From positions 1 through 64,000 of the IMG/VR virus record IMGVR_UViG_3300042691_038651: DNA of 64,000 nucleotides. One strand, given 5' to 3'. The stretch comes from a virus. Below are positions 1-64,000 of this stretch, piece by piece. The position numbers were made by a program, and so were the translations under genes. Under the pieces are notes generated by a model. That model saw only the letters and a program-made list of their open reading frames with translations, made no database searches and was not told the DNA's origin. Position 1 is the first letter of the stretch. Each line of letters starts with the position of its first letter.

Positions 1-2
1 GG

Positions 3-1352
3 TTTACATTTGACTTAAAGAAAGATGCACTTGCAGTAGGAACTGACGATCCGTTCTACTACAAATACCAGTATGGTGGTGGTGCCAATTTCCGTAACTT
101 TAATGAATTCCGTCCTTGGTATCCTGGTACAGCCACGGTTGGTCCAAATGCTCTTAATTCAAACTATAGAGACAACCTTGGTGCTCTTGGTTGGAACGTT
201 AGTGATGGCTACCAAAACGTAGGTACTATCACTAGTGGAGATAGCATACAATATCCGGATGCTGGAACCGGCTATGGATATACACAACCAAAAGATGGGT
301 CTCCTTATAGTGTATGGAGCGAGACCAGCGGAATAGTTAACGCAAGTGTAACCAATTATGTTGCCCGTTATTGGAATGGAAGAATGAACGATTGGCATGC
401 CAGCCGTTGGTCGGTTTCAAATAGCGCAGCGGCATGGGGCTGGGGTAGCATTACTTCACAGGCTGTAGCAGGTGCTGGACTAAGAAATCCTGTTCATGAT
501 TATGATGCCAGAACACTTGCTCATACAGTAACACACGATCCTGCATTAGGAGCAAGAGAATGGCAAGACTGGGAACGACTTAGTCCAAACTTTACCGTTT
601 GGCCTACTCAAAATGCTTCTGGATACGGAGGCACTGGAGCATACAATAACATTTGGACACCTTGGGTTAATCAATATGCGTATAAACAATACTGGAAATG
701 GTTCTTACCAGTCATAGCTAAACCAAGTCTAGCTTTACCAGCAATGATGATGAACTTCTATGTAGAGCATCCACAAGTAATGGATGACGTAATCTATCGT
801 TCTTTTGGCGATGACGCATGGATAAGAAACTCTGGAATTCAGTGGAGAATAACACCAGTTGCAAACGGTTCTGGAGATAGAATACCACCAGATCCACTTT
901 CAGTAACTCAAACTGCAATTAACTATGGAGAAAATGTTACTTTTGCTGTGGAAGTTATGTTTGACAAACCTCTGTTTGTTAGTGGAAGAACACTTGCAAG
1001 ATGGAATTCAGGTAAATACAATATAGCAGCGTTCAATGGAAATACTAATATCGGCGGAAGAAACGCAGACGGTACTATCGATACATCAACAGGTTCCCCG
1101 ATCGATTCAACTGCTCACGTCAATACACAGAGCGAATTCTTGGGAGGTATAAACGATTTGCAGTGGGCTGCTCAGGCATCACTATTAGGTGGAACTGAGG
1201 TATATTCACCGCTCTCCGATATTACATTGCGAGGACAGTCGGTAATTAAATATCAAGAAACAAATTCGTATGAGTTGACATCTTACGGTATATCCCCTGA
1301 AGAAGGTGGAGGTGGCGGGCCTGCTGGAGGCGGCGGCGGTGAGCTTGGATAA
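3..1352 (+). CDS. C-terminal part of a large virion/tail-associated protein (5' truncated by window)
   Basis: The frame of ORF 384..1352 is open back to position 3 (FTFDLKKDAL...). It is G/N/T/W/Y-rich and ends in a Gly-rich tail. The function is inferred from composition only. Confidence 0.55.
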   Translation, partial: FTFDLKKDALAVGTDDPFYYKYQYGGGANFRNFNEFRPWYPGTATVGPNALNSNYRDNLGALGWNVSDGYQNVGTITSGDSIQYPDAGTGYGYTQPKDGSPYSVWSETSGIVNASVTNYVARYWNGRMNDWHASRWSVSNSAAAWGWGSITSQAVAGAGLRNPVHDYDARTLAHTVTHDPALGAREWQDWERLSPNFTVWPTQNASGYGGTGAYNNIWTPWVNQYAYKQYWKWFLPVIAKPSLALPAMMMNFYVEHPQVMDDVIYRSFGDDAWIRNSGIQWRITPVANGSGDRIPPDPLSVTQTAINYGENVTFAVEVMFDKPLFVSGRTLARWNSGKYNIAAFNGNTNIGGRNADGTIDTSTGSPIDSTAHVNTQSEFLGGINDLQWAAQASLLGGTEVYSPLSDITLRGQSVIKYQETNSYELTSYGISPEEGGGGGPAGGGGGELG

Positions 1353-1369
1353 CAAACAAAAACAATAGT

Positions 1370-1810
1370 ATGAAAAAAGAAACAAAAATAGTTCTACTCT
1401 CAGATCCACGAAACATCATCATACTGGTGCTACTTCTTGGAGTATTCATCTTTGCAGGAATTGTTTTCTTTGGTGGAGACTCTGCCTACAAAAAAGAGGT
1501 AAAGGCTCTACAGAAAGAGAACAAAATTCTACAGGCACAGCGTGATTCAATTGATCTGGTAATATCCGGGCTGGAAGCAGATTATGAAAAACTGCTTAAA
1601 AAAGAGGCGGCTCTACTTGCGGATATTGCAAAGAGAGACGCGGACATTGCAGCAGCAAAAGCCGCAGCAAGTCGCTCAAAGGCAGAACTGGATCGCTTAA
1701 AGAAAGATCTGGAAAAAACCAGAGAAGAGATCAAAAAGAACGAAGCAAATCCTGCAAATCGAACAGGGGATGATCTTCTAAATTCACTTAAACTCAAAAC
1801 CGGAAAATGA
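1370..1810 (+). CDS. membrane-anchored coiled-coil protein, i-spanin-like
   Basis: N-terminal TM helix (IIILVLLLGVFIFAGIVFF) followed by a long coiled coil; 4-nt overlap with the next gene. Confidence 0.5.
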   Translation: MKKETKIVLLSDPRNIIILVLLLGVFIFAGIVFFGGDSAYKKEVKALQKENKILQAQRDSIDLVISGLEADYEKLLKKEAALLADIAKRDADIAAAKAAASRSKAELDRLKKDLEKTREEIKKNEANPANRTGDDLLNSLKLKTGK

Positions 1811-2304
1811 AAAAACTCATAATACTTCTCATAATGTTTTTTGCGCTTGCCGCAAATGCACAGATTAGTTACCCTCGTTACGACCAAGACTCATTAGGAC
1901 AAAAAGTGGTAGTAATGACCGTGGAACAGGCCCAGGCATTAGACAACAGCACAGACCTACTTGCCTTGTTTAGAAAACTTGATGCTCAGCTTGTTGATTA
2001 TGATAGCGTTTGCATTAAGGTTATTGGTGATAAAGACAAAGTTATTGCTGAGCAGACTGTGCAAATAAATAAACTTAAAGAGACTCTCCAAGTAAAAAGC
2101 GATGAGATCGTAAACCTTCAAAAACGATTGGATGGAAACGAAAAGAAAATAATTAGTCTGGAGACTGAAATTGCAAATAAAAACAAGGAGATTGACCTAC
2201 ACTTAGGAGAGGTTGGAAGACTAAAGAGAAACATGTGGATTGGAGGTAGTCTTGGCGGTTTAAGTATAGTAGGTCTAATTATAGCCGTTATAGCAATCAA
2301 ATAA
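1807..2304 (+). CDS. exported coiled-coil protein with C-terminal TM, possible spanin partner
   Basis: Signal peptide MKKLIILLIMFFALAANA|Q, coiled coil, and hydrophobic C-terminus WIGGSLGGLSIVGLIIAVIAIK. Confidence 0.4.
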   Translation: MKKLIILLIMFFALAANAQISYPRYDQDSLGQKVVVMTVEQAQALDNSTDLLALFRKLDAQLVDYDSVCIKVIGDKDKVIAEQTVQINKLKETLQVKSDEIVNLQKRLDGNEKKIISLETEIANKNKEIDLHLGEVGRLKRNMWIGGSLGGLSIVGLIIAVIAIK

Positions 2305-2414
2305 TACATAGAGTGTTCATCTCGTCAACCTATGCTATTAGATAAGGTAACCATTAACAAAATAGATATAAGTCACTAGAGGTCACCTCTGTACACAAAA
2401 ACAAAAAAGATACA

Positions 2415-4628
2415 ATGCCAGGAACATCTTCATATATCCAGATAAGCAGGTATGCTCTACTTGAATATCAGTACAACAGCGAGGCTATACCAGTCTCGGC
2501 TTCTCCTGGTAGTGCGGGTGCACTTCGATTAGAAAACAAATACACTGGCACTTATCAGTTTCTTAACACAAGCCAGTCTGTCAATTTAACAGGCAACGTA
2601 CTTGACCGTAGCGCTGCAAGAATGAATCCTGTGGGTAACCGCTGGGCATATTTTGATATTGACACAGCGGTGCCAATCTATCAGATCAACTCCAACTTTG
2701 TACTTTCAGATCTTTCAAATACACTGTCTCCTTTAGCTGGAAGATATGACACTGCAAGGCTACACATACTTTCAGGATTTGACTTTCCAGGACTAGACGG
2801 TTTAATCTTACAATTGCAATGGAAACAATGGCAACTTAATGGAGCAATTGGAAATACATTATTTGATGCATGTAACCATGTTTACCTCAAAGGACAAGAA
2901 CAAATACAATTTAATGCAACCCCGCTCTTCCTGGGTGACCGCCTCTATGATCGATACATCGATGTAAAGGTACCATCTCTTTATGATGTTAACCAAGACT
3001 TTTGGAATTCACCTACAGCATCAAATACAATTGGTTACAACTACACATTTGAAAACGTAGGGTTCTTGCAAAATTCACAAATTATTGCAAACCTCTACGA
3101 GATTGACTCTACCGAGGTTGAAAATGGTAATTTGTATCTTATTGCTGGAAATTCATTTAAGACGGCATTCAATGCATCGGATAACTATTCACAGCTTGGT
3201 TTGACTATACAAGAGGATGAAGTAAATGACTACATCGAATACTATCCTACATGGAACGGAGCTTTCCTGGAAACCTATATCAATGACTTAAACTCTGTAG
3301 GCGGAGACTGGGTAGTAATCAACCAATTGGAAGTATATGAACAGGTTGGAACCTCCAGCCGACGCACGGCTAATATGACGATGTTACAGGACAGCAATTT
3401 TGACCAACCAATGGTCTTTCGTCCAGTAATTATGAACTCCGCAGTGGCCTTTTCATATACAATCGACTACACAATGAGATTCTTTAACCGCGTGGATAAC
3501 ACAGAAATTATTCGTAAGTCGGCGTACACTTCTACCAATGTAAAGAAATATGGAAGACAGCTAGAAAAAATCAATGTACTACAAGGATTTGCACCGGTAA
3601 AAGTCTACAATAAGATTGTACAAATGACATCGGATGATACAGAAATACTTAGCGGTGTTAATGTACCAAAAGAGGTCGTAACACAACTTGTAGTAACACC
3701 AGTCTTTTATGACACAAATTTAATTAGCGTTGATAGTGCAACCGACCTTAACCAAAGCTTGGGACAAACCGTTTGGCCGCAAGGAACTAACACAATTTTC
3801 CTGGGTGCTTTTGATAACATGCTCAAGTTCAAAGTCTTTACACTTTCACCGGATAAGAAAGAGAATGTTTCCTTTGATATGTCTTCATTTATTGGAAATG
3901 TTGCATTGGCTTTTGATACAACCGATGGTAACAAACTCTATATTGACTACTACAACGACATCAATTTGGCTGACCCATCTATGGGTGAAGTTGTATTTAG
4001 AGTAGACAGCGCAACTGCTGTCAAAATTTTGGCTAGTGATGACAAGGACTACTACATCATCAATAGAACCAATCCTGAAACTGTGATCTACACGGGTAAA
4101 TGGGAAAACATTACCAAGAAGACCACGACACAGCTCTTATCAGCCAATATGCAATTAGAAAATCTTCAATCAAAGATTTCTACGGCGCAATCAAAATTGG
4201 CATCTATCCAGGAAAGTATCGCTTCGGCAGGTACTATGGTAAATGGAGGAACACAGACCAACAATGTTACTGAAACCGTATCTGGAAATGCTGCTGTTTC
4301 TACAGCGAACGCGGTGTTAACGGCTGAACAGCAAGCACAGCAAATTATATCTCAAGAGGAGCAAGCAAACCTTTCACAGCAGCAAGCAGCAACACAAGCT
4401 GCTATTGAGCAGGCCGCGTCTTCAAATTCTACTAGGCCAAACATCAATTTGATTGACATACCAGGAGTAACACCTAACCTTGGTGCAAACCCGCAAATCA
4501 GTATTAGACCAAACGTGGAAAATCCGGCAGATCCAAACGTTGGCTATAACTCTATCAACAATCCCACAAAATCGGGAAATACCAGGACACCCAGAGTGAA
4601 CAATAACAAGAACTTTGACCAACAATAA
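2415..4628 (+). CDS. large hypothetical structural protein (737 aa)
   Basis: Long ORF with a beta-rich body and a Q/A/N-rich C-terminus, next to a tail-type gene. Confidence 0.5.
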   Translation: MPGTSSYIQISRYALLEYQYNSEAIPVSASPGSAGALRLENKYTGTYQFLNTSQSVNLTGNVLDRSAARMNPVGNRWAYFDIDTAVPIYQINSNFVLSDLSNTLSPLAGRYDTARLHILSGFDFPGLDGLILQLQWKQWQLNGAIGNTLFDACNHVYLKGQEQIQFNATPLFLGDRLYDRYIDVKVPSLYDVNQDFWNSPTASNTIGYNYTFENVGFLQNSQIIANLYEIDSTEVENGNLYLIAGNSFKTAFNASDNYSQLGLTIQEDEVNDYIEYYPTWNGAFLETYINDLNSVGGDWVVINQLEVYEQVGTSSRRTANMTMLQDSNFDQPMVFRPVIMNSAVAFSYTIDYTMRFFNRVDNTEIIRKSAYTSTNVKKYGRQLEKINVLQGFAPVKVYNKIVQMTSDDTEILSGVNVPKEVVTQLVVTPVFYDTNLISVDSATDLNQSLGQTVWPQGTNTIFLGAFDNMLKFKVFTLSPDKKENVSFDMSSFIGNVALAFDTTDGNKLYIDYYNDINLADPSMGEVVFRVDSATAVKILASDDKDYYIINRTNPETVIYTGKWENITKKTTTQLLSANMQLENLQSKISTAQSKLASIQESIASAGTMVNGGTQTNNVTETVSGNAAVSTANAVLTAEQQAQQIISQEEQANLSQQQAATQAAIEQAASSNSTRPNINLIDIPGVTPNLGANPQISIRPNVENPADPNVGYNSINNPTKSGNTRTPRVNNNKNFDQQ

Positions 4629-4632
4629 ATAA

Positions 4633-5178
4633 ATGATACTCAATAGTAAAAACAACAACTTTGTTGTCCGCTTTCCAAAAAACTTCTTCTATCCATCAAT
4701 AGTTCAGAAGTACACCACTTATTTGAAGAGGCTGCCTCTTCCTTATGAAAGCATTGCGGACTACATGAGTGCAAGTATTCAATCAATCACATTCCCATCC
4801 CTATCAGCCGAAACGGTAGAGCAGGTTCTCTATGAAGAACCCGTAACTGCAAAAGGCGGTAAGCGCATTGAACGCTATCTTGACCGACAGTTTACAATGA
4901 CTCTCAAATCTTATGAGGGATGGATCAATTATTGGATCTTTTTTGACCAGATGTTTGCCTATTGGGATTTGGATAACAAAGAAAAATATCTTCCTGATTT
5001 GACTCTTTCATTCCTGGATCACACAGGCTTTGAATTTGTAGCAATCAACTTTCATCAAATTACAATGACCGGCATTTCTGAGTTGGAACTCAATTATGCT
5101 TCTAACACAGCAGAATTCCGCAACTTTACAGTTAACTTTAAGTACAACTATATTGAAATTATGAAGAGACTTCAGTAA
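4633..5178 (+). CDS. tail tube-fold protein (gp3/gp19-like)
   Basis: Pattern SIQSITFPSL...FTMTLKSYEGWINYW..FD...LTLSFLD...ISELELNY...FTVNFKY is typical of T4 tube/terminator folds. Confidence 0.5.
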   Translation: MILNSKNNNFVVRFPKNFFYPSIVQKYTTYLKRLPLPYESIADYMSASIQSITFPSLSAETVEQVLYEEPVTAKGGKRIERYLDRQFTMTLKSYEGWINYWIFFDQMFAYWDLDNKEKYLPDLTLSFLDHTGFEFVAINFHQITMTGISELELNYASNTAEFRNFTVNFKYNYIEIMKRLQ

Positions 5179-5214
5179 GATATATAGTTCAAATAGCAAA
5201 TAATGCATATTGTA

Positions 5215-5541
5215 ATGAAAACATTTGAAGAAGCAAGACGAGTAAAACTCTTACAGGAAAGCGTAGATCTCTCCTACCTGAACGAATCAGAAGTTCTTGA
5301 AGCAGAAAGAATCTACAAAGAACTACAGGAAGCCATCGAAATTCATGGAATTGAAAACATCGATGAAGGCATCTTGGGTACAATCATCGGTGGTGCTGCA
5401 GGTTTCCTACTCGGACCTACCATTGGTAAAATCATTGCAAACGCTCTTGGAATTGAGCGTGGTATTCTCTACGATATGTTCACTTCAAGGCTGGTTTCAA
5501 CCGCTTTAGGTGCATCAATCGCCAAAAACATGGGAAAATGA
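5215..5541 (+). CDS. acidic pro-region plus glycine-zipper hydrophobic peptide (putative processed virion protein)
   Basis: MKTFEE... leader with several [LIV]xE sites, then GILGTIIGGAAGFLLGPTIGKIIANALG; preceded by GATATATAG. Alternative start at 5203. Confidence 0.55.
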   Translation: MKTFEEARRVKLLQESVDLSYLNESEVLEAERIYKELQEAIEIHGIENIDEGILGTIIGGAAGFLLGPTIGKIIANALGIERGILYDMFTSRLVSTALGASIAKNMGK

Positions 5542-6176
5542 TCGTAGGCGTTGACTTTAGTATAAAGTCCACTGCTGTTACTGTCATTACTAATCTGGGC
5601 AACATTTACTTCTATACGTTTGCCCGAAAATCCGTAGCAAAAGAAGACTTCTTTTTAACACTCCAAAGTAGTGGAGTGAATGTAATATCTTTGCCTGATG
5701 AGCCACCTCTTCCCAAAACGGCCAATTTAACAGACAAAGAGAGATCATCCATTCGAGATGGCATAATGCTTACCAATTCTATTGCACAAACACTAGCCGC
5801 TCACAGTTTTGCTGAGGAGGATCACGTTGCAATTGAGGGTTTCTCGTTTGCATCAACTGGTAATAGGCTTGCACAAATCAGTGGGTATCAATGGTTGCTA
5901 AGAGCAAAGCTGATGGAAACTTTGAAGATTAGTACAGATCAACTCTCCTTCTATTCTCCCATGACTATTAAGGCAACTGCTGGAAAGGGAAACTTCAAAA
6001 AGGAAGAGATGATCGAGGCATTCATAAACTCTGGTGTAGACTGCAAATTTGCAAGAAGACTAAGAGAAGCTCCTGCTGAATTTCAAAACAAAAAAGGACA
6101 ATGGCTTAAGCCACTAGATGATTTGGTAGATTCATTTTGGATTGCAAAAACTCTAGAGAAAACTCTTTCAAAATAG
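5538..6176 (+). CDS. RuvC-like Holliday junction resolvase
   Basis: MIVGVDFS, IEGFSF, TAGKGNFKKEEM and DDLVDSFWIA give the RuvC acidic motifs. Confidence 0.8.
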   Translation: MIVGVDFSIKSTAVTVITNLGNIYFYTFARKSVAKEDFFLTLQSSGVNVISLPDEPPLPKTANLTDKERSSIRDGIMLTNSIAQTLAAHSFAEEDHVAIEGFSFASTGNRLAQISGYQWLLRAKLMETLKISTDQLSFYSPMTIKATAGKGNFKKEEMIEAFINSGVDCKFARRLREAPAEFQNKKGQWLKPLDDLVDSFWIAKTLEKTLSK

Positions 6177-6194
6177 TGAATATAAAATAAGGAA

Positions 6195-6359
6195 ATGGAA
6201 TACTACTTCTACATTGCCAAGGATCCGCTAAAGGAAAAAATTGCAAAAGGACGCGCGGATTCTCTAGAAGAAGCCACAAAAATGTTTGCAATACTAAAAG
6301 GACTCGACATCGATGAATTCAGAAAACTCTACACCGTCGCTATCTGGACTCCAGCTTAA
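6195..6359 (+). CDS. small hypothetical protein (54 aa, absent from ORF track)
   Basis: MEYYFYIAKDPLKEKIAKG...VAIWTPA*, directly downstream of a promoter motif. Confidence 0.5.
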   Translation: MEYYFYIAKDPLKEKIAKGRADSLEEATKMFAILKGLDIDEFRKLYTVAIWTPA

Positions 6360-6600
6360 ATCAAATCATTTTGACACCATTAAGCTTTTCGTACAGAAGT
6401 ATGACATACTCTACAAAGATTTAGGAGCACTTGAAAATGACATTCAAAAACTTCTCAAGCGCCAAGAAGTAATTGTTGGTGACTTGGAAAAGACTCGAAT
6501 CGATGAAGAAGCGTTCTTCAAAAATTTATCAGAAGAAACTGGAAAGGACATTCAATATCTTAAAAATTTAGCATCTGCTTGGGTACTCGAAAACAAATAA
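6313..6600 (+). CDS. hypothetical coiled-coil protein
   Basis: ORF track; helical and charged. Confidence 0.55.
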   Translation: MNSENSTPSLSGLQLKSNHFDTIKLFVQKYDILYKDLGALENDIQKLLKRQEVIVGDLEKTRIDEEAFFKNLSEETGKDIQYLKNLASAWVLENK

Positions 6601-6657
6601 CCGAAAACTTTTTTTTCTCACTGAATATAAACTCCGTAAAAACAAAACAAAAACAAA

Positions 6658-6837
6658 ATGAAAAAAACAACAATCCTCGCAGCATTCGCCTTTGTAGCAT
6701 TGGCGTTCACTGCATGTTCCACCGGAACAACCGAAAACACTGAGGCTACCACCGACAGCACTGCTGTAGTAACCGACTCAACTAAATGCGCTACTGATAG
6801 CACATGCGTTGATTCCGCTACTGCACCCGTGAAGTAA
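6658..6837 (+). CDS. small lipoprotein (59 aa, absent from ORF track)
   Basis: MKKTTILAAFAFVALAFTA|CSTGTTENTEATTDSTAVVTDSTKCATDSTCVDSATAPVK: lipobox FTAC, DS(T/A) repeats, own promoter motif. Confidence 0.8.
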   Translation: MKKTTILAAFAFVALAFTACSTGTTENTEATTDSTAVVTDSTKCATDSTCVDSATAPVK

Positions 6838-6896
6838 GGCGGCTTCACACTCAAGTCCCTCAAAGCCTAAAAGCAAACTAAAAATCTCAAAGAAAA

Positions 6897-7829
6897 ATGG
6901 AAAATCTAAATGACATCTTCAACCTCTCAGTCGACGACTTCAAAGTAGAAGAAAAAAGAACAACTAACATCTTCAAACCTGATGCAAATGCAGGTCGCGA
7001 CGGCGTCTACAAAGCTGTAGTACGTTTCCTTCCTTGGCACAAGGATCCCAAAAAATCTATCATGAAAAAGTGGTCTTGCTGGTTAGTAAACCCAGCAAAC
7101 GACGAGGCTAAAATGGTAGACTGCCCTTCAACCGTTGGTAAGAAATCTGTTCTCCAGGATATGTTCTGGAAGTTCAAGAAATCTGACTCTGTTGCCGAGC
7201 AGAAATTAGCCGAAAACTTCTCACGTCGTCAACGTTTTGCATCATTGGTGCAGATCATTAAGGACGACAATGCTCCTGAGAACGTAGGTAAAATCATGGT
7301 ATGGCCTTACGGCGTAAAGATCTTCAATAAGCTACAAGCTGAAATGAAGCCTGAGTTCGGAAAGCCACACATTCCGTTTGACCTGTTCGAAGGAAAACCT
7401 TTCCTTGTACACATTACCAAGGTTGCAGGTTACAACAACTACGACAACTGTCGTTTCCTCGACGAACGCGTTCCGGTAAACATCAATGGTTCCGAAATGC
7501 AAAAGACGCAAGAGGACATGGGGAAAATCAAATCTTTCCTTGAGGAATCACCTGACTTGAGTTCTTACGACTACCAAGATTGGGACAGCGCAACCGAAGA
7601 CTTCGTAAATGAGGTTATTCGTAACACTGTACCTGGTGGCCGTATCGTAGCCAGCGTTGAAAAGACCAACCGTGAAACTGTAGCGCCGGCTGCAAAGCCA
7701 ACTGCTTCAGCTCCAGTAGAAAAATCTGAACCACTTCCAAGTATCAACAAGGGCGGCGGTCTAGATGATTTGAATCTGGATGACTTCGACGGAAAATCTT
7801 TCGACGATGAACTATTTGATAGCCTCTAA
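6897..7829 (+). CDS. single-stranded DNA-binding protein (T4 gp32-like)
   Basis: AVVRFLP, CPST.G, IIKD..APENVGK, VAGYNNYD..F, and acidic tail DDELFDSL. Confidence 0.9.
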   Translation: MENLNDIFNLSVDDFKVEEKRTTNIFKPDANAGRDGVYKAVVRFLPWHKDPKKSIMKKWSCWLVNPANDEAKMVDCPSTVGKKSVLQDMFWKFKKSDSVAEQKLAENFSRRQRFASLVQIIKDDNAPENVGKIMVWPYGVKIFNKLQAEMKPEFGKPHIPFDLFEGKPFLVHITKVAGYNNYDNCRFLDERVPVNINGSEMQKTQEDMGKIKSFLEESPDLSSYDYQDWDSATEDFVNEVIRNTVPGGRIVASVEKTNRETVAPAAKPTASAPVEKSEPLPSINKGGGLDDLNLDDFDGKSFDDELFDSL

Positions 7830-7842
7830 TCAAACCCAACCT

Positions 7843-8925
7843 ATGAAGGAGAATGAGTCTAACTCATTCTCCTTTTCTTTTAATTCGCGCGAGATTAACC
7901 CAGCGGAGCTCAACGCAAAAATCTACAAACTTTTACAAGAGATACTGGACTCTCGTTTTTCCGAATTTGAGAAAAGGAGAATCGCGGAAAAAGCCGGTAG
8001 GCTTAATTTTGCATGTCCATACTGTGGGGATTCCTACAGCGAGCTTCACAAGAAGCGTGGCAACATCTATCTGGAAAACTACGGATATCACTGCTACAAC
8101 TGTGGTAAACACACTACAGTTCGTGGCATATTTCGTGATTTCTCCAAGCAGCTGGACTCTGATGAGATCGTCTACATACAGACTCAACAAACTGACCACG
8201 TCCCTTCCACAAAAACCATCGATCCATTTGTCTTCCTGGACAAAGGCCTAATTGAGAAAGTTTCACTTAGCCGAAAGTCTTTGGATGAATTTTATGAAGC
8301 GGTACCGGTCGACCATGCACGAATCTTTAGTTATCTAAAGAAGCGTTTGCAGCCGGAGTTTACCAAGTTTTCTTGGAATGCGGAAAAGGAAAAGCTTTTC
8401 ATCTATCACATGGTGCCTGGCACTGACCGTGCACTTGGGTTTCAGGTAAGAAACTTTAAGGCTTCTCCAAAGTATATGACATGGAAGCTGACACGGATCT
8501 ATGAAGATTTAGGCATCCAACCCACTGAAGAGGTAATTGAGATTGACAAAATCTCTACAACCTTTGGTATTCTACAACTGGATTTCAAGCAACCAATCAC
8601 GGTATTTGAAGGCCCACTGGATAGTTTTCTCTTCAAAAATTCTGTTGCTACATGTTCTTCCAAGATGGACTTTCCGTTAGAAATGGGAAACATTCGCTAT
8701 ATGTATGATTATGATATTGCAGGCCGAGACGCTGCAATGGAAAAGCTACAAAATGGTTATCCAGTCTTTCTGTGGAAAAAATACCTGGAAGATGCTGGAA
8801 TACCATACAGCAATAAAAAAATTGACTTAACCGACCTACTAGTCTATGCAAAACGAAAAGGAATACAATTGCCAAGATTCGGAGAATACTTCTCAAAAGA
8901 CAGATTCGACGCATACTGGCTCTGA
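7843..8925 (+). CDS. DNA primase (T4 gp61-like)
   Basis: Zn finger CPYCGDS...CYNCG, TOPRIM FEGPLDS and YDYD. Confidence 0.9.
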   Translation: MKENESNSFSFSFNSREINPAELNAKIYKLLQEILDSRFSEFEKRRIAEKAGRLNFACPYCGDSYSELHKKRGNIYLENYGYHCYNCGKHTTVRGIFRDFSKQLDSDEIVYIQTQQTDHVPSTKTIDPFVFLDKGLIEKVSLSRKSLDEFYEAVPVDHARIFSYLKKRLQPEFTKFSWNAEKEKLFIYHMVPGTDRALGFQVRNFKASPKYMTWKLTRIYEDLGIQPTEEVIEIDKISTTFGILQLDFKQPITVFEGPLDSFLFKNSVATCSSKMDFPLEMGNIRYMYDYDIAGRDAAMEKLQNGYPVFLWKKYLEDAGIPYSNKKIDLTDLLVYAKRKGIQLPRFGEYFSKDRFDAYWL

Positions 8926-9094
8926 CCAAATTTGGCTGGAAGCACCGGAAAAGCTGAAAGGCTTGGCCAGTTTTCAAACAGATTTGCAAGAAATAAATAT
9001 ACTAACCGACTTCACGGCGACACCGCCAAAAAAGAAGTCAAATAAAATAGAAGTGCATGTCAGAAGAAAAGACACCAATGGAAGCCTCTTCTAA
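8846..9094 (+). CDS. hypothetical protein
   Basis: Fills the gap between primase and UvsY; start uncertain. Confidence 0.35.
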   Translation: MQNEKEYNCQDSENTSQKTDSTHTGSDQIWLEAPEKLKGLASFQTDLQEINILTDFTATPPKKKSNKIEVHVRRKDTNGSLF

Positions 9095-9515
9095 AAATGA
9101 AGGCCTACACACTCGGTTTCATGCCGAGCGGGACGAATGGACTCTTAAAGTTCAGTCTCTAACAGAGCGCCTAAAGAGTATTTATGATTGTGCTGAGCTG
9201 CTCACTGACCTCTATAGCCAGCGACAAATTGCAGGCGACTACATTCATGAACTGGTGGCTCATTCTTCCAAGCTGAACCGCGTTTACCGGGAACGGAAGC
9301 GAGAACGCTACTTGCACTATACGCAAAATTACGATCTAAGGCTTGACAAAGATCCAAAGATGTTGTTTATTGACGTTGATTTAGCCGACCTGGTTGAACG
9401 CCGAGAAATACTGCAAAATCATTTGGACTTTATGCGTGAAACTCTTCGCAGTATTGATACAATCTGTTATGGAGTTAAACACAGGATAGCCTTGGAGGAA
9501 TACCGAAGAGGATGA
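9057..9515 (+). CDS. uvsY: recombination mediator UvsY-like
   Basis: Helical; C-terminus LDFMRETLRSID...YGVKHRIALEEYRRG resembles UvsY; lies upstream of UvsW. Confidence 0.65.
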   Translation: MSEEKTPMEASSKNEGLHTRFHAERDEWTLKVQSLTERLKSIYDCAELLTDLYSQRQIAGDYIHELVAHSSKLNRVYRERKRERYLHYTQNYDLRLDKDPKMLFIDVDLADLVERREILQNHLDFMRETLRSIDTICYGVKHRIALEEYRRG

Positions 9516-10315
9516 CAAACAAAATAAAAAGAGTAGACACACCACATGGCCGAGTGTACATGGTCAAAGATGGAGAAGAGATAAAGATCTATCCATCTGT
9601 AACAACCGTGCTTTCATCAGAGGCCAACCCCTGGTTAGACAAACTTGCCCAAGATATTGGTGAGGCTGAACTTGCCAAGATTTCTCAAAGAGCTGCTAAT
9701 CGTGGAACGGTAATGCACACCTACCTGGAAAACTACCTCATCTGCATCGGTTACCGTGGTAACGGCGACGAATGTCTTCTCTATTCTCAAAAGAAGAGTA
9801 TAAAAGATTTAGCAGGAAAGTACGACCCTGAGACCATCGAAAAAGGAAGACTCCTATTTTACACAATGTTAGAGTCTGACCTCTTTAGAAAGATGAAAAA
9901 GCCGCTCTTCTCAGAAAAGTTTTTGTGGTCACACCAGTACGGCTTTGCCGGAACTGCTGACTTTGGTTATTCCGAAGTAATTGAAACAGAAGATGGAGAC
10001 ATCTTGGGAGATTTCAAAAGCGCCAATTCACCAAGAGGCGAAGATCAAGTAGGCAAATACAAAAAACAGCTCGGAGCATATTCTATTGCATATGAAGAGA
10101 GAACAGGGCGTAAAGTCAAACGGGCTGAAGTATGGATTGCTCACCCACAAGGCATACAGGAAATTGTTTTACAAGGCGATGATCTAGAAAGTGCCAAAAG
10201 TAACTTTGCAGCACTTTGCGAAAACTATCATCAAAACTGGAATAAAAAACCTATACTCGAATACTTAAAGTCTCTCAAAGATACTAAAATGACTGCTCAT
10301 GGAAGTGAAAGCTGA
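9512..10315 (+). CDS. PD-(D/E)XK exonuclease
   Basis: YPSVTTVLS, RGTVMH, FAGTAD, DFKS, QLGAY. Confidence 0.85.
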   Translation: MTNKIKRVDTPHGRVYMVKDGEEIKIYPSVTTVLSSEANPWLDKLAQDIGEAELAKISQRAANRGTVMHTYLENYLICIGYRGNGDECLLYSQKKSIKDLAGKYDPETIEKGRLLFYTMLESDLFRKMKKPLFSEKFLWSHQYGFAGTADFGYSEVIETEDGDILGDFKSANSPRGEDQVGKYKKQLGAYSIAYEERTGRKVKRAEVWIAHPQGIQEIVLQGDDLESAKSNFAALCENYHQNWNKKPILEYLKSLKDTKMTAHGSES

Positions 10316-11828
10316 AGTAACACCAGATAAGAGGTTCATACAGATTGTAGATGCCTCAGAGCTTGAGATGGATCAAATACGCCACTCATTTAAGAAACGC
10401 ATCAGTAACTGGAGGTTTCATCCACTGGTTAAAAAGCGTGTGTGGGATGGTTATATCTCTTTTATTGACCGATACAATCGTATACCGATTGGTCTTTGGA
10501 ACGAGCTCAATCAGACATGCGCTAAATATCATTTCAAATTAGAGGTTGCCGGGTTTGAAACTGTAGTTGATAACGAGTTTGATGAAGAAGACTTTCGCTC
10601 TTGGGTGGATGAATTCTTTGGTGATCACCCAAAAATTACACCAAGAGATTACCAGGTTGATGCCTGCATTCCAATCCTCAAATATCGCCGAAACATCAGT
10701 GAGATTGCTACATCGGCAGGAAAGACTCTTATCATGTTTATGTTGTTTGCATATATGATAGATCGTAAGAAAGCCAAGCGTCTTATGATTGTGGTACCAA
10801 ACACAAACCTCATCATACAGACTAACGAGGACTTTGAGATCTACAACAACAATAAGATGGACTTCAAAACCCAACTGATTCATGGAGGAACGGATAAAAC
10901 CAAGAAAGAGGTTGACCTTATCATTGGTACTTACCAATCCTTGGTGAAACGAGAACTACATTTCTTTGAAGGAATTGACGCTGTCCTGGTAGATGAGGCG
11001 CATCATACAAACGCAAGTTCAATCAAAAAGATCTTGGTGAACTGTATGGATGCCACCTACGCAGTCGGACTTTCAGGTACCATGTTACAAAATGGTAGCA
11101 CCGAGGCTTTAACTATCCAGGCATATCTGGGTCCGCAGGTAAACAATATCAGCGCATCGTTCCTTACTGAGAACAAATATGCCACTCCTATTCAGGTGAA
11201 AATTGTACAGATGGACTACATCGGTCATGAGATCCGTGAAAAGCTGGAAAGTCTTCGTGAACAAAAGAACAGCGGTGAATTTGATGGAGCAAAACTTCTA
11301 GAAGTTGAAAAGCGCTTGGTGGTCGAAAACCGCCCAAGGTTTCTCTACATTGCAAACTTCATCTGTAAAACTACCAAAAACTCATTGGTTTTGTATCAAA
11401 ATGTGAAAGATTCCTATGGCAGAAGAATCTACGACTACATTCGTGAAAATACCACCGATAAGGAAGTGTTTTATGTAGACGGTTCAACTCCGCCAGATTT
11501 GCGAGAAGACTACATCAATCGAATGGAGGAAGGCAGCAATAAAATCTTGGTAGCATCCTTTGGCACGTTCTCTACAGGTATCTCTATCAACAATATCCAT
11601 AACGTATTCTTTGTGGAATCCTACAAGAGCGAAAAGATTGTACGTCAATCAATCGGTCGAGGTATGCGTTTATGCGAAGGCAAAGAAAAGGTTAACATCA
11701 TTGACTTTGTAGATGACTTTTCTCTCAATTCACGAAACAAGAATTACCTGCTAAAACATGGAGAAGACCGCATGAAGATTTACAAGCAGCAAGGATTCCC
11801 CTATAAGCTATATAAAGTAACATTCTAA
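10299..11828 (+). CDS. uvsW: UvsW-like SF2 helicase
   Basis: PRDYQ, ATSAGKT, DEAHH, GLSGT, FSTGISI, QSIGRGMR. Confidence 0.92.
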   Translation: MEVKAEVTPDKRFIQIVDASELEMDQIRHSFKKRISNWRFHPLVKKRVWDGYISFIDRYNRIPIGLWNELNQTCAKYHFKLEVAGFETVVDNEFDEEDFRSWVDEFFGDHPKITPRDYQVDACIPILKYRRNISEIATSAGKTLIMFMLFAYMIDRKKAKRLMIVVPNTNLIIQTNEDFEIYNNNKMDFKTQLIHGGTDKTKKEVDLIIGTYQSLVKRELHFFEGIDAVLVDEAHHTNASSIKKILVNCMDATYAVGLSGTMLQNGSTEALTIQAYLGPQVNNISASFLTENKYATPIQVKIVQMDYIGHEIREKLESLREQKNSGEFDGAKLLEVEKRLVVENRPRFLYIANFICKTTKNSLVLYQNVKDSYGRRIYDYIRENTTDKEVFYVDGSTPPDLREDYINRMEEGSNKILVASFGTFSTGISINNIHNVFFVESYKSEKIVRQSIGRGMRLCEGKEKVNIIDFVDDFSLNSRNKNYLLKHGEDRMKIYKQQGFPYKLYKVTF

Positions 11829-11831
11829 GTG

Positions 11832-11840
11832 GATATATAG
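11832..11840 (+). promoter_or_regulatory. putative late promoter GATAWATA(G), representative site
   Basis: GATATATAG also at 5179, 28315, 42774, 55482 and 57065; variants at 19325, 23237, 24820, 26622, 60859 and 62925; all shortly upstream of late-type genes. Confidence 0.75.
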
Positions 11841-11857
11841 TAAAAATTGTCCACATA

Positions 11858-12238
11858 GTGAAGTCATTCGTAGAATTCCTTACTGAAGCAAAAGGCGCTG
11901 GAAACATTAAAAACTCCAAGACGCTCGAAATGCCGCTTGGCGACAATCCTCTTACAATAGGAATGAACCATGCGGATCCTACTATTGACGGGCTTCGCAC
12001 ACATTTACTTGACATTTTTTGGCCAAAAGCTAATGGCGACAAAAAATTAGAGACCAAGATCAATCAATGTATTACTACATTTGCTCACGCAATGGACAAA
12101 AAGCTAAGGATTGATGAGGATATCATCATTCTATTAGCAAAATGTGCAAATATGAGCCAGGATGAAGTGACCAAAATACTCAGCGAGGAGCTGGATAAAT
12201 ACTACGGTCAATTTCAAAACATATATGGAATGACATAA
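11858..12238 (+). CDS. CTS-leader protein (putative internal head protein)
   Basis: Starts MKSFVEFLTE|A, directly after late motif GATATATAG. Confidence 0.65.
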   Translation: MKSFVEFLTEAKGAGNIKNSKTLEMPLGDNPLTIGMNHADPTIDGLRTHLLDIFWPKANGDKKLETKINQCITTFAHAMDKKLRIDEDIIILLAKCANMSQDEVTKILSEELDKYYGQFQNIYGMT

Positions 12239-12250
12239 AAATAAAGCAAC

Positions 12251-12592
12251 ATGATGAAAAAGTTTAGCGAATGGATTGGTTCAGTAAGAGAAGCAGAAGA
12301 GAAAGAGCTTTCTCCTCTACAGAAATCTTACCGTGAATACTTTCAAGCAAAATTGTCAAAATTTGGAGTTGAGTCTCCTGCTGACCTCGACGACGAAAAG
12401 AAGAAAGAGTTCTTCAACGAAATCTCTGCTGATTGGGAAGCTGGAAAAGGCGTAAAACCTGCAGCAAAAGAAGAGATTGAGAAAGAGAAAGAAGAGGCTA
12501 AAGAGAAGGAGAAAGAAGAGCCTTCAAAAGATGTAGCAGACCTTGAGGGAAGCCCCGAGGACAAAATGGAAGACCTAACAAAAACCAAATAA
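12251..12592 (+). CDS. highly charged CTS-like protein, paralog A
   Basis: MKKFSEWIGSVRE|A; about 75 aa nearly identical to the next ORF; E/K-rich tail. Confidence 0.7.
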   Translation: MMKKFSEWIGSVREAEEKELSPLQKSYREYFQAKLSKFGVESPADLDDEKKKEFFNEISADWEAGKGVKPAAKEEIEKEKEEAKEKEKEEPSKDVADLEGSPEDKMEDLTKTK

Positions 12593-12595
12593 GAT

Positions 12596-13021
12596 ATGAA
12601 AAAATTTAGCGAATGGATTGGAACAGTCCGCGAAGCAGCCGAAGCAAAAAAATCTGAGCTTCAGAAGTCTTACCAAGACTATTTTCAAGCCAAGTTAGCA
12701 AAATACGGGGTAGAATCTCCTGCTGACCTTGATGAGGAGAAGAAAAAAGAATTCTTTAACGAGATCTCTGCTGACTGGGATGCTGGTAAAGGTGTTAAGC
12801 CTGCTGCCAAAGAAAAGGTGGAAAAAGAAAAGGAAGAAGCTGGAATTAAAGAAGGCGAAGTTCCTGCTGCAAAACCTGCTGAAGAGACTGCCGAGCTTCC
12901 AAAAGCTGATGAAACTCCGGAAAGTACTGAGGTAAAAGCTGCTGAACCTAAGAAAGAGGAAGAGCAGGGAACCGAGGTTAACAAGGAAGGTGACATCGAC
13001 ACAGAAAAAGAAGTAAAGTAA
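12596..13021 (+). CDS. highly charged CTS-like protein, paralog B
   Basis: MKKFSEWIGTVRE|A; tandem paralog of 12251..12592. Confidence 0.7.
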   Translation: MKKFSEWIGTVREAAEAKKSELQKSYQDYFQAKLAKYGVESPADLDEEKKKEFFNEISADWDAGKGVKPAAKEKVEKEKEEAGIKEGEVPAAKPAEETAELPKADETPESTEVKAAEPKKEEEQGTEVNKEGDIDTEKEVK

Positions 13022-13022
13022 G

Positions 13023-13268
13023 ATGAACTTTTCAGAATTTGAAAAAGGCATTAACGAAGCTCCTAACTATTCTCCTGAGAGACTAAAAGCACACTCCGAT
13101 AAAGCTGAAAAGCTTCGTCAGGCTGCTTTAGCCGCTTGTTCCAAAAACCAAAAGTTCTTGGATATGAAGAATCTGGGAGGCCAGCAACTAGACAATGCTG
13201 AAGAGGCATTTGAAGATCTGGAATCTGCAATGGAGGCCTACTTTGACCACTTAAAAACTGCACCTTAA
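13023..13268 (+). CDS. CTS-leader protein
   Basis: MNFSEFEKGINE|A. Confidence 0.6.
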   Translation: MNFSEFEKGINEAPNYSPERLKAHSDKAEKLRQAALAACSKNQKFLDMKNLGGQQLDNAEEAFEDLESAMEAYFDHLKTAP

Positions 13269-13269
13269 T

Positions 13270-13737
13270 ATGAAACACGCAAAAACATTTGAAGCTTTTA
13301 TTGCTGAAAAACTAACTGCAAAAAATCCTAATGAAGTTGTTACCATCGATGCTGATATGGCATATGATAACCCTATGGATGCTAAAGTAGTTTTTAATAA
13401 GTTCAAGCTTAAAGTAAAAGAGGTTAAAGGCGGTCAAGGCACTGAGCACGAGATCACTGGAACCAAGAAAGACATTCTTGCATATCTACAGAGCGAATTC
13501 TATGAAATGGAAGACGAGGATATTAAAGAGTTATATCCCGAGCTGCTTGAAGGAAATGAGCTTGACGAAGCAATGGTACAAATTGCCGGAAAGAGCAAGC
13601 CTTCTGGAGCTAAAGTACTTGCCATAGTTCTTGTTGACTATATGATTGAAAAGGACTATCTTAAACCAGGAATGGATAAGTCGAAGAAAAATCTGGTAGA
13701 TGATCTTCAACAATTCATTATGGATAACACTTTCTAA
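13270..13737 (+). CDS. CTS-leader two-module protein
   Basis: MKHAKTFEAFIAE; internal linker LLEGNELDE|A. Confidence 0.7.
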   Translation: MKHAKTFEAFIAEKLTAKNPNEVVTIDADMAYDNPMDAKVVFNKFKLKVKEVKGGQGTEHEITGTKKDILAYLQSEFYEMEDEDIKELYPELLEGNELDEAMVQIAGKSKPSGAKVLAIVLVDYMIEKDYLKPGMDKSKKNLVDDLQQFIMDNTF

Positions 13738-13739
13738 GT

Positions 13740-14054
13740 ATGAAACATATAAACACCTTTGAGTCATTCATAAACGAGGCATACCGTCAGGTTCCTTACA
13801 ATGCAAAAATCTCTGGCAAATACGAAATTACCATAGACGGAAAGAACCTGGTTACAAATGTAGCTGGATTCGAGAGACAAGACGATGACAACGATTCTCT
13901 CTATTTTATGGATGATGATCCGCTCAAAGCTGAGCATGGAAGTTTTATCGTTAAAAATAGCGATATGATAAAACTATCAAAAGGTGCTACTGTGAATGCT
14001 GTTTGTTCTAAACACGGTAAACCAGCAAAAATCAAAAGAGTAGGAGATCTGTGA
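13740..14054 (+). CDS. CTS-leader protein
   Basis: MKHINTFESFINE|A. Confidence 0.7.
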   Translation: MKHINTFESFINEAYRQVPYNAKISGKYEITIDGKNLVTNVAGFERQDDDNDSLYFMDDDPLKAEHGSFIVKNSDMIKLSKGATVNAVCSKHGKPAKIKRVGDL

Positions 14055-14404
14055 AACACATACACACATTTGAAAGCTTTTTGAACGAGGCAAAACTTAA
14101 TGAGTATGGAGCCAAACCATCAGCAGATAACTGGTTAGGTTGGTTTGTGCTAACAGGCAATTTGCGTGGAGATTTGAATGCGTGGAAAAAAGGAGAGCTG
14201 GTTAAGGCACACACATCAGATGACAAAGACTATGTTTTTGTGGTAACAGGCGATACCAATTACGAGGCTTACGATGATATCGCAAAAGCTGACTTTGATA
14301 AAATTGCTGAGCCGCTAAATAAAGACAAGCACAAAAAGTCTTACAACTACGTACAGAAATTGAAAAAGCTAAACCAACTAAAAGATTGGGAAGCAATTGA
14401 CTAA
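14051..14404 (+). CDS. CTS-leader protein
   Basis: GTG start, MKHIHTFESFLNE|A. Confidence 0.7.
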   Translation: MKHIHTFESFLNEAKLNEYGAKPSADNWLGWFVLTGNLRGDLNAWKKGELVKAHTSDDKDYVFVVTGDTNYEAYDDIAKADFDKIAEPLNKDKHKKSYNYVQKLKKLNQLKDWEAID

Positions 14405-14419
14405 AAAATATAAGTGAAG

Positions 14420-14860
14420 ATGAAACACGTAAACACGTTTGAAAACTTTCTAGGAGAAGCAAAAGTATTAAAGAAAAATGATACTACCTATGGATGGCAT
14501 ATGGCTATTATAGAGTCAGACATTTTTGGAAAAATCAAGCTTGAGACAAAGATTGTTCCAACAGAAAAAGGAAATCACGAACCCGTTGAAGGATCTGTGA
14601 CTGCGGTGGTAAAGATGGGAATAGGAAATTCTCCTTCAGAAACCATCAAAGAGTACACAATAGATTCTGCTGATGCCAAGAAGCTTTCTACATTGTATGT
14701 TAATGCAACGGAAGAAATGGGAAAAACCGGAAAGTACGTAGGCGTTGAAGATCCTCTTAAAGAAAAGCTGGATAAAGAACTTCATGCGTTTGAATTAGAT
14801 CTTTTTGAAAAGGGCCTATCTGCTCTTGAAGACACTTTCATGAAAAAAGAATACAAATAA
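14420..14860 (+). CDS. CTS-leader protein
   Basis: MKHVNTFENFLGE|A. Confidence 0.7.
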   Translation: MKHVNTFENFLGEAKVLKKNDTTYGWHMAIIESDIFGKIKLETKIVPTEKGNHEPVEGSVTAVVKMGIGNSPSETIKEYTIDSADAKKLSTLYVNATEEMGKTGKYVGVEDPLKEKLDKELHAFELDLFEKGLSALEDTFMKKEYK

Positions 14861-14861
14861 T

Positions 14862-15458
14862 ATGAAGCATATAAAGACATTTGAGAGCTATGTTGTTAGC
14901 CTAAGTGAAGGACTAAACCCTTCCAAAATGAAAGAGCTGATTGCAGAGGTAGCTGAATTGTTAGCCGGACAACTAGCCGATGAAGGTATGGAATCTGATG
15001 AAGTGGAAAACTTTTTAGAGGAGTACCCAAATGCTGCAGAATCTACGCTGGAAGGCTTGGAGGATAAGTACGGAACTGACCTTGTCAACCTATGGCCCAA
15101 GATGAAAGCTGAGGTTATTAAAAAGGTACAAGAGATGCTAGATGAAAACGTTAATGAAGGCCGTTCAGACTTCCGCGAAATTGAAGGTAAAGACCTTGAA
15201 GACGTTTTGGATGCTGTTGCCTATTTGAATGGACAAGGACTTCCTGAAGTTGAAAAAGCTGTAAAAGGGAAAGCGCCTTACAAATTGATTGGCAGCAAAT
15301 CCGGATCTCCAAAAGGCGGCGGAATGCACATGTCATCAATTGATTTCCAAGAAAATCCAGGTGGCGTTAAAATGAGCGTTGGTGAATTCATCGATGTACT
15401 AAATACGGTATTGGATGACGCAGGCTACGACAAATTCAAAGTAAAAATCTTAAAGTAA
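14862..15458 (+). CDS. CTS-leader two-module protein
   Basis: MKHIKTFESYVVSLSE|G; internal LDENVNE|G. Confidence 0.7.
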   Translation: MKHIKTFESYVVSLSEGLNPSKMKELIAEVAELLAGQLADEGMESDEVENFLEEYPNAAESTLEGLEDKYGTDLVNLWPKMKAEVIKKVQEMLDENVNEGRSDFREIEGKDLEDVLDAVAYLNGQGLPEVEKAVKGKAPYKLIGSKSGSPKGGGMHMSSIDFQENPGGVKMSVGEFIDVLNTVLDDAGYDKFKVKILK

Positions 15459-16780
15459 TGGGTCTTAAAAACTACACACAATTCCTCAGAGAATCTGCTC
15501 TCATTGAAATGATGAGATTGGACCAGGAAGCTGGCCTATATGAGGAACATCTTTTTGAAGGCGGCGCATACGGTCACATCAGTCACCCGTTTGAAGACTT
15601 TGGTCTTACAATGGCTGACCTTCAAAATATGATCAATACAACTGTCAACGGTGCTTTTGGTCCTGAGAATTTTGTGCAGGAAAAGACCGATGGACAAAAC
15701 ATACTCATTTCTTGGAAGAACGGTAAGCTGATTGCTGCGAGAAACAAATCTCACTTAAAAAATGCGGGAGAAGCCGCATTGGATTCTTCTGGTATTGCCA
15801 ATATGTTTGCAGGTCGAGGAGACATTGAAACTGCATACAATGCGGCAATGGAAGATCTATCAGCTGCAATCGGAAAGCTTTCTGATGCTGACAAGAAAAA
15901 ATACTTTGAGGAAGGCAAGAAATTTGCTTCGGTTGAAGTAATTACCCCTATCACACAAAATACCGTTCCTTACGGAAAGGACATGTTAGTTCTTCACGGA
16001 GTAGTTGAACACGACGATGCCGGTAATGCGGTAGGTGAAGACAAACAGGCTGGCCGTGATTTAGGAAAACTTATTGCTGACGCAAATGCTGCAGCACAGA
16101 AAAAGTTCTATGTACGCGGTCCTCAAGATATTGCATCTGTGCCGTTCCCAAATACTAAAGCCCGCGCAGCTTATTATGACAAAAAGTTAGCCGAAGTTAT
16201 GGCAGAGAGCGGATCAAATCCCAGCAGTACTGTTGGTGATTATGCTTTAGGCATGGGTAAGCGTATTCTTCTTGAAGAGGCTGCCGCTGCAAAGGTAACA
16301 ATACCTGAAATTGCTGTTGATGGTTTAGCACGTCGCATTGCTGACATTGACAAATCATATAGTGTTCCACAGATCAAAAAAGATCTTGGTGCAGATGCTG
16401 ATTGGTTCATTACACTAGAGAAAGACAAAGGCAAAGCATTGAAGAGAAAGATCTATGCTCCGCTTGAGAGTCTGTTCCTGGAAATTGGAACCGAGATGAT
16501 GAAAAACATTAGCGCTTTCCTATCAGCCAATCCTACTGATGCGGCACAGGCAATGCGTAAAGAAATTGATAGTACAATCTCTAAGGTTCGCACCAACGGA
16601 GATGAAAAGGATGTAGAAAAACTTGAACATGAACTTACCCGAGTTGCTGCTGCCGGAGGATTGGAAAGTATTGTTCCAACTGAAGGCATCACATTCGTAT
16701 TCAATGGCAAGCTGTATAAATATACTGGAATCTTTGCTCCATTACACCAAATAAGAAGCATCCTTGCTTACAAAAAGTAA
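15458..16780 (+). CDS. ligase-like nucleotidyltransferase-fold protein with CTS-like leader
   Basis: MGLKNYTQFLRE; LFE|GGAYGHISHPF; ligase motif I EKTDG; EGITF resembles motif IV; YKYTG.FAP. Confidence 0.55.
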   Translation: MGLKNYTQFLRESALIEMMRLDQEAGLYEEHLFEGGAYGHISHPFEDFGLTMADLQNMINTTVNGAFGPENFVQEKTDGQNILISWKNGKLIAARNKSHLKNAGEAALDSSGIANMFAGRGDIETAYNAAMEDLSAAIGKLSDADKKKYFEEGKKFASVEVITPITQNTVPYGKDMLVLHGVVEHDDAGNAVGEDKQAGRDLGKLIADANAAAQKKFYVRGPQDIASVPFPNTKARAAYYDKKLAEVMAESGSNPSSTVGDYALGMGKRILLEEAAAAKVTIPEIAVDGLARRIADIDKSYSVPQIKKDLGADADWFITLEKDKGKALKRKIYAPLESLFLEIGTEMMKNISAFLSANPTDAAQAMRKEIDSTISKVRTNGDEKDVEKLEHELTRVAAAGGLESIVPTEGITFVFNGKLYKYTGIFAPLHQIRSILAYKK

Positions 16781-16787
16781 TATGAAC

Positions 16788-17180
16788 ATGAAAAGCATTA
16801 AAACATTCGAAGCCTTCTTGAGAGAAGCTGAGGAAGAAAAACCAAAAGGAAAAGAAGGAGAAGGCGCAGCTCAAGAACCGGAAGGTCCTACCATTGACAA
16901 AGATCAACCTCGAATGAAAGATTTTGAGATTGACGGAAAGAAATATAAAGGCGTTCTTTCTACATTTGCTGCTATTGCTAAAAAACAAGAGGCAATGGGC
17001 GAGACTGAAATAGGAATCCTCACATTACCTGGAGAGGCTGCTGCTTACGAGCTGTTTACTGATGAAGGAGAGAAAGATGAAGAAGGCGAAGGCGAGGAAA
17101 AGAAAGAAGAACCTAAAGAAGAACCAGCAGCTGAAGAGCCAAAAAAGAAGAAAGAGGACGAGCTGGATCTGAATCTCTAA
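16788..17180 (+). CDS. acidic CTS-leader protein
   Basis: MKSIKTFEAFLRE|A; E/K-rich. Confidence 0.65.
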   Translation: MKSIKTFEAFLREAEEEKPKGKEGEGAAQEPEGPTIDKDQPRMKDFEIDGKKYKGVLSTFAAIAKKQEAMGETEIGILTLPGEAAAYELFTDEGEKDEEGEGEEKKEEPKEEPAAEEPKKKKEDELDLNL

Positions 17181-17196
17181 AATAACTTTTTGATGT

Positions 17197-17805
17197 ATGT
17201 GCTATACACGTGAACAGATTGAAAAGGCCGTGAAGGCAAAAGGTTACAAATGGTTTGAAGATGCCGCTAACAAAACCTATGATGTAAATATCGTAGGAGT
17301 TCGTAACAATACTCCTTCAGTTGCCGATAAGGTTACCAACGTATTTGATGATTGCCTGACAATCTCTTACAAAGACGAAACAGGTGCATGGCAGTTTTAC
17401 TGCTGGATGGGAACCTGCGATCCTGGTAAAAAAGGCGTAGAACAGTTCCACAATAGCAGAGGAGTTGCTCGACTTGTTCCTGGACAATACCGCGGAGTTT
17501 GGATGATTGATAAACACCAAGGAAAGTACGATGCTCTTTGCCAAAGAGGCGGTAATGTTACTGTGTATCGAGATGCTGACCGCAATGCAACATTCAATGA
17601 AAGCGTGACTGACACGGGAATGTTTGGTATAAACATTCACAAAGCTGGCCAAGATTCAACCTGGGTTGAAAATTGGAGCGAGGGCTGTCAAGTTTTCAAA
17701 AGAGTAAAAGATTTTGATGCTTTTATGTCAATCTGTCGCAAAGCTGCAAAGATTCACGGAAACAAATTTTCTTACACTCTAATAGAATCAACTGATATTG
17801 CATGA
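17197..17805 (+). CDS. putative peptidoglycan-acting enzyme/endolysin (YkuD L,D-transpeptidase-like motif)
   Basis: GINIHKAG...WSEGCQVF has the H-x-n-SxGC catalytic arrangement; no CTS leader. Confidence 0.55.
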   Translation: MCYTREQIEKAVKAKGYKWFEDAANKTYDVNIVGVRNNTPSVADKVTNVFDDCLTISYKDETGAWQFYCWMGTCDPGKKGVEQFHNSRGVARLVPGQYRGVWMIDKHQGKYDALCQRGGNVTVYRDADRNATFNESVTDTGMFGINIHKAGQDSTWVENWSEGCQVFKRVKDFDAFMSICRKAAKIHGNKFSYTLIESTDIA

Positions 17806-18380
17806 ACTACATAAAGACATTTGAAAGCTTCATTTTTGAAGCGGATGGAAAAAAAGTTGTTTTCTTTCCAGGTAGGTTTCAGCCGTTTCACAATGGCCAC
17901 CTAGCCGCTTTGAAGAGAACTTCAGAAGAGTTTGGCTTGCCGGTTATTCCACTGCAAATTGTTTCCAAAAATGAAGACTCACCGTTTCCCGATGCTCTTC
18001 TCAATAAAATGGCAAAAGATGTGGTAGCTGCAAATAGCTTTATCGCTGACTTTTTCATCTATCCAAAAGGAGAAAAGACCGTCATTCCTATGATGGTACA
18101 ATTTCTTCGCAAACAGGGATACGAACCAATGGGACTGGGCGCCGGCGCTGACCGCATGAAAGACTATCTTCGTCAGGTTGACTACATCACGGGTCCTAAA
18201 ACCGATACACCGGTTGATCCCAGCTTTACAGTAAAAATGGTAGATGCCCGTGAAGGCGATGGACCAAGTGGAACAAAAGTTCGTCAAGCCTTGAAGGACG
18301 ACGACCAGGCAGCATTCAACGCTTTAATGCCAAAAGAACTACATAAATACTATAAGGAACTCCAAAAATACATACGCTAA
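17802..18380 (+). CDS. HxGH nucleotidyltransferase (cytidylyl/NMN-adenylyltransferase-like) with CTS leader
   Basis: MNYIKTFESFIFE|A; GRFQPFHNGH; GADR; SGTKVR. Confidence 0.8.
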   Translation: MNYIKTFESFIFEADGKKVVFFPGRFQPFHNGHLAALKRTSEEFGLPVIPLQIVSKNEDSPFPDALLNKMAKDVVAANSFIADFFIYPKGEKTVIPMMVQFLRKQGYEPMGLGAGADRMKDYLRQVDYITGPKTDTPVDPSFTVKMVDAREGDGPSGTKVRQALKDDDQAAFNALMPKELHKYYKELQKYIR

Positions 18381-18381
18381 T

Positions 18382-18720
18382 ATGAAACACATACACACAT
18401 TTGAAAGCTACATAAATGAATCTCATTACGCTTTCTTAGGAGGAAATTCCAATTTCACGGATGATGAAATGCGCAAAAATGTAGTCGACAAAGTATTGGG
18501 GAAAAAATATGATGCATACATCATGTTTGACGACGATGCACCAAAAGGAGAATATGACAAGATGAAAGCCAAATACGCTGCAAATACAGATGGGTGGGAA
18601 ACAATTTGGAGATCACAGTCATATCAAGGAGAAGCACGTCTTTCACCTGACAAGAAAGTTATTAAAGCAAGCATTTTTGGAAAAGGCGGAATCATCGGGG
18701 CCATCTATGTAAAGAAATAA
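18382..18720 (+). CDS. CTS-leader protein
   Basis: MKHIHTFESYINE|S. Confidence 0.7.
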   Translation: MKHIHTFESYINESHYAFLGGNSNFTDDEMRKNVVDKVLGKKYDAYIMFDDDAPKGEYDKMKAKYAANTDGWETIWRSQSYQGEARLSPDKKVIKASIFGKGGIIGAIYVKK

Positions 18721-18738
18721 TTCTATAACCGGTATGCA

Positions 18739-19371
18739 ATGATAGTAGATCTATTCGTACACAAAGACAAAAGCTCTCCCACAACTCAGGTTTGGCAGAG
18801 CTTTTTTAGTGAATACCTGCCGCATTGGAAACTGCGGCTCTGTTTTGCTGATGAAATTCTTAGATCTGACGCAAAACATGTACTATTCCCAGGCGGCTCA
18901 GGTTCAGCCTTTTACAAAGCTCTTGGAGAAGAAAACTCAGCAAGAGTCATTGATTGGGTACACCGTGGAGGATCATACATTGGTGTTTGTGCAGGCGCCT
19001 ACTTGGCATCCAGCCACTTAAAGATTACACCACTGTCCATACCGGACAAGGCATGGGAGCGCGGCTTACACGATGCTGACATACTGATGGATGGCAAGAT
19101 ACAAACCGTAAACTACCATAACGGACCAATCTTTGAGTCACATCCTAATGTGGAAGTATGGGCAACTTTTAAGAGTAATTACCTGGCAGAAGGTGGGTAT
19201 TTTGCAATGGAGGAAACTCCTGCAATTACTCATAATGAATACGGCATGGGCTTAGTTACCCTGTTTAGCCCGCATCTAGAAAAGTCGTCGCACGAAATAA
19301 AGAAAGAATTGGCTCTCATCTTTGAATATATAGAAAGTAAAAATCATCCAAGTCTCACATGCAATACGTAA
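18739..19371 (+). CDS. class I glutamine amidotransferase-like protein (BPL_N type)
   Basis: FPGGSG, YIGVCAGAYLA (Cys nucleophile elbow), SPHLE (His-x-Glu). Confidence 0.8.
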   Translation: MIVDLFVHKDKSSPTTQVWQSFFSEYLPHWKLRLCFADEILRSDAKHVLFPGGSGSAFYKALGEENSARVIDWVHRGGSYIGVCAGAYLASSHLKITPLSIPDKAWERGLHDADILMDGKIQTVNYHNGPIFESHPNVEVWATFKSNYLAEGGYFAMEETPAITHNEYGMGLVTLFSPHLEKSSHEIKKELALIFEYIESKNHPSLTCNT

Positions 19372-20450
19372 AACTCTTCGAGGAATTCATCTACGAGGAA
19401 AACTTCAAAAGCAAATATGCCAAAAAAGTGGCATGGATCATGCAGTCACACGACATTCATTCCACATCAGGAAATGTAAATGCTCGTGAAAAGAAATACA
19501 ATGTGGCTGCCAAAGGCAATCTCTTCCTTAATTTTGCAACTAAAGAGGAGTTTGACAAGGATGACATTATAGTTCCTAACAACGTTCCTATCCTCTACTA
19601 TGGTGGATCTAAGGACGAGGAATCAGCAACTTTTATCAAAAACAAAAAGATTGTAGTAGATAACCTCTACAATAAGAGAGACTTGCTAATGATTTCTGGA
19701 GATAAAACCCAGTTTGCTGAAAAAGCCAACAAGTTCAACTGGTTGCCAAAGACCGTATTTTCCAAGAAGGAAGCTGTTGACGGCGCGGTAGGATTCCCGG
19801 TAATTGCCAAGATCAAAAACGGTCACAGTGGAAAAGGAATTCAAAAGTTTGACACAGCAGAAGAATTAGAAAAGAGCAAAGAGACGTTTGACCTCTTTTG
19901 CCAGTTTATTGATTTTGACCGTGAGTACCGTGTAATGTTCTGCCGTGACAAGATCATCGTGATCAACGAAAGAGTCCCGACCATCGAGGACAACCGCTCC
20001 ATCCGCACCAAGAAAGCGGATGAAAAAATTAGCTTCACTTATGTCTACCAAGACCAAAATAAAGTTGACAAAAGCTTTATTGAGCAGGTATTGTCAATAT
20101 GTAAAGACGTCAAAACATTCCTCGATTTGGACCTTTGGGCCCTTGATGTGGTGGTAGACAAAAAAGGAAAACTCTGGGTGATGGAAACATCATCTGCGAC
20201 AGGATTGGGTAGCGTGAAAATGTGCGAAGTCTATAAAGCAATCTATGAAGACTTCTACAAGGAGCCGCTTCCCGATGAATTTTTGCAAGACATCTACTTA
20301 AACTATGTAGTTCCCGGACATCAAAACTACTATCCCAAGTACAAAAAAGAAATACAGTCATCGCAGTGGCCGATGGACTATGAAATACTAACCAACCCTA
20401 AAGCCAAAGATGGCTATAGGTACTTTTTCAATCTAGACGTTAAAAAATGA
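19359..20450 (+). CDS. ATP-grasp (RimK-like) ligase with CTS leader
   Basis: MQYVKLFEEFIYE; FPVIAKIKNGHSGKGI, QFID..REYRV, ALDVVVDKKGKLWVMETSS. Confidence 0.8.
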   Translation: MQYVKLFEEFIYEENFKSKYAKKVAWIMQSHDIHSTSGNVNAREKKYNVAAKGNLFLNFATKEEFDKDDIIVPNNVPILYYGGSKDEESATFIKNKKIVVDNLYNKRDLLMISGDKTQFAEKANKFNWLPKTVFSKKEAVDGAVGFPVIAKIKNGHSGKGIQKFDTAEELEKSKETFDLFCQFIDFDREYRVMFCRDKIIVINERVPTIEDNRSIRTKKADEKISFTYVYQDQNKVDKSFIEQVLSICKDVKTFLDLDLWALDVVVDKKGKLWVMETSSATGLGSVKMCEVYKAIYEDFYKEPLPDEFLQDIYLNYVVPGHQNYYPKYKKEIQSSQWPMDYEILTNPKAKDGYRYFFNLDVKK

Positions 20451-21505
20451 GAACCGGAGTTTTTAAGACATCATACAAGGAAAACGAAAAGCGCATTCCA
20501 ATCTATCCTGAGCACATTCGCAAAATCAAGAGAAGTGTTCGTGAACAATTAGTATTTGAAGAAGGTTATGGTCTTGACTATGGATATTCTGATGAAGATC
20601 TAAGAGATCTAGGATGCAGCCTGGCAACAAGAGAAGAACTATATCAATGCGATACGGTCATTCTTCCTAAACCAGTTGCTGCTGACTTGGAAAAACTTAA
20701 GGACGGCGCAGTACTCTGCGGATGGACACATGCTGTTCAGCAGAGAGATATCGCTGACCTGGCTATTGAAAAAGGTCTGACCCTGTTGGCATGGGAAGAG
20801 ATGAACCTAGTCAATAAGCACGGTAAAATGCACATTTTTTACCGTAACAATGAATTGGCCGGGTACGCGGGAATCTTACATTTCCTAGAACTTAAAGGAC
20901 TGGATGGCCACTATGGACCACGCAAAAATGTAGTAATCTTGGGCTATGGCTCGGTTAGTCGCGGGGCAATTTATGCTCTGCAAGGCCGCGGATTCAATAA
21001 TATCGTGGTTTATACACAAAGGCCTTCGCACCTGGTAGTTGACAAAAATCCGGATGTATGGTACAAGTCGTTTAGTACTGACAATTTGATGGAAGACTTG
21101 ATGGGTGCTGACATCATTTTCAATGGAATCTTACAAGACGTAAATGCTCCACTGACCTACATAAAGAACGAGGCGGAACTCAATGCTCTAAAGAATAACA
21201 CTGCTATTATTGACATTAGCTGTGATAAAGGCATGGGATTCTATTTTGCTGAACCTACATCATTTGAAAGTCCTATCATTGAAATGGGTCGTGGAATTTC
21301 ATACTACTCGGTAGACCATACACCTACCTATCTGTGGAATGCAGCATCCCGTGAAATCTCAAGTGCATTGCTTCCATATTTGGAAACTATCGTGGATTCC
21401 AGCAAATGGATCAATGACGCGGTGATCTATAATTCAATTGATATTCTCAATGGTAAAGTGATCAACCAAAATATAAACAAGTTCCAAGGACGTGAAGCAC
21501 ATTAA
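20447..21505 (+). CDS. ceo: N(5)-(carboxyethyl)ornithine synthase-like oxidoreductase (AlaDH/PNT family)
   Basis: KENEKRIPIYP, FEEGYG, GWTHAVQ, AWEEM, NNELAGYAG, Rossmann GYGSVSRGA, DISCD, VDHTPT. Confidence 0.8.
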   Translation: MRTGVFKTSYKENEKRIPIYPEHIRKIKRSVREQLVFEEGYGLDYGYSDEDLRDLGCSLATREELYQCDTVILPKPVAADLEKLKDGAVLCGWTHAVQQRDIADLAIEKGLTLLAWEEMNLVNKHGKMHIFYRNNELAGYAGILHFLELKGLDGHYGPRKNVVILGYGSVSRGAIYALQGRGFNNIVVYTQRPSHLVVDKNPDVWYKSFSTDNLMEDLMGADIIFNGILQDVNAPLTYIKNEAELNALKNNTAIIDISCDKGMGFYFAEPTSFESPIIEMGRGISYYSVDHTPTYLWNAASREISSALLPYLETIVDSSKWINDAVIYNSIDILNGKVINQNINKFQGREAH

Positions 21506-22163
21506 GACATATGAAAGCTACCTATATGAGCAAGCCATTAATGAAATAGGCGAAGGCGTAACTCCATTTGCTTGGAAGCGAGTGGGCTCAGCTAAAGTGG
21601 ATGGCTGGATGGCTGATATGTCTCAACACGACAGAAGCAGCTCGAGCCAAAACATTAGGCTCCCTGACCTAGAATATGAATTTAAGAGTGACAAGACGGA
21701 GTATCTTGTAAAAATTGCTGGTTGGTTTAGCCCTTATACATACATTAATTTTGGTGCCAAAAATCCAAATTGGAAAAAGCCGCATGATTACGATGTATTG
21801 ATTAGTGTTGCTTTTGTTGATAAACACGGCGGAATCGGAACCGACAAAGAAAAGCTCACAAACTATGGCGAACAATTCAAGGTAATTTCAACAGTTTCTG
21901 CCATATTACAAGAAGTAATGAAAGAGTTGCAGGAGATAGAGTGGATCAAAGTTAAAGAAATCTACATAGCTCCTAAATTGGAAGATGCTGATGAAGGCAA
22001 ACCAATTACTCAAACCAAGCGTGGCAGACTCTATCTGGAATACATAAAGAAACAAGGAAGCAAGCTTAAAGGGGATTGGACTGCTTCTATTGAAAAAGAC
22101 TCTTTTGTGATAAGGAGCGGAAAATGGAGTGGTGGCTCACCAGGACAGTTTATACAACTATGA
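21492..22163 (+). CDS. CTS-leader protein
   Basis: GTG start, MKHIKTYESYLYE..INE. Confidence 0.7.
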   Translation: MKHIKTYESYLYEQAINEIGEGVTPFAWKRVGSAKVDGWMADMSQHDRSSSSQNIRLPDLEYEFKSDKTEYLVKIAGWFSPYTYINFGAKNPNWKKPHDYDVLISVAFVDKHGGIGTDKEKLTNYGEQFKVISTVSAILQEVMKELQEIEWIKVKEIYIAPKLEDADEGKPITQTKRGRLYLEYIKKQGSKLKGDWTASIEKDSFVIRSGKWSGGSPGQFIQL

Positions 22164-22714
22164 AATACGTAAAGACATATGAGAGTTTTGTCCATGAAAT
22201 GGAAATACCTTCAGGCAAATGGGTTGAGTATGACTTATCCAAACTTGGTGAAGAAGAGATGAAACTTATTTGGGATATGTACACTGAAACATACGCCAAA
22301 CAAGGTATGGACTTATCGGCCGATGATTGGAAAGAATTGCAGAGTAAATATAAAGCAACTGCTCTTAAAGATGTTGATCGCGATACTGAACCTGATGCAT
22401 TCATAATCTATAAACCAACCAAATGGGGCAACAAGATTGCACTATTAGGAACCAACAATAAGAAGGAAGCTAAATCTGATGTTGTTAAGAAACTTCTAGA
22501 TCTTGTAAAAACTAAAGGTTGGTTTCTTGAGGCAAGTCTCAAAATGGAAGAAATCTTATCAAGCAACAATGCTCCGGTTATTACTGATGAAAAGATGATA
22601 CGCGATGTTGTTGGTGCGGATAAGAAGCCTGAGTTTGAAGAAGATGGTTACTATACAAGGTTCTTATCTAAAGCAGGAAAAAGAATACGTAAAAGAATGT
22701 ACGGCATATTATGA
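22160..22714 (+). CDS. CTS-leader protein
   Basis: MKYVKTYESFVHE; start moved from 22124 to the leader. Confidence 0.7.
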   Translation: MKYVKTYESFVHEMEIPSGKWVEYDLSKLGEEEMKLIWDMYTETYAKQGMDLSADDWKELQSKYKATALKDVDRDTEPDAFIIYKPTKWGNKIALLGTNNKKEAKSDVVKKLLDLVKTKGWFLEASLKMEEILSSNNAPVITDEKMIRDVVGADKKPEFEEDGYYTRFLSKAGKRIRKRMYGIL

Positions 22715-23238
22715 AATACGTAAAGACATTTGAAGACTTTCAGGTTTCCGAAGGATTCCACTACCACATGGAAAACGGGTTGGACATTACTAACAGTGTC
22801 TACCGAATTGGTAGTGATGCCTATAAGCAACTCTTTGAAGAGACTAAAAAGTACTGGGATGAAGGCAATGTAATCTTGAAAGATAAGGCTGCCTGGATGG
22901 CTGCTAATCTGGAAGTTGGAAAGCCTGCCGTTAACAAAGATGGTCGTAAGGTTGAACTTGATACGCCAAGACGCGGTGGAGACAAGAAGTTTGTAGTTTA
23001 CCACAACAGCGGTAAGAAAGATGATGATGGAAACATCATTGCAAACGAAATTACATGGGGTGACACTAGCGGACTTAGCATTAAGAACGATGACCCGAAG
23101 GCTTCTGCCTCTTTCTGGTCTCGCCAACAGTGTGACCTTAAAAAGAAAATGGACCCAAGCACCGCAGGGTTTTGGGCATGCTATGCGCCTTCTCTGTTTG
23201 GTAAACAACTCGGTTTAAGCTCCGAAGAACCTTGGTAA
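22711..23238 (+). CDS. CTS-leader protein with a conserved phage domain (DUF6321-like, from recall)
   Basis: MKYVKTFEDFQVSE|G; KKFVVY...WGD..GLSIK...SFWSRQQC...AGFWAC. Confidence 0.6.
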   Translation: MKYVKTFEDFQVSEGFHYHMENGLDITNSVYRIGSDAYKQLFEETKKYWDEGNVILKDKAAWMAANLEVGKPAVNKDGRKVELDTPRRGGDKKFVVYHNSGKKDDDGNIIANEITWGDTSGLSIKNDDPKASASFWSRQQCDLKKKMDPSTAGFWACYAPSLFGKQLGLSSEEPW

Positions 23239-23263
23239 TATATAGCAAAAATACAAAACAATC

Positions 23264-23833
23264 ATGACTCAGGTAAAAACTTTTTCAGAAAGTCTAAAAA
23301 AGAGAAGTATAAATGAAGCAATTACAGTAGGCGGACCTATTGCAAAGCCAAATGCATTACCAGGTGAGGTTGAGAAAACTCTCAATGACCGTTTAGGAGA
23401 TGAGTACACTGCGTACTATTTCTATCAAAATGCAGCTAACTGGTGCAAGAATGCCAATTACAAAAAGGCAGCAGCTTTCTTTGAAGCTGAAGCAGCCGGT
23501 GAACTTGGTCACGCTCAAGGAATTCAGGACTATCTAACATCTTGGAATCTTCTTCCTGCAATTCCGTCAGTGCCAACACAGGTACAATTCTCTAGCCTGG
23601 TTGATATCATCAATAAGGCATACGAATTAGAGTACGCTCTATTGCAAAAGTATTCTGACAATCAGTTAGAACTTGATAAAACGCATCCTGCAGCCTTCAA
23701 CTTCATTCAGAAGTACGTGGACATTCAGGTAGGTGAAGTTACTGAATACTCAGACTACCTAAATGCTCTTGAGCTTGTGAACGTAGACAACCGTCTTGAT
23801 GTTCTCTACTTTGAAAACCAATACTTTGGATAA
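23264..23833 (+). CDS. ferritin with CTS-like leader
   Basis: MTQVKTFSE...INE|A; EYTAYYFY, FFEAEAAGELGHA, AYELE, Q..EVTE ferroxidase-like residues. Confidence 0.8.
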   Translation: MTQVKTFSESLKKRSINEAITVGGPIAKPNALPGEVEKTLNDRLGDEYTAYYFYQNAANWCKNANYKKAAAFFEAEAAGELGHAQGIQDYLTSWNLLPAIPSVPTQVQFSSLVDIINKAYELEYALLQKYSDNQLELDKTHPAAFNFIQKYVDIQVGEVTEYSDYLNALELVNVDNRLDVLYFENQYFG

Positions 23834-23834
23834 G

Positions 23835-24548
23835 ATGAAACACATCAAAACATTTGAAAGCTTCGTTAACGAAGCACAAGACCTGGTAACATTTACCATT
23901 GACGATGATAAGCTCGACCAGCTTCTTCATGATTTTCATAAGAGAGAACTGGACTATGTAGATGTTAAAGGCGACCAGTATTACACACTGCCTCGTAGAG
24001 AATTCGATAGATTTATGGATGCTGCGGACAGCAAAGGATTCGATGTAGACTATGAAGGGTCTGAAGACTCCGTTGTCTATGTGATGGAATCTTCTATGAC
24101 AAAACTGAGTGAAGGGTATATGAGCGAACTTGATATCATACGTCAAGAGAGCAAGACTCTTGAAGAGTTCATCAAAAAAGGAAAAGCTGCTTTCCCGAAA
24201 ATTGCAAAGATGCATCATGCTGATGATTTCTTCAAAGAACTTTGGAATATGGCTCAGCAGATAAAAGAAGGTTTAAACGAATCCACCAACAGATGGTACA
24301 ATAAGATGTTGAGTCTTGGTAAATTAGGCGTTCAATTCAAATGGGTTAGTGATTTGGTCTCTCAGTCAGAAGGACTTAAAGATTCAGTAAAGAAGCACTT
24401 TTCCGGTGTAAATGAAAGAGATTTGGCAATAATTTTCAAAAGAGAAGCTGGTGCCAAATGGGATAAAGCATGCGAAATTTTTGGTGGAGTTCTCGGCAAT
24501 GATAAATCATCAGGAGAATTTGCAATTGTAAATGTAAGAACTGCATAA
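23835..24548 (+). CDS. CTS-leader three-module protein
   Basis: MKHIKTFESFVNE|A; internal VMESSMTKLSE|G and IKEGLNE|S. Confidence 0.7.
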   Translation: MKHIKTFESFVNEAQDLVTFTIDDDKLDQLLHDFHKRELDYVDVKGDQYYTLPRREFDRFMDAADSKGFDVDYEGSEDSVVYVMESSMTKLSEGYMSELDIIRQESKTLEEFIKKGKAAFPKIAKMHHADDFFKELWNMAQQIKEGLNESTNRWYNKMLSLGKLGVQFKWVSDLVSQSEGLKDSVKKHFSGVNERDLAIIFKREAGAKWDKACEIFGGVLGNDKSSGEFAIVNVRTA

Positions 24549-24835
24549 TGAAACCTTTCAAAGAGGAGAAACTAGAAGAGACCGTCTACGTAAGGACATT
24601 TTCTTCGGAAACTCCAGAATCCGAGCTAAAGTGGCATTGGGACGAGGAGGATAGAATTGTAGAAGCAATTGAACCAACTGACTGGAAGTTTCAGTTTGAC
24701 AATCAACTGCCGATAGCGTTTGACAAGCCAATACGAGTGGATGCCGGAGATTTTCACAGAGTCATTAAGGGATCTGGAAATCTAGTTGTAAAGGTCACAA
24801 AACTTCCTACAGCGGAGAGGATAAATAGACTGTAA
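24548..24835 (+). CDS. small cupin-like protein
   Basis: ELKWHWDEEDR...WKFQFDNQLP...FHRVIKG. Confidence 0.55.
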   Translation: MKPFKEEKLEETVYVRTFSSETPESELKWHWDEEDRIVEAIEPTDWKFQFDNQLPIAFDKPIRVDAGDFHRVIKGSGNLVVKVTKLPTAERINRL

Positions 24836-24850
24836 AAAATCACATTAGAA

Positions 24851-25384
24851 ATGAAACACGTAAATAACTATGAAGGCTATTTGAAGGAAAGCAATTCCTT
24901 TGACGGCATGTTAAATGAGGGTACTACTCTCTATATTAGCGATCCTAAATTTAAGGATGTTGAAACTCTGAAAGCTGACATTCTTAAAAATGCAGGTCCT
25001 GCACTTAATGATTTGCTAAGTCGCCAAGGTATCAAGTACAATCCGTTGACCGCTGCTGATAGAAGAGGAACCCGCATTACATTTGAAAGTAAGCCACTAA
25101 CTGGCAACGATCTTGGTGTTATGCAATACGGATTCAAAGAGGTTTACATCAATATCTTTAATGGTGGAGATTACCCGCAAATCAACAAGGCTGCTGGTGA
25201 AAACTTTGAGTTCTCTCCTTACATCTGGGCTACTCTAAACTATATGTACCAGCATGTGCTTGGTGGATCTAATGGATGCGGTTTGGTATTTCCAGGAGAA
25301 GACCGTGATTCAATCTACTATGATGTGGTAGGTGGAAAATGGTTAACAGCAACAGAAGCTAGCAAACGCAAAGACTGGAAATAA
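24851..25384 (+). CDS. CTS-leader protein
   Basis: MKHVNNYEGYLKE..MLNE|G; upstream GATAAATAG. Confidence 0.65.
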   Translation: MKHVNNYEGYLKESNSFDGMLNEGTTLYISDPKFKDVETLKADILKNAGPALNDLLSRQGIKYNPLTAADRRGTRITFESKPLTGNDLGVMQYGFKEVYINIFNGGDYPQINKAAGENFEFSPYIWATLNYMYQHVLGGSNGCGLVFPGEDRDSIYYDVVGGKWLTATEASKRKDWK

Positions 25385-25401
25385 TGAACTTCTTTTTCAA
25401 T

Positions 25402-25755
25402 ATGAAACACATCAAACTCTTCGAAGAATATCGATACGAGACTCGTGATATGTCATATTGGACATCCCAAAAGTCAGAGGATGAATACTTAAAAGGCCGC
25501 TTTCCTTGGTTAGCTACTAGCATAACAAAAGAATCTGAGCTTTCTGCGTTCGTAACCAAATGTATTGAAAGATGGAATCGTGAAGGCGAAAAGAACGAAC
25601 AGGTTACCAAGAAAGCCGCTGATACTGTTCAGAAGATTGCGCTAAAATACTTTCAACAATTTAATACCATTGATGGCTTTATCATAAATGCAATGATTAG
25701 AGAATTGCCAAAAACTGGAATAAAACTAAAAGATCTTGCAAATGAAGTACGTTAA
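25402..25755 (+). CDS. CTS-leader protein, homologous to the last module of 43224..44009
   Basis: MKHIKLFEEYRYE; DMSYW...YFQQFNTIDGFIINAMI. Confidence 0.7.
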   Translation: MKHIKLFEEYRYETRDMSYWTSQKSEDEYLKGRFPWLATSITKESELSAFVTKCIERWNREGEKNEQVTKKAADTVQKIALKYFQQFNTIDGFIINAMIRELPKTGIKLKDLANEVR

Positions 25756-26626
25756 GCTATTTGAGCAATTCATATTGGAAAGTGGTAATAGCGTAGACGG
25801 AGCAATTCCGTTTAAGCAAGACCAGGTAATGCCTACCGTTGATTGGGTAGTCAAAAACATTTTTCCGGAGCTTGGTCTTGTAGGACTTGACGATGATTCA
25901 GCAATTCTTGGTAGCGCTGGAAAAAAATTAGCTGACCAGACCAGCGGAGACGTTGATTTGGCAGTATCGGCTGACAAGATTGCAGGACACTTAGGCGTAT
26001 CTCTAGATAAAACATTATTTGCTCTAAACGATAAACTAAAGAGCATGGGATATTCTACCAAAATGGCGGTAGGATTCAACCAGGTGAGTATTGGCGTTCC
26101 TATTGCAGGAGATCCTAAAAATGGAGTTGGCCAATTAGACTTTATGCTATCCACTGACCTGGATTGGAGCAAATTCATTTATCATTCACCCGACTTCCGC
26201 GCTGCGGAGTCAAAATACAAAGGAGCTTACCGTAACCTGTTGCTCATGGCAACAATTGGCAAGTCATTCTTTGAAATCACCAAATCAACAGATAAAGGCG
26301 AGGTTGCTGAATACAAAGCATACGTTGTCCGCCTTAATCAGGGTATTGTGGAAGTTCGTAAGTCTTTCGAAGGAAAAAAAGGACTTGTGAAAACTGCACA
26401 GCTACTTAAACAATACGACAAAGAAATCACACGAGAACCACAAAAAGTGGTAGACCTTCTATTTAATGGAGGGCACAAGCCGTCTGACATCGATACCTAC
26501 GAAAAGCTATTGTCATTACTACAATCCGGAGACTTCAAATATCCGAACGTAATGAATGATATCTTATCCGACTTCAAAGGTAAGCTGGAAGACGCTGGGC
26601 TTCCTCTACCTGAAGGCCTCGGATAA
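25742..26626 (+). CDS. Pol-beta-type nucleotidyltransferase with CTS leader
   Basis: MKYVKLFEQFILE|S; LGSAGKK...SGDVDLAV (GS...DxD); third Asp in QLDFM. Confidence 0.7.
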   Translation: MKYVKLFEQFILESGNSVDGAIPFKQDQVMPTVDWVVKNIFPELGLVGLDDDSAILGSAGKKLADQTSGDVDLAVSADKIAGHLGVSLDKTLFALNDKLKSMGYSTKMAVGFNQVSIGVPIAGDPKNGVGQLDFMLSTDLDWSKFIYHSPDFRAAESKYKGAYRNLLLMATIGKSFFEITKSTDKGEVAEYKAYVVRLNQGIVEVRKSFEGKKGLVKTAQLLKQYDKEITREPQKVVDLLFNGGHKPSDIDTYEKLLSLLQSGDFKYPNVMNDILSDFKGKLEDAGLPLPEGLG

Positions 26627-26636
26627 ATAAGATATC

Positions 26637-28313
26637 ATGGCAGGAATCAACACACTACAAGAGGTTTACAAAAAGCGAGGAGAAGAATGGACAAGAGAAT
26701 TCTTGTCATCTGAACTACGCATCACAGAAAAAGCAGAGGCATACCGCTTCTCTTTTGAGTTGTCAAAAAACGGGAAGCTGCGTTTCTATGGAAAGAACGC
26801 GGAAGATCCGTTAAATAGAATTGACAGAACAGTTAGCGATTTGTATGAGAGCGCCATCGGCAAAATTGAAAAGTTGCCCGACGCAATCATAGGCAACCTG
26901 CCTCGCAGTCATAGATTTGGCTTTAATTGGGCTCCGGATAACGGGCTTACTCTAACCGACATCACAGTACGTCAACATGGCAAAGTCACCAAACAGATTC
27001 ACGAGAAAACTGTATTGGAGAGATGGGCATCGCTGTTACACGTAAAGTACGGTGAAGAGGTCTACAAAGGAAAGCTGGAAGAGACCAAGGTAGAAACCTT
27101 AATGGAAAGCCTTCGTCGAGGGGAATCTCCTCTATTTGAAACTATCAGCAATCAAAAGACTTACATTATTCGTGGTGAAGAAGGTATTGCCAAAATTACG
27201 CCATCACAGCCAAGACAGATTCGTGAACAAAAAAGTCACGGATTTGATCTCTTGCTATTGCAGATCTATGAACACCTAGAAGGAATTGATTTTGAAAAAT
27301 TTGTGTTTAGGTCAGAACGTCCAGACGAGAGATACCTAGAAATTGTATGCGAAGCTTTTAATCACTTTGTTGCTGAACGAGGCGTAGAATTCCTGGAGAT
27401 GGGAATCAAAAAGCCAACGTTCCTGGAAAAATCTGGTAAGTTTAACCCAAAATGGATCCGCAATAATCGTACACTTTCATACATTAGCGAGAGCAAAGAC
27501 TATGAGTATTTGCTTAGCATATTCATCACAAACTTAAGAAAACCCAAGAAGGCAACTGGGTTATTGACAGAATCTTTTGTTGACAACTACAACAAAACAA
27601 TTCACAGCATTGACGAGGCTGTTCGAAATGCAGATGACTATGAATTCCCAGAGTTTAACAGCATCTTGGAAAAGGAAAACGATCTGAGAACAGACAATGG
27701 ATTCTCGGAAGACGATTCCATGAAAGCCGTTGCAATGATGCAAGCAGTTTTTGCTCTTCCATATCGCGGAACACACGAAGAGGAAGAACCCGAAGTAAAA
27801 CATGAATGCAATGTATTGGCAATGAACATGGGACAGTTTACCAATAAGGTTCTTAATGAATGCGAACGTATTCTCAAGCTTACTGGTAAAGGCTTTACAT
27901 TGATACACGATATCAATGCAGGAGAAAACTGTAAATGGGGTATGGCAAAAGAGGATGGTGCCCGAGCTGCAAATCAGCTAGTCAAAGATTATCCTCATAT
28001 TTTTGAATGTTCCGAGTCTCTATCAAATCCTACAATTGCAGCAATACAAAAAGCTGCAGGACCGAGAGATGTAAAGAGAATATACACAGGAAGATCATGT
28101 GATTCATTAGTAAAGGAATGCGACCTACAAAATACCATCAGTGGAAAGAAACTGGACCTTGAGATAACAAAGGTTGCCGGCAACTCTGACCGTGAAATTG
28201 AGGAATGCATGGACCGTGAAGATTACAAAACTTTCAAGGAGATTTTCCCTGACAGCATACAAAAGTTTTGGGAACCTATGAGAACTCAATGGAACTCTAA
28301 GGCATACCTCTAA
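26637..28313 (+). CDS. hypothetical 558-aa protein, possibly a degenerate ligase-like + HxGH-like fusion
   Basis: ITEKAEA sits at the ligase motif I position; the C-terminus resembles the end of 17802..18380; upstream GATAAATAA. Confidence 0.5.
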   Translation: MAGINTLQEVYKKRGEEWTREFLSSELRITEKAEAYRFSFELSKNGKLRFYGKNAEDPLNRIDRTVSDLYESAIGKIEKLPDAIIGNLPRSHRFGFNWAPDNGLTLTDITVRQHGKVTKQIHEKTVLERWASLLHVKYGEEVYKGKLEETKVETLMESLRRGESPLFETISNQKTYIIRGEEGIAKITPSQPRQIREQKSHGFDLLLLQIYEHLEGIDFEKFVFRSERPDERYLEIVCEAFNHFVAERGVEFLEMGIKKPTFLEKSGKFNPKWIRNNRTLSYISESKDYEYLLSIFITNLRKPKKATGLLTESFVDNYNKTIHSIDEAVRNADDYEFPEFNSILEKENDLRTDNGFSEDDSMKAVAMMQAVFALPYRGTHEEEEPEVKHECNVLAMNMGQFTNKVLNECERILKLTGKGFTLIHDINAGENCKWGMAKEDGARAANQLVKDYPHIFECSESLSNPTIAAIQKAAGPRDVKRIYTGRSCDSLVKECDLQNTISGKKLDLEITKVAGNSDREIEECMDREDYKTFKEIFPDSIQKFWEPMRTQWNSKAYL

Positions 28314-28341
28314 AGATATATAGCAAAAATAAACTAGACAA

Positions 28342-28677
28342 ATGAGCCAAGTACTTTCATATGATCAATTTTTGAATGAGGCACTTCTTGTTGTAAAGAG
28401 AAAATACACGGACTTGCATCCGGAAAAGAAAGTTTCTAACTATGCTCCAGTAAGAGAACGCGTTCTCTCATTTATCAAGGAAAAAGGATCTGTCTCTGAA
28501 AAAGAGTTGCAGGAATTTCTCCGAATGATGAATGAAGAAACTGGGCGCAAGACAACAATGGGATGGGTGAAGGCCAATGATAAGTTTTTCACTGTCAAAA
28601 ATAACGAGGGTGAAAAAATGTATTCGCTTTCTAAAGATGGACATCGAGTTCACGATAAACTAACCTCAATTAAGTAA
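28342..28677 (+). CDS. CTS-leader protein, winged-helix-like
   Basis: MSQVLSYDQFLNE|A; RERVLSFIKEKGSVSEKEL...YSLSKDG. Confidence 0.6.
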   Translation: MSQVLSYDQFLNEALLVVKRKYTDLHPEKKVSNYAPVRERVLSFIKEKGSVSEKELQEFLRMMNEETGRKTTMGWVKANDKFFTVKNNEGEKMYSLSKDGHRVHDKLTSIK

Positions 28678-28859
28678 TGAAAAGTTTTGGAGAGTTCAAA
28701 GAAAAAATTGCAATTGAGGAAGCTCTAATTCCTGAGCTTAAAGAAATCCTCAAACATTTTGATGAAGCAGCAAACAAGGCCGAAGAGATGAACATGAAAC
28801 AGACTTTACAGGCTATTGAAAATGCTCGTCAAGAAATCATAACATTAAGCGGTAAATAA
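28677..28859 (+). CDS. small CTS-like protein
   Basis: MKSFGEFKEKIAIEE|A. Confidence 0.55.
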   Translation: MKSFGEFKEKIAIEEALIPELKEILKHFDEAANKAEEMNMKQTLQAIENARQEIITLSGK

Positions 28860-29374
28860 TGCCAGCAGTTTCACAAGCACAGCAAAAGCTCATGGGCATG
28901 GCTTACGCTCTTAAAAAGGGAGAAATGAAGCCGGAAGAAGCCAGCCAAGAGGTAATAGACCTGGCTGACTCTATGACGCTTAAACAGCTGAAAGATTTTG
29001 CAGAAACCAAGCACAAAGGTCTTCCAAAGAAAAAACACGTAGATGAATACGGATTCTTTTGGTGGGACACGCAATCACAACAAGCAGCATACCAAGCTGC
29101 CGCAAGTAAAAGAGACCAAACGGATCCATTAGTTCAAAGCTTTATAGATTTTGTAGCAGGAAAGAATAAAGACAGGGTAAAAGAAGTTGAAGAAAATTTT
29201 GCTGCACCCGCAGCAAGCGTTACAAACACCCCAGGTATGGGTAACGTGGATGCACCAGCCGTAGGCAAGGTGGGAAGCGGTGATACCTTCGGTGCCACAT
29301 CAGGTCGAAAAAAGAAGAAACGTAAAGGATCTACTAACGGCTATGATGAGTGGCTAAAAATCAGAATGTCATGA
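28859..29374 (+). CDS. DUF3008-like protein (from recall)
   Basis: MPAVSQAQQKLMGMAYALKKGE...SMTLKQLKDFAETKHKGLP. Confidence 0.6.
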   Translation: MPAVSQAQQKLMGMAYALKKGEMKPEEASQEVIDLADSMTLKQLKDFAETKHKGLPKKKHVDEYGFFWWDTQSQQAAYQAAASKRDQTDPLVQSFIDFVAGKNKDRVKEVEENFAAPAASVTNTPGMGNVDAPAVGKVGSGDTFGATSGRKKKKRKGSTNGYDEWLKIRMS

Positions 29375-29375
29375 G

Positions 29376-29522
29376 ATGGCAAAGGCTGCAAAAAAATCGG
29401 AAGTAAGATCATTTGTTCGTAAGACAAGAAAAAAATTAGGAAGACACGCAAAAAAGGACACTCCTAATAAGAAAGCAAAAAACTACAAAAAAGGCTATGT
29501 AGGCCAAGGAAAAAGAAGATAA
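29376..29522 (+). CDS. very basic 48-aa protein (absent from ORF track)
   Basis: MAKAAKKSEVRSFVRKTRKKLGRHAKKDTPNKKAKNYKKGYVGQGKRR*; fits the intergenic gap. Confidence 0.6.
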   Translation: MAKAAKKSEVRSFVRKTRKKLGRHAKKDTPNKKAKNYKKGYVGQGKRR

Positions 29523-29526
29523 GGGA

Positions 29527-30129
29527 GTGGATACATCAATCATATCAACCATCATCACGACCTTTGGGTCAATCATTGTAGCTCTAATCACCGTGGTAGT
29601 GAAGACAAAATTAGACGCAAGAAAAGCCAAGACCGAGAAAGAGAAAGAAGAAGTGATCGATGAGGCTGGCGTTGAAGAAATGGTGTTGGTGCAGGACTGG
29701 CTACACGATTTTCGACAAAAGTACGAGTTTGACCGTGTAGGTATCTTCCAATTTCATAATGGAGGAAAATTCTTTCAAGGCAAGAGCATGAAGAAGTTTT
29801 CCATGACTTATGAATCAGTAGCCCCAGGCTACGAAAAAATCAAGAGGACGCAGCAAAATGTGTTGGCCTCTGAATATCCACAATGGATTAGCAATATGTT
29901 AAAGAAGAAGTGTTTTGCTAACATTGTATCTGAATTAGACCCGCAATCACGAGTAGAGCTTGAAGCTCTTGGAATACAGCAATTTGTAACCGTTCCAATC
30001 TATTGTCTGAAAGGCGCTCTCATCGGGTTTATTGTCGGCTACAATATAGGTGAAATAGATGATGCAATCAAAAGCAAATTTGTGCCTTTAGTAGAAGACT
30101 CAAAATTTGTTTCAGGTTACATCGCATGA
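29527..30129 (+). CDS. membrane protein with N-terminal TM and GAF-like domain, putative holin (T4 T-like architecture)
   Basis: TM IISTIITTFGSIIVALITVVV; DRVGIFQFHNGG; VPIYCLKGALIGFIVGY. Confidence 0.5.
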   Translation: MDTSIISTIITTFGSIIVALITVVVKTKLDARKAKTEKEKEEVIDEAGVEEMVLVQDWLHDFRQKYEFDRVGIFQFHNGGKFFQGKSMKKFSMTYESVAPGYEKIKRTQQNVLASEYPQWISNMLKKKCFANIVSELDPQSRVELEALGIQQFVTVPIYCLKGALIGFIVGYNIGEIDDAIKSKFVPLVEDSKFVSGYIA

Positions 30130-30293
30130 AAACACTCCTAAAAAGCAAAAGGCAAAAACTAGTGGATTGGATCAAATCCAAAAGAACTAACAACAAAAAG
30201 ACAGTTGTTAAACAAAAAATAGACGATGAAGGTTTAAGACTCTTGAGAGAGTATTACATCGACAAAGACGACGAAACACATCTGTTCATATGA
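30126..30293 (+). CDS. small hypothetical protein (55 aa, absent from ORF track)
   Basis: MKTLLKSKRQKLVDWIK...THLFI*, with ATGA overlaps on both sides. Confidence 0.5.
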   Translation: MKTLLKSKRQKLVDWIKSKRTNNKKTVVKQKIDDEGLRLLREYYIDKDDETHLFI

Positions 30294-30541
30294 AACACTT
30301 GCATACATTTGAAAGTTACCTGAATGAAGGTACCACAGCATCGAGTTGGAGCAAAGCTCAGCTCGACAAAGAACTAAGAGAACTTTCACAAGGAGCTAAA
30401 GATGCCGGAGACATCGATGATTCAATGGCTTTTGACATTGCAGATGGGTGGATCATGGATAACCCAGGAGTAGAGATGGCAATCAAAAAACATTACGGTG
30501 CATCTGATGCACAAGGTTTTGTTGCAAATAGAATAGCATAA
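30290..30541 (+). CDS. CTS-leader protein
   Basis: MKHLHTFESYLNE|G. Confidence 0.7.
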   Translation: MKHLHTFESYLNEGTTASSWSKAQLDKELRELSQGAKDAGDIDDSMAFDIADGWIMDNPGVEMAIKKHYGASDAQGFVANRIA

Positions 30542-30542
30542 T

Positions 30543-30887
30543 ATGAGCCACGTAAAACTATACGAAGAATTCCTTTGGGACCAAATTTGGGAAGCCGAAG
30601 ATGAAGACAAGCAGTCAACCGACCGTTCTCCTCTTGATAGCGAAGAACTTGAGACTGGTCTTAAAAATAAAGCCAAAGAATCTGGCTGTCCTATCGGAAT
30701 CATTCGCGCGGTAATGCGTCGTGGAATGGCTGCCTGGAAAAGTGGTCACCGTCCAGGTGCTGGCCAAGAACAATGGGGATACGCTCGTGTAAACTCATTT
30801 TTAACTGGTGGTAAAGGTACTTGGGGTAAAGCTGACAAGGATCTTGCAAAAGAGGCAAGAGATGCCGGGTTCAATCCAAAAAAGTAA
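30543..30887 (+). CDS. CTS-leader protein with DUF5824-like domain (from recall)
   Basis: MSHVKLYEEF; RRGMAAWKSGHRPGAGQEQWGYARVNSF. Confidence 0.65.
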   Translation: MSHVKLYEEFLWDQIWEAEDEDKQSTDRSPLDSEELETGLKNKAKESGCPIGIIRAVMRRGMAAWKSGHRPGAGQEQWGYARVNSFLTGGKGTWGKADKDLAKEARDAGFNPKK

Positions 30888-30941
30888 AAGGATAACACAA
30901 TGAAACACATACACACATTTGAAAACTTCTTGAATGAAGGC
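30885..30941 (+). repeat. 57-bp perfect direct repeat, copy 1 (upstream stop + spacer + CTS-coding sequence)
   Basis: taaaaggataacacaatgaaacacatacacacatttgaaaacttcttgaatgaaggc, identical at 31509..31565. Confidence 0.95.
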
Positions 30942-31235
30942 GTTAAGTGGAAACCTTCTAGAAATGAAAACGTTGAAGGATTTGTTGCAAAATCTTTTCC
31001 TCACGGAAAAAAAGGTGATGCACTATTATCCCGTGAAGAGTTCATCAAAAAATGGGAAGCGAGAATCGAATCATGGATTGGGGTAAAACCTAATCTGGCT
31101 GCGGTTAAAGAGTTTTTCACTAACAATGGACTAAACTTTGAATTTGTAGGAGCCGACGGCTATACTTACCGCATATACTCTCCAGGTGAAGGCCCTAGAT
31201 CTAAAGAGTACCACATACAAAAACTTAAAAAGTAA
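30900..31235 (+). CDS. CTS-leader protein
   Basis: MKHIHTFENFLNE|G. Confidence 0.72.
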   Translation: MKHIHTFENFLNEGVKWKPSRNENVEGFVAKSFPHGKKGDALLSREEFIKKWEARIESWIGVKPNLAAVKEFFTNNGLNFEFVGADGYTYRIYSPGEGPRSKEYHIQKLKK

Positions 31236-31238
31236 TAT

Positions 31239-31511
31239 ATGAAACACATACACACATTCGAAAGCTTCTTAAATGAAGGATATTCATCATCAGATATAAA
31301 CAAGTTAAAGGACTTTGCTAAAAAAGTTTCTGATGAAATCATAGCAGACTATGAAGGAGACAGCAAATTTGACAAAGAAGAATTCTCACCAGAGGCTATG
31401 TTTGACTACATATCAGACTGGGGGCAAACAAACAATATGTCAGCAAAAGATGTAATTGATGAATTTGTATGGTCAGAACTAACAGATGAATTAGGTTTGC
31501 CAAGAAATTAA
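31239..31511 (+). CDS. CTS-leader protein
   Basis: MKHIHTFESFLNE|G. Confidence 0.72.
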   Translation: MKHIHTFESFLNEGYSSSDINKLKDFAKKVSDEIIADYEGDSKFDKEEFSPEAMFDYISDWGQTNNMSAKDVIDEFVWSELTDELGLPRN

Positions 31512-31565
31512 AAGGATAACACAATGAAACACATACACACATTTGAAAACTTCTTGAATGAAGGC
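31509..31565 (+). repeat. 57-bp perfect direct repeat, copy 2
   Basis: Identical to 30885..30941. Confidence 0.95.
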
Positions 31566-31835
31566 AAAGCACAAGAATGGATTGTATTTCTTCCCATCGA
31601 AAAAGGAGACATCATCGACATAGAAAGCTCTCTGTTTGGGGTTTACAATGACGAGGAGTATGATAGAATAGCTCCATTTGACAAAGTAGGCAATTACACA
31701 ACTTCTTTATCTTTCCCTGATATGAAAGTTGCTAGAGAATACGCTGATCTTGTTAAAGACGCCAAAGGAGATATGAAATCTCCGGCTTTCAAAAAAGCAG
31801 ATGAGTTTGAAAAGAAAAACAAAATAGTTCGATGA
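31524..31835 (+). CDS. CTS-leader protein
   Basis: MKHIHTFENFLNE|G. Confidence 0.72.
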   Translation: MKHIHTFENFLNEGKAQEWIVFLPIEKGDIIDIESSLFGVYNDEEYDRIAPFDKVGNYTTSLSFPDMKVAREYADLVKDAKGDMKSPAFKKADEFEKKNKIVR

Positions 31836-32119
31836 AACACATACACACATTCGAAAGCTTTGTAAATGAAGGCGCGCCAACCAATACGGTTGAAGACATA
31901 ATAGACACTATTAAAGACGGCTTAGGATGGGCTACTCCTGATTATGTGCTACAAACTCCACTTAACAGGGCAGGTAGAATAGCATTGGCAATTAGGCTAG
32001 CAGAAATAGGTATTCTTTTTAATGATGATGATCTAGGCGATGATATGAATGTCAATCCGTTAAAAGACAAGAAGATTAAACCTATGTCTGTAGCAGACGC
32101 TAAAAAAGCAATACTGTAA
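31832..32119 (+). CDS. CTS-leader protein
   Basis: MKHIHTFESFVNE|G. Confidence 0.72.
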   Translation: MKHIHTFESFVNEGAPTNTVEDIIDTIKDGLGWATPDYVLQTPLNRAGRIALAIRLAEIGILFNDDDLGDDMNVNPLKDKKIKPMSVADAKKAIL

Positions 32120-32120
32120 G

Positions 32121-32393
32121 ATGAAACACATAAGCACATTTGAAAGCTTTTTGAATGAAGGCAATTATAGCCTACAAAGTATCGACGACGCAACTGTTGA
32201 AGAGTTCGAAAAAGACTGGAACAGTGGATCTAAAATCGGCGGGTTATTAAAGCTGATCAAAGCTGCCACTGGAAAAGACATATCAGATATTCCAGAGAAG
32301 GCTGTAGAAGAGTTTGATAAAATTGTTGGCGGAGGAATAAAGGCTTCGCCAGCAGCAATCAAGATTCTTGATGTTCTAAACAAATACGCATAA
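32121..32393 (+). CDS. CTS-leader protein
   Basis: MKHISTFESFLNE|G. Confidence 0.72.
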   Translation: MKHISTFESFLNEGNYSLQSIDDATVEEFEKDWNSGSKIGGLLKLIKAATGKDISDIPEKAVEEFDKIVGGGIKASPAAIKILDVLNKYA

Positions 32394-32394
32394 G

Positions 32395-32628
32395 ATGAAA
32401 CACATTAGCACATTTGAGAATTTCCTCAACGAGGAACATCCATACTACAAGGGCATCAGCAAAAGTACTGAGACCAAGAAGAAGGCTCAAATGGCTGACC
32501 AGGCTGCTGCGGATGATGATGATCCCGATGCTTACAAAGAGCTGCCTGGAGATAAAAAAGGAAAGAAGCTCCTAAAAACTTCTAAGCACACCAAGACATA
32601 TCACGAACTTTACGGAGACAAGAAATAG
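32395..32628 (+). CDS. CTS-leader protein
   Basis: MKHISTFENFLNE; YYKGISKST...DDDDPDAYKELPGD...KTSKHTK. Confidence 0.7.
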   Translation: MKHISTFENFLNEEHPYYKGISKSTETKKKAQMADQAAADDDDPDAYKELPGDKKGKKLLKTSKHTKTYHELYGDKK

Positions 32629-32657
32629 AAAAGCGGCCCGAAAGCCGCTTCTTTTTT
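32628..32657. terminator. intrinsic, probably bidirectional terminator
   Basis: aagcggc-ccgaaa-gccgctt followed by a T-run, between convergent genes. Confidence 0.85.
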
Positions 32658-32672
32658 GTGGTTTGAGAGTTC

Positions 32673-33032
32673 TTACAGAATGCTGATGTTACGAGCATTC
32701 TTCTTTTTCTCGGTCGAGAAATGGATTGAGAGAATGCCAGACTCCAGTTTTGCCTGAACCGTTTCAGCGTCCAGGTATTCAACGTTGTAGCTCTTGCGAA
32801 CTCTCTTATTCAAGAACTTGGGCAGTTCTCTCTCGGTAGATGCTTCCAAAATAAGTTCATCTCCTTCAGTACGAACGGTCACTTCCTCCTTGGTAAAACC
32901 AGGCAGAAGAACATCTAGCGCATAGCCGTTCTCGGTCTGACGGATCTCAGTTTTGGAATAGGTTGACGAGTTGTGGTTTGCAAACTCAAACAAATCGTCC
33001 ATTGCATTGAAGATTGATGTTGTTTTGTACAT
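32673..33032 (-). CDS. small heat-shock protein (Hsp20/alpha-crystallin)
   Basis: LDVLLPGFTKEEVTV, AKLESGILSIHF; only convincing minus-strand gene in the window. Confidence 0.88.
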   Translation of the reverse strand: MYKTTSIFNAMDDLFEFANHNSSTYSKTEIRQTENGYALDVLLPGFTKEEVTVRTEGDELILEASTERELPKFLNKRVRKSYNVEYLDAETVQAKLESGILSIHFSTEKKKNARNISIL

Positions 33033-33331
33033 AGTATTTTTTGTTTTTTGGTTTGTTTACAGTATATTGTAACAAAACTGTGCCAGACCGTTAAACCGGA
33101 AAGATTGTCATATGCAAGTGAACTTGTAGTGACTCTTTGTCATTGCTATAGACTATTTTCCTCCAACCGATCTGATATCTATTTTATACAACCCAGACAA
33201 AAAGTTTCACAGTGATTACTATATTGATCACTACACGGGAAAAAGCCTCACTGTGAACAATATATTGTACATTGAGAAAACCAGTTTCAACCTGTGAATA
33301 TAAGATCAAATTCAAAATAATATAGACATAA

Positions 33332-33823
33332 ATGATTAAGTACAGCAAACTTCGAGACGTAAAGTCGCCGTCTCGAGGTACATCGCAGTCCGCAGGAGTG
33401 GACTTTTTTGTTCCTAACGATTGGAACGGCGGTGAACCTCGACCAGTATTACCTGGCGACCGTGTCTTGATTCCAAGCGGAATCAAGGTAAGCATCCCAA
33501 CAGGGTATGCGCTAATTGCATTCAATAAGAGTGGAGTGGCATCTAAAACAGGATTGATCGTTGGTGCTTGCGTGGTAGATGAAGACTACCAAGGCGAGGT
33601 TCACATCAATATGATCAATACCAACACGGAGAAGGAATACTTCTCGGATGGCCACTATGTAAAAGACAGCGGAATTGTTACCATAACTCCAGGAGAGAAG
33701 CTGGTTCAGTTCTTGTTAGTACCCATCAATTATGCTGGGCTACAGGAATTGCCAATTGAGGAATTATACACTGCGACAACTGAACGCGGTGACGGAGGAT
33801 TTGGATCAACAGGAACGCTATGA
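33332..33823 (+). CDS. dut: dUTPase (trimeric)
   Basis: SAGVDF, NKSGVA, VVDEDYQGE, GEKLVQ, RGDGGFGSTG. Confidence 0.95.
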   Translation: MIKYSKLRDVKSPSRGTSQSAGVDFFVPNDWNGGEPRPVLPGDRVLIPSGIKVSIPTGYALIAFNKSGVASKTGLIVGACVVDEDYQGEVHINMINTNTEKEYFSDGHYVKDSGIVTITPGEKLVQFLLVPINYAGLQELPIEELYTATTERGDGGFGSTGTL

Positions 33824-35193
33824 TAGACATCGAACAAAGAGACTCAACCCTGCAAATTTCATACTTTGACAGGGAAGGCGAAATTGCCATCAAAAAGTTT
33901 CTCATTCCAGCAAATGAAATGTTTGAATGGGAGTACTGTGATGCCCGTGATAAGTATGCAGAACCTGGCATAACTAGCTGGGATGGCAAACCAGTCCGTA
34001 AACGCAAGACAAAGTTCTTGAGTAAGTGGAGGCTGGAAGAATACCTCTATTCTCTTCCCGAAGAGGAAACAAATGACATTTATGAATTCAACATTCCTAA
34101 AAAGTTCTTTGTGGATATTGAGGTAGAGGTGACTGACGAATGGCCAAAACCGGAAACAGCCAAGTTTCCAGTTACAACGGTTGCTTTCTGTAGAGATAAC
34201 CGTGTAATTGTAATGGGAACCAAGCCGCTGTCGGCTGACCAAATTGCATCAATCGGAAAGCGCATCAATGATTACCTGAAAGAGGAAGTTGACTTTAGCT
34301 ATATGTACTTCAAATCTGAGTATGATATGCTATACACATTCTTCCATAAGGCTCTTCAGAAGATGCCAGTAATTACAGGATGGAACTTCGTAGGTTTCGA
34401 CTGGACGTATCTTATCAATCGCTGTAAGCGTTTAGGTATTGATCCTTCCGTCGCTTCTCCATCTCGTAAACTCTCTGGTCAATCCGAACTTCCACAGCAC
34501 AGGTTGGTAGTCGATTACCTGGATGTCTATAAGAAATGGGACCGCCAAATTGATGTCAAGGAAAACAATACTCTTGACTGGGTTGCTAAAGCAGCGCTTG
34601 GAATTCAAAAGGTAAAATATCCCGGAACATTACAAGAACTCTATGAATCTGACTTTGACCAATACGTATTCTACAATGCGGTGGATGCCAAGTTAGTACA
34701 GATGATTGACCGAAAGTTAAACTCACTGCTTACTTTCCTTAAGCTTGGACATATTTCCAAAGTGGAAGCAACCCGAGCGTATTCACCAATCTGGATGGCG
34801 GAAGGTGCAATGGCAAGAGAAAACTGCCGTCGGAACCGGGTATTTCCAAAAGCCGACACTTCCAAAAAACGCAGAGAAGCCTATGAAGGTGCATTTGTTC
34901 ATGAACCAAAAACTGGATTGTATCAGTGGGTTACATCATTCGACTTTGCTTCTCTATATCCAACGGTAATGAGGCAGTGGAACATTTCACCTGAGAGTTA
35001 CATCAAAAATCTGGCACCTGGCGAAGAGATTGATCTGGAAAAATACATCAAAACTGCATCGGGCGCGGTATTCTCAAGAGAGGAATCCGTCTTTACCAGC
35101 ATCTTGGTGGAATACTACGGAAAGCGTAAACAGGCCAAGAAAATCTCTCAGGACATAGAAAGAGAAATTGCTGAGTTGCAAAAATATATATGA
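33820..35193 (+). CDS. family B DNA polymerase, N-terminal subunit (exonuclease + motif A)
   Basis: DIEV (ExoI), GWNFVGFD (ExoII), YNAVD (ExoIII), SFDFASLYP; ends in the fingers after KRKQAKK. Confidence 0.92.
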   Translation: MIDIEQRDSTLQISYFDREGEIAIKKFLIPANEMFEWEYCDARDKYAEPGITSWDGKPVRKRKTKFLSKWRLEEYLYSLPEEETNDIYEFNIPKKFFVDIEVEVTDEWPKPETAKFPVTTVAFCRDNRVIVMGTKPLSADQIASIGKRINDYLKEEVDFSYMYFKSEYDMLYTFFHKALQKMPVITGWNFVGFDWTYLINRCKRLGIDPSVASPSRKLSGQSELPQHRLVVDYLDVYKKWDRQIDVKENNTLDWVAKAALGIQKVKYPGTLQELYESDFDQYVFYNAVDAKLVQMIDRKLNSLLTFLKLGHISKVEATRAYSPIWMAEGAMARENCRRNRVFPKADTSKKRREAYEGAFVHEPKTGLYQWVTSFDFASLYPTVMRQWNISPESYIKNLAPGEEIDLEKYIKTASGAVFSREESVFTSILVEYYGKRKQAKKISQDIEREIAELQKYI

Positions 35194-35226
35194 TACATCA
35201 CATCCCAAAAATAACCAACAAAAAAT

Positions 35227-36222
35227 ATGAGCAATCTTTTCATCGAGAGGGTCCCTTTCAAACCCTTTGAATACCCTGTCTACTATACCGAAGGCTGGTT
35301 AAAACAAGCACAAGCTTTCTGGTTGCATACTGAAATACCAATGCAGGGCGACGTCAAAGACTGGAATGAATTCTTAACCCCCGCTGAGAAGAATCTTGTA
35401 GGAAACATCTTACTTGGTTTTGCTCAGACGGAATGCGCAGTATCTGACTACTGGACTGGCATGGTTACCAAGTGGTTTCCGAAACATGAAATTCGCCAAA
35501 TGGCAATGATGTTTGGCTCACAGGAAACTATCCATGCTACAGCATATTCATATCTTAACGAAACACTTGGCCTTGAAGACTTTGCTGCTTTTCTACACGA
35601 GCCTGCCATCAAAGAAAAATTTGAGTTGCTTACTGCAACATCTAATGATTGGACTAATGAGGACTTGGTAAGAAATCCGGAAGCACGCATTGAAGTTGCA
35701 AAGAGTTTAGCAATCTTCTCAGCATTTGCTGAAGGAGTTTCTCTCTACTCTTCATTCGCAGTGCTCTACTCGTTCCAAATGAGGAACCTCTTAAAAGGTG
35801 TAGGACAGCAAATGAAATGGAGCGTCCGCGACGAATCGCTACACTCACGCATGGGCTGTATGTTATTCAATCATATGTGCGAAGAGTATCCTGAATTACG
35901 AGGAGACGCTCATGATACTGTGGTTGAAGCAGCACGACTTATACAAAAGCTCGAACATCAATTCATCGATAAGATGTTTGAGATGGGAGACCTGGAAAAC
36001 CTAAAAGCCGCTGACCTGAAAGAATTCATCAATCAGCGCATTAACGAAAAACTCAATGAACTTGGATACGATCCTATCATGGAAGTCAACGAAAAGTCAG
36101 CGGCAAACCTGGAATGGTTCTACCACTTGACTGGCGGTGTAACACACACTGACTTCTTTGCTATACGTCCTACTGACTATTCAAAAGCCGGTGAAGGCGA
36201 AGATTGGGGAGATATATTCTAA
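35227..36222 (+). CDS. nrdB: ribonucleotide reductase class Ia beta subunit
   Basis: ETIHATAYS, EGVSLYSSF, RDESLH, HTDFF. Confidence 0.95.
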   Translation: MSNLFIERVPFKPFEYPVYYTEGWLKQAQAFWLHTEIPMQGDVKDWNEFLTPAEKNLVGNILLGFAQTECAVSDYWTGMVTKWFPKHEIRQMAMMFGSQETIHATAYSYLNETLGLEDFAAFLHEPAIKEKFELLTATSNDWTNEDLVRNPEARIEVAKSLAIFSAFAEGVSLYSSFAVLYSFQMRNLLKGVGQQMKWSVRDESLHSRMGCMLFNHMCEEYPELRGDAHDTVVEAARLIQKLEHQFIDKMFEMGDLENLKAADLKEFINQRINEKLNELGYDPIMEVNEKSAANLEWFYHLTGGVTHTDFFAIRPTDYSKAGEGEDWGDIF

Positions 36223-36232
36223 AAGAACAACT

Positions 36233-38014
36233 ATGAAGAATTTTGGAGAAGAACACGGCTGGGAAATCGGCGTAGACTTTCCGGAGTGGGCTAACACCGA
36301 AGTCTATGTAAAGACTATCAGTAAAGGTTACCTACTGCCTGGAGAAAAACCTAAAGATGCCTATTGGCGAGTATGTACAAATGTTGCTCGTCGTCTTGGA
36401 AAACCGCAAATGGCTTCCAAGTTTTTTGACTATATTTGGAAAGGCTGGCTCTGCTTGGCAACACCGGTGCTATCAAACACCGGTTCAGACAGAGGTTTGC
36501 CAATCTCTTGCTTTGGTATTGACGTAGGCGATAGCGTTTATGAAATTGGAAGCAAGAATCTGGAACTAATGCTACTTGCAAAGCATGGTGGTGGCGTGGG
36601 AATTGGAATCAATAAGATTCGTCCTGCTGGCTCCAAGATAACCGACAACGGAACATCTGACGGTGTTGTACCTTTTTGCAAAATCTATGATTCTACTATC
36701 TTGGCAACAAGCCAGGGTTCGGTACGTCGTGGCGCTGCATCGGTAAACATCAATATTGATCACAAAGATTTTGAACAGTGGTTGGAAATCCGTGAACCAA
36801 AAGGCGATGTCAATCGTCAATCCCTCAACCTACACCAATGTGCTGTGGTTGGTGATAAGTTCATGCGTAAGCTACAAGATGGTGATTCAGAAGCTCGTCG
36901 CAAATGGTCAAAGCTTTTACAAAAACGTAAAGCAACTGGCGAACCTTACATCTTGTTCAAAGGAAACGTCAACAAGCAAAATCCTGAAGCATACAAAAAG
37001 AACGGGTTGAAAGTCTTTATGACTAACATCTGTTCAGAGATTGTATTACACACAGATGAATCACATTCATTCGTTTGCTGCCTAAGTTCATTGAACCTTG
37101 CAAAATATGATGAATGGCGAGACACTGACCTGGTATACACAGCAACCTGGTTCCTGGATGGAGTTCTTGAAGAATTCTTACAGAAGGCCAAAAATATGAA
37201 AGGCTTTGAAAACGCCGTAAGATCTGCTGAAAAAGGAAGAGCGCTCGGTCTTGGAGTACTTGGATGGCACACATACCTACAGCAAAAAGGTATTCCTTTT
37301 GAAGGCCTGCCTGCACAGTTTGAGACTCGAAAGATATTCTCCCAAATGAAGATTGAAAGCGAGCGCGCAAGCCGTGATATGGCTTCTGAGTATGGCGAAC
37401 CACTATGGTGCCGTGATACTGGATTCCGTAACACTCACCTGAGAGCAGTTGCTCCTACTGTATCAAACTCAAAACTGAGCGGAAACGTCAGCTCAGGAAT
37501 CGAACCTTGGGCTGCTAACGTATTCACAGAGCAGACTGCTAAAGGCACATTCATTCGTAAGAATCCTGAGTTGGAAAGAGTACTCCGTAAAATAGGTAAG
37601 AACAATAAGGAGGTCTGGGATCAGATCCTCGCCGACGGCGGTTCAGTACAAGGTCTAGATTTCATGGATGACTGGGGATTCCTGGAAGGCAAACTCGTGG
37701 AAAAAGCTACTGTCACAGATCCACTAATGATTGATCGCATCTTTCCAGTTAAAGAAGTCTACAAAACCTTTAAGGAAATCAACCAACTTGATTTGGTAAA
37801 ACAGGCAGGAGTTCGTCAGCAGTACATTGATCAATCATGTTCTTTGAACTTGGCGTTTCCTTCTACTGCCGAGCCAAAATGGATCAACCAGGTTCATATG
37901 GAAGCCTGGAAGCAAGGCGTAAAAACACTTTATTACACTCGCACAGAATCTGTACTTCGTGGTGATATTGCTGCTAAAGCAATGGATCCTGATTGCGTAT
38001 CCTGTGAAGGCTAA
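36233..38014 (+). CDS. nrdA: ribonucleotide reductase class Ia alpha subunit
   Basis: ATPVLSN, SCF, TNICSE, VCCLSSLN, APTVSNS, KTLYY, C-terminal CVSCEG. Confidence 0.95.
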   Translation: MKNFGEEHGWEIGVDFPEWANTEVYVKTISKGYLLPGEKPKDAYWRVCTNVARRLGKPQMASKFFDYIWKGWLCLATPVLSNTGSDRGLPISCFGIDVGDSVYEIGSKNLELMLLAKHGGGVGIGINKIRPAGSKITDNGTSDGVVPFCKIYDSTILATSQGSVRRGAASVNINIDHKDFEQWLEIREPKGDVNRQSLNLHQCAVVGDKFMRKLQDGDSEARRKWSKLLQKRKATGEPYILFKGNVNKQNPEAYKKNGLKVFMTNICSEIVLHTDESHSFVCCLSSLNLAKYDEWRDTDLVYTATWFLDGVLEEFLQKAKNMKGFENAVRSAEKGRALGLGVLGWHTYLQQKGIPFEGLPAQFETRKIFSQMKIESERASRDMASEYGEPLWCRDTGFRNTHLRAVAPTVSNSKLSGNVSSGIEPWAANVFTEQTAKGTFIRKNPELERVLRKIGKNNKEVWDQILADGGSVQGLDFMDDWGFLEGKLVEKATVTDPLMIDRIFPVKEVYKTFKEINQLDLVKQAGVRQQYIDQSCSLNLAFPSTAEPKWINQVHMEAWKQGVKTLYYTRTESVLRGDIAAKAMDPDCVSCEG

Positions 38015-38030
38015 AAATTACACTGAAATC

Positions 38031-38711
38031 ATGGCAATCAAAATTACAACTGACAAAATAGTTAGGCCACTACGACCAGCCAATGGTTCGGTGTTCAATA
38101 TCGACGAACTTAATGATGAAGTCGGTGGTTGGATAGAGCCGTTCAAAGTTGGACCGGTCTGGGTAATGGGCGCTGAAAAATCAAAAGATTTGCCTCTTAA
38201 TGACTTGGCCTCTTTTTTCTTTGAAGTGGCTTTACACGGAGACATCCTGGTAGTTCCGCCTCAACAACTACCAACTGACTGGGACATAATGGAAGACTCT
38301 GATAAGAGGCTGTCTGCTGATATGGTGGATAGCGGATTCCTACTCTCACTGCAAAATGCTCTGATGGTTAAGAGAATACGAGAACAAAACCCGGGAATGG
38401 TTGTTGACCCGACTGAACTATTTCAAAACCAGTTCAACATGCAACCAAAAGAGGAATACACTTACGACCCTCCTGTTGACGAAGAAATTGATGCAAACAC
38501 AGCAGATTTCTTATCCAAAGTTTACGAATACATGACTAAAGCGCCTGCGCAATTCAAAAATGGCATTTTGCTTGATGAGACTCAGGTAACAATCCGTACA
38601 CAAAAAGAAAATCTTAAGAGAATCTTAAGTATGATGAAAGGCATGTATTTGGAGACCGAGGAGTATGAAAAATGCGCAGTCATCCAACAGGTGGAAGAAC
38701 AATGCAAATAA
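38031..38711 (+). CDS. hypothetical protein with C-terminal UvrB/C-like motif
   Basis: LNDEVGGWIE near the N-terminus; EEYEKCAVIQ at the C-terminus. Confidence 0.55.
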   Translation: MAIKITTDKIVRPLRPANGSVFNIDELNDEVGGWIEPFKVGPVWVMGAEKSKDLPLNDLASFFFEVALHGDILVVPPQQLPTDWDIMEDSDKRLSADMVDSGFLLSLQNALMVKRIREQNPGMVVDPTELFQNQFNMQPKEEYTYDPPVDEEIDANTADFLSKVYEYMTKAPAQFKNGILLDETQVTIRTQKENLKRILSMMKGMYLETEEYEKCAVIQQVEEQCK

Positions 38712-38737
38712 ATACAAAAACAAAAAACAAAACAAAC

Positions 38738-38935
38738 ATGGAAAACCTAACAGCTTACGACTTGAAAAGAAAAGAGAAGAACGTACCTTTCACAGAATGT
38801 ACTATCGTTAAAACTTCTCGCGGTGGCTACATGGCCAAAGGTGTAAACGCCTATGGCAACAAAATGAACGCTATGCTTTCAGAAGCAAAAGCTCTTGAAG
38901 CTATCGAAAAAGGAATTGCAACAAAAGGATACTAA
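38738..38935 (+). CDS. small basic putative DNA-binding protein (DUF5679/CC1-like, from recall)
   Basis: TAYDLKRKEK...IVKTSRGGYMAKG...GNKM. Confidence 0.5.
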   Translation: MENLTAYDLKRKEKNVPFTECTIVKTSRGGYMAKGVNAYGNKMNAMLSEAKALEAIEKGIATKGY

Positions 38936-38960
38936 TTGTCCATAAGTTGTTAATAACTTT

Positions 38961-38992
38961 AAGCCCAAAGATTTTTTTCTTTGGGCTTTTTT
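38961..38992 (+). terminator. intrinsic terminator
   Basis: aagcccaaaga...tctttgggctt followed by a T-run. Confidence 0.75.
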
Positions 38993-39023
38993 GGTTAATT
39001 TTATACTATACAATTAAAACTGA

Positions 39024-40853
39024 ATGAGTAACCGATTTGAATTAGAGCAACATTACATAGCTGCAAAAGAGGCGTACTACAGCGGAACACCTCTACTGTC
39101 TGACGACGAGTTTGACCGATTGGAAGCTGATCTGCTTTCTCTTGGATCTGACGTTCCGTATATCGTAGGATCTGACGACCGCAAGGCTAAGTATTCTCAT
39201 CCATCACCAATGCTTTCCCTGGCTAAATACCAGGCAACTATCGACGGAACGCCGCCGACTGAATCTGCCGTGGCGTGGATGAAGAAATTTGGTGCAACCT
39301 CTTTCGAATTTACTCCAAAGTATGATGGTAACGCCGCTAACGCAATCTACGTAGACGGTAAGCTTTCTCAGGTACTCACTCGCGGTAATGGAACTAAAGG
39401 CCGCGACATCACAGACAAGGTAAAACATAATCTGCCTGACACGGTAGGTTTCAATGGAACCGTGGAAGTCCGTGGCGAGGTAGTTATCAAAATTTCTACC
39501 TTCAATGCAAAATATGCCACTTTCAAGAATCCTCGTAACTATGTGGCAGGCGTCCTTAACAGGGACGAAAATCCTGCTGAGGTAATTGCTGACCTGGACT
39601 TCATCCCACTCGAGGTAAGACATCATAATGACGGAGAAATCATTTATATTGCTCCAAGAGTTCCAGGCTTCAAACACACTGCTCATATATTCTATGGTGG
39701 ACCAGAATCTTTCGAGGCTGCTTACCGTGATATGGTGGAATACCGTAAAACATCCGAGTATCAGTTGGATGGTTTTGTAATCAAGGCTCCCGAAGGTCTC
39801 CGACCACAATGGGGAGAAAATTCTCACGACCCTAACTGGGCAGTGGCAATTAAGTTTCCACCAAAGGAAGCAATCACTACTATCAAAAGTATCTCTTGGC
39901 AGTATGGCAAATCCGGGGCGGTAACTCCTGTGGCTGTCATGGAACCAGTAGATCTGGATGGATCTACAGTATCTCGAGCTGCACTATTCAATTACACATA
40001 TCTAAAGAATATCGGCGCGTACCCAGGTGCTCAGGTTATTATTGCAAAATCAGGAGATATCATTCCGCAAATCATATCGGTAATCAAAGCTGGCAACGAA
40101 AAGCATTTTGAACATCCAACACACTGCAAATGCGGATCTGAATTGGTTCAATCAGGCGTCCATCTGATGTGCGAAAATGAAAATTGCGAAATGGGAGAAT
40201 GGCACAAATTCTACCAAGGCGTGGCATGGTTGGATCTGGATGGCGTAGGTGGTTCAATGGTAAAACAGCTCTTTGCGGTAGGTTACCGTAGCGGTTTGGA
40301 ATTGCTCAATCCTACCAAGTTTAACAAGGAAATTCTCTTAAGCAAAGGTTTCAAGGACGGAAAGATCTTGGCAAATATGCTGGAACAGGTTTCCCGCATC
40401 ACCGAAATCACTCCACGCGAAATCTTAATGATTATGGCTTTCCGCAACATGGGTGGAACTACAGCCAAGCAGGTCGGTAACTTCCTATCAGGAATCGAAT
40501 ACAGCTTTCACGGCTTGGAAAAATCCGTAGTATCTGGATTCGGTCCAGGTGAACCAAAAAGAATTGCGTATGAAAATGCAATTGCAGAAATTGGTCAATA
40601 CATCAAAGTAGTTCTTCCTGAAGCAATCTCGGCAGAAAGCATCGGATACGAAATGACGGGTTCTCCAAAGGCTGCGGGGTTCAAAACCAAGCAGGAATTT
40701 GTGGAAGCTGCCAAGGCAAAAGGATATCACCACAGTGGAATAAAAGGCGCAAAAGTCTTATTCACAGATGATCTATCATCAACCAGTAGTAAAATGGCAG
40801 AAGCCCGTAAAAGAGGCATCCAGATATTACCTTATTCAATCATAACCGAGTAA
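39024..40853 (+). CDS. ligA: NAD-dependent DNA ligase
   Basis: HPSPMLSL, PKYDG, TRGNG..G.DIT, EVRGE, NPRN, DGFVIK, AIKFP, SGDIIP, Zn finger, BRCT-like tail. Confidence 0.93.
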   Translation: MSNRFELEQHYIAAKEAYYSGTPLLSDDEFDRLEADLLSLGSDVPYIVGSDDRKAKYSHPSPMLSLAKYQATIDGTPPTESAVAWMKKFGATSFEFTPKYDGNAANAIYVDGKLSQVLTRGNGTKGRDITDKVKHNLPDTVGFNGTVEVRGEVVIKISTFNAKYATFKNPRNYVAGVLNRDENPAEVIADLDFIPLEVRHHNDGEIIYIAPRVPGFKHTAHIFYGGPESFEAAYRDMVEYRKTSEYQLDGFVIKAPEGLRPQWGENSHDPNWAVAIKFPPKEAITTIKSISWQYGKSGAVTPVAVMEPVDLDGSTVSRAALFNYTYLKNIGAYPGAQVIIAKSGDIIPQIISVIKAGNEKHFEHPTHCKCGSELVQSGVHLMCENENCEMGEWHKFYQGVAWLDLDGVGGSMVKQLFAVGYRSGLELLNPTKFNKEILLSKGFKDGKILANMLEQVSRITEITPREILMIMAFRNMGGTTAKQVGNFLSGIEYSFHGLEKSVVSGFGPGEPKRIAYENAIAEIGQYIKVVLPEAISAESIGYEMTGSPKAAGFKTKQEFVEAAKAKGYHHSGIKGAKVLFTDDLSSTSSKMAEARKRGIQILPYSIITE

Positions 40854-40947
40854 CCATCTGGTGTACAGAGGTGACCACTGTGAAACTTTATTCTCCGAGA
40901 TAATATAACTACTGTAAAGAAATCTAAAGTAACTCTAAGATATACTA

Positions 40948-42768
40948 ATGGCAAAGAATAACAATAGCAAAGAAATCGTAGCTCTATCAGATTTTGAGCA
41001 CGTACTACACAGGCCGACCATGTACATTGGTTCGGTAGAACGCTCTGATGAGAAAGTTCAAATCATTGAGGTAGATGAAGGTGGAAAGACCGGAAAAATC
41101 ATAGAAAAACCAAAAGTGATCTCGGTTGGCTTCTACAAAATGCTTAACGAGATCGTGGATAACTCATTCGACGAGGCCAAGCGTATGAAAGGCGCGATGC
41201 CAAAAATCCGTGTAGAAATCAACTCTAAAACCAACCAGGTAAAAGTCACTGATACTGGCGGCGGTTTCATCAATGCAGAAAAGCCAAACAGCAAAACCGG
41301 GACCAGCAATGTGGAAACAGCGCTTTCCATGCTACGAGCAGGCTCAAACTTCTACAATGAAAGCTCGACAGACAGCCTCATTGGTACAAACGGAGTAGGT
41401 GCTGCCTTGGTAAATATGCTTTCTGATGAGTTTGAGGTACACACAGTTAACGGCGAAGTTGACTACAAAATTAGTTGGAAAAGATTTGTCAAAGACAAGG
41501 AGGAATGCAAGCCTGCTGGTAAAGCAACCAAAGGAACAACAATTACATACACTCCGCGAAAAGATACATTCAAAGGATGCACATGGGACATGGAATACCT
41601 ACACACCATGTTTGTATTCAGACAGTTTCTCATCAAGCGCGATCCGCAGTTGCAAAACATGGTATTGGAATTTGTGTTTGATGGCAAATTGCTTAATTTG
41701 AATCTGCCTTTCCTGCCTGAGCAATATCTGGAAGTTCACAATGACCTGGGAACTTTCTTCCTCTGGGAAGGGTATGCAAATGGTACATCCGTATCGTTCA
41801 TCAACGGTGCTAACTGTAGCGGTATTCACCAACGTATCATGTATGACTGGGTCAATGATATGTTTGACTATCCACAGGCACATATGTTTTACGGAACATT
41901 CTTTGTACTCAACCTGCCTCCAAAGCTGGTAAAGTTTGGTGACCAAAATAAGACCAAGTATGCAGGAGGCCGCTGGGAAATTCAACCGCTCTTAGAAAAG
42001 AAGTTTTTTGCTAAGCTAAAGCGACAATTGCTAGGTTCGGAAATCTTTCAAATCATCAAAAAGAAAATTGACGAACGCAATCTCAAACAAGACCTAAACA
42101 CTCTAAAGTCCAAGAAGAAAGCTGCTGCCAAGAAAGTTAGCGACAAGTACTTTCCGCCATCACAGGCCAAAGGTACATTGTTTATTGTGGAAGGTTCTTC
42201 GGCGATGGGATCAATCCTACAAAAGCGAGATCCTCGCACGGATGGCGTCTACTCGTTAAAGGGAAAGATCAAAAATGCTCGTACAGTTCGTGACCTGGGT
42301 ACTAACGCGGAAATCATCGACTTAATGAACATCCTCAATTTGGAACCCGGAAACGGAAAAGGCTGTACATTTGCAAACGTAGCCATTGCAACTGACTGGG
42401 ACCCAGATGGTATCGGTCACATTGCATCCTTGGTAATTAACCTCTTCTACAAATGGTTCCCACAAGTCATCGACTCTGGCAAGCTCAATATCCTCATTAC
42501 GCCACTTGCATCCATTGATGTAAACAGCAAACGTCAATACTTCTATTCGCTAGAAGAATTTGGTGCGTACGAAAAAGCTGGCAACAAGATGAGTAACGTC
42601 CGATACCTTAAAGGTCTGGGTTCACTCAGCATTCAGGACTGGGAAGTGGTAATGTCTGAGCGAGCAATGTTCAAAATCAAGAACGACCGCTCTTCCGGTA
42701 AGTACATCGACATTGCATTTGGTCTTAACTCCAACAAACGTAAGAAGTGGTTGGAAGGACAACTCTAA
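40948..42768 (+). CDS. type II topoisomerase ATPase/TOPRIM subunit (gp39+60/GyrB-like)
   Basis: EHVLHRPTMYIGS, EIVDNS.DE, GTNGVG, IVEGSSA, LKGK, TDWDPDG, RYLKGLGS. Confidence 0.95.
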   Translation: MAKNNNSKEIVALSDFEHVLHRPTMYIGSVERSDEKVQIIEVDEGGKTGKIIEKPKVISVGFYKMLNEIVDNSFDEAKRMKGAMPKIRVEINSKTNQVKVTDTGGGFINAEKPNSKTGTSNVETALSMLRAGSNFYNESSTDSLIGTNGVGAALVNMLSDEFEVHTVNGEVDYKISWKRFVKDKEECKPAGKATKGTTITYTPRKDTFKGCTWDMEYLHTMFVFRQFLIKRDPQLQNMVLEFVFDGKLLNLNLPFLPEQYLEVHNDLGTFFLWEGYANGTSVSFINGANCSGIHQRIMYDWVNDMFDYPQAHMFYGTFFVLNLPPKLVKFGDQNKTKYAGGRWEIQPLLEKKFFAKLKRQLLGSEIFQIIKKKIDERNLKQDLNTLKSKKKAAAKKVSDKYFPPSQAKGTLFIVEGSSAMGSILQKRDPRTDGVYSLKGKIKNARTVRDLGTNAEIIDLMNILNLEPGNGKGCTFANVAIATDWDPDGIGHIASLVINLFYKWFPQVIDSGKLNILITPLASIDVNSKRQYFYSLEEFGAYEKAGNKMSNVRYLKGLGSLSIQDWEVVMSERAMFKIKNDRSSGKYIDIAFGLNSNKRKKWLEGQL

Positions 42769-42805
42769 GCCTTGATATATAGAAGGTAAAAAATAAGAGA
42801 GCGTA

Positions 42806-43222
42806 ATGAAGCACACAAAAACATTTAGTCAATTCATCGACGAAAAGAAAGACGAAAAGTACATTGCACATGTCAACGACGGTAGAGAGCCGGGCGGTTC
42901 TGACAAAGACATCAAAAAAGACTACAATCTCGATGTAGAGAACAGAGACAACGACGGTTTTGATATCGTTGGTTCAAAAGAAGATGTACAGGCTTTTATC
43001 GATGACTACGGCATCATTTTAGATGATGAAATTGCATTGGTCGAAAGCGCAGGATACATTGAGGTTATGGATCTTACACGAGTAGCAAACGCTTTAGGAG
43101 AAGTTCAAAGAGTATGGACTGAGTGGAAATCTGGTCCTGCAACCGAGCCAAGCGATATTAAACCAGCACAGAAAGATCTGAAAGGATGGATCGACCGTTG
43201 GTTCAAAGATAACATTAAGTAA
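42806..43222 (+). CDS. CTS-leader two-module protein
   Basis: MKHTKTFSQFIDE; internal LVE|S. Confidence 0.68.
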   Translation: MKHTKTFSQFIDEKKDEKYIAHVNDGREPGGSDKDIKKDYNLDVENRDNDGFDIVGSKEDVQAFIDDYGIILDDEIALVESAGYIEVMDLTRVANALGEVQRVWTEWKSGPATEPSDIKPAQKDLKGWIDRWFKDNIK

Positions 43223-43223
43223 T

Positions 43224-44009
43224 ATGAAGCACATAAGCACATTTGAAAATTTCCTGAATGAGGGTAATGCCTCAATGTACAAGAGCACGGTTCAAAATGC
43301 TCTTAAACTTTTAGGGTATGACTTAAAGCAGTCTGAACTTAAGGTTGGCGTTAAGAAAGAAAAGTTATATGACTTGATTACGCTTAACGGAGAACTTCTT
43401 TGTTCTTCTTCTGACTATGCTCAAATGGTAACCTGGATTCAAAACGCGGTAAAAGAAGATCCTGCAAAATATGGTCTGGATCCAAGAGTATTAGAATCGG
43501 AAGACGTGAATGAAGGCGACATGACAAAAGACTATGACGGCTTCATTGTAATTGACTACAAAACAAAGAAGAACTACAAGTTTAGATACATCAAGGGGAC
43601 TAACAACGTTAAAGTTGAAGACGAGGCAATTGCAAAACTTATGAAAGACACAAGACAGCCTCGAGCAACCTTTGCAGTAAACGGGTTGGTTAGAAAAGGT
43701 GAGTGGGATAAGTCTGACGCTCAAGTACTTGAATCAGCAAATGAGGCAAAGGACATGTCATACTGGAAACAATACGCTGAAGGCCATCATTCATCACCAA
43801 AGTGGTACAACGAAGAAGTAAAGAACGCGTCAGAAATTGCTGACCTCGTTGACGAGGTTATTAAGAATGACCAGGCTGAAGCGGAAATTCCTTTTGAGAT
43901 TGATGCAAAAGACGAGAAGGCTCTCGTTAAAATGGCAACCGATTATTTCAATCAATTCAAAACTATCAACGGCAACGTCATCAGCGCGATGATATTCCAA
44001 GGAGCATAA
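43224..44009 (+). CDS. CTS-leader three-module protein
   Basis: MKHISTFENFLNE|G; linkers VLESEDVNE|G and VLESANE|A. Confidence 0.72.
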   Translation: MKHISTFENFLNEGNASMYKSTVQNALKLLGYDLKQSELKVGVKKEKLYDLITLNGELLCSSSDYAQMVTWIQNAVKEDPAKYGLDPRVLESEDVNEGDMTKDYDGFIVIDYKTKKNYKFRYIKGTNNVKVEDEAIAKLMKDTRQPRATFAVNGLVRKGEWDKSDAQVLESANEAKDMSYWKQYAEGHHSSPKWYNEEVKNASEIADLVDEVIKNDQAEAEIPFEIDAKDEKALVKMATDYFNQFKTINGNVISAMIFQGA

Positions 44010-44026
44010 AAACAAAACACACATAA

Positions 44027-44386
44027 ATGGAAAAGGAACTACTCAATAACGTCCTACAGATCCAGTCGCAATTAAAGGTGCTTCACTGGCAGACAGAGAG
44101 CTACGCTGAACACAATGCGTTTGGCATGACTTACGATACATTAGATGACCTGTTCGACCAAATCATTGAAGTATACAGCGGTAAATACGGCCGTCCTAAA
44201 TTTGACGGCATGAAGAACATTGCTCTTGCTGATTATGAAAACATCAAGGTAGATGCGTTCATCGACGGTGCATTAAACTTCTTTGAAAATGCTTTCATGG
44301 CAGAGAGCGACAGCGAACTTGGAAACATCTGCGACGAGATCAAAGCTGCTCTTGACAAGCTGAAGTATTTGCTGACTCTAAAATAA
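44027..44386 (+). CDS. Dps/ferritin-like four-helix protein (DUF5856-like)
   Basis: LHWQTESYAEH...YD.LDDLFD.IIE...GKYGRP...KYLLTL. Confidence 0.75.
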   Translation: MEKELLNNVLQIQSQLKVLHWQTESYAEHNAFGMTYDTLDDLFDQIIEVYSGKYGRPKFDGMKNIALADYENIKVDAFIDGALNFFENAFMAESDSELGNICDEIKAALDKLKYLLTLK

Positions 44387-44398
44387 GTCTAGCAAAAA

Positions 44399-44737
44399 TT
44401 GGCAGCGTACATCGGAACCATTAGGCAGATCAATTCTGCCAAGTTTGGGCCTCCATTAAAAGAAGGCTATACACAGATTGATGTAATTGTTGATGTAAAC
44501 AAAGATTATCCTAGAGCAATAGTATCAATCCCTTCGTATAGCGTGTCACAACTACAGGCTGTAGTAGACGGGCTTGATGGTGAGGTTTCAACTTACATTT
44601 CTGATGGGGTTATCAAAGCATCTCGCGGCGAATATCAGTTAGCCAAAGGTGAGGAGCCACCCAAAATTGCTGAGATACTTATGCCATCCGGCTCTGTGCT
44701 CTTTAGAATCATATATCAAATTATGTCAACCAGATAA
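44399..44737 (+). CDS. hypothetical protein
   Basis: TTG-start ORF that fills the gap. Confidence 0.5.
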   Translation: MAAYIGTIRQINSAKFGPPLKEGYTQIDVIVDVNKDYPRAIVSIPSYSVSQLQAVVDGLDGEVSTYISDGVIKASRGEYQLAKGEEPPKIAEILMPSGSVLFRIIYQIMSTR

Positions 44738-44738
44738 C

Positions 44739-44990
44739 ATGAAACACGTTAAAGAATACTACGAATACATCACTGAAGGCAAGAAGCAGATTCAGTTCAC
44801 ACTAAAGACCGATAAGAAGTTCAATCTATTTGATCTCTTAAATGCTCTCAAGCCGCTTGGTGGAGAAGTCTTGGACGGTCAACCAAACGGGGATGCCAAG
44901 GACGAGCTGATTGTCACAGTTGCTGTAGATGATTCCAAGAAAAAGAAGATTGAGGAAGAAATTGCAAAGTATGCAAAGATCCTAAAGTAA
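44739..44990 (+). CDS. CTS-leader protein
   Basis: MKHVKEYYEYITE|G; start moved from 44649 to the leader. Confidence 0.65.
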   Translation: MKHVKEYYEYITEGKKQIQFTLKTDKKFNLFDLLNALKPLGGEVLDGQPNGDAKDELIVTVAVDDSKKKKIEEEIAKYAKILK

Positions 44991-45010
44991 ATTTACTTAC
45001 ACATATTGTT

Positions 45011-45037
45011 AACAAGGGGGCCTCGGTCCCCTTTGTT
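45011..45037 (+). terminator. hairpin terminator closing the late island
   Basis: aagggggc-ctcg-gtcccctt then tgtt. Confidence 0.6.
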
Positions 45038-45091
45038 GATGAAACCTTGTTCACTCATTGAATATAACTATAAATGCTCTAAATATACTGC

Positions 45092-46489
45092 ATGGCAAAG
45101 AAGATCTATAACTTACCTATTTCGAAGCAAATTAACACAAACTTCCGCAACTACGCACTCTATGTACTGGAAAATCGCGGAATACCATCTTTCTATGATG
45201 GTCTTACAAACGTTCAACGCTTCATCTTGGTGAATGCACCAAGCAACTATCACAAAACAATTTCTGTCGTGGGTTCCTGCATTTCTGACGGATATCACCA
45301 CGGCGACAAATCTCTAACTGGCGCGGTTAACAAACTGGCTCGTCCGTTTGGTTGCTCTGAGCAACTATTGCTTGGCGATGGATTCTTTGGAACGCCAGTT
45401 CAGCAGGAACCTTCTGCTGCTCGTTACACCTCTGTAAAGATTGCTCCTGGGATTTCCGATATGATTCGGAAGAACACATTCCTTAACACACGCAATGACG
45501 AAACTGGCTGGGATCCGCTCTGGGTTGATCTGCCAATTGGTCTTTCTACTACAATCATCGGTATTGCGGTTGGTTACAAAACCACGGTTCTGCCTCGTAG
45601 CATGAAAGATGTTCAAAAGTACCTGGATGGAAAACTCAAAGAGGTCAAGCCGTACTTCAAAGACTTTAGCGGAAAAATCACTCGCTTCAAGGGAATGGAC
45701 AAGTCTTGGTTGATTGAAGGGGTTGCCGAGAAAAACGTATCTGAGCGTTGGATTCGAGTAACTGAGCTTCCACCTCTTATGAAGTATGGTTCTTTCCTAA
45801 AGAAACTCGATGCAATCTTAAATTACCACCCAGGCGTAAAGGTAACCAACAACTCTTCTACAAACGTAGATATTCATCTGCGCTATAGCGGTAACGAGGA
45901 AGGCTGGGTTGCTTTTTCTGAAGCAATTGAACGCTCAATCAAAATGTTGGTAACGGAAACTCCGGTCTTTGTAAAAGATGGATTGGTGTTGGAATACGAC
46001 CGCATTGAGGACTATATCGAGGATTTCAAATATCGCCGTGCACAGCTACGCGTTGAACGCGCCAAACACTTCTTACGGGAAGCCAATGATGAATTGGAAT
46101 TTGCACGATGCAAAGAAAAGTACTTAATGTATATGTTGGAAACTCAACGAAAAGAAAATGAAGTTGAGAAGTTCCTTAATGGTGTTACCAAGAATCCAAG
46201 AGTTAAACGTCGACTGGAGTCTATATACCTCAAATCTCTAAATGAACAAGAGTTGGAAAGAACTCGTAAAGAAATCAAGAGGTTAGAAGAATTACAGGCC
46301 CAGCAAACTATAGAACTCGCCGAGGCTACCAAAATTCTAGAATCAATGGTAGATACCGCTACATCGCGCGGTACATCTAGTAAAACATCAAGTGCCGCAA
46401 ATCTGTTTGAAGACGAAGAGGAAATTGATGGAATAGCTGTTTGGGATGGCGATCTCGAACCCGAGGAAGAAACAACAAACCAAGAATAA
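45092..46489 (+). CDS. type II topoisomerase DNA-cleavage subunit (gp52/GyrA-like)
   Basis: RGIPSFYDGLTNVQR, YHHGD, GFFG, AARYT (catalytic Tyr), GIAVGYKT. Confidence 0.95.
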   Translation: MAKKIYNLPISKQINTNFRNYALYVLENRGIPSFYDGLTNVQRFILVNAPSNYHKTISVVGSCISDGYHHGDKSLTGAVNKLARPFGCSEQLLLGDGFFGTPVQQEPSAARYTSVKIAPGISDMIRKNTFLNTRNDETGWDPLWVDLPIGLSTTIIGIAVGYKTTVLPRSMKDVQKYLDGKLKEVKPYFKDFSGKITRFKGMDKSWLIEGVAEKNVSERWIRVTELPPLMKYGSFLKKLDAILNYHPGVKVTNNSSTNVDIHLRYSGNEEGWVAFSEAIERSIKMLVTETPVFVKDGLVLEYDRIEDYIEDFKYRRAQLRVERAKHFLREANDELEFARCKEKYLMYMLETQRKENEVEKFLNGVTKNPRVKRRLESIYLKSLNEQELERTRKEIKRLEELQAQQTIELAEATKILESMVDTATSRGTSSKTSSAANLFEDEEEIDGIAVWDGDLEPEEETTNQE

Positions 46490-46864
46490 ATGAGAATCAT
46501 CAAAGCAACAGAAAACGCTTCAGGCAATCTTACCGACGCACAGCTCAAGTTTATGCGTGAGCTAAACACAAACCCTACATTCAACCGCAAAGAAAAGCCT
46601 TGGACGCTAGTCAAGATTCCAAAGTCAACTACTCGAAACGTTGCATGGCACATTCGCTTAGGCAATGAAAACTTCCACGCGCTGCAAATGTACTCTCACG
46701 GAGAGTTTGTAAAGATTTACAGAGCAGACGAAAAAGGAAAGCCGATGGGTTGGAGTCATTTAGTAAAAGAATATCTAAGCTATGTGGATCTGGAAGCGGC
46801 TGTTGACAGATTCTACGAAGAATACTCAAAAACACAAACAAATGAAGAGACTAAATCAATCTAG
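46490..46864 (+). CDS. hypothetical protein
   Basis: ORF track; abuts neighbouring genes. Confidence 0.55.
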   Translation: MRIIKATENASGNLTDAQLKFMRELNTNPTFNRKEKPWTLVKIPKSTTRNVAWHIRLGNENFHALQMYSHGEFVKIYRADEKGKPMGWSHLVKEYLSYVDLEAAVDRFYEEYSKTQTNEETKSI

Positions 46865-47462
46865 AGAAGACCTGGAAAACAAGAAAGACAACGAAGAGTT
46901 TTCTGACACCAGCCTCATCTCCGTGCATGGAGATCACATCTACTTTTACGCCCCGGTAAACCAGGAATCTGCACTGATTCTTAATCAAAAACTGCATCAG
47001 GTATCGATGCAAAGCCTGGGTGGCATTTTCAATAGCATGTACGAGGTAAACCCACCACCACCAATCTGGCTACACATCAATTCCTATGGCGGAGAGGTGT
47101 TTGCTGCTTTTGCAATTGCTGACACTATCGAACGTATCAAGACAACCGTTCCAATCGTTACAGTCGTGGAAGGCTGTGCTGCTTCTGCTGCAACCATCAT
47201 TTCTACGGCGGGAACAAGACGCCTCATGCGAAAGAATTCATATATGCTCATACACGAGCTTAGTGATATGGCATGGGGAAAACAGTCGGAGTTGGAGGAC
47301 CACATACAGAGCAATAAGGACATCATGAAGACCATGAAAGACTGGTATGCGCAGCGCACCAAGATCAAACCCGAAGATCTTGAAGAAATCTTAAAGCGCG
47401 ACCGTTGGTGGAACTCAAAACTGTGTAAGACCAAATATGGTCTAGTTGATGACATCATCTAA
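46842..47462 (+). CDS. ClpP-like serine protease
   Basis: LHINSYGGEV, GCAASAAT (Ser), MLIHE (His), RDRWW...YGLVD. Confidence 0.88.
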   Translation: MKRLNQSREDLENKKDNEEFSDTSLISVHGDHIYFYAPVNQESALILNQKLHQVSMQSLGGIFNSMYEVNPPPPIWLHINSYGGEVFAAFAIADTIERIKTTVPIVTVVEGCAASAATIISTAGTRRLMRKNSYMLIHELSDMAWGKQSELEDHIQSNKDIMKTMKDWYAQRTKIKPEDLEEILKRDRWWNSKLCKTKYGLVDDII

Positions 47463-47487
47463 AACCAAAATCACCCTGTGAATATAA
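47462..47487 (+). promoter_or_regulatory. putative bipartite early/middle promoter AAAC-N13-TGAATATAA, representative site
   Basis: Same spacing at 6160, 6605, 33278, 45042 and 50960, with a variant at 40883; mostly upstream of replication genes. Confidence 0.8.
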
Positions 47488-47510
47488 CTATCAAATCTTA
47501 AAAATCTAAA

Positions 47511-48260
47511 ATGGAAAAAGTAACACTGAAAGTAAAGTCAGCTTCCGAGTTTACCAACTTCTTGAAGCGATTCTCGCCAATCGAAAGCACGTTATTGCTC
47601 GAAATCGAGAACGGGTATTTGAAAGCCAAAACCCACACACCTGAGCGCAGCGTAGTAAAATCTTCCAAGATCGACATGAGTCAGATCTTCGACATGGAAG
47701 GCGTAATTACAACTGGCCAAAACATCCTGTTTGGAATCTTCAGCGTCGACAAATTGACTGAAGCGTTCAAACACTTCTCTGAGACTGATGTAGAATTTAC
47801 ATTGTCTTATGAAAACACCACTGATGGAATGGTTGGTACTGAGGTAATTCTATCAAGTCCAAGCTTAACAATCAACTTCCAATGCGCAAGCTTGAGATTG
47901 TTTACGCACATCACTGATGAAATGATGGACCGCATCAGCAACACCGAAGCTGCTCCAATCAACTTTGTTCTTACTAAAGAACATCAGAAAAGAATCTCTT
48001 CAATCTCAACTATCGACAGCGACCACAAGCTTTTGACAGTCAATGTTAAAGAAGGAAATGTAAACGTAACTGGAAGAAGTTACGATCTTTCCCTAATGAG
48101 CATCGACGATAAAGCTGCTGATGATGTATCAATTTCAATTTACAAGAACCAATTTAGCTTCTTGGATCGCGAGGATGCTGTGGCTCACTTATCAGGTGAC
48201 CGTATCGTATTTTCTTCAATTGAAACTGAAACAAAGACAATCATCGGCAAAGCAGAGTAA
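47511..48260 (+). CDS. sliding clamp (gp45-like)
   Basis: 249 aa; NFLKRFSPIESTLL, FGIFSVDKL pattern; directly upstream of the polymerase C-subunit. Confidence 0.65.
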   Translation: MEKVTLKVKSASEFTNFLKRFSPIESTLLLEIENGYLKAKTHTPERSVVKSSKIDMSQIFDMEGVITTGQNILFGIFSVDKLTEAFKHFSETDVEFTLSYENTTDGMVGTEVILSSPSLTINFQCASLRLFTHITDEMMDRISNTEAAPINFVLTKEHQKRISSISTIDSDHKLLTVNVKEGNVNVTGRSYDLSLMSIDDKAADDVSISIYKNQFSFLDREDAVAHLSGDRIVFSSIETETKTIIGKAE

Positions 48261-49445
48261 ATGGTGAGTACATACAAACATTGTCAAATTGACCCAAAGA
48301 CCGCATCAAGGGATGAGATCCTGGCTGAAATTGCCAGGCTCAATGCCCTGATGAATGAGAAGGGTAATGAGGAACAGGCAATCAAGATCTTCATTAACTC
48401 TATCTATGGTGCAACGGCTTCACCCTACTTTGTTGGTTACAACGTTCGGGTAGCGGAAGCTATTACGCTTCAGGGACAGGACATCATTAAGTTTGTATCA
48501 AAAACCATCAACCGTTACTTTCATGAATTTTGGCATCGTGATACTGAGCTTCATACCAAGCTGGGTATCACGAAAGTCGAAAAGGTAAAAGATGAAGTAA
48601 CAATCTACGGCGACACCGACTCCGCCTATGTATCGTTCCAGGAGCCTCTCTTTGGTTCAGATTGGAAAGGCGAGGATCCCACTGAATTTGTACTTGGCGT
48701 TTACAACCACCGTCTAAAAGACTACCTCAAAAAGGCTTTTGATAAATATGGCCAAATGTGGGGTACGGAAAACATTCAGGATTTGGAAATGGAAACCATC
48801 TCATATTCCGCAATCTTCCTTCGCAAGAAGAAGTATGTATTGGATTTGCGATGGAAAGATCCTGGCGTATTCTTTGAACCACAGTCCAAGATCAAGGCCA
48901 AAGGCGTGGAAATTGCACAGTCATCCACACCAAGTTTCATTCGTCTCAGAATGAAAAAGCTCTTGGAGTATATTTTCAGGGAAAAAGACAAACTGAACCT
49001 TCGCACTTTTGCAGATCTTCTTAAAGAAGAAAAGCGGGCGTTCACCGTAGAAAACATCGAAAACGTAGCATTCTCATCATCCATCAGCGATTATGAAAAA
49101 GGCATTTCCGATGACCGTAAAAAGTTGGTGATTAATGCACACTGTCCGATACACGTCCGGGCCGCAGGTTACCACAACTACTTGCTCAACAATTCAAAGT
49201 GGAAGAACAAGTATCAACTCATCAAATCAGGAGACAAAGTTCGTTATTACTACGCAAAAGCCGAACGCGGCGAAGAAAATGTATTTGCATTCCTGCCCGG
49301 TAACTTCCCGGTAGAACTGGCACCTGCTGTAGATTATGATACTCAATTTTCAAAAGGATTGATTGAACCTCTAAACCGGTTTATCTCGGCTATTGGTCTT
49401 CCTCCAATCTCTTCTGAAATCATTGTTCGAACACAACTCTTCTAA
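48261..49445 (+). CDS. family B DNA polymerase, C-terminal subunit (motifs B and C, thumb)
   Basis: KIFINSIYG, AEAITLQGQ, YGDTDS, KKKY, KGVE..QSSTP, PIHVRAA. Confidence 0.93.
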   Translation: MVSTYKHCQIDPKTASRDEILAEIARLNALMNEKGNEEQAIKIFINSIYGATASPYFVGYNVRVAEAITLQGQDIIKFVSKTINRYFHEFWHRDTELHTKLGITKVEKVKDEVTIYGDTDSAYVSFQEPLFGSDWKGEDPTEFVLGVYNHRLKDYLKKAFDKYGQMWGTENIQDLEMETISYSAIFLRKKKYVLDLRWKDPGVFFEPQSKIKAKGVEIAQSSTPSFIRLRMKKLLEYIFREKDKLNLRTFADLLKEEKRAFTVENIENVAFSSSISDYEKGISDDRKKLVINAHCPIHVRAAGYHNYLLNNSKWKNKYQLIKSGDKVRYYYAKAERGEENVFAFLPGNFPVELAPAVDYDTQFSKGLIEPLNRFISAIGLPPISSEIIVRTQLF

Positions 49446-49460
49446 AATAAAGTAAAACAA

Positions 49461-50693
49461 ATGGCAAAAGAATTCTCTTTCAATGATCTCGACGAACAGC
49501 TCACCAAGATTAGTCCTAAAGGCTCTGTAATCTCCGCAAACTCTTACTCAAGAATTGACGAATGGATTAGCACGGGTAACTACCTGCTTAATGCACAATT
49601 AAGCGGTTCGCTCTTTGGTGGCATTCCAAACAGTCGTTCAATCTGCTTGGCCGGTGAATCCGGAACAGGCAAAACTTTCTTGGCTCTCAACATCTGTCGC
49701 GAGGCTCAACTCATGGGTTACAATATCATCTATTGCGACTCCGAGGCTGCGGTTGACCAGGACGTAATTCAAAACTTTGGCGTGGATCCGGATTCATTCC
49801 GTTACCAACCAGTAAGTACACCACTTGAAGTAAGACAATTTGTTGCACACCTTTGCGACCAATTGAAAAAGGCAAAAGACGCAGGCAAAGCTCTGCCAAA
49901 GGTTATGCTGGTACTCGACTCACTTGGAAACCTGGCCACTACAAAGGAACGTGCTGATGCAATCAGCGGATCCGATAAACGCGATATGACCAAGCAACAA
50001 GAACTTCGTTCATTGTTCCGCGTAATCACAGCTGACTTGGCCGAGCTAAAGATTCCTTTCGTCTTTACCAACCACACATATGCAACCATCGGTTCATACG
50101 TACCTGGCCAAACAATCTCAGGTGGTGGTGGCGCAATCTATAACGCGTCAGTTATTCTACAGCTTTCTAAGGCTGGATTGAAGGAAGATGGTACCAATAA
50201 GACTGGTATCATTGTAACCTCTAAACCCGCAAAGAATCGTTTTGCTCGTCCGCTTCCTATCAAGTTTCACATCAGTTTCTACAAAGGTATGAATCCCTAT
50301 GTTGGTCTTGAACAATTCCTTAGCTGGAAAAATTGTGGAGTTCAACGTGGTAAGTTGCTTACTGAGAAGGAATTCCAAAAGTACTACAAGGAGGACAATC
50401 CAAAGTACCAAGAGGTTCTTGAGACAGAAATCAGCAGAACTGCCGAGGACGGTACAGTTGAAAAGTTCTACCTCGAGGCAAAAGAAACTGCACGAACTAT
50501 CGCAGTTGCTCACCTGTTCGACGTAATCAAGCCACAAGAACTCTTTTCTTCAAAGGTGTTCACCAAGGATATGCTTAAGAAACTGGATGAAAACTTTATC
50601 CAAACAATGTTTAAGCTTCCAAATGTATCCACACTCGGCGACATTGAAAATGACGAAATCTCTGAAATGATATCCGATGAGTCTGAAGATTGA
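49461..50693 (+). CDS. uvsX: UvsX/RecA recombinase
   Basis: ISTGNYLLN, AGESGTGKT, DSE, LDSLGNL, TNHTY, SGGGG. Confidence 0.93.
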   Translation: MAKEFSFNDLDEQLTKISPKGSVISANSYSRIDEWISTGNYLLNAQLSGSLFGGIPNSRSICLAGESGTGKTFLALNICREAQLMGYNIIYCDSEAAVDQDVIQNFGVDPDSFRYQPVSTPLEVRQFVAHLCDQLKKAKDAGKALPKVMLVLDSLGNLATTKERADAISGSDKRDMTKQQELRSLFRVITADLAELKIPFVFTNHTYATIGSYVPGQTISGGGGAIYNASVILQLSKAGLKEDGTNKTGIIVTSKPAKNRFARPLPIKFHISFYKGMNPYVGLEQFLSWKNCGVQRGKLLTEKEFQKYYKEDNPKYQEVLETEISRTAEDGTVEKFYLEAKETARTIAVAHLFDVIKPQELFSSKVFTKDMLKKLDENFIQTMFKLPNVSTLGDIENDEISEMISDESED

Positions 50694-50979
50694 TAGAAAA
50701 AGGCTTCCTGCCAAGTATGCATTGGAGGTCTACAAAATGGTTGATGGCTATCCGTCAACCATTGATCTTTTATATGAGGTTGTAACTATATTGGAGGAGC
50801 GTAAAGCTCTGGAAGAAAAGTTCACAGCAAAATCTATGATGCGTGAAGTAAGCGTTAGGGTTGATGATAAAGATCTGGAAGATAGCATGGACGAAATGGT
50901 AGTAGAAGGATGGCTCCGAAGAGTCGATGATGGTTACCAATTAGCCAAACATCCGTGGGAAACCAATGACAAACCGTGA
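50677..50979 (+). CDS. hypothetical protein (winged-helix-like)
   Basis: ORF track; C-terminal LEDSMDEMVVEGWL...YQL. Confidence 0.5.
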   Translation: MSLKIDRKRLPAKYALEVYKMVDGYPSTIDLLYEVVTILEERKALEEKFTAKSMMREVSVRVDDKDLEDSMDEMVVEGWLRRVDDGYQLAKHPWETNDKP

Positions 50980-50991
50980 ATATAACTTAAT

Positions 50992-52293
50992 ATGACATCT
51001 ACCCACTTAGAAAAAATCTTCTTTCATTACCTACAGGCAAACCGTGAATTGCAAGGTATTGTAGAACCACGCTTTTTTGAATCTACTCTGATTCGAAAGG
51101 TATACGAACTCTCTCGTGAGTTCTCACAAAAGTACAGCGACGCTCCAACTCGCAACCAAATCTTGGAAATTGCCAAGATGAAAAACATGGAGGAGGACGT
51201 CACAGAAACTGCTCTAGTTCCGCTGTACGACATCAACCTTTCCGAATACGAGGAAGAGTGGTTGAAGGAAACTGCTGAGTCATGGATTGAATACAAGAAT
51301 CTTGATACTTCAATCTTCGATGTCATCAACTACTTAAAAACTACCAAGGTTTCTGCGGAAAACATCAAGGATGTGGTAGAAAAAGTAAAAGGAATTGTCA
51401 ATGACAGGAACTCAATCGAGTTTGGTTTTGATGAAGGCCTTGACTTTTTCAATCCAGATTCACACATACAGCCGACCAACGATACCTTTTCTACCGGCTA
51501 TAACTACATCGACCTGGTTCTAGGTGGCGGTTTCTATTCCAAAGCTCTTTTCTGTTTTATTGGCGAAATGAAGATTGGTAAGTCAATTTGGCTTGCTAAT
51601 TTGGCTGCCAATAGCGTCCGCCAAGGTTTCAATACCGCAGTCATCTCTCTCGAGATGCGAGACAGAAAACTTATCAAACGTCTAGGCGCAAACCTTCTTG
51701 GTATTTCCATGCGAGATTACGGAAATGCTGCAACTGATAAAGTTGCGATGAAGAAAAAGCTTGGCAATATGGGATACGATAGTTTGGTTATGCCAGGTAA
51801 ACTCTTCGTAAAAGAATTCCCAACATCTTCAGCAGGCGTACCTGATATCGAAAAGTATCTCAAGAAAATGGAGGAAACCAAAGGCATAAAGTTCAAGGTA
51901 GTGGTTCTCGACTACATCAATATTTTGAAGAACTGGCGGAATCCAAATACTGAGAATATGTACATGAAGATCAAACAAATTGCCGAAGACCTTCGGGCGA
52001 TGGCAATGCGTAATGATTGGGCGATAGTAACTGCTACACAGGTCAACCGCTCGGGTTTTGGAAGTACCGACTTAAGTATTACAAACATTTCCGAATCTGC
52101 TGCGTTAGGCCACACGGTGGATGCAATGTTTGGTATCATCCAGGATGAAATTATGCACGCCAACCGCGAATATACCCTAAAGTTGCTAGCCAACCGTGAT
52201 GATGGCTATAAAAATAGCAGAAAGAAATTCAACATTGACTATGACTATATGCGCATCACTGAGGATACAACAACTGAAATAATAACCGAATAA
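50992..52293 (+). CDS. replicative DnaB-family helicase (gp41-like)
   Basis: GEMKIGKS, ISLEM, VKEFPT, LDYINI, IAEDLRAMA, TATQVNRSG, SES. Confidence 0.93.
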   Translation: MTSTHLEKIFFHYLQANRELQGIVEPRFFESTLIRKVYELSREFSQKYSDAPTRNQILEIAKMKNMEEDVTETALVPLYDINLSEYEEEWLKETAESWIEYKNLDTSIFDVINYLKTTKVSAENIKDVVEKVKGIVNDRNSIEFGFDEGLDFFNPDSHIQPTNDTFSTGYNYIDLVLGGGFYSKALFCFIGEMKIGKSIWLANLAANSVRQGFNTAVISLEMRDRKLIKRLGANLLGISMRDYGNAATDKVAMKKKLGNMGYDSLVMPGKLFVKEFPTSSAGVPDIEKYLKKMEETKGIKFKVVVLDYINILKNWRNPNTENMYMKIKQIAEDLRAMAMRNDWAIVTATQVNRSGFGSTDLSITNISESAALGHTVDAMFGIIQDEIMHANREYTLKLLANRDDGYKNSRKKFNIDYDYMRITEDTTTEIITE

Positions 52294-52294
52294 C

Positions 52295-52720
52295 ATGGCA
52301 AAAGAAGACAAAATCTTTAACAACCGGTACAACACTGGTGAAATCAGCTACGAGCCGTTTCCCAAAATGCGTATCGATCTGCCTGAGAACTTCGACATAT
52401 TGGAAGAATATCAAGCTCACGAGCTACAAAAAGTATTGCTGGAAATCTTCCAAGCTGCTCCATTTTTTGAAACGCTTACCAATAATCGCAAAGTTCCCAA
52501 AGGCGAATCTTGCAAAATCTTCTATCACTTTGAAGATGAACTAAATAAAAGAGCGGATATGCGACTGATGGATAAGTTCATCATAGTAGCCGACTTTATG
52601 GAAATGAGTTACGAAGTACTCTACAAAGAAATCAGTATCAAACACAAAGAAACTCTTCTCAAAGAAATGGACGACGAATACGGCATATTCAAGAAGAGAA
52701 ACATACACAGATTGTTCTAA
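52295..52720 (+). CDS. hypothetical protein, possibly a gp33-like late co-activator
   Basis: The C-terminal helices weakly resemble gp33 (from recall). Confidence 0.3.
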   Translation: MAKEDKIFNNRYNTGEISYEPFPKMRIDLPENFDILEEYQAHELQKVLLEIFQAAPFFETLTNNRKVPKGESCKIFYHFEDELNKRADMRLMDKFIIVADFMEMSYEVLYKEISIKHKETLLKEMDDEYGIFKKRNIHRLF

Positions 52721-53808
52721 TGAAAATTGACGCAAAAAGAATTTGGCTAGTTAGTGATACCCATCTGGGTGTCAGGTCCAACTCGAGAGAGTGGATGGAT
52801 AACATTGAGTCGTACTTCCGTGAATTCTTTATGCCCACAATTAAGAAGCATTATCAGCCTGGAGATGTGGTGGTACACTGCGGCGATGTATTTGATTCGC
52901 GGCAGTCCATCAACCTCTACATCATGAACAAAGGAATTTCCATTTTCGAAGACTTGGCAGAAATCTTGCCGGTCTATATGATTATTGGAAACCATGACAT
53001 CTTTATGAAGAGTTCAAATGAAATCAATTCGTTGAAAGTCTTCAAGAACAGCAAGAACATTACCATTTTTGAGGAACCGCAAAAGGTAAAGTTTGGTCCA
53101 CGGACTGCTCTAATGATGCCGTGGCGAGAAAATCACCACGCGGAAGCTGAGGTGCTTAACGACCCAGCCAATTTTGCTGACCTGGTATTTTGTCACACTG
53201 ATGTAAAAGGCTTTACTTTTAACAAGATGCAGAGAATTGAAGACGGTAATGATGCTGACACATATGAAAAGTATCAACGCGTCTACTCAGGGCATATTCA
53301 CTGGGCACAGAAGTTTAAGAACATACGAATGCTGGGTTCTCCTTATCAGCTCACGAGAAGCGATAACGGAAATACCAAAAGCATTTGGCTGCTTGACCTG
53401 GAAACTCTAGAAGAAACCCAGTTTGAAAACACGCATTCTCCAAAGTTTGTTCGTTTCAAACTTGATTGGTTGCTGGAACAGCCAATGGAACACATACAGT
53501 CTCTGTTTGAAAACAATTATGTAGATATCATGGTTGATGCAACCTGGTCTACATGGTTCCCGTTCTCAATTTTCACAGAGGCGTTTACAGGCTATCGCAA
53601 AATCAACTACATCATTACTACCACTGATTCAGAATCAGAAGATGGCGATCTACCAGTAGAAAATGAGGAAATCAATCTCCTGAAAATGATTGAGCTTCAT
53701 ATTGAAAGTCTTCCTTACAATGAAGGTTTGAAAGAAAAGCTCACAAAAGTATCAACACAGATCTACAATAAGATCTCACAAAACCTAAGCAGAGGCTCAA
53801 CCGAATGA
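52720..53808 (+). CDS. Mre11/SbcD-like nuclease (gp47)
   Basis: SDTHLG, GDVFD, GNHD, SGHIH, GSPYQ. Confidence 0.93.
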   Translation: MKIDAKRIWLVSDTHLGVRSNSREWMDNIESYFREFFMPTIKKHYQPGDVVVHCGDVFDSRQSINLYIMNKGISIFEDLAEILPVYMIIGNHDIFMKSSNEINSLKVFKNSKNITIFEEPQKVKFGPRTALMMPWRENHHAEAEVLNDPANFADLVFCHTDVKGFTFNKMQRIEDGNDADTYEKYQRVYSGHIHWAQKFKNIRMLGSPYQLTRSDNGNTKSIWLLDLETLEETQFENTHSPKFVRFKLDWLLEQPMEHIQSLFENNYVDIMVDATWSTWFPFSIFTEAFTGYRKINYIITTTDSESEDGDLPVENEEINLLKMIELHIESLPYNEGLKEKLTKVSTQIYNKISQNLSRGSTE

Positions 53809-55481
53809 AGATAAAAAGCATAGAGTGGAAAAACTTTAACTCGTACGGAAACCGTATGCAGAAAATTGCATTTGATGCAAATCAAGGCGCATTTTATGTA
53901 GTGACGGGACATAACGGCGCAGGTAAGTCTACTATCTCAGACGTCATCAAATATGGATTGTACGGAAGACTCGATAACAAGAAAAACCGTGACATTCCAA
54001 ACCGCTTCAACGGAAATATGTTTGTCCGTGTAGTGGTAGAAAAAATGCCAGGTGTTGAGGCAACCATTGAACGTGGATTGGCCCCAAACTTCTTTAGGCT
54101 TTACATCAACGGCAAGGAATATGACCAGGCCGGTAAAAGAAATGTACAAGACTACCTTGAAGAGGAAATCTTGGGAATGCCATACTACATTTTCAACAAC
54201 ATCGTTTCACTCTCAATCAATGACTTTAAGTCATTCCTGGGAATGAGCCCGGCAGACAAGCGCCAAATCATTGATAAGCTATTTGGATTGGAAATGCTTG
54301 CTCACCTACGTTGGTATGTGAAAGAGCACCTCAAAGGAATCCGTGAAGGCATTTCCAATGTGGAAACTGAGATTGCCGTTTTGGAACGCACAATTGAAAA
54401 GTCCAACTCGGAATTAGAACTTCTATATGAAAAACTTAAGTCAGCTGATGAAGAAAAGAAAGTTCAGCTTATTGAAGGTATTCAAAAAGTTCAAGGATAC
54501 ATTGCCGAGGCTGACAAACGCCTGAGTGAAATTGAGGAAAAAGATGGATCCCTACGAGATGCACTACGGGAATGGAATAAAAAACTTACAGACAAGCAGT
54601 ATGAGTTAAGAGCAAAACGCGAAAAGGACTCCCTCTACAAAAATGATTGCTGTCCTACCTGTGGTTCTGACCTGCACACCGACTATCACAAAACCTTAAT
54701 GGAGGAAAACGCCGAAGAAATCAAAATGATTGAAGGTGAACTTGTTTCTATCAAGGAGTCTGTGAAAACTCTGGAAGAAAACGGTAAGAAGATAACCGAG
54801 ATTCGTACCGACCTCAGTGGAAAGAAATCTGCGGCCAAGCAAAAAATAGCAACTCTGCAAAGAGACCTAAGTCTCCTGTCCGATGATGATGTAAAGGATG
54901 AGCAAACCGGTTCTCTGAAAAGCATTATCGATGATTCCGAAACCAAGAAAATTGATGCTTTAAAGAAGAAGGACGAAGAAGAGAAGAAATCAAACTTCTA
55001 CAAAATCATTGAAGAGATATTTGGCGACCGTGGCGTAAAACTGTCTGCTATCAAAAGAATTGTACCAGTGCTCAATCAGGAAATACGCAAAGTTTTGAAA
55101 GAATTGAACGTGGACTACCGTGTATCTTTTGAGGAAGACTTCAGCGTAAAGATTCTACACATGGGATATGATGTATCGGCTGACCAGCTGAGCACTGGCG
55201 AAAGAAAGAAGATCGACTTTGCTGTAATCATTGCTCTGATTCGCATCATGAAGATTAAGTTTCATGGCCTAAACCTCATCTTCCTAGATGAAATCTTCTC
55301 CTCAATTGATAGCGATGGTATTTGGCACATCCTTAAAGTACTATCCAATGCTTCCAAGGAGCTTGGCCTACATACCTTTGTAATTAACCACAGCAATCTA
55401 CCAACCGAAGTATTTGACTACAGAGTAGAAATTGAGAAGAAAAACGGCTTTTCTGAACTAAATGTTGAGGCAGTAAGCTAA
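53805..55481 (+). CDS. Rad50/SbcC-like ATPase (gp46)
   Basis: KNFNSYGN, GHNGAGKST, Zn hook CPTCG, LSTGE, FLDEIF. Confidence 0.95.
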   Translation: MKIKSIEWKNFNSYGNRMQKIAFDANQGAFYVVTGHNGAGKSTISDVIKYGLYGRLDNKKNRDIPNRFNGNMFVRVVVEKMPGVEATIERGLAPNFFRLYINGKEYDQAGKRNVQDYLEEEILGMPYYIFNNIVSLSINDFKSFLGMSPADKRQIIDKLFGLEMLAHLRWYVKEHLKGIREGISNVETEIAVLERTIEKSNSELELLYEKLKSADEEKKVQLIEGIQKVQGYIAEADKRLSEIEEKDGSLRDALREWNKKLTDKQYELRAKREKDSLYKNDCCPTCGSDLHTDYHKTLMEENAEEIKMIEGELVSIKESVKTLEENGKKITEIRTDLSGKKSAAKQKIATLQRDLSLLSDDDVKDEQTGSLKSIIDDSETKKIDALKKKDEEEKKSNFYKIIEEIFGDRGVKLSAIKRIVPVLNQEIRKVLKELNVDYRVSFEEDFSVKILHMGYDVSADQLSTGERKKIDFAVIIALIRIMKIKFHGLNLIFLDEIFSSIDSDGIWHILKVLSNASKELGLHTFVINHSNLPTEVFDYRVEIEKKNGFSELNVEAVS

Positions 55482-55508
55482 GATATATAGTAAAACAAAA
55501 CAACCTTA

Positions 55509-57038
55509 GTGCCTTCAAACTATCTACATAAGTTCAACACTGACAATGTTCACGCAAGAGCAGTGATTGTAGGGCTGGTGAACTTGCTCAATAGCAAGAT
55601 CCAGTTCGAAAACATCTACTCTGATACTGACACTCAGATTGTAGAGGTTCCGTTCTACTACAATTTTGGTGGAGATGAGCGTTTCTTACAGGACTATTTC
55701 CTGCAATGGAATGAGTGTCTTACTCCCAAAATGGTGGATGGAAACGTCGATCCCATACCTCGAGGTATTGTAACACTAGAATCCAGCGCTATCAATACCA
55801 ATATGATGACTAATCGCTTTATACGCGGAAACTATGTCAAGCAGGTTGGGAATGATGTGCTAACATACAATGCCTTTCTCAACCCTATACCTCTGACCAT
55901 GAACTTTACAGTGAAGATTGTTACAGATACTTCACTTGATGCGTTCAAAGTACAGCAGGCTGTGTTAGAGACATTCTACAAAACCCAAGTGTTTTCTGTA
56001 GAGTTCAAAGGATTCCGTGTTCCTTGTCAGGTTGGATTCCCAGAAGACCAGGGAATTGAGAAGACATTTGAGTTTACATACCAGACCGAGACTGAGATCT
56101 CATTCAATTGTCCGCTACAACTCGAGACATACTTCCCGGTTACCGACCCTACAACAGAAAGATTTGGTGGAAACCGCATGAACTATCCAGGAGGACCTAA
56201 CATTGAATGGAGTTCTGATGAGACTTACGCAAAACCAAGATTTAACATCTCAGCGCCCTCTCATCAAGAAACATACTTTTCATCAGGTACGATGCCAATC
56301 GAGTGGACAAATACAGGACCAATTACCAGAGTAAACATTTACTGGAGATTGGTAGGAAATGTTGATTGGACTCCAATTGTAAAGAACTATCAAAACTCCG
56401 GTTCTTATGTCTGGGAAGTGCCTTTCCTCAATGCTTCCGGTACTATTGTACCTAAAGAGACTACAAAAGCCTTTGTACAAACTGCCACTGGAGAATCGGC
56501 TAGGCTACGCGCTATCATAGATGCATTAGGAAGCGTAGACAATATCATTGTACTCGACGGCGGATATGCATATGAAGGCACAGACACCATCATTGTTAAT
56601 GATGAGACGCTCACAGTCACAGCACCTACCATTTCACCTAACGTGGTAGCAGGTACTATCACAGGTTCTACAATATATGCGGTAGGATCTGGGTTTACGC
56701 CATCGCCAGTAAACCTAATTGAGATTAAAGTGGAGAATGCTAACAATGAAAGGGTTTACGAAATAATGAAAAGAGAGATAACATATCAGGCCCAGGTATC
56801 ATCTGGATCAAATCTTCTAACCAACATCGTACCAGACATTTCAGTTTCACAAAACTTAACAGATTTGGCTCTCTATGTAGGGATGCCTGTCGCCGGTGCC
56901 GGCATTCCAGCTGGCGCATACATTACGCAAATACTTTCTGGAACGAACCAGATACAAATATCAACCAACGCTAACGTTTCATCTGCTTTGACCCTAATCA
57001 ATGGCGGAAAACTTGATGGATCTATTACAATCAAGTAA
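55509..57038 (+). CDS. gp15-like tail terminator with long C-terminal extension
   Basis: VPFYY, IPR and PIPLTMNFTVKI...AFKVQQAVL..F in the N-terminal ~230 aa; beta-rich extension; late motif upstream. Confidence 0.6.
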   Translation: MPSNYLHKFNTDNVHARAVIVGLVNLLNSKIQFENIYSDTDTQIVEVPFYYNFGGDERFLQDYFLQWNECLTPKMVDGNVDPIPRGIVTLESSAINTNMMTNRFIRGNYVKQVGNDVLTYNAFLNPIPLTMNFTVKIVTDTSLDAFKVQQAVLETFYKTQVFSVEFKGFRVPCQVGFPEDQGIEKTFEFTYQTETEISFNCPLQLETYFPVTDPTTERFGGNRMNYPGGPNIEWSSDETYAKPRFNISAPSHQETYFSSGTMPIEWTNTGPITRVNIYWRLVGNVDWTPIVKNYQNSGSYVWEVPFLNASGTIVPKETTKAFVQTATGESARLRAIIDALGSVDNIIVLDGGYAYEGTDTIIVNDETLTVTAPTISPNVVAGTITGSTIYAVGSGFTPSPVNLIEIKVENANNERVYEIMKREITYQAQVSSGSNLLTNIVPDISVSQNLTDLALYVGMPVAGAGIPAGAYITQILSGTNQIQISTNANVSSALTLINGGKLDGSITIK

Positions 57039-57099
57039 CTTTCACAGAATCATGGAGAAGAAGAGATATATAGTTAGGAAGAAAATAAACTAAAGTAAC

Positions 57100-58644
57100 A
57101 TGTCTAAACTAAGAAATAGAATTGAAGCTCTACAAGCAAGCGCCACTTCAGCAGCGGTTCTTGAAGCCTGTAACGAAGCAATTCTTCGTATTGAGCCAAA
57201 CAAATCTACGGAAGGCGAGATTTTGGAAAGCCTTTTGGAAAATCTTTCAAAAGTAGATGACGAGGTAGCAAAGCAGTTTGTCTCCATGAATGTGGTAGAA
57301 AAACGAGTTCAGGCTCTCAATGATCTAGGAGTAAAGAAATCTTTCTCTACAATTGCTGAGTCGGAAATTGCAAAGCACCCTGCGTTTTCATACATGTTTG
57401 AAAAACTACAGGCAAGCGCCAATTCACCTGAATGGATGGTAATTGAAAGCGTAATTGCAGCACTCTCTCCTTTTAACTGGGATTCAACTGTTAATGAGTG
57501 TTTGAAAAATCTTACTGCAAATGCAGATAAGTACAGAGAGGAAATCTCTATCTACAAAATTGTTGAAAACCTAAAGAATTCTACTTCTAACTACTTATTG
57601 CCAGGAGTTTCTACATTGTTAGAAAACTACCTTGATACACGCAGCGCAGCTGACCGTGTTAAATTGATGGAGAAGACTTCACAGTATATTTTCGATCCGC
57701 ATATGAAAAATCTTTACAACTTCCTTGGAGAAGCTGAAAGAACTTTCCACATTGCAACAATCGACAACAGCTGTTCTATTAACCGTGTTTACTCTCCTGT
57801 ATTTTTAGGAGAAGGCTTCGAACTATTCGCAGCCGGTGGTAAAATCTATAGAAAAGAAGGTGAGGTTATCACCGTAGCAAATGAAGAAGAAATCAATTCT
57901 CTTCCTGCTAATTTCTTGGCTGTATCATCTGTTCTTGGAAAAGAAAACGTGGTAGTTGCTGAAGGGTCTGTAAAAATCTACTCTGGAGACAAGAAAGTAG
58001 AAATCAGCGAATCAGAAGTAAAGATCAACGGAAAAGTCGTTGATACTGCTGATATTCACAAGGTGTACTTGAACGCAGGCGTTTTCAAAATGACTGAGCG
58101 CGAGAACATCAACCACATCTATACAATCAAAGAAAACTGGGACAGCCTTTGCGAAATGGACTTTGCAAAAGTAATCACATCAAAAGCTGAGCCGCATAAA
58201 ACCATGACCGTATTCTTCATCGGCGAAAACATTTTCTTAAACAAGACAAATCGCTTAATGAATGAAAACGTATTCTACGCTGATTGCAACGCAACTCAGA
58301 CCAAGAACCTGGTTATGGAATACATGAAATTCGACATCTCTTCTACATTCTCTTCGCTTCTTACCGAAGAGACAAAAGTAATCAAAGAATCTAACGCTTT
58401 GAAAGCAGAAATGATGACTGCAATCTCTCACCTAAACGAACAAAAAGCTAAATTGGAAACTCTTCCTAAAGAGATTTCTGAGAATGCTGAAGTTAAAGAT
58501 TTGATTGCTGCTATTGATGAAGAGATTAACTTCCTCAAATCTGAGTATTCAAAAGTCGACAGCGCCGAGCGTTCAACTACCAAGGTAGATGAAGGTATGG
58601 GATTCAACGTTGGAGATGAAGCGGAACTTGGAAAAAAAAAGTGA
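57100..58644 (+). CDS. large late protein, putative head/core component
   Basis: Late motif at 57065; helical with many [LIV]xE sites; ends at an A9 slippery run. Confidence 0.55.
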   Translation: MSKLRNRIEALQASATSAAVLEACNEAILRIEPNKSTEGEILESLLENLSKVDDEVAKQFVSMNVVEKRVQALNDLGVKKSFSTIAESEIAKHPAFSYMFEKLQASANSPEWMVIESVIAALSPFNWDSTVNECLKNLTANADKYREEISIYKIVENLKNSTSNYLLPGVSTLLENYLDTRSAADRVKLMEKTSQYIFDPHMKNLYNFLGEAERTFHIATIDNSCSINRVYSPVFLGEGFELFAAGGKIYRKEGEVITVANEEEINSLPANFLAVSSVLGKENVVVAEGSVKIYSGDKKVEISESEVKINGKVVDTADIHKVYLNAGVFKMTERENINHIYTIKENWDSLCEMDFAKVITSKAEPHKTMTVFFIGENIFLNKTNRLMNENVFYADCNATQTKNLVMEYMKFDISSTFSSLLTEETKVIKESNALKAEMMTAISHLNEQKAKLETLPKEISENAEVKDLIAAIDEEINFLKSEYSKVDSAERSTTKVDEGMGFNVGDEAELGKKK

Positions 58645-58668
58645 GCGTAACTGCGGTTGATTCCGCAG
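58635..58668 (+). other. candidate -1 programmed ribosomal frameshift signal
   Basis: In-frame heptamer A AAA AAG (58635-58641), 9-nt spacer, hairpin CTGCGG-ttgatt-CCGCAG (58651-58668). Confidence 0.65.
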
Positions 58669-59270
58669 GCAAGACAATCACTGTCGTAGACGAGGAAGGT
58701 AACACTTCTAAAGTTTCTCCTACTGAACTTAAGGCAACGGACAAAAAACACCGTGCCAAACCTGGTAACCCTGTTGAGATCAACTCACAGGGTGACGGTG
58801 CTACTGTGGCCATTAAGGAAGAAAAGGAGGAAGGCTACGTCAATGCCCAAATAGAGGTTGAAGTGCAAGGCGTTCCTGCCGGTACTACAGTACAAATCAA
58901 AGCTCTTGACTTTACATCCAAGGCCGACAACGACAATATCGACATCATTCTTCCAAACAAGAAACTTGCTCAAGTAAAGAAGAAAGATGTGAAACTTTTT
59001 GAAGCTGGTGTATACAATTCTGAAACGGATATTAAAAACAATCCAAAAACAAAAGAAAACCAACCAGATGAAGTAACCGGTAAAATTGACACAGTGTTGG
59101 ACGGCGTGGAAAATCTGCTAGCAGAACTTACCGAACTTAAAAACGTTGTAGACAACAACACCAAATTTTCATCAGAGACACTAGAAAAATGCATAGCAGA
59201 ACTAAACACTTACAAGAAGAGTCTATCGGAGGAGAAAACTCTGTCGAACTCGGCGACGGTGGAAGCGTAA
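58641..59270 (+). CDS. -1 frame continuation of 57100..58644, or a separate GTG-start gene
   Basis: GTG overlaps AAG-TGA; the junction reads as one continuous KOW/SH3-like motif. Confidence 0.6.
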   Translation: MSVTAVDSAGKTITVVDEEGNTSKVSPTELKATDKKHRAKPGNPVEINSQGDGATVAIKEEKEEGYVNAQIEVEVQGVPAGTTVQIKALDFTSKADNDNIDIILPNKKLAQVKKKDVKLFEAGVYNSETDIKNNPKTKENQPDEVTGKIDTVLDGVENLLAELTELKNVVDNNTKFSSETLEKCIAELNTYKKSLSEEKTLSNSATVEA

Positions 59271-59632
59271 AGAAAAAGAAGACTCCGGTCAACTACTACG
59301 TAGATCCCAAAGAACTTAGAGAAGAGCTGGTCAAATCCAAAGAATTAAACGAGCTAACTCCACGTGCCATAAAGATATTCCAAACTATGGCAAACGAGGC
59401 TTCTAAAAAATTGCGTTATCGCGATGAGGAAGATCGAAAAGATTGCATAGCTTTTGCAATGATGGATGTTGTCCGTTATTGGCGTAGCTACAATCCTGAA
59501 AAATCCAACAACCCTTTTGCCTATTTTACCCAGATGATTAAGAATGGGTTTGCTAAAGGATGGAGAAAATTGCATCCACTATCTGCAGGCGAAAAGGTCT
59601 CATTGAGTCACGATAACGTCTACACGATCTGA
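59189..59632 (+). CDS. late-transcription sigma factor (gp55-like)
   Basis: YYVDPKEL, YNPEKSNNPFAYFTQMIKNGF. Confidence 0.88.
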   Translation: MHSRTKHLQEESIGGENSVELGDGGSVKKKKTPVNYYVDPKELREELVKSKELNELTPRAIKIFQTMANEASKKLRYRDEEDRKDCIAFAMMDVVRYWRSYNPEKSNNPFAYFTQMIKNGFAKGWRKLHPLSAGEKVSLSHDNVYTI

Positions 59633-60129
59633 TGCAAAAGACCAACAAAACAAATCCACCTCACAAGAGGAGCAGATTTAGGCAAGGCTACTATGTGCCA
59701 TCCAATCCGGAGAAGTACATTGGTGATCCTTCCAAAATCATCTATCGCTCTTCTTGGGAGTTTAGGTTTTGCAAGTATTGCGATACCACTCCGGAAATTC
59801 TTTGTTGGTCCTCTGAGCCAGTTGGTATTCCCTATCTAAGTCCTATTGACCAGAAGCAGCACACATATTTTGTAGACTTCTATATGAAGCTTCAAAAACC
59901 TGATGAGGTACTAGAATACCTGGTAGAAATCAAACCTTCAAAAGCTCTCAAAGCACCGGTAATGAAGGAAGGCCTTACCACTGTTAAGCGTTTGAAAGAA
60001 TACAATCAACAGGCAACAGATTGGTTAGTCAACCGTGCCAAGTTTCAGGCAGCACAAGAATTTGCTCGTATCAATCACAAGCACTTTATCATTGTAACCG
60101 AGGAGTTCTTATTCAAAAGAGTTAGATAG
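59632..60129 (+). CDS. head completion nuclease (gp4-like, TnsA fold)
   Basis: NPEKY.GD...YRSSWE, WSSE, IPY.SP.D, YFVDF, VEIKP, N.AK. Confidence 0.9.
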   Translation: MQKTNKTNPPHKRSRFRQGYYVPSNPEKYIGDPSKIIYRSSWEFRFCKYCDTTPEILCWSSEPVGIPYLSPIDQKQHTYFVDFYMKLQKPDEVLEYLVEIKPSKALKAPVMKEGLTTVKRLKEYNQQATDWLVNRAKFQAAQEFARINHKHFIIVTEEFLFKRVR

Positions 60130-60131
60130 TT

Positions 60132-60863
60132 ATGGAAAGTCCAGCAAAACAATATCAAGAAAATATGAAGTCGCGTCCTCAAATAAAAAAGGAGGCGTAC
60201 CCATACTTTATGGATAAGTACATCAAAGATCCGTACAATACATCCAACGATAGTCTATTTAGCACTTCTGAAAGAATTTCTGCAAAAACTCTTAGGCAGT
60301 TTGTACCTGGAAAAATCTACACATTTAGATATGATCCAATACACAAAGACATATTGGCGTACTATGATAAGCAGCCAATCATTTTGGTGTGTGGTCAGTG
60401 GGTTGCGGAGTCTACTGGAAATCAAATTGTGACTGGGATCAACCTCAACTTCTTACCTGAGGTTGAAAGAGTAAATACTCTGGAATACTACTATCAATCT
60501 GTAAAGTCTGACCTTGATAAAGCATATAATGAAACTGAGAAGAAAAGTCAAGTGTCTTTTATTAAGCGGGCTCTGATAGTTTTACAAGACTTGGTACAAA
60601 TCTTTAATGTATTTGGAAAGGCTGGAAAGATTGGTTACCAGTATGCCATGCGAAATTACATCATTGGAGGAAATATGCAAAAAGTTTCTCTTGTAGAATA
60701 TGATGATTGGCAATACATACCTTTTATCCAAACCAAAGACATTGTGGGAGCAAGCCTTGGAGAAATACACAAAGCATATAACGATAGCAAAAACCAACTT
60801 CTAAGAAAACAGCCACCAATGATGATGTCGGCTGAGAAGAAAAGGAAGTACAACAACAGATAA
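60132..60863 (+). CDS. DNA end-protector protein (gp2-like)
   Basis: PGKIYTFRYDP, YYDKQP, GINLNFLP. Confidence 0.8.
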   Translation: MESPAKQYQENMKSRPQIKKEAYPYFMDKYIKDPYNTSNDSLFSTSERISAKTLRQFVPGKIYTFRYDPIHKDILAYYDKQPIILVCGQWVAESTGNQIVTGINLNFLPEVERVNTLEYYYQSVKSDLDKAYNETEKKSQVSFIKRALIVLQDLVQIFNVFGKAGKIGYQYAMRNYIIGGNMQKVSLVEYDDWQYIPFIQTKDIVGASLGEIHKAYNDSKNQLLRKQPPMMMSAEKKRKYNNR

Positions 60864-60886
60864 ATAATCAAACAAAAGATAAAGAC

Positions 60887-62491
60887 ATGGCAGGTTTTAT
60901 TGATAGAGTAGGAGCAAATCCCATATTCGGCCAGATATCTAAGAGTCTAAAAACTCTGTCTTCGCTTGGAATGAAGTATGAAGACATGGTAGTAAAACAA
61001 TCTCGTGCTGTCGGTGTTACCGAGGCAGAGTTTGGATTGCAAGGATATCTACCCGAGGAGTTTCTCTACTCCTTAGCACTCACCGACGTAGGTCATAAGA
61101 AGTTTATTGCTTATTTTGACAAGGACTACAAATCACGCAGGGACTACCTTCGTAAATTTGCAATGAACCCAGAAATTGAGTTCATTCTTGATACCGTTGC
61201 TGATGAGGCGGTTGTTTATGATGATAACAACTACTTTGCAGAAATTGATACAACTCTTCTTAAAGGCATCCTTGATCCTGAGAATGCAAAAGATGTAGTA
61301 GACGAGATCAATACAACATTCAAAAAAGTATACGCGCACTTCCACTTTAACGAAGGCCATGACGGCTGGGCATATTTCCGACAAATGCTTATTGACGGAT
61401 TTCTTGCCTTTGAAATCATTTATGATCCAGCTGGAAAGAATGTAATCGGTTTCAAAGAACTAGATGCTACATCACTTCGACCTGGCGTTGAAAAGAGCGG
61501 CGACGGTGTCTACAGAAAAATCTGGGTACAGTACGAAGATATACCTGCTATGAAACGCGTACTGCTCGATTCACAAATCATTTACATCTCATACGCTAAA
61601 GGAAACTTTACAGGCCGTATCTCATACGCGGAACGCTTGGTTCGTTCATTCAACCTATTGCGTATTATGGAGAACAGCCGTGTAATTTGGAACATTATGA
61701 ACTCAAGCTTCCGCTTGAAAATGGTGGTTCCAATTGGTACAAAATCTCCGCAAAAAGCCAAGGAAAGTTTAGCAGAAATGATGGCCATCTATAAAGAGGA
61801 CATTAACTTGAACTACGACTCCGGTGAACTTTCTGTAAACGGTAAGCCTGCAATGCAGTTCTACAAAAACTACCTCTTCCCTTCTAAAAACGGTGAACAA
61901 CCTGAAATCGAAACAATCGGAGGAGATGGATATGACCTAAGCGATACCGAGGCGCTAAAATACTTTGAGGATAAGCTGAAAACTGACTCAAAAATTCCAT
62001 TTAGCAGATTTGACCGCACACAGGACGGTGGATCTTTCAGTATCAATGCCGATGGAATGACCCGCGACGAAATACGCTTTAATCGCTTTATTGTTCGTCT
62101 GCGCTCAATCTTCCAGGAAATACTTATTAAGCCTGTTTACATTCAGGTAGGACTTAATCACCCTGACCTTGCCGAGGATGAATTGTTCAAATCCGCTCTT
62201 GCACTCAAGTACAGATCTGACAATTTGTTCGAAGAGATCAAGGAAATGGATGTAATGGAAAAGCGTTCAAACTTCATTACCACAATGATGGGTATTATGG
62301 AAAAGCAACCGGATTCTTCAGGTATGCTACAGGACGTACCTTACTTCGATCCAAAGTTCTTGATAGAAAAGTATCTTGGTTTGACCAACACAGATATTGC
62401 ACGCAACGAGGCATACAAGGAGGAACAGAAGATCAAAAACGACGCCGCAATGAAAGCCGCACAGGCATCAGGTGGAGGCATGGGCTTCTAA
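60887..62491 (+). CDS. portal protein (gp20-like)
   Basis: NPEIEFILDTVADEAVVYD, FRQMLIDG, N.LRIMENS.VI, DLSDT..LKYF..KL...SKIPFSR, TRDEIRF..FI.RLR..F. Confidence 0.9.
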   Translation: MAGFIDRVGANPIFGQISKSLKTLSSLGMKYEDMVVKQSRAVGVTEAEFGLQGYLPEEFLYSLALTDVGHKKFIAYFDKDYKSRRDYLRKFAMNPEIEFILDTVADEAVVYDDNNYFAEIDTTLLKGILDPENAKDVVDEINTTFKKVYAHFHFNEGHDGWAYFRQMLIDGFLAFEIIYDPAGKNVIGFKELDATSLRPGVEKSGDGVYRKIWVQYEDIPAMKRVLLDSQIIYISYAKGNFTGRISYAERLVRSFNLLRIMENSRVIWNIMNSSFRLKMVVPIGTKSPQKAKESLAEMMAIYKEDINLNYDSGELSVNGKPAMQFYKNYLFPSKNGEQPEIETIGGDGYDLSDTEALKYFEDKLKTDSKIPFSRFDRTQDGGSFSINADGMTRDEIRFNRFIVRLRSIFQEILIKPVYIQVGLNHPDLAEDELFKSALALKYRSDNLFEEIKEMDVMEKRSNFITTMMGIMEKQPDSSGMLQDVPYFDPKFLIEKYLGLTNTDIARNEAYKEEQKIKNDAAMKAAQASGGGMGF

Positions 62492-62501
62492 AACTCTCCG
62501 A

Positions 62502-62945
62502 ATGGATCACACAGCTAAAGACGAAAATTTACAACCACTCTTTCCAGGACTGCTCCCCTATGGCCACACCATAGGGGCTCCTGCTTTTAGACCTAATGAA
62601 ATGGGTGTGATACTCGGCAAATCTGTCGAGGCAATGAATGAGCAGGTGGAAATGCAAAAGGCACAGATACTTCAACAGGTAGAGTTGTTGAAAAAGCAAT
62701 ACATGGAATTGGAAGAACGTCGAGCAATATCCTTACTTATCTACCAGGCAGATTTTAAGTTTAAGCCTGTTACTGGTCATACATACCACCTCTATCTAAG
62801 AGATGACCATACTCTTTTCCTATCACTTATAGAACCAGGATCCTGGAACCAAACACACGTTGCAACCGTAAAACACCTAGCAGATATGACCTGGTCAGTG
62901 ATAGAAAAATCCTCGGCTTTTGAGGATATATATGCTAGAAAATAA
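62502..62945 (+). CDS. DUF2452-like protein (from recall)
   Basis: LLPYG..IGAPAF, IYQADFKFKPVTGHTYHLY. Confidence 0.6.
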   Translation: MDHTAKDENLQPLFPGLLPYGHTIGAPAFRPNEMGVILGKSVEAMNEQVEMQKAQILQQVELLKKQYMELEERRAISLLIYQADFKFKPVTGHTYHLYLRDDHTLFLSLIEPGSWNQTHVATVKHLADMTWSVIEKSSAFEDIYARK

Positions 62946-62956
62946 GTTCATGAGGA

Positions 62957-64000
62957 ATGCCACTAATTACGAGAGAATACGGTCCTAACGCCAAAGGTAA
63001 AAAGCTCACCATTAAAGAGATGGATGACAACCTTCTCTACTTGGAATCGATTGCTACATCAGGAACTGCTGGAACCGGCGGAACTGCAGGTACATCAGGA
63101 ACTTCAGGAAGCAGCGGAACATCTGGAGCTACAGGAGCTAGCGGCTCAAGTGGAACTTCAGGAAGCAGCGGAACATCTGGAGCTACAGGAGCTAGCGGCT
63201 CAAGTGGAACTTCAGGAAGCAGCGGAACCTCAGGTTCTTCAGGTACAAGTGGCATTTCTATCGGAGGAGCTCTCGGCTACTATGGAGTTTTCTATGGAGC
63301 ATCAACGCAACCTATTGTTACGGCGTCTACGCCACAAAAAGTCTCCTTCACAAACACTGACCAGGCAACGGGCATCTCAATCAACGGTAGTAATCAGATT
63401 GTAATAGCAAATCCTGGCACATATCATATGTCAGTCACGGTCTTGGTAGCAAATGGTAACAATTCCTTAGAGGATGTTGAATTATGGCTAGCGTTTAATG
63501 GAAGCCCGTATCCTAATTCTAGGCATCACTTAACGGTCCCTTCACAGAAAACTCCAAGTCTTCCTTCTGAGACCGTTGTAAACTTTGAATTTATTGGAAC
63601 ATCTGTAAATCCCGGAGACTATGTAGAAATCTATTGGCAGGCTTCTAATACAAACATTTCACTTATTGCAGAACCCGCAGCGGGTGGTTTGCCTGCATCT
63701 AACGCGGTCAGCGTGGACATTGCACAAGTAATGAATACTCAATCCGGTACCAACGGAACTTCCGGAAGCAGCGGAACCAGTGGCGGCCAATCTACTATCA
63801 AGGCAGGTGGTTGGTCATGGACTACAAACTATGCAAATCTTACAAATGGCGTTGAAAACTACTTACCTTTTGATACAGAGATTTTCAATAATGATAGCGC
63901 TGTTTATGAGCTTATTAACTCTGGTTCTGGTGGTAGCACCGGTGCACGAATACACATTAAGCAATCTGGATATTATGAAATAACCTCTCAAATGCACTTT
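62957..64000 (+). CDS. fibre protein with Gly-X-Y (GTS/GSS) repeats and C1q/BclA-like domains, 3' truncated (absent from ORF track)
   Basis: MPLITREYGPNAKGKKLTIKEMDDNLLYLE..., (GTS/GSS/GAT)n, NPGTYHM, PGDYVEIYW, SGYYEI; open to the window end. Confidence 0.8.
   Translation, partial: MPLITREYGPNAKGKKLTIKEMDDNLLYLESIATSGTAGTGGTAGTSGTSGSSGTSGATGASGSSGTSGSSGTSGATGASGSSGTSGSSGTSGSSGTSGISIGGALGYYGVFYGASTQPIVTASTPQKVSFTNTDQATGISINGSNQIVIANPGTYHMSVTVLVANGNNSLEDVELWLAFNGSPYPNSRHHLTVPSQKTPSLPSETVVNFEFIGTSVNPGDYVEIYWQASNTNISLIAEPAAGGLPASNAVSVDIAQVMNTQSGTNGTSGSSGTSGGQSTIKAGGWSWTTNYANLTNGVENYLPFDTEIFNNDSAVYELINSGSGGSTGARIHIKQSGYYEITSQMHF
63098..63228 (+). repeat. 54-bp tandem repeat (about 2.4 copies) in the collagen-like segment
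   Basis: ggaacttcaggaagcagcggaacatctggagctacaggagctagcggctcaagt twice, plus a partial copy. Confidence 0.9.

Follow-up and report, generated by a model that had tools for sequence, protein, structure and literature searches.

Can one phage reading frame carry several small proteins into the virion behind a single tag? This question is raised by ORF 43224..44009 (+ strand, exact bounds, 261 aa), the product of which consists of three blocks separated by short linkers that end in Glu. Proteins injected together with phage DNA have their textbook example in the internal proteins of T4; each of these is a single tagged protein, and one of them, IPI, blocks a host restriction enzyme. Our reading of the locus, to which we give a probability of roughly 0.6, is that 43224..44009 encodes a three-module capsid-targeted cargo polyprotein that would be cut apart by a T4-type (S77) head protease inside the capsid.

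Source and gene neighbourhood

The window, that is, the whole stretch of DNA that was analysed, comprises the first 64 kb of an IMG/VR viral contig of 100,842 bp (GC 41%), the completeness of which is about 35% according to CheckV. The + strand holds nearly all genes of the window. The source is an uncultured freshwater T4-like jumbo phage, and its topoisomerase II large subunit is ~30% identical to the counterparts in T4-like Vibrio and Morganella phages. Hosts of this phage clade are probably Bacteroidota. Together with the leader gene 42806, a DUF5856 gene and 44739, ORF 43224..44009 is flanked by the genes for both topoisomerase II subunits. The locus is placed amid replication and early or middle genes, away from late and head genes. 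No T4-type late promoter (TATAAATA) was found near 43224..44009, and neither a prohead protease gene nor a gp23-type capsid gene was found on the ~35%-complete contig. Searches of cultured phages with the locus, as DNA and as protein, returned no match, and the modules are absent from cultured phages.

Anatomy of the precursor

The precursor has a mass of 29.7 kDa and is laid out as a 13-residue leader followed by three modules of ~75–87 aa each, with two joints between them. In the list below and throughout, an arrow (↓) marks a candidate cut bond.

43224..43262, + strand: N-terminal leader MKHISTFENFLNE (aa 1–13), CTS-like, ending in L-N-E and followed by G
43263..43496, + strand: module M1 (aa 14–91, 8.7 kDa), predicted alpha-beta-beta-beta-alpha, pLDDT 90–95
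43488..43514, + strand: linker 1, VLE↓SEDVNE↓ (aa 89–97), with two aliphatic-x-Glu sites six residues apart and G98 next
43515..43733, + strand: module M2 (aa 98–170, 8.5 kDa, pI 9.2), GDMTxxYDGF..., predicted beta-beta-alpha-beta
43725..43745, + strand: linker 2, VLE↓SANE↓ (aa 168–174), with a canonical V-L-E as its first site and A175 next
43746..44009, + strand: module M3 (aa 175–261, 9.9 kDa) and the stop codon, predicted helical, pLDDT 91–98
25402..25755, + strand: stand-alone M3 paralogue elsewhere on the contig, leader MKHIKLFEEYRYE↓T and then the M3 body

The first-pass annotation had described three blocks of ~80 aa parted by VLESEDVNE and VLESANE, and both linkers were confirmed, at aa 89–97 and 168–174. 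Read by motif, the candidate cut bonds in the joints are E91/S92, E97/G98, E170/S171 and E174/A175. Linker 1 fits the junction consensus E-S-x-[VIL]-N-E↓[GA] described below. At the second site of linker 2, P3 is occupied by Ala (A-N-E↓A), a residue uncommon in that place among junctions (3/55).

The same annotation had equated the last block with the whole body of the stand-alone gene 25402..25755, and this holds by BLASTP (32% identity over 90 aa, E 4e-12) and with an HMM of M3 (E 1.3e-19). The alignment opens exactly at the last Glu of the leader (E↓AKDMSYW versus E↓TRDMSYW), and E174↓A175 corresponds to the end of the paralogue's leader. Beyond the leader, 25402..25755 is the sole similarity of 43224..44009 on the contig in an all-against-all BLAST of the contig proteins.

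Predicted structures agree with the modular anatomy. AlphaFold2 with a 44-row alignment gave a mean pLDDT of 88.8 and a pTM of 0.50, with three domains above 90 and dips only at the linkers, to 63 in block 91–100 and 66 in block 171–180; a confident model was obtained only with the alignment, as single-sequence AlphaFold reached a pLDDT of 33. The modules are therefore modelled as independently folding small domains joined by low-confidence linkers, as the first-pass annotation had expected. Several independently folding units in one ORF that also occur as separate genes are one mark of a polyprotein in the general sense, and this is the arrangement seen in 43224..44009.

What the modules do is less accessible. 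Foldseek against PDB and BFVD returned no match with E <= 0.001, a wide VIA-align search gave a best Z of 5.6, inside the tool's stated noise range, and Pfam and PHROGs searches with all modules and the neighbouring leader proteins returned sub-threshold noise only. Weak fold likenesses (M1 to a dsRBD topology; M2 to ribosomal LX and AcrIC9) were not adopted, and assignments to PilJ_C, FRD3 and HRDC were rejected with scores below the cut-offs. The modules had earlier been called 'effectors'; this label is unsupported because they match no Pfam or PHROGs family and no solved fold above noise.

Module shuffling in relatives

When 1.84 billion representative proteins were scanned with HMMER, 125 matched, 78 of them at E <= 1e-10, and the matches group into three distinct blocks of the 43224..44009 protein. 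These 125 relatives are metagenomic cluster representatives that are mutually <= 50% identical. HMMs of M1 (aa 14–92), M2 (aa 99–170) and M3 (aa 175–261) were mapped back onto them. One relative, P0001, has the full M1-M2-M3 architecture and is 60% identical to the 43224..44009 protein, and partial combinations include M1-M3 (P0002), M2-M3 (P0009) and X-M2-M3 (P0005). M1 stands alone behind the leader in P0010 and internally in P0029, P0092 and P0112. M2, the most widespread module, directly follows the leader in P0006, P0008 and P0065. M3 is alone behind the leader in P0004, P0069, P0072 and P0078 and is C-terminal in many fusions. Further, M1 or M2 lies deep within proteins of 400–880 aa (P0012, P0021, P0043, P0046 and P0048; M2 in the first four). 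A 587-aa protein ending in M3 is encoded on a 165-kb viral contig (L007, 4501..6264), where its neighbours are a helicase gene and a leader-tagged ligase-like gene.

Each module is thus seen alone, reordered or in long proteins among the 125 relatives, with identity to 43224..44009 down to 40–60%. The separate module searches suggested by the first-pass annotation hence recovered each module in differing fusion contexts, with the breakpoints at the linkers. The 90%-identity cluster of P0001 gives the closest view of such an event: it contains 255-aa members with leader-M1-M2-M3 and 176-aa members with leader-M2-M3, and the break point falls exactly between ...FLNE↓ and ES.NE↓G. As judged from these sequences, the length difference reflects a recent module gain or loss at the joint. 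An internal translation start at the conserved Met of M2 (DMT) was also considered and judged unlikely; the short matches starting there look like fragments of truncated contigs.

Other leader genes on the contig

Several further genes on the contig combine a leader with bodies that recur elsewhere.

42806..43222, + strand: adjacent leader gene with module E, ALVE↓S and a differing C-terminal part; residues 1–85 match P0116
13270..13737, + strand: two-module leader protein with module A, ELLE↓GNELDE↓A and module B; A and B each occur with other partners
14862..15458, + strand: two-module leader protein with junction DENVNE↓G; the C-terminal module matches P0003 residues 93–205
23835..24548, + strand: multi-module leader protein with first junction VME↓SSMTKLSE↓G; the module after the junction aligns with P0006
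24851..25384, + strand: leader protein in which a second site, MLNE↓G, comes right behind the leader; its body is fused elsewhere

Similar linkers in 13270, 14862, 23835 and 42806 had been listed before, and that list could not stand on counts because leader proteins of the contig itself show no enrichment of the motif (strict form, 3 versus 2.3 expected from shuffles; loose form, 10 versus 9.4). Each linker was instead checked through homologues with differing fusion partners, and the Glu-ended junctions of all four genes (LSE↓G in the case of 23835) proved to be module borders. Module A of 13270 occurs in P0091, with M1 after it, and in P0051, with M2 before it, the junction of 13270 being L-D-E↓A; module B is C-terminal in P0034, P0064 and P0003, always behind ...NE↓A or ...DE↓A. 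The C-terminal module of 14862 lies in P0003 after M1 and before module B, with VNE↓G and INE↓G as junctions. The 23835 module behind LSE↓G matches a P0006 module behind LEE↓G (VLE↓NNVFESLLEE↓G). The first module of 42806 matches P0116 residues 1–88, where M3 comes next, with junctions LVE↓S in 42806 and ELSE↓G in P0116. Similarly, residues 19–176 of 24851 match residues 97–257 of P0027, behind M1, and the C-terminal end of P0012 (670 aa).

The first modules of 13270 and 42806 were also said to be alike. BLASTP found no match between them; a profile comparison, with profiles built from only 3 and 2 sequences, gave a probability of 78% and E 1.8e-5 over 41 columns, and their kinship appears plausible but weak. 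The C-terminal part of 42806 was tried as a degenerate M3 and rejected (M3 HMM, E 0.09).

The leader

The 13-residue leader type was found by pattern search on 22 + strand genes of the 100-kb contig, 21 of them with the canonical 13-residue form. Canonical leaders carry Phe or Tyr at positions 7 and 10, Leu, Ile or Val at 11 (20 of 21) and Glu at 13 (all 21), and the commonest residues are Asn at 12 and Gly, Ala or Ser at 14. The leader of 43224..44009 has the make-up of a T4-type signal, namely a short N-terminal propeptide of 10–19 aa with a targeting part and an L/I-x-E end. Dissection of the T4 CTS assigned targeting to residues 4 and 7 and processing to residues 8 and 10, and placing Asp at the processing position hampers the cut (PMC9026906). 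The aromatic and aliphatic-Glu pattern of the leader parallels this split into targeting and processing residues.

The joint motif

A set of 55 internal junctions was assembled from the residues upstream of internal copies of M1, M2 and M3 in the relatives. Their upstream consensus is x-E-S-x-[VIL]-N-E-[GA], with examples such as NESVVNEG-DMT, RESFINEG-DMT and ESANEGN-DLSYW, in which the final hyphen precedes the module. An aliphatic-x-Glu site is present at 48/55 junctions, mostly as E-S-x-[VIL]-N-E↓[GA]. With the junctions anchored on Glu, P3 is Val, Leu or Ile in 47/55, P2 is Asn in 39/55 and P1' is Ala or Gly in 45/55, while Glu at P6 (32/55) and Ser at P5 (27/55) extend the motif upstream. 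Two aliphatic-x-Glu sites a few residues apart, as in linker 1, occur at 31/55 junctions. Three unrelated modules carry one common upstream motif, and the aromatic targeting positions are lost at the junctions. Since the leader reads T-F-E-S-F-L-N-E-G, the joint can be described as the leader without its aromatic N-terminal part.

In long relatives, the motif [LIVMF][NTKS]E[GAS] recurs every 60–90 residues, with spacers of 4–6 residues. In the extreme case, P0046, 855 aa contain 14 motif matches and ~ten modules, and cutting at the matches would give fragments of 20, 76, 5, 73, 44, 5, 64, 4, 72, 74, 5, 73, 62, 152 and 126 residues. Across relatives of at least 150 aa, 255 motifs were observed versus 31.4 ± 5.2 in shuffles (~8-fold). 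The significance of the motif comes from this enrichment in relatives and from its coincidence with module borders defined by homology. Covariation between P2 of the leader and P2 of the junction is suggestive only (odds ratio 5.25, p 0.057, non-independent data; not significant).

A conserved motif at module borders may also have arisen through fusion. Deletions may have joined neighbouring leader-tagged genes into one working chain, packaged or not, so that 43224..44009 would be an uncleaved multi-domain protein, its linkers would be relics of gene fusion, and the C-terminal half of the leader (ESF[LI]NE) would act as a flexible hinge. This we regard as unlikely. It has in its favour that the second half of the leader recurs unchanged in many linkers (ESFINE, ESFLNE or ESYINE), that the many repeats of leader DNA across the contig would be a substrate for such deletions, and that the genome's own proteins are not enriched in the motif. 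However, decay would be expected of a neutral relic, whereas ~71–87% of the 55 junctions still show P3, P2, P1 and P1', and this across representatives that are <= 50% identical and whose modules have diverged to 40–60% identity with the query. Loss has also been selective, the aromatic targeting positions having gone and the processing positions having been retained. Linkers of the form ES-x-[VIL]-x-E↓[GA] are found even in proteins whose leader differs (MKKSELR...IKE↓A), and indels in orthologous linkers always spare at least one aliphatic-x-Glu site. These observations argue for a selected site, although inheritance from fused leaders may also account for part of the linker.

Head protease and capsid genes in relatives

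The contig carries neither a protease nor a capsid gene of the head, and the protease argument hence rests on relatives. The relative G001 (142,917 bp) has the same leaders, and its leader genes are ~80% identical as judged by eye. It encodes a 631-aa protein (L002, 37..1932) with a T4 gp21-type protease in the N-terminal ~190 aa (Pfam S77 E 7e-12, S80 E 3e-6). The rest of this protein is scaffold-like, with ~nine tandem repeats of Y-A-E-[HY]-[ILV]-A-E, and the repeat fits the aromatic, aliphatic and Glu pattern of both the contig leader and the T4 CTS (MKTYQEFIAE). The protease-scaffold fusion gene adjoins a gp23-like capsid gene, the product of which has its closest database relatives in Lak megaphages and an uncultured 462-kb phage (40–43% identity). 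This capsid protein starts with MNGKLINE↓AQVLE↓TW... and has ...AHYHSLNE↓GFTYPQ at ~residue 45, the place of maturation in T4 gp23, where the site is FLTE↓A. At the corresponding places, the capsid protein of G002 has LLNE↓A and KLYE↓D. In G003, which has the second leader type (MKKSELR...LIKE↓A), the capsid protein has ...QLVTE↓A. The cutting rule of gp21 in T4 is L/I-x-E (PMC9026906), and this rule thus fits the leaders, joints, scaffold repeats and predicted capsid maturation sites of the clade.

Cleavage by some other protease, either the phage ClpP-like enzyme or a host enzyme, in the cytoplasm or after injection, appears very improbable. A ClpP-family gene does lie 2.8 kb downstream of the ORF (46782..47459; Pfam PF00574, E 5e-28). 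The cargo genes stand amid replication genes and not head genes, and the S77 protease was not found on the contig, both of which would agree with such an enzyme. ClpP-type enzymes, however, degrade processively and do not cut at defined linkers. In addition, an aliphatic P3 with a cut after Glu is the known rule of T4 gp21 (PMC9026906), and the joint motif matches the predicted capsid maturation site and the scaffold repeats of the relatives.

Proposed packaging and release of the modules

For the capsid-targeted cargo polyprotein, we infer targeting, cleavage, the acting protease, retention in the virion, ejection and a function in the host as follows. The aromatic N-terminal half of the leader would dock the precursor on the prohead core, and its C-terminal half (L-N-E↓G) would be the cut site of a T4-type (S77) prohead protease. 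After assembly, this protease would take off the leader and cut both joints. Because the internal linkers repeat only the processing half, it would release three separate proteins inside the capsid, of 8.7, 8.5 and 9.9 kDa, together with short acidic spacer peptides of 4–6 residues, and the freed modules would be injected along with the DNA. In-frame fusions or deletions that fall on the leader or linker motif may generate new combinations.

The first-pass annotation had proposed that one tag can package several modules that the head protease then releases. Its predictions at the sequence level were borne out; packaging, cleavage and the identity of the protease remain the inferred part, and the polyprotein reading as a whole is partly supported. 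Counted against the cargo reading are the missing motif enrichment in the contig's own leader proteins and the rarity of A-N-E↓A among junctions, as well as the position between the topoisomerase II subunit genes with no late promoter nearby.

A leader that enhances translation starts in a host lacking Shine-Dalgarno sites, or that is a tag for another compartment or partner, with the modules as cytoplasmic early proteins, would suit the early or middle gene position, the lack of a Shine-Dalgarno sequence before the leader genes, their A-rich first codons and the presence of leaders on enzymes such as a cytidylyltransferase-like protein, but is most doubtful, since Leu codons differ synonymously among leader copies on the contig (five different Leu codons), which indicates selection on the peptide, the second half of the leader recurs at internal junctions where it can have no effect on translation initiation, and both the T4 CTS and the scaffold repeat of relatives show a parallel pattern.

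If the ORF does encode a capsid-targeted cargo polyprotein, its modules, which in related phages stand alone, are reordered or are chained in numbers of ten or more, probably reflect a plug-in loading of virions with small proteins. In a wider form, to which we give an even chance, uncultured T4-like jumbo phages with a capsid protein nearest to that of Lak megaphages would have made the CTS into a plug-in system: the targeting half is used once and the processing half as a repeated universal joint between up to ten or more interchangeable modules of 8–10 kDa, the head protease unpacks the injected kit, and recombination at the joint makes new kits. Several small proteins would then be loaded per docking event in fixed ratios, and cargo would be swappable at the universal joint, which would help explain the diversity of first-strike counter-defence in large phages. 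The leader and the E-S-x-[VIL]-N-E↓[GA] joints provide a simple rule for finding candidate injected proteins in metagenomes and may show, from a natural example, how T4-type delivery vectors could be designed to package several cargoes. They also offer a directly testable protease-substrate pair.

Comparison with known systems

The T4 proteins IPI, IPII, IPIII and Alt form the closest known system to the cargo of 43224..44009. T4 internal proteins, their CTS and its processing by gp21 were reportedly treated by Mullaney and Black in 1996. As in T4, one tag serves small proteins that are unrelated to each other; it is a short propeptide at the N-terminus that contains aromatic targeting residues and has an aliphatic-x-Glu end. 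A T4-type S77 protease and a gp23-like capsid protein are encoded by relatives. The predicted mature modules of 8–10 kDa are in the size class of IPI (~8 kDa) and IPII (~10 kDa) (PMC9026906). A search for sequence similarity between the modules and the T4 internal proteins found none. Unlike the T4 internal proteins, which are single proteins with one cleavage, several modules here follow one tag, and the candidate cut sites of the linkers repeat only the processing half. The scale also differs from T4, with up to ~ten modules in relatives and 22 tagged genes on 100 kb.

Polyvalent proteins are many-domain proteins proposed to be packaged in the virion, delivered with the DNA and possibly released by proteolysis (Iyer, Burroughs, Anand, de Souza, Aravind 2017; PMC5512222). 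They are built from recognisable conflict domains, ART, ParB-like and primase domains among them; peptidase domains of the zincin-like type embedded in the chain are proposed to process them, and fusion to MuF or portal modules is common (PMC5512222). With three modules here and up to ~ten in relatives, the proteins described above fall within the 2–15 domains of that class. In contrast to polyvalent proteins, 43224..44009 has no recognisable conflict domain or peptidase, and instead has a CTS-like leader and a uniform short linker that fits the cutting rule of the prohead protease.

In the giant phages phiKZ, 201phi2-1 and SPN3US, an S80 protease related to gp21 processes many proteins of the head interior, cutting behind the Glu of a short motif (PMC10052503, PMC5694885). 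The multiple cuts in SPN3US fall in long N-terminal propeptides, which are cleared from the head, and phiKZ homologues are reported to undergo similar processing (PMC10052503). The short Glu-ended motif and the several sites per protein, here predicted, are shared with these ejection and inner-body proteins. However, each giant-phage protein gives one mature product, whereas the proteins studied here are strings of shuffled independent modules with repeated linkers. Similarly, gp22, gp67 and gp68 of T4 are cut by gp21 at many L/I-x-E sites (PMC9026906). Their fragments are mostly discarded, which frees space for the DNA, whereas the pieces here are conserved folded domains that also occur as stand-alone tagged genes.

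The literature searched holds no description of such tagged, jointed cargo polyproteins, and this agrees with the earlier remark that the strategy is unusual for dsDNA phages. Compared with the T4 internal-protein system, what appears to be new is that the cargo takes the form of a polyprotein and that one universal joint links its modules.

Leader types and distribution

In G001, a 142,917-bp relative with the same leader-tagged genes, protease and scaffold are joined at locus L002:

L002 37..1932, - strand: prohead protease (S77/S80) and scaffold-like region, one fused protein

The scaffold-like region contains about nine tandem repeats (G-I-x-Y-A-E-[HY]-[ILV]-A-E-[KRHNG]), each of which looks like a capsid targeting sequence (CTS) plus cut site. 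This resemblance suggests that the leader, the 13-residue CTS-like N-terminal tag, is a mimic of the scaffold's own repeat.

A second, longer leader, MKKSELRxLIREQVxxxIKE/A (slash, proposed cut position), was found in another group of metagenomic T4-like phages (proteins P0032, P0035, P0036, P0046, P0050 and P0053; loci L010 and L011 of the relative G003). Polyproteins of the same kind begin with it, and some of them include module M2; the capsid protein of this group has LVTE/A at the T4-equivalent maturation site.

The window's own leader is also carried by an enzyme with an ortholog in G001:

17802..18380, + strand: cytidylyltransferase-like enzyme with leader (HxGH motif; Pfam CTP_transf_like, E 2.5e-7)

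Because this enzyme bears the leader, packaged cargo may comprise enzymes as well as small modules.

Translation starts and host

No Shine-Dalgarno sequence was detected upstream of any leader gene in the window (e.g. 13267-13269, 43221-43223). The preceding stop codon lies 1-3 nt before the ATG, in A-rich surroundings. Together with a capsid protein whose nearest relatives belong to Lak (Prevotella) megaphages, these features hint at a Bacteroidota host.

Other genes of the window

46782..47462, + strand: ClpP-family protease (Pfam CLP_protease, E 5e-28; weak NfeD1b_N match)
44027..44386, + strand: DUF5856 / phrog_858 protein ('starvation-inducible transcriptional regulator', Dps-like)
39024..40853, + strand: NAD-dependent DNA ligase, adenylation and OB domains

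The ClpP-family gene is surrounded by replication genes and follows the cargo polyprotein at a distance of 2.8 kb; its product could be an alternative enzyme for the processing. The DUF5856 gene, without a leader, sits mid cargo cluster between the topoisomerase genes. Elsewhere, the tandem neighbours 12251..12592 and 12596..13021 (both +) are 83% identical over their first 69 residues and divergent beyond; the pair is a further case of a common N-terminal part with differing C-terminal parts.

The topoisomerase II large subunit gene lies directly downstream of the ligase gene. The ligase of phage T4 is ATP-dependent, whereas that of the window is NAD-dependent.
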